Source of the DNA: Candidatus Heimdallarchaeota archaeon
GTDB lineage: Archaea > Asgardarchaeota > Heimdallarchaeia > Heimdallarchaeales > DAOWED01
NCBI GenBank assembly: GCA_030638685.1
Contig: DAOWED010000139.1
Location: 1 to 13,721, forward strand
Reading direction: 5' to 3'
DNA: 13,721 bases
The notes below the pieces were generated by a model. The model worked only from the letters and a program-made list of their open reading frames with translations. It was not told the origin of the DNA and ran no database searches. Below, piece by piece: positions 1-13,721 of the stretch. Made by a program: the position numbers and the translations under genes. How positions within the stretch are numbered: the first letter of the stretch is position 1; each line of letters begins with the position of its first letter.

Positions 1-63
1 ATATTTTTCCCAATCTTCTTGTGTTGCCTCTTTTGGGTCAAATTTCTCAATAATAATCCGCAT
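1..63 (-). CDS. Partial CDS, N-terminus only (MRIIIEKFDPKEATQEDWEKY...), running off the left edge of the window. Product unknown.
   Basis: The reverse complement of 1-63 starts with ATG at 63 and stays open to the window edge. A TATA-like element TTTATAAATA lies 21-30 nt upstream, and GGAGTG sits ~15 nt upstream. The ORF is too short for the ORF track. It has the same orientation as the upstream Mer-like gene. Confidence 0.3.
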   Translation of the reverse strand, partial: MRIIIEKFDPKEATQEDWEKY

Positions 64-83
64 AACTTCTATATCACTCCATT

Positions 84-93
84 ATTTATAAAC
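84..93 (-). promoter_or_regulatory. Archaeal TATA-box-like element (TTTATAAATA on the minus strand) upstream of the partial gene at 1-63.
   Basis: An A/T octamer of TATA-box type sits 21-30 nt upstream of the ATG at 63. The spacing is consistent with a short or leaderless 5' UTR. Confidence 0.3.
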
Positions 94-236
94 TTTTATG
101 TAAGATGTAAATAAGATACACAAAATACTAAAATGTAACTAAAGATAAGAGTTAAGAAAAACAAGTGTTTGAGAAGTGAGGTCATCATGTAGGTTAAAAT
201 AGAAAATAGAGGAGAAGAGAAAATAATAAGTGTTTT

Positions 237-1241
237 TTAGTCAAGTCTAAAAGTATCTATCATTGCTTTGACGTCATCACCCAAAGGATAGAGAACGGGA
301 CTAGTACAACCGTTTTCAATGTATTCAATTACTTTAGCACGACATTCATCAGGAGTACCAGCAGCAGCAATGTTTTGGACCACAGAATCTTCAACTAAAG
401 GCATTGCCTTTTCTATATCTTCAGAAGTGGCAGGCCAAGAGACGATTGAACGAATTTCATCCAATAAATCTTGCTTGAGACCGATGGCTTTACCAAAGTG
501 AGGTTGTTGAGCTAAATATTGAGTGACTAGTTTTTTAGCATTCCAGATAGCTCTGTCACCATCTTCATCTAAAGAACAAACAACTAACTGTGGTCGATCA
601 ATGTCATCCATCTTGCGACCAGCAAGGTCAGCTCCTTTCTTAATGGAAACTAATGCTCGTTGATTATATTCAGTAGAAACTAAATAATTCAAGAGTACAC
701 CATCTGAGATTTCACCAGAAAGCTCGAGCATTTTAGGACCAGTTGCGCCAATGTAAAGAGGAACGTCAATTGCTTTTCTGGAGCCATGAACAATATCTAA
801 GTTGATATCTTTCACATCAACAAATTCACCTTTGAATGTAACAGTTTCCATAGCAAGTAACTTTCGCATGGTTTCAAGATATTCTCTCATTGCAAGGAGA
901 GGTTTTCTACGTTTAACACCTACTTGAGAGGCAAGAGGATCCCACCAAGCTCCAAGCCCACAGATAACCCTACCGGGTGCAAGTTGATCTAATGTACTAA
1001 AGGTTGCTGCACATAAACCTACATTTCTAGTCCAGTTGTTAATAACACCGGAACCTACTTTGATTTTTTCAGTAACTGCGGCGATAGCAGACATAGGAAC
1101 AGTTGCTTCTCTGGCAAGCCTTGATTCAGCGAACCAAACAGCTTCAAAGCCTGCTTTTTCAGCATACTTTGCAAACTCCATCTCCTCTCTAAGGGAATGT
1201 TTATCTTGAAGATACATAGCTGGTCTTAATATTTCTGTCAT
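237..1241 (-). CDS. mer: F420-dependent luciferase-like-monooxygenase (LLM) family oxidoreductase. It most resembles 5,10-methylenetetrahydromethanopterin reductase (Mer).
   Basis: The ORF is 334 aa. Blocks [37 protein letters not shown] and [17 protein letters not shown] match conserved Mer / F420-LLM regions that I recall from methanogen Mer. The length is typical of Mer (~320-330 aa). Whether this is true Mer or a Mer paralog cannot be decided without a search. Confidence 0.75.
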
Positions 1242-1253
1242 TTAATCACTTCA

Positions 1254-1295
1254 AATTATATAGTATCATTAATAACAACTAATTTTATAAAAAAG
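1254..1295 (-). promoter_or_regulatory. Candidate promoter region for the Mer-like gene. It contains two TATA-like elements (TATATAAT and TTTTTTATAAAATT, both read on the minus strand).
   Basis: On the minus strand, TATATAAT lies 15-22 nt and TTTTTTATAAAATT lies ~40-54 nt upstream of the ATG at 1241. The sequence GAAGTGATT immediately upstream resembles a weak SD. Confidence 0.3.
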
Positions 1296-1433
1296 ATATC
1301 GTTCTAACACTTCAAGAATGAAAAAGAGGTTCTCTTAAGGAAAATCCATTTTGAAAGAGTAAAAAATCATTTTCATGTTAGAAGAGCTTCTTATTGTAAT
1401 TAAAAAAATCACGGAAGATAGTGTCAAATAATG

Positions 1434-1442
1434 AAAAAAAAA
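1434..1442 (-). terminator. Oligo-T (T9 on the minus strand) archaeal-type terminator downstream of the NfeD-flotillin operon.
   Basis: A run of 9 A on the plus strand equals T9 on the coding (minus) strand, ~54 nt downstream of the flotillin stop at 1496. A second T7 run lies at 1402-1408. Archaeal RNA polymerase terminates at oligo-T tracts. Confidence 0.35.
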
Positions 1443-1495
1443 CTTAAAACGAAATTAAAGGAACTCCTCCCCCAAGAGGAACACTATAATGCTAA

Positions 1496-2932
1496 CTAAA
1501 AGTCTAGTTCTTCCTCTTCAAGAAAATATTCTTCATCTTGTTCTTCTTCAGGAAGTTCTAATTCTTTCTTTGTTAGACCATTAGTTTTTCGCACTTTATC
1601 GAGCATTCCGTTAATATCTAAACCAAACTGTTTACCGATAGCTAGAACTTGCATCATATTTTTAGGAACTATTCCTAGAGGAGATTCACTTGAAGAACCG
1701 TTTCCTCCAAGGTTCATCCAATTGATGTCGCCTACCTTCATTGATGAGGCAATTACAGGTAACTGGTCGATAAGCCTTTGCATAAGTACTGCTTCATTGA
1801 TCTGGTTTTGAGCATTAACTTTCTCTTTAAGACCTTCTGCTTCAGCAAGAAGAATGGCTTTATTGCCCTCTGCTTCTGCCATCATCTGCCCTTTACGAGC
1901 CTCAGCAACAATTTTAATCTGTTTAGCTTCAGCTTCTGCATCTTTCTCTCTTTGAATTAATGCAGTCTGAGCATCGATAGTTTTTTGCTCTTGCTCCTTA
2001 TTAGCTAGCTCAACTTGTTTTGCCATCTCAATCTTCATGAATTCAAGTTGTTTAACACGAACAGCTTCACCAACCTGTTGTTCACGGTTTTGGATAGCTA
2101 CTTCAACAGCTCTTTTCTTCTCTTGCTCAGTAAGATCTAATATTCTTTGCTGATCAACAACTGCTTTATCTCTAACAAGTTCTCTAACTTTAGCAATTTG
2201 GTCTTGCTCAGCTTGATAAGTCCTTGTTTCATTACTGGCTAGTGATTCAGCCTTAGCAATTTTGAGGCTTTTTTTAATAGCCATCTCTTGGATATCTCTT
2301 TCAGTTGAAATGCTGATTTCCTGAGCAGTTCTTCTTTTCTCATTCTCAAAGGGAGCTTGTAAATCATTGAAGAGTTCCTGGTTTACAACGGTAACATCGC
2401 GAACCTCAACTGTTTCAATTGATACACCCCAGCTTTCGACAATGGGAGTTACTTCGCTCATTATTGATTCAATAATGATACTTCTTTCTCTCAAAATTTG
2501 TTCAAGAGTCATGTTAGCGACAGCTGTTCTGATTACTGCTTCAACAATTTGTTCTAATGTTACTGAAATGCTAGTCATTGCTGTTGTTCCAATAGCTTTG
2601 AAAGCCATTTCAGGTTCCATAATTCTCCATACAATAAATCCTCTGACAATAATCTCTTGGTTTTCCTTTGAGATCACTTTATCAGAAGCTGAAATATCAA
2701 CTGTTTGAATTGCTGTTGAAAGGACCACAATGTGGTCGACTATCGGTAAGAGAAAAACTCCTCCTCCATAAGAAGCAGTTTTCAGTTTACCTGATCGGAA
2801 ATGAAGTACGAATTCATTTGATGTAAATATTTTATAGCGATTCTTGAAAATAATGATAAGCATTAGTGATACGAATAAAATGCTCATAACTATTAAGAAC
2901 GCTGGATGCATTATTAATGTGCTAAATTCCAT
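1496..2932 (-). CDS. Flotillin-like SPFH/band-7 domain membrane protein (FloT/YuaG-like).
   Basis: The ORF is 478 aa. An N-terminal hydrophobic hairpin is followed by an SPFH-like beta-rich domain. A long coiled-coil with Glu/Ala-rich flotillin-type repeats (AEAEAKQIKIVAEARKGQMMAEAEGNKAILLAEAEGL) follows. It ends in an acidic C-terminal tail. The ATG is preceded by the strong SD GGAGGA (2942-2947) with 9-nt spacing. It sits immediately downstream of the NfeD-like gene, which is the conserved SPFH-NfeD arrangement. Confidence 0.85.
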   Translation of the reverse strand: MEFSTLIMHPAFLIVMSILFVSLMLIIIFKNRYKIFTSNEFVLHFRSGKLKTASYGGGVFLLPIVDHIVVLSTAIQTVDISASDKVISKENQEIIVRGFIVWRIMEPEMAFKAIGTTAMTSISVTLEQIVEAVIRTAVANMTLEQILRERSIIIESIMSEVTPIVESWGVSIETVEVRDVTVVNQELFNDLQAPFENEKRRTAQEISISTERDIQEMAIKKSLKIAKAESLASNETRTYQAEQDQIAKVRELVRDKAVVDQQRILDLTEQEKKRAVEVAIQNREQQVGEAVRVKQLEFMKIEMAKQVELANKEQEQKTIDAQTALIQREKDAEAEAKQIKIVAEARKGQMMAEAEGNKAILLAEAEGLKEKVNAQNQINEAVLMQRLIDQLPVIASSMKVGDINWMNLGGNGSSSESPLGIVPKNMMQVLAIGKQFGLDINGMLDKVRKTNGLTKKELELPEEEQDEEYFLEEEELDF

Positions 2933-2934
2933 TT

Positions 2935-3807
2935 TTAGTATTCCTCCGAATAATTAGTTTTTTTGTTTGTTTTCTTTTTTTGAGTTTGAGTTTGTGAGGT
3001 TGATCTCCCTCTATATAAACGAGTGATAACTAGATGTTCTCCTAGAATAGCTTTGTAGACCAAAGCCTTCTCTCCAGCTTGAATATTGTCAAATGGAGAA
3101 GCACCAATAGCTATTGATTTTCTAACAGCTCCATCAGGAGTTGTAAGGAGAACTAGCCCTGGTTTCTCATGAGTAACTCCGTAAACTACCTTGACATACT
3201 GTCCTGGTGCTGCTTTTCTAACAGGAGTTACGTAAGCTTTTGTCATTTTCTTGAGTAGAAAATTAAAGCCCCAATAACAGAAGTATGCAAAAAGCAGAAC
3301 TAGCCCTATTCCAAGGTCGCTTCGTCCGTAGGTTTCGAGTAAACCCAATCCACCTAACCCGTAAACCATACAAAAAGTAGCTATTCCACCAATTAAACTA
3401 CCTGACCCTTCAATTTCTACTGTTCCAGCTGACCCATCAACTGCAATAGTACCAAACCCAATATCGGGATCAACTTCTTGGTCTAAGTCTATCTCTTTGT
3501 CAAAGTCTAGCTCATGATCTAAGTCTATCTCTTTGTCAAAGTCTAGCTCATGATCTAAGTCTAAGTCATGATCTAAGTCTAGCTCATGATCTAAGTCTAA
3601 GTCATGATCTAAGTCTAAATCGTGATCAATGTCTAAGTCTTGGTCTAGATCTGTTCCTGCTTCGTGCTCAATTTCATGCTCGTGTTCTGCCATTTCACTT
3701 GCAATGAAACTTATTAAGTAAATGAAAAAGAACGTTAACCCAAACACGGCCATTCCTGCTGTGAAACCGTATAACCAATCGTAGGGGATTAGTTCTACTA
3801 GCGTCAT
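2935..3807 (-). CDS. NfeD-like membrane protein (short NfeD/YuaF type) carrying an internal His/Asp-rich hexapeptide repeat insert.
   Basis: The ORF is 290 aa. An N-terminal TM helix is followed by a ~75-aa acidic (H/D)(E/D)LDLD repeat region. Hydrophobic Gly-rich TM segments follow. The C-terminal segment (YVTPVRKAAPGQYVKVVYGVTHEKPGLVLLTTPDGAVRKSIAIG...LVITRLY) looks like the NfeD C-terminal beta-barrel (OB-fold) domain. Its position directly upstream of and coupled to a flotillin gene is the canonical NfeD-SPFH pairing. Confidence 0.75.
   Translation of the reverse strand: MTLVELIPYDWLYGFTAGMAVFGLTFFFIYLISFIASEMAEHEHEIEHEAGTDLDQDLDIDHDLDLDHDLDLDHELDLDHDLDLDHELDFDKEIDLDHELDFDKEIDLDQEVDPDIGFGTIAVDGSAGTVEIEGSGSLIGGIATFCMVYGLGGLGLLETYGRSDLGIGLVLLFAYFCYWGFNFLLKKMTKAYVTPVRKAAPGQYVKVVYGVTHEKPGLVLLTTPDGAVRKSIAIGASPFDNIQAGEKALVYKAILGEHLVITRLYRGRSTSQTQTQKKKTNKKTNYSEEY
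2942..2947 (-). promoter_or_regulatory. Shine-Dalgarno GGAGGA for the flotillin-like gene, embedded in the 3' end of the NfeD-like gene.
   Basis: GGAGGA lies on the minus strand 9 nt upstream of the ATG at 2932. The NfeD stop TAA (2935-2937) ends 2 nt before that ATG, indicating translational coupling. Confidence 0.5.
3478..3648. repeat. Near-perfect tandem DNA repeats (36-bp unit x2, then 18-bp units x4) encoding the HDLDLD/HELDFDKEIDLD peptide repeats of the NfeD-like protein.
   Basis: Direct reading shows gatctaagtctatctctttgtcaaagtctagctcat twice. It is followed by alternating gatctaagtctaagtcat / gatctaagtctagctcat units and a degenerate gatctaagtctaaatcgt unit. Confidence 0.85.
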
Positions 3808-3808
3808 C

Positions 3809-3922
3809 TTAGGCTTCTCCTTGTTTTTTCAAAAAGTAAGCATCTTTGTTTCTTCTGAATCTGAATTTCCAATGATTGACTTCTTGTTCCTTTTCAGCCT
3901 TGTTCTTTCTTCCTTTACTCAT
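3809..3922 (-). other. 5' leader of the NfeD-flotillin operon. It contains a possible 37-aa basic upstream ORF (MSKGRKNKAEKEQEVNHWKFRFRRNKDAYFLKKQGEA) whose stop lies 1 nt before the NfeD ATG.
   Basis: An ATG at 3922 (minus) is preceded by a GAAGGA SD-like sequence. The frame runs to TAA at 3809-3811, which abuts the NfeD start. The ORF is below the ORF-track size cutoff. It could equally be untranslated leader, since the NfeD SD lies inside it. Confidence 0.15.
3817..3822 (-). promoter_or_regulatory. Shine-Dalgarno AAGGAG for the NfeD-like gene.
   Basis: AAGGAG lies on the minus strand 9 nt upstream of the ATG at 3807. Confidence 0.5.
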
Positions 3923-3929
3923 TTCTTAT

Positions 3930-4030
3930 TCCTTCTATATTTTTGCTAATCAATATATTATTCTATTTATCCTAGCATATTTATATTGTCTCATATATAT
4001 ATACGCATTAGAACTATATATGTCTTTCGA
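3930..4030 (-). promoter_or_regulatory. AT-rich promoter region for the NfeD-flotillin operon, with several TATA-like elements and an (AT)n run.
   Basis: The sequences atatatatatac, aatataaatatgc and ataaatagaataatatatt all lie upstream of the leader on the minus strand. The exact TATA box cannot be assigned without TSS data. Confidence 0.3.
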
Positions 4031-4034
4031 CGTT

Positions 4035-4108
4035 AAAAATGAAAGAAGAAGAAAGAATAGTAAAAAACGTGAAAAGGAGGGGAAAGAAGGAAGAGAAAGA
4101 AAGTGAAT
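4035..4108 (-). terminator. Pyrimidine-rich tract with T5/T6 runs immediately downstream of the 183-aa gene, read on the minus strand. It is a homopurine tract on the plus strand, and a candidate oligo-T terminator.
   Basis: About 70 nt of almost pure A/G on the plus strand (gaaagaagaagaaagaatagtaaaaaacgtgaaaaggaggggaaagaaggaagagaaagaaagtgaa). This gives C/T-rich sequence with TTTTTT and TTTTT runs on the coding strand just after the stop at 4109. Confidence 0.3.
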
Positions 4109-4660
4109 TTAGCGGAAAAAAGAATTAATCCAATTGGAAGCATGTACCTTAGCAGCTTCTAATGAATCAGTAGTGAGTAAGTCTATAGGAAGAGTATTTT
4201 CTTCGCAAACTTTAACATGATATTTCTTTTCAGTAATTTCGTTTTCAGGAAGGGAAAGCAAGTTCAGAAGTAGTCTAAGACGATTCTTTAGATTAGCTGG
4301 ATTAGTTATTTGAAAAATATCATTCAAATAATCTGAAGTAAGGGCTACTACATTGACCTTTGAGAAACTGATAACAGGTTTATCTAAAGGAAGAGTTACT
4401 AATGAAATTCTCTCATCTCTTGAAAAATCTCTTTTCTCAGGGTAATAAAATAATAAACCAGATCCGTTTTTGTGAATATACTTCAGAAGGGGTAAAATTC
4501 TTAGTAACCAATCATTTAGTGCCCAATGTTCAATACAAAGAACTCCCTTAAAAGGACGCCATTCCTCGTTTTCAAGTAGTTCCCCTTTAAGTTCATATTC
4601 TTCAGGAGTTGAAATCAACTCTTTGTCAGTTATTATTTCGTTTGCATTATTTTCAACCAT
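4109..4660 (-). CDS. Hypothetical protein, 183 aa, with no recognisable domain.
   Basis: A long ORF in AT-rich DNA that is divergent from the 4851 gene cluster. I recognise no motifs. It is probably cytoplasmic, as it has no TM segment. Confidence 0.55.
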   Translation of the reverse strand: MVENNANEIITDKELISTPEEYELKGELLENEEWRPFKGVLCIEHWALNDWLLRILPLLKYIHKNGSGLLFYYPEKRDFSRDERISLVTLPLDKPVISFSKVNVVALTSDYLNDIFQITNPANLKNRLRLLLNLLSLPENEITEKKYHVKVCEENTLPIDLLTTDSLEAAKVHASNWINSFFR

Positions 4661-4810
4661 TTGCCCGACCTCATAAATGTTACGTATTAGATATATTTGA
4701 ACTAGTTTTTAATTATTTGCCCTATTTTTCCAAAAAAAAGTAAAAATCAAAAAAAACCATTTTACTGCAAAACAAATGAAAAAAAGTCTGAGAAATCCCT
4801 TGGCAAATCT

Positions 4811-4840
4811 TTAATTAGGTGTTTGCATTAATTTTATACG
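4811..4840 (+). promoter_or_regulatory. Candidate promoter for the Cys-rich protein A gene. It contains TATA-like elements (TTAATTAGG, ATTAATTTTATAC).
   Basis: A/T elements lie 11-40 nt upstream of the ATG at 4851. A possible weak SD-like AAGGGT sits 5 nt upstream of the ATG. This is a shared divergent intergenic region with the 4109-4660 gene. Confidence 0.25.
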
Positions 4841-4850
4841 GTTAAGGGTT

Positions 4851-5258
4851 ATGTCAAATTTTGAAGAAGATAAAGATCATTCGTGTGGAAATTGTGTTCA
4901 TTTATGTCCTAATTTCACATGTGCTTTAGAAATCAGGGGAAGAATTAAGGCTTCTGAAATTTTTTTGAGAGGGAAATTTTGTCCTGAATGGCAATATAAT
5001 GACCCCAATAGAGACAAACTGGAAAGTGTTTATCAAGCAAGTTTTCCATATGAAGAGCTTAAAGAGAAAGTAAAAAATGACTTTATTCTAGATAAAAAAG
5101 TTATCGAGATTATCTGCGAAAAAGGGGAAATATCGATGAATGACCTTATGACGGAAACAAAGCCATTTGAAGATTTACTTGGGGAATCGATAACAATTGA
5201 TCAATTGTATAAAATCTGTGAAAGATACAATTGCTTAAAACTAGTTAAAAAATTATAG
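4851..5258 (+). CDS. Cys-rich small protein, paralog A (135 aa). It has an N-terminal C-x2-C-x3-C-P-N-x2-C ... C-P-x-W block and a helical C-terminal half. Function is uncharacterised.
   Basis: It shares ~40% identity overall with the 5830-6240 product. The N-terminal ~55 aa are near-identical in pattern (CxNCxxLCPNxxCAxxIRGxIKxxxIxLRGKxCPxWxYNDP). I could not assign a known family by eye. Confidence 0.75.
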   Translation: MSNFEEDKDHSCGNCVHLCPNFTCALEIRGRIKASEIFLRGKFCPEWQYNDPNRDKLESVYQASFPYEELKEKVKNDFILDKKVIEIICEKGEISMNDLMTETKPFEDLLGESITIDQLYKICERYNCLKLVKKL

Positions 5259-5264
5259 AGAGGA
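5258..5264 (+). promoter_or_regulatory. Shine-Dalgarno GAGAGGA for the V4R-like gene.
   Basis: It lies 5 nt upstream of the ATG at 5270. It overlaps the stop codon of gene A (TAG at 5256-5258), which implies co-transcription and coupling of genes A and V4R. Confidence 0.5.
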
Positions 5265-5269
5265 TAAAA

Positions 5270-5761
5270 ATGAGATTTTTCAGAAGACAAAGCAAAAGGG
5301 ATGCGTCAAAAGATTACTTGAATAGGATGGTAATTGGTTTAGGAGCTGGACTGGTAAAAGCTAGAGCGTTCATAATCAACGAAGATTTTGGTCCACAAGG
5401 AACAATGGATGTGCTTGCCACCTGGATGGGACAAGAAATAGGAAAAGAAATGCTAGATAGAAATATCTTAACAAGTAACTCCACTTATGAAGAAATAATT
5501 GAAAAAATGCTCAATGAATTGAATTTAGCAGATGGGATATCAACACAATTCACAAACGATGAAGCACGAATCGTTGTCAAAGAATGTCTCATTTGTCCTA
5601 GAAGAGTGGGAAATTATGATTTGGAAAGATACACTTCATGCCCAGTTGGCGGATTAATAAGAGGAGTAATAAATTCAATAAGCGGAAAAAGCCCACAATT
5701 AACAAGTATTGATTATAATCCCGCAGAAGAATGTGAAGTCAAGATAAATCTTCAAGAGTAA
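5270..5761 (+). CDS. V4R-like (4-vinyl reductase / Bet3-like small-molecule-binding fold) Cys-containing protein, 163 aa.
   Basis: The C-terminal segment KECLICPRRVGNYDLERYTSCPVGGLIRGVINSISGK...EECEV matches my recollection of the V4R consensus. That consensus is E-x-C-x2-C-x-G ... p-v-C-h-f-x-G-f-i-x-G ... E-x-C. The gene lies between the two Cys-rich paralogs. Confidence 0.6.
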   Translation: MRFFRRQSKRDASKDYLNRMVIGLGAGLVKARAFIINEDFGPQGTMDVLATWMGQEIGKEMLDRNILTSNSTYEEIIEKMLNELNLADGISTQFTNDEARIVVKECLICPRRVGNYDLERYTSCPVGGLIRGVINSISGKSPQLTSIDYNPAEECEVKINLQE

Positions 5762-5829
5762 AGCCACAAAAGGAATACAAGCTGAAAACCTTAATAAGCG
5801 GAAATATAATTATTACATGGTTAATTAAA

Positions 5830-6240
5830 ATGACTGGATTTCACGAAAAATTAGCTCAAACATGCGAAAACTGCTTTTTCCTATGTCCAAATTATCAATG
5901 TGCAAAAAAAATAAGAGGAGTCATCAAGAAAGAACAGATTCACTTAAGGGGTAAATATTGCCCTGTGTGGGAATATAATGATCCTGAAAAAGCACTTGGA
6001 GAATCTACTTACAAATCGATTCTATCCTTTGACAAAATTATGGACAAGGTTAAACTTGAAGATTTTCTCGATTTAAAAGTCTTGGAACTGGTTTGTGCTT
6101 CTGCAATAGTAACAATTAGACAACTTCAAGAGTTAATTGAACCATTTGAAGCGTTGCTTATTGATGATGTAACATTTACACTTTTAGCAAGCATATTAGA
6201 CCGGTTTTATGAAGGTATGCTTGTAGAGAAGGTAAATTGA
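5830..6240 (+). CDS. Cys-rich small protein, paralog B (136 aa), with the same conserved N-terminal Cys block as paralog A.
   Basis: The protein MTGFHEKLAQTCENCFFLCPNYQCAKKIRGVIKKEQIHLRGKYCPVWEYNDPE... aligns position-for-position with paralog A. The TATA-like AAATATAATTATTA lies ~17-30 nt upstream. Confidence 0.75.
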   Translation: MTGFHEKLAQTCENCFFLCPNYQCAKKIRGVIKKEQIHLRGKYCPVWEYNDPEKALGESTYKSILSFDKIMDKVKLEDFLDLKVLELVCASAIVTIRQLQELIEPFEALLIDDVTFTLLASILDRFYEGMLVEKVN

Positions 6241-6309
6241 ACAATTGAACTTATGGGAGAAGCTTTTTCTAGATATTTTGCTGGGCTAATAAAAAATAAG
6301 TTAAATTAA

Positions 6310-6337
6310 TTTTTGATAGATTTTTTATTCTTTTTTT
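6310..6337 (+). terminator. Cluster of oligo-T runs (T5, T6, T7) downstream of the Cys-rich/V4R module.
   Basis: The sequence tttttgatagattttttattcttttttt lies 70-100 nt after the stop at 6240. It is of archaeal oligo-T terminator type. Confidence 0.35.
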
Positions 6338-6427
6338 AGTACAAGCTAATTCAAGCACTCAAATGATGATAATCAATAAAAAAATGGTGGGGGGGAAATT
6401 GTTACTTGACCTTAGTCGAGAAAATAC

Positions 6428-6619
6428 TTAGTATCTGTCTCGGGGAGGTCTTCTTTTACGATAGCAATCTTTGCAGTAAACAGGTCTTTCTGGGTCGGGA
6501 ACAAAAGGAACTTGAGTTTCTTCTCCACAATCAGCACAAGTGGCGTCGTGCATTTCTCTTGGTTCTCGGGATCTATTTCCACCGTATCTATCGTTACTTC
6601 GTCTGTCTCTATAACTCAT
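6428..6619 (-). CDS. Small basic C4 zinc-ribbon protein (63 aa) with the motif CADCG-x-ET-x-VPF-x-P-x3-RPVYC-x-DCY.
   Basis: The protein carries CxxC-x17-CxxC within the strongly conserved VPF...RPVYC signature. This is a widespread short zinc-ribbon found in archaea and bacteria, often fused to RNA-binding/helicase proteins. Both termini are Arg-rich. The frame and stop were verified by hand. The overlapping plus-strand ORF 6406-6645 is rejected. Confidence 0.8.
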   Translation of the reverse strand: MSYRDRRSNDRYGGNRSREPREMHDATCADCGEETQVPFVPDPERPVYCKDCYRKRRPPRDRY

Positions 6620-6785
6620 ATATATCTACCAGTTATTTTAATTAATTTGCTCCTAATAATTTACAGATATTATGAATCATAAGATTTGTTTATAATTAAG
6701 ATAATTAACTATACTGAGTAAAAATCACCCAGTAATAAATGCTTTCATTGTGGGAATGGTAACTATAACATTTTATTATTTTTCT

Positions 6786-6811
6786 TTGCGCATAGGCGTC
6801 GTTATGTGCAA
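6786..6811. promoter_or_regulatory. Imperfect palindrome TTGCGCATA-N8-TATGTGCAA. It forms a GC-rich island in a ~400-bp AT-rich spacer.
   Basis: The half-sites are 8/9 reverse-complementary. The sequence is of the kind bound by dimeric transcription factors, or it could form a hairpin in RNA. It lies between the divergent zinc-ribbon and PhzF genes. Confidence 0.25.
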
Positions 6812-7026
6812 AGGCAGTTTGAGTGAGAGTAGAGTAAGTTCAAAGGGATAGTTTTTCAAAAAGATGCAACAAAATAATCAAAAAAAGGAAAAAATGGTGA
6901 AAAATGTTCAGATATTTTATAAAAAAAAGTTTTAGCAATTGTGTTATAATCAAGTTTTTCAAAAAACCTTGAAATACTTCAAAAGAAGTCTTTATTTAGC
7001 TTGAAAAACCTCGTTAAGTGGTAATA

Positions 7027-7872
7027 ATGTCTGAATTAACTATTTTCACAATTGACTCGTTCACTACTAAACCTTTTACAGGTAATCCTGCAGCTGTTTG
7101 TTTGTGTAATCATCCATTAGATGAACAATTGATGCTTAATATAGCTAAAGAGATGAATCTTTCAGAAACAGCTTTTGTAGTACCGATTGATGGACCAGAT
7201 CACAAATCAGCTTCTATATTTCAACTAAGATGGTTTACACCGGCAGTTGAAGTACCATTATGTGGTCATGCTACATTGGCAACGGCTCATGTACTATTTA
7301 ATGAACTAGGTAACACTAATGAACTACTCACTTTTGAAACTATAAAAAGTGGAGAACTCTTTGTAACCAAAGCAAAGGATGGACTTCAGATGAATTTCCC
7401 TCAAGGAAAACCTGAAAGTATAAAAATATTCGAGGAAATATTAGTGCCTCTTGGAATAAAAAAAGAAGATGTAATTCAAATGAGCTATTGTAATGTGCTA
7501 GCTGATTTAGTAATTGAAGTAAAAAGTGTTGAAATAATAACTCAACTTAAACCTGACTATAGCAAATTGATTAAGATAAATGATCCAGAAGGAATAAATG
7601 GAGTAATAGTAACTGCAAAAGATGAAAGAGAAGAGTACGATTTTGCTTCAAGATACTTTGTTCCATGGGTAGGAGTGGACGAAGATCCAGTAACTGGGGC
7701 AATTCACACCATTCTTGGACCATACTGGGTAGAAAAAATGGGGAATAAAATGTTTAACGCCTTTCAAGCTAGTGAAAGAACAGGTGAAATGCAATTACAA
7801 TTATTTGAAGAACGAATTATTCTGCAAGGAAAAGCAATAACTATGATGAAAGGAAAACTAAAATTAGTTTAA
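7027..7872 (+). CDS. PhzF-family protein (phenazine biosynthesis-like, DAP-epimerase-fold isomerase).
   Basis: The N-terminus MSELTIFTIDSFTTKPFTGNPAAV matches the PhzF-family start (M..L.i.qVDAFT..pF.GNPaaV). The ORF track starts at GTG 7018, but the ATG at 7027 gives the family-typical N-terminus. The TATA-like TCTTTATTTAG lies ~30 nt upstream. Confidence 0.85.
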   Translation: MSELTIFTIDSFTTKPFTGNPAAVCLCNHPLDEQLMLNIAKEMNLSETAFVVPIDGPDHKSASIFQLRWFTPAVEVPLCGHATLATAHVLFNELGNTNELLTFETIKSGELFVTKAKDGLQMNFPQGKPESIKIFEEILVPLGIKKEDVIQMSYCNVLADLVIEVKSVEIITQLKPDYSKLIKINDPEGINGVIVTAKDEREEYDFASRYFVPWVGVDEDPVTGAIHTILGPYWVEKMGNKMFNAFQASERTGEMQLQLFEERIILQGKAITMMKGKLKLV

Positions 7873-8015
7873 TAATCTTTAATTGTGGATCTCTAGCTAT
7901 TAATTAATTATCAAAGTCGGGAATGTTGATTTAATCTTCTCTACTCTTTTATTTACTTAAGAATTTTATTAAGTATAAGCAAAAAGTATTTAGAGTAACA
8001 CTGCAATTATTCTTA

Positions 8016-9194
8016 ATGACAATTTTACTACCATTAATCTGTATAGTCTATGGCATACCGATTCTCGTAGTTTTGTCATCTTTAATTCGTTTGTATATCC
8101 AAAATAAAGCGAATTCATCTCTTTTATTGATTATTTTTGTTCTTAGTTTATCAGTATGGTTATTTTCATCCCTTCCTTGGCAACTTGACTTGAATGTTGA
8201 AGAAGAAGTAGTACAAATCTTGTTTAAGATAGGTGTAATTTGTGGTTCGGTAGGGCTAATTACTTTAATGATGATTTTCTCAAGATCATATATCTCATAT
8301 AAAGTGAGTATACTGGCCAGAATAGCAATAACGTTTTATTTAATTGTTATAGGGATAGCAATCTCTTCTATTGCTGAGCCTGAAAATGAATTCTACAATC
8401 TTATTAGAGTAGTAGAAAATTGGGAAGCCACTTATCATCCATTGATTTTTTACATAATAAATCTTGCACATTTATTCTTCTTAGCTTCACTCGTACTTGG
8501 AGTAAGGGATCTAAATTCTCTTCCTGAGCATTTAATGGAGCCAAGAAATAAGACGATAAACACTTTAATTGCATTTACATTCGTTATAACCTTAATAACA
8601 AACTCATTATTTTTCATTCTTGATCCAATTTATGGCATAATTTCTCGTTTAATGGTTATTCTGATTGTTTTATTTCTGGCATATTATGTAGCCCATGAAC
8701 CGATAATGGTTTTTTTTGATATCTCTAACCCTAAAAAAATCATAAAAGAAGGATATATTGGTTACTCATTATCAGCTTTGACACAATTGGGACCCTCACC
8801 AATACACTACTCTGAGGCGTTTAATAACCGTTTTAAAATTGAAGCTTCTGAAATGGTAACAAATTCAATTTTAAGCTTAACAGTAGTGAGCTCTTCTAAA
8901 GATTTGGAAGAAACAGTCATTATGCTTCCTTTTGCAAAAAAAGATGATATTGTATCACTAAATATTTCATTTACAATGTACGATCCAACGTTTGATGACC
9001 CAAGACATAATAATATGAATATGTGTGTGATCGCAATTCTAATACCATATTTCAAGGCATCACTAAGAAATGTAAAGAAACTTCAAGCAGTAATTAGAAC
9101 TGAATTAGAAAAAATACCTGAGCTTTCAAAGTTTACAGAAGAGAATTTGGTTGAGATAGTAGCACAAGCACTGACGACTATAGAACTAGTTTAA
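8016..9194 (+). CDS. Polytopic membrane protein (~7 TM in the N-terminal 230 aa) with a ~160-aa C-terminal soluble domain. Function unknown.
   Basis: The 392-aa ORF has a strongly hydrophobic N-terminal two-thirds with regularly spaced helices. The C-terminal part is hydrophilic (KIIKEGYIGY...TTIELV). No family is recognised. Confidence 0.6.
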   Translation: MTILLPLICIVYGIPILVVLSSLIRLYIQNKANSSLLLIIFVLSLSVWLFSSLPWQLDLNVEEEVVQILFKIGVICGSVGLITLMMIFSRSYISYKVSILARIAITFYLIVIGIAISSIAEPENEFYNLIRVVENWEATYHPLIFYIINLAHLFFLASLVLGVRDLNSLPEHLMEPRNKTINTLIAFTFVITLITNSLFFILDPIYGIISRLMVILIVLFLAYYVAHEPIMVFFDISNPKKIIKEGYIGYSLSALTQLGPSPIHYSEAFNNRFKIEASEMVTNSILSLTVVSSSKDLEETVIMLPFAKKDDIVSLNISFTMYDPTFDDPRHNNMNMCVIAILIPYFKASLRNVKKLQAVIRTELEKIPELSKFTEENLVEIVAQALTTIELV

Positions 9195-9530
9195 TTTTTC
9201 TTTTTTAATAACATACTTTTCTTCCCACCTAGGATACTCCTCTTTAGATAATAATAGATATTCAAATGGGTGATTAAGCGGAAAATTGGATTTTTCATCT
9301 ATTTCAGCAATTATTGCAGCTCTTTCTATTTGCCTTTTTGGAATATCTCCTACAATTGCTATATCGATATCACTTCCTCCAACGAGTTTTCCTTCAAGAG
9401 CACTTCCAAAAAGATAAATTTCAGGATCATTAAGTACTGATTTTATACTCTCAACCATTATTGGAAGATATTTCCTGAAATTAAAAAGCATTTCCAGTCT
9501 TACTTTTTCAGCTTCCGATATTTTTAACAA
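9186..9530 (-). CDS. Minimal nucleotidyltransferase (MNT / MntA-like), probable antitoxin partner of the adjacent HEPN protein.
   Basis: The 114-aa ORF carries LFGSALEGKLVGGSDIDIAIV, a textbook pol-beta-type NTase motif (hG[GS]-x9-13-Dh[DE]h). It overlaps the upstream HEPN ORF by 23 nt. Confidence 0.75.
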   Translation of the reverse strand: MLKISEAEKVRLEMLFNFRKYLPIMVESIKSVLNDPEIYLFGSALEGKLVGGSDIDIAIVGDIPKRQIERAAIIAEIDEKSNFPLNHPFEYLLLSKEEYPRWEEKYVIKKEKLN

Positions 9531-9885
9531 GTAATGTCAACTCCTCTGCAATCAAGATGGCCCTTTCAGCATCTTCTTTTTCGTATTGGAAATCCATGTA
9601 CCTTGCTGTAATATGTGCTCCTTCAAGAAAGATGAGTAGCTCTCGGTCATAAGTAAGTTCAGTATTAGCTGCATCGTTTAAGATTGATATTAGCTGTCTT
9701 AATGAGTGAATTTTTGGAGTGGCTCCTGTGAATTCTAGTATTTTAGCTTCTAGATATAACTGAACTGATTGCACTGCTAAAAAACATGTCAAATCCCAGT
9801 CATCACTTTCAAATCTTTGTTTTGCACCTTCTAAGAAATTGTTACCTCTTTTTAGCAATAAATTTACTTCATCACTTTGACTCAT
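9508..9885 (-). CDS. HEPN-domain protein (HepT-like), probable toxin partner of the MNT.
   Basis: The 125-aa ORF is all-helical. The segment CFLAVQSVQLYLEAKILEF resembles the conserved HEPN helix (a.f.a.QaaE..lKa.l). A C-terminal motif region LEGAHITARYMD has conserved R and Y. It is paired and overlapping with an MNT gene. The assignment is weaker than for the MNT. Confidence 0.55.
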   Translation of the reverse strand: MSQSDEVNLLLKRGNNFLEGAKQRFESDDWDLTCFLAVQSVQLYLEAKILEFTGATPKIHSLRQLISILNDAANTELTYDRELLIFLEGAHITARYMDFQYEKEDAERAILIAEELTLLVKNIGS

Positions 9886-9933
9886 ACGTAAAATTAGTAA
9901 CTAGTCTATTTATGTTTTCCTTAAATATCTAAA

Positions 9934-11772
9934 TTATTCCTCTTCTTCTCCCAGTCTAATTTTCATCGGTCGTGAATGACCTCCATGATAAATACTTTGA
10001 GCTACAAAAGGAACTTTGGCTTGTGCTAGGAATCCTGGACCATCTTCCGGAATATCTGATAATGGTTCTCTTTTAAGGTCATCTTCTTCTGCAGCAACAT
10101 CTATTATTTTATCTATACTTTTTTGTATTGAAGGCTTTACTGCGGGGAGATGGATTTTCCCTTCACTCAATGCTTCTTCCAGTGCCATTATTCTATCGAT
10201 ATCGTCATATGAGCTATTTCTTCCTTTCAAGACCAATGCTAATCCCCAATTTTCTGGAGTGATTTCTAAGTATCTTTCCATTGATTTTCTTCTAATGAGA
10301 AGATGTTCTCCATAGAGTGAAAGATTAATCAGATCTAATTCTGCTATTCTGCTTTCCTTTGCAAAAATCATCAATGTTCTCTCTTCTTCCATATTTCTGC
10401 TGAGATCGTAAAAACTCATGAAAAAGATTATTGGGCTGATAAAATTAATCAGAATAATTCCTTGAAGAACAAAGCTCATCATCTCTGATTCTATACTAGT
10501 TAATGATGCACAGAACTGAATGCTGATTAGTGATAAAATTCCTCCACTTGCAATAAATAACCCAACTCTAAATCCCGGAAGTCTTTGAGGGATCCTGAAT
10601 AGTGAATAGTATTTTTGAACGTTCTCAGTTCTAGTACCAATGTCCCAGTTTGAAGCAACTTTTTCGAAGAGACCTTGGTTCATCCAAACATTAACAAAAT
10701 CAAACGGTCTTGTCAATAAAGCTAGTAATGGTCCTAGAGTTAAAAGAACTAACACTAATCCATAGTTATCTTCTGGTAAGAAAGGTAAGATTGTTTTATT
10801 AAGTCCTCCTTCTTCACTTATTCCAGCTTCCCCAATCAGAAAACGAATTATTGCATAAAAACTTGAGAAAACACTTGCTATGATTAAAATTAATGCTATC
10901 CACGCTTGAAATTGAGATGATAACCCTTTGATGTTGGAACCTTTCTTATCATTAGTTTTTATTTTTTTACCCTCGAGAATAGACCAGTTTTTGGCTTGAG
11001 AATACTGATTAATAGCAAAAAGGTAAAAGAATTTTCCACTAATTCTAGTAACAATCATTGCCATTGGTAAGAAAAATAGTCCTACTAGTATTCCTTCAAT
11101 TGTAATTATATCATATAACATCCCTATTAATCCTCCGAGGAAGTATGCTGCTATACCACCCAAGATGATCAAAACGTTTCCTTTACCCGTAAATAATGTA
11201 GTTAACTCATCAGGTAAATGATTTTTCTTTTGTAATAATCGAAGTGTTTCTTTATACTCATCCGGAAAACTATCAATTTTGGCATAATTTTCAGATTTAG
11301 GCTTCTTTAAGCTTGCACCTATAACACTAAGATAAATAACTAAAACAATAAATCCAATACCGAACCAGCTGATATAAGAGGCATACTCTATTGTTTCTTC
11401 AACATTTGAACCAAATTCACCCCGGACTTGAGTTAGTGCACTAATAAAAATAGCCATCACAAGCCAGAAAATAATAAAAACAATTGAATAATTCATAAGT
11501 TTAAACTTATCATCTTTTACTTCTGACCATGATGCAGTATGATAATATTTAGCTTCTTTATCTTTTTCACCTTCAATATACTCTCGAGGGATTTGAATGT
11601 TTAAGTAACCTCTTCTATAGATTAGTAAACCTATGAGAAAACCAAAACCTGAAAAAGCTAGTATCAAAAGATTAGACTCAAAGAAGTAACCAACAGAACT
11701 TAAGACGCTAGTAACTATCAGCAAAGCAATTATCATTCTTGAGGAGGGATTATCGTTAGTACTGAGTGACAT
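9934..11772 (-). CDS. Large polytopic membrane protein (~10 TM, 612 aa) with a ~150-aa hydrophilic C-terminal domain. Function unknown.
   Basis: The ORF is long with multiple hydrophobic helices. The C-terminus is acidic and hydrophilic (…EEDDLKREPLSDIPEDGPGF…LGEEEE). No family is recognised. Confidence 0.6.
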   Translation of the reverse strand: MSLSTNDNPSSRMIIALLIVTSVLSSVGYFFESNLLILAFSGFGFLIGLLIYRRGYLNIQIPREYIEGEKDKEAKYYHTASWSEVKDDKFKLMNYSIVFIIFWLVMAIFISALTQVRGEFGSNVEETIEYASYISWFGIGFIVLVIYLSVIGASLKKPKSENYAKIDSFPDEYKETLRLLQKKNHLPDELTTLFTGKGNVLIILGGIAAYFLGGLIGMLYDIITIEGILVGLFFLPMAMIVTRISGKFFYLFAINQYSQAKNWSILEGKKIKTNDKKGSNIKGLSSQFQAWIALILIIASVFSSFYAIIRFLIGEAGISEEGGLNKTILPFLPEDNYGLVLVLLTLGPLLALLTRPFDFVNVWMNQGLFEKVASNWDIGTRTENVQKYYSLFRIPQRLPGFRVGLFIASGGILSLISIQFCASLTSIESEMMSFVLQGIILINFISPIIFFMSFYDLSRNMEEERTLMIFAKESRIAELDLINLSLYGEHLLIRRKSMERYLEITPENWGLALVLKGRNSSYDDIDRIMALEEALSEGKIHLPAVKPSIQKSIDKIIDVAAEEDDLKREPLSDIPEDGPGFLAQAKVPFVAQSIYHGGHSRPMKIRLGEEEE

Positions 11773-11895
11773 CGTTATCTTACTAAGATTTTATTTGGAT
11801 TAATTAAATGTTGCTCCGATCAGTAAATAACAGACAATTGCATAAATCATAAATACATTATGAAAAAGAGTAGGAGGAGAGAAATAGATAGAAAA

Positions 11896-13689
11896 CTAAC
11901 CAGTGATCATAGCTTGTATATCCCTAGGGTCAGCATCACCGCTTCCTTCAATCTCGTAAGTGATAGAGAACTCCCCTTCTGGGTCTATTTCCTCAAAAAC
12001 CCATTTCAATATCGTTCCTTCACTTGATTCTTTAACCGTTTCAGCTCTGACTGATGGAAACTCTTTGGTTGAACCCACTAGCTCAAATCCAGCAGGAATT
12101 TTATCCAATATTTGGACATTTGATGCAATACCTGTTCCTTTGTTAATCCCTTTGATTTTTACCTCATATCTTTTAAGGTTTTTAGCAGTTGCTCTTGCAG
12201 AAACACTTTTACCAATCCTAATTCTTCTTCTACTGTGCATTACCGTTATAACAGGTACTTCTCCTTCTCCGAGAGAAGAGATAGCCCATCGTGCAGTAGG
12301 TGGTTTTTGATTGGCTTTAACTTCTACTAAGCCGAAATATTCCTTATCTGGTTTTGGTGAAATTGCATAGATCGGGAAAATTAACTCAATCCATTGACCT
12401 GTTTCAAGTTTTCCTTGTTCTGTTTGATCTAAATCCTCAATAACTGCCTTAATGCTGTGTAAGTCACCAACAGCTTCAATACTGATTTGATAATTTTCTT
12501 CATCAAGTTTGACCACATCTCCACCCATCCTCATTACAGTTATTTCTTCAGCTTCAGGGGGTTTGAAATCCTCTGGCACAAAATCTTCGATTAAGACCGT
12601 TGTGAGTGGTGAATTTCCAACCGATTCAATTTTTAAAGTTGTGAAGACTTCTGAAGGACGATAGCTTGGAACCATTAAAGTATTGTACGTCTTTTCTGTT
12701 TGAACCCTAATGTAAGATAACTCAAAACCGGGAACTTTGATCTTAGTATCTACTTGCCTTAAAACAGTGTATCCCACCGTAAAATCACAAGTGTGACCAA
12801 ATTCTGGTGTTTCATCACTTTCTAATTCAAAAGTAACAGGGAAGACTTCTGCCGGATTAACAATCCTCTCTTCCATGGAAGCATTTTGATAATCCCAAGT
12901 ATTGACTACTTCTCCTTCCTCTGCTTCTCCAAGCCAAATTTCACACTTTTTCATGTAGAAATCAAACTCTGAAATGTTTTCTAACTCGAAATGGCATTCC
13001 CAATTATCGGGATTTTCTTCTTGTTCTATCCTTTCCAAAAATTGAAAATTATCAGAAATACCGTCTAAAAAGGAAATGTTGACTTTCGAATAGGTTTCTT
13101 CACTGATTTTACAATTAACAATTACTTCTCCTGCAGAATACGATGTTTCTTCACCCATGCTAATTTCTAAATCAACAGCAATTTCAACAGTTGCTTTTGG
13201 TTCTAATGATTCGACTGTCCATCTTAAGTAAGACCGTTCAGAAGAGGCATCTCCTATGCTATGATGTAATCTTTTAATGGATGCAAGATCTGGAATTTTC
13301 TTAACAATTTCAATATCAGATAAAACCCATTGTGATTTATTAGTAACAGTAAGAGTGTACTTAACTTTAGTTTCAACTCCTTGAGTTAACATTGGGGCAA
13401 TAGTTTCGTCTCCTTGTTGCTCATCATACTTTTGCTCAATTTTAAGTAATGAATCTTTAACTTCAAAATCATACTCTTGGGACCATTGGTCTTGAGCTGC
13501 TAGTTCACCAACTTTAACATAAGAATCAGGCTTTTTTCCATCAACCTTAATTTTACTTTCATCTTCTAAAATCATGTCAATTGACCAGATTCTATCAATT
13601 TCTCCAGTGTTTTTGACAACTAAATGGCCCTTGGAGATTGGAGGAACATCAACATCAAGCTCTCCTTCATGAGTTAAGGAATAAGTCAT
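11896..13689 (-). CDS. Large beta-rich protein with at least two DUF11-type (conserved repeat domain, Ig-like) modules. Its N-terminus is possibly truncated by the window edge.
   Basis: The segments KVKYTLTVTNKSQWVLSDIEIVKKIPD and YEVKIKGINKGTGIASNVQILDKIPAGFELV fit the DUF11 signature (Y.l.v.N.G...a.nv.v.D.lP.G...v). The reading frame stays open upstream of the ATG at 13689 to the end of the window (…KGLNAVIRE-MTYS…). The true start may therefore lie outside. There is no signal peptide at M13689. Confidence 0.6.
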   Translation of the reverse strand: MTYSLTHEGELDVDVPPISKGHLVVKNTGEIDRIWSIDMILEDESKIKVDGKKPDSYVKVGELAAQDQWSQEYDFEVKDSLLKIEQKYDEQQGDETIAPMLTQGVETKVKYTLTVTNKSQWVLSDIEIVKKIPDLASIKRLHHSIGDASSERSYLRWTVESLEPKATVEIAVDLEISMGEETSYSAGEVIVNCKISEETYSKVNISFLDGISDNFQFLERIEQEENPDNWECHFELENISEFDFYMKKCEIWLGEAEEGEVVNTWDYQNASMEERIVNPAEVFPVTFELESDETPEFGHTCDFTVGYTVLRQVDTKIKVPGFELSYIRVQTEKTYNTLMVPSYRPSEVFTTLKIESVGNSPLTTVLIEDFVPEDFKPPEAEEITVMRMGGDVVKLDEENYQISIEAVGDLHSIKAVIEDLDQTEQGKLETGQWIELIFPIYAISPKPDKEYFGLVEVKANQKPPTARWAISSLGEGEVPVITVMHSRRRIRIGKSVSARATAKNLKRYEVKIKGINKGTGIASNVQILDKIPAGFELVGSTKEFPSVRAETVKESSEGTILKWVFEEIDPEGEFSITYEIEGSGDADPRDIQAMITG

Positions 13690-13721
13690 TTCTTCTCTGA
13701 TAACAGCATTTAATCCTTTAA

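Follow-up and report, generated by a model that had tools for sequence, protein, structure and literature searches.

A PF27343-family protein flanked by two winged-helix paralogues in a Heimdall archaeon, a local variant of an Asgard two-gene cassette

No known organisms are more closely related to eukaryotes than the Asgard archaea; to our knowledge, which of their 'eukaryotic signature' proteins cooperate is largely not known. A contig of Candidatus Heimdallarchaeota, analyzed here as one stretch of 13.7 kb (the window), raises this question at a single locus, where two paralogous Cys-rich proteins, A and B, are encoded on either side of a third protein, M (Table 1). The original prediction considered these genes a candidate undescribed module, in which two copies of a Cys-rich domain and a V4R-like protein would form a sensory/regulatory or redox-relay unit. 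Are the three genes a unit, which part of it is conserved, and what might it do?

The module itself is real. All three ORFs were confirmed on the forward strand (135, 163, and 136 aa), and dN/dS values relative to the orthologues in the related locus L001 (A, 0.17; B, 0.22; C-terminal half of M, 0.09) show that A, M, and B are all under purifying selection. The full-length alignment of A and B needs no gaps (40% identity, E 8e-38). As predicted, a near-invariant N-terminal block, here called the Cys5 domain, is followed by divergent C-terminal halves, with 62% identity in residues 11-52 vs 30% in residues 53-135. Rfam, tRNA, and repeat scans brought up only this paralogy.

The AT-rich region upstream of A is presumed to hold the promoter of the A-M-B unit; it is shared with a divergent gene, an arrangement that both L001 and L031 preserve. 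The predicted spacings of 11 and 68 nt between the genes also hold. The GAGG motif abutting the stop codon of A suggests that A and M are probably translationally coupled. Since the M-B spacer lacks a run of five or more T residues, B may be co-transcribed with A and M and/or have an AT-rich promoter of its own, and the oligo-T zone downstream of B is the likely archaeal terminator of the whole unit.

Table 1. Features of the A-M-B locus, in window positions
Feature	Position	Strand	Residues	Remarks
Divergent 183-aa gene	4109-4660	-		Upstream of A
AT-rich intergenic region	4661-4850	+		Common to the divergent 183-aa gene and A; presumed A-M-B promoter region
Gene A	4851-5258	+	1-135	135 aa; Cys5 N-domain and winged-helix C-domain; from the ORF list
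Cys5 domain of A	4881-5006	+	11-52	C12, C15, C19, C24, C44; putative metal-binding
Winged-helix domain of A	5022-5255	+	58-135	Acidic
A-M spacer	5259-5269	+		11 nt; GAGG at 5260-5263 adjoining the TAG stop of A
Gene M	5270-5761	+	1-163	163 aa; PF27343 (MJ0207 family); predicted TRAPPC3/Bet3/V4R fold
Invariant Cys codons of M	5585-5587, 5594-5596, 5639-5641, 5732-5734	+	C106, C109, C124, C155	Invariant in 26 sequences
M-B spacer	5762-5829	+		68 nt; no T-run of 5 or more
Gene B	5830-6240	+	1-136	136 aa; lineage-specific paralogue of A
Cys5 domain of B	5860-5985	+	11-52	
Winged-helix domain of B	6001-6237	+	58-136	More diverged and more acidic
Oligo-T zone 3' of B	6264-6337	+		Four T5-T7 runs; likely termination zone

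The conserved unit across Asgard archaea is a gene pair

Neighborhood comparison did not bear out a conserved triad. In a sample drawn from pattern-based and word-based searches, which covers only M relatives of at least about 41% identity, a gene encoding a winged-helix (wH) partner lies directly upstream of M in all 20 assessable non-redundant clusters. The gap between the two genes is usually 3-15 nt, a range into which the A-M spacer fits. The triad was seen only within a single narrow clade of Heimdall, which comprises the window and L001, the loci L002 and L031 as further carriers of the A-M part, and short contigs; a partner copy downstream of M, in the position of B, was seen in no other lineage. 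The unit conserved across Asgard archaea is the pair of wH partner and M, of which A-M-B is a rare local variant. No paper of the literature searched describes this cassette.

The Cys-rich domain, prominent in the original prediction, proved not to be the core of the cassette. Its place is taken in Thor partners by an N-terminal CxxC...HGxPxH (CCHH-type) domain and in Borr partners by a Cys-free domain, and the other Heimdall partners, with a length of 81-97 aa, carry no extra domain. Cys5 is dispensable for the cassette, and the family is defined by the wH domain, which corresponds to what had been seen as divergent helical halves. The by-eye likeness of the Borr-type and P0146-type N-termini to longin, roadblock, or uDENN domains found no Pfam or PDB-sequence support. 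Similarly, the C-terminal part of a membrane protein encoded in the window (8016-9194) was rejected as a P0146-type module, as no HMM matched.

M and its winged-helix partners

M is assigned to PF27343 (MJ0207 family) through its homologues: A match is precomputed for all 40 of those found, including P0006, which is 99% identical to M. The family is already catalogued, and our literature search returned no paper on either MJ0207 or PF27343. The predicted structure of M is a two-layer alpha/beta fold with four helices and a four-stranded sheet, which superposes on solved members of the V4R/TRAPP-Bet3/H-NOX superfamily and places M among them, with Asgard and eukaryotic TRAPPC3-family proteins as the closest in fold. 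The earlier description of M as V4R-like holds at this level, but not at that of the Pfam models. V4R (PF02830) does not match M at E ≤ 1 or any of 26 family members at E ≤ 10, and M is encoded beside a separate acidic wH protein, a further difference from V4R domains. The Bet3 model (PF04051) likewise matches none of the 26, which distinguishes M from the eukaryotic TRAPPC3/Bet3, TRAPPC5/Trs31, and TRAPPC6/Trs33 subunits. Moreover, the M-family profile retrieves no PDB sequence at E ≤ 10, and the family is therefore separate in sequence from Thorarchaeota TRAPPC3 (PDB 7YH2, 7YH3), with which M shares only 15% identity. Accessions for the published 'Heimdall-TRAPPC3' were not found in the supplement of the respective paper.

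A Cys pair had been noted in M. A Cys-based putative metal site is upheld, but it comprises four invariant Cys residues instead of two, located at the end of strand 2, at the start of the helix spanning residues 125-138, and in strand 4. In the structures of Thor-TRAPPC3 and PoxR, both of which are dimers, a four-Cys Zn site joins the beta-sheet to a helix above the ligand cavity, and eukaryotic TRAPPC3 has a hydrogen bond in its place (PMC10933270). The Cys placement in M agrees with this sheet-to-helix tether (PMC10933270). By analogy, M is probably dimeric, with a four-Cys Zn site that would tie the sheet to the helix over a ligand cavity.

A and B belong to the wH partner family of PF27343, which is unnamed and has no Pfam entry; position identifies A as orthologous to the canonical upstream partner. 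An HMM of the family C-domain (~75 aa) detects both proteins (A, E 1.5e-33; B, E 5.5e-26), scores that are partly circular because the underlying alignment (A5) contains A and B. Independent of the HMM, BLAST aligns A at 47% identity with the C-domain of a Borr partner. Sequence comparison of the partner family with solved structures gave nothing beyond noise at E ≤ 10.

A winged helix next to a ligand-binding fold could point to a split one-component transcription regulator, in which M is a V4R-type sensor, likened to the sensory domains of PoxR, DmpR, and MopR, and A and B are DNA-binding subunits under its control, with a hydrophobic ligand as the signal. A weak HTH_24 match in residues 80-102 of A (E 0.047; 13.7 bits vs a cutoff of 21.9 bits) and the Heimdall pair, which stands alone without a GTPase gene, are in line with this idea. 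However, the wH domains of A (pI 4.83, net charge -4) and B (pI 4.34, net charge -7) are acidic, which is atypical of DNA-binding wHTH domains; pI values of the wH-only Heimdall partners are 4.7-5.5, with a median net charge of 0 across the family. None of 20 family members reaches the threshold of any Pfam HTH model, and the fold is generic, with the protein-binding winged helices of cullin WHB, APC2, NPRL2/3, and RPA32C scoring equally well. In their predicted fold, A and B resemble MarR/Fur/TrmB-like transcription factors, but they share neither the charge of these nor an HTH family match. Unlike PoxR, DmpR, MopR, and MJ1460 (PDB 2OSO), M also has no fused AAA+ or HTH output domain, and the same cassette occurs inside GTPase operons of Thor and Borr (see below). 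We consider a split regulator unlikely; if the cassette is a split ligand sensor after all, it is still an uncharacterized and widespread Asgard regulatory pair.

A link to Ras/Rab-like GTPases in Thor and Borr

Of the 14 non-Heimdall clusters, 11, from both Thor and Borr lineages, have a Ras/Rab-like GTPase gene upstream of the pair and in the same orientation; in one more, a GTPase gene lies on the other strand, 1.2 kb downstream. The best Pfam match of these proteins is Ras (E 1e-23 to 1e-32). Their G1/G3/G4 motifs are intact in most cases (in two, the search pattern did not match G4). The cassette type has the switch-II signature FDFGGQKQFRFF. Identity is 46-85% within the Thor group, whereas Thor and Borr GTPases have diverged to about 32%, and adjacency retained across such distant lineages is hard to ascribe to chance. 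No GTPase gene adjoins the pair in the six Heimdall-type clusters, neither among the ORFs of the 13.7-kb window, which include no P-loop GTPase, nor in the inspected flanks of the others. For the window, the GTPase link is therefore an extension from Thor and Borr.

In MK-D1, small GTPase genes generally lie outside operons with roadblock, longin, or TRAPPC3 genes, which makes GTPases hard to match to their regulators from genome layout (PMC10933270). Thor-TRAPPC3 has been speculated to be a small-molecule or lipid carrier (Tran et al, 2024; PMC10933270), and in that paper neither a winged-helix partner nor a GTPase operon is described for it. The cassette offers a concrete conserved pairing of a Bet3/TRAPPC3-fold protein, with a predicted Zn site, and one specific wH partner, tied in Thor and Borr to one specific Ras/Rab-like GTPase as well.

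We interpret A-M-B as a clade-specific elaboration of the Asgard two-gene cassette and as a GTPase-regulating complex, and give this reading as a whole about an even chance of being correct. Its core is an acidic wH adaptor encoded immediately upstream of a four-Cys protein of the TRAPPC3/Bet3/V4R fold, with probable translational coupling of the two genes; both proteins would form a stoichiometric heteromer. By analogy, the partner-M complex is most likely a regulator, effector, or platform of the GTPase encoded in the Thor and Borr operons, and might have the same role in the window. Bet3-family subunits, which scaffold the TRAPP exchange factor, provide the model for this role. NPRL2/NPRL3 (GATOR1/SEA) are GTPase regulators that, like the cassette partner, contain winged-helix modules. 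In TRAPP, by contrast, Bet3-family subunits pair with one another and with longin subunits instead of winged-helix proteins, and any exchange activity of the cassette is putative. A more far-reaching version, which we regard as doubtful, sees the wH partner and PF27343 as a minimal pre-eukaryotic TRAPP-like regulator (exchange factor/GAP platform) of a dedicated Asgard Ras/Rab-like GTPase, present here as a three-subunit A-M-B complex that would receive a redox or metal input through Cys5, acting as a metal-binding or Fe-S domain. If true, this would be the first Bet3-fold protein to be paired with a GTPase, as its regulator, by operon structure. The PF27343 name implies relatives of M in methanogens (MJ0207), in which we know of no Rab-like GTPases; this would favor a more general ligand-binding role.

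It is quite improbable that M acts on its own as a carrier of small molecules or lipids, with the wH partner serving just for chaperoning or assembly and the GTPase adjacent by coincidence: TRAPPC3, PoxR, and H-NOX relatives all have an internal cavity that binds hydrophobic ligands (PMC10933270) and no GTPase is linked to the Heimdall versions, but this idea must contend with the same-strand adjacency in both Thor and Borr and leaves the varied N-terminal modules of the partner unexplained.

The Cys5 domain and the duplicated partner

Cys5 is an orphan domain of ~45 residues with five Cys, confined to the window clade. Its motif, C-x2-C-x3-C-P-[ND]-x2-C ... IRG-x-IK ... RGK-x-C-P-x-W-x-[YF]-[ND]-D-P, retains the five Cys as predicted; they are invariant in all six available sequences, along with L18, P20, I28, R29, G30, I32, K33, R40, G41, K42, P45, W47, D51, and P52. 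A Cys5 HMM scores both proteins highly (A, E 2.9e-40; B, E 9.4e-37). The AlphaFold2 model of A has pLDDT < 50 in residues 1-47, which hold most of the Cys5 domain. Among the 95 + 150 family hits, only A/B-type proteins carry the domain. It was not seen beyond the window clade, and 241 million metagenome records yielded one extra locus. HMM and profile searches of Pfam, NCBIfam, and PDB families gave no significant match, in agreement with the view of the block as undescribed, and the Cys5 profile retrieved PDB sequences only at E 5-9. Pfam PF04071 ('cysteine-rich small domain') was rejected, with one of six members matching at E 0.11. MAFFT co-aligns the CxxC motifs of Cys5 and the Thor-type CCHH domain, but the derivation of Cys5 as a shortened CCHH domain, prompted by these alignments, was dropped at an hhalign probability of 1.2%; as the Cys5 profile in this comparison is very shallow (Neff 1.7), the two may still be distant homologues.

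The five invariant Cys and two Cys-Pro dipeptides raise the alternative of a redox unit, with Cys5 domains as Fe-S or redox-active Zn/thiol centers and a triad that senses redox state or relays electrons around a ligand-binding V4R protein. The C-x2-C-x3-C-P segment, followed by a distal Cys-Pro, matches the ferredoxin motif (Fer4, CxxCxxCxxxCP) at its final three Cys, sub-threshold Fer4/Fer4_3 hits appear in two of the six members (E 0.1-0.3), and the N-terminal domain is better conserved than the remainder of A and B. Yet the first ferredoxin Cys is replaced by D, E, A, or S, the single motif is partial and has no second cluster motif beside it, and Fer4 scores 12.9 bits against a cutoff of 21.1 bits. 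No database match rises above chance level (E 0.1-9), and we rejected a ferredoxin assignment, as the original prediction had done for the classical pattern. Furthermore, the cassette does without Cys5 in other Heimdall and in Thor, and no redox enzyme is consistently linked to it, a thioredoxin-like gene lying close by only in L009/L010. In Thor and Borr, the neighboring genes suggest a Ras/Rab-like GTPase system instead of a redox relay, and we judge the redox unit distinctly unlikely. The observation underlying the original prediction is confirmed, and its interpretation is partly supported.

Within a GTPase-regulating complex, Cys5 may bind Zn or an Fe-S cluster and could serve as an input or docking surface that is specific to the lineage and not required for the core function. 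In the window clade, the partner gained this domain and its gene was subsequently duplicated, with A keeping the canonical upstream place and B located downstream with a faster-evolving wH domain. A and B might be alternative or simultaneous partners of M, in an asymmetric A-M2-B complex or in separate A-M and B-M complexes. The locus represents a natural experiment in subunit duplication, with one TRAPPC3-like protein, two diverged partners, and an added five-Cys domain without detectable relatives. In L001 and L002, the nearest relative with the triad, M is shortened by an internal deletion and A and B are intact, which suggests that A and B may work without full-length M.

Gene order and the conserved pair

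The original prediction described a module of two Cys-rich proteins flanking a V4R-like protein, and its placement of genes A, M and B matches our ORFs exactly, all on the forward strand (see table). A and B are indeed paralogues, aligning without gaps over their full length (40% identity, E 8e-38), and the N-terminal block described as near-invariant (residues 11-52) is 62% identical, against 30% for residues 53-135. This five-Cys (Cys5) domain does not vary at C12, C15, C19, C24, C44 or 14 further positions across the six available Cys5-block sequences; its best-conserved stretch, LRGK[FY]CPxWxYNDP, shows up in the DNA as a direct repeat of 41 nt whose copies are in register at a distance of 979 nt and share 78% identity. 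Between A and M lie 11 nt, as originally stated, and a GAGG adjoins the stop codon of A; the M-B spacer of 68 nt contains no T-run, and four T5-T7 runs lie downstream of B. Against the orthologues in the related locus L001, A has a dN/dS of 0.17, B one of 0.22 and M, in its C-terminal half, one of 0.09, indicating that all three are functional genes. A Candidatus Heimdallarchaeota MAG encodes a protein 99% identical to M.

Features of the window and examples of cassette-linked GTPase genes in related loci
Feature	Location	Strand	Evidence or remark
Gene A, 135 aa	4851-5258	+	ORF
Gene M, 163 aa	5270-5761	+	ORF
Gene B, 136 aa	5830-6240	+	ORF
SPFH/flotillin-like gene and membrane-protein gene	1496-3807	-	SPFH/flotillin-like gene: Band_7 E 5e-23
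183-aa ORF divergent from A	4109-4660	-	no Pfam or NCBIfam family match
63-aa basic CxxC-x17-CxxC treble-clef zinc-finger protein	6428-6619	-	PF23477 E 5e-20; TIGR04272
Overlapping nucleotidyltransferase (NTP_transf_2-like) and HEPN genes	9186-9885	-	present in L001 too
Cassette-linked GTPase, L006	2056-2583
Cassette-linked GTPase, L013	634-1170
Cassette-linked GTPase, L022	3842-4378

Loci were pooled from exact-protein look-ups and a one-genome-per-species scan, ORFs were called and HMM-scored for M, the two partner domains and the GTPase, and de-replication at 95% identity gave 22 M clusters, 20 with an assessable upstream flank. Because the search tools rely on shared words or patterns, the sample comprises Asgard relatives of M at ~41% identity or above. 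A winged-helix-domain gene lies directly upstream of M on the same strand in all 20 clusters, usually after a gap of 3-15 nt. The triad itself did not prove to be a conserved unit: the downstream partner copy, B, is restricted to the window and L001, while L002 and L031, too, have an upstream partner of the Cys5 type. Judged from gene order, the conserved functional unit is instead the winged-helix partner together with the TRAPPC3-like M; the short gap between their genes suggests that the two are co-translated and form a stoichiometric complex.

In L001 (2189-2542) and L002, the nearest relative with a Cys5-type partner, the gene for M shows an internal deletion together with in-frame stops, reading MRFFRRQSKRDA, a stop and then an ORF for the C-terminal 84 residues only. 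Two independent assemblies share this state. Both loci retain an intact A, and L001 an intact B, which calls for caution in assuming that A and B strictly need full-length M; the leftover C-terminal half still shows a dN/dS of 0.09 against the window.

Fold and family of the middle protein

M was unmatched in NCBIfam and our local Pfam copy, and at a cutoff as loose as E <= 10 the V4R and Bet3 models matched neither M nor a single one of 26 relatives. PF27343, a newer Pfam family named MJ0207, has a precomputed match in 40 of the 40 M homologues found, which come from Asgard MAGs labelled Heimdall, Thor, Jord and Borr and are 48-60% identical to M. The fold neighbours of M (scores in brackets) are Thorarchaeota TRAPPC3 (7yh2; 10.3), TRAPPC5 (9.5), Trs31 (9.2), TRAPPC3 (9.2), PoxR (9.0), DmpR (8.9), H-NOX (8.8), BcsD (7.7) and the MJ1460 V4R protein (7.2), and Foldseek gave an identical set. 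The same neighbours have been reported for Thor-TRAPPC3, in which a Zn site formed by four Cys anchors the last long helix to the sheet (Tran et al., PMC10933270); the invariant Cys of M sit at the equivalent secondary-structure elements. On this evidence M is, at the level of its modelled structure, a TRAPPC3/Bet3/V4R-fold protein. The description "V4R-like" thus holds for the fold but not for the sequence models: M resembles Asgard and eukaryotic TRAPPC3 and V4R sensor domains in fold, and by analogy may work like them, but it belongs to PF27343. By sequence comparison its family stands apart: identity to 7yh2 is 15%, and the M-family profile has no match among PDB sequences.

Modular architecture of the partner proteins

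The family of A and B is unnamed and has no Pfam entry; a word-indexed search retrieved only five close relatives of A. In a Borrarchaeum genome, the M homologue is directly preceded by a partner gene that encodes the C-terminal 75 residues of A behind a Cys-free N-terminus; the partner's counterparts in Thor, Jord and other loci likewise have this C-terminal domain, and four other Heimdall clusters have a partner made up of the winged helix only (81-97 aa). A partner-family profile collected 95 proteins, 81 with an N-terminal C-x2-C...HGxPxH (CCHH-type) domain, the Cys5 domain being confined to the A-type proteins. A profile run exhaustively against 1.84 billion representatives yielded 210 matches in which the partner halves are independent modules, many carrying the CCHH-type domain only, in other architectures, and several the C-terminal domain behind other N-termini. 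The N-domain is a variable accessory: Thor partners have the CCHH-type domain, Borr partners a different one, the partners of other Heimdall clusters lack it, and here it is Cys5. Such variability beside a conserved pair reverses the original emphasis, since the "divergent helical halves" are the ancient, family-defining winged-helix part. The Cys block is, on this comparison, a recent clade-specific addition, conserved between the paralogues because the partner acquired it before its gene was duplicated, and because it is under constraint.

The winged helix of A is consensus-like (47% identity to the Borr partner) and A occupies the canonical upstream position; that of B has diverged (20-27% identity to Thor partners). 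This divergence suggests sub- or neo-functionalisation, and A and B perhaps serve an M dimer as two different partners, each for its own end or protomer.

For the acidic winged helix, pI is 4.83 (A), 4.34 (B) and 4.7-5.5 (Heimdall partners that consist of this domain alone), which argues for protein binding and against DNA binding. This acidity weakens an unlikely alternative, a split ligand-sensing transcription regulator. The redox or Fe-S unit first proposed for the Cys-rich proteins is quite improbable, as the Cys5 domain is dispensable for the cassette of partner and M, and its sole ferredoxin resemblance is sub-threshold.

The Cys5 domain has no detectable relatives; Cys5-domain patterns found one further locus, 88% identical, among 241 million metagenome records. 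Homology to the CCHH-type domain was unsupported (hhalign probability 1.2%). The latter, C-x2-C...HGxPxH...R[VI]R in full, is a widespread module without a Pfam entry, and more than 100 of the 150 representatives listed match only this domain. Carriers include P0141, P0147, P0148, P0171, P0183, P0227 and L003 4252-4971, and architectures comprise tandem copies, 270-280-aa proteins and the C-terminus of a 939-aa membrane protein. The winged-helix domain also follows 120-180-aa N-domains (P0137, P0159, P0146, P0149, P0150, P0194, P0139, P0153) that look longin-, roadblock- or uDENN-like by eye, without sequence support from Pfam or PDB.

The linked GTPase and neighbouring genes

Of the 14 non-Heimdall clusters, 11 have a small GTPase gene upstream on the same strand, and one more has it 1.2 kb downstream on the opposite strand. 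Ras was the best Pfam match for the four GTPases scanned (E 1e-23 to 1e-32), with Roc and Arf behind it. Cassette-linked GTPases form a coherent subgroup with a FDFGGQKQFRFF switch-II signature; most have intact G1/G3/G4 motifs and T/NKxD as G4, the G4 pattern being unmatched in two. Identity is 46-85% within the Thor group and ~32% between Borr GTPases and that group. Borr loci have an extra gene between GTPase and partner, which carries the C-x2-C...HGxPxH...R[VI]R domain, and L014 has two tandem GTPase copies upstream of the partner. The window's cassette is without a GTPase gene, and none lies beside the four winged-helix-only Heimdall pairs, which are surrounded by unrelated genes. The TRAPPC3 genes of MK-D1 generally do not share operons with GTPase genes (PMC10933270).

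If the Thor and Borr operons are taken as a guide, a role as GTPase-linked regulator, effector or platform would be the likeliest single function, with the GTPase step inferred for the window; this statement as a whole has about an even chance of being correct. A ligand carrier working independently of the GTPase would suit the Heimdall copies and leave the linkage in the other clusters aside, and we hold it to be rather improbable too. Our literature search found no mention of MJ0207 and no description of the cassette. For Asgard cell biology its interest is real, because a GTPase-linked cassette supplies a testable trio of GTPase, partner and Bet3-fold protein with predicted interactions.

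The 183-aa ORF is kept beside the triad in L001 (78%) and L031, and from this conservation may belong to the same local unit. The zinc-finger gene is convergent with B and 94% conserved in L001. Overlapping nucleotidyltransferase and HEPN genes are typical of toxin-antitoxin-like modules. The membrane protein beside the SPFH/flotillin-like gene has a long acidic (D-L-D-H-x)n repeat and is conserved in L001 and L031.
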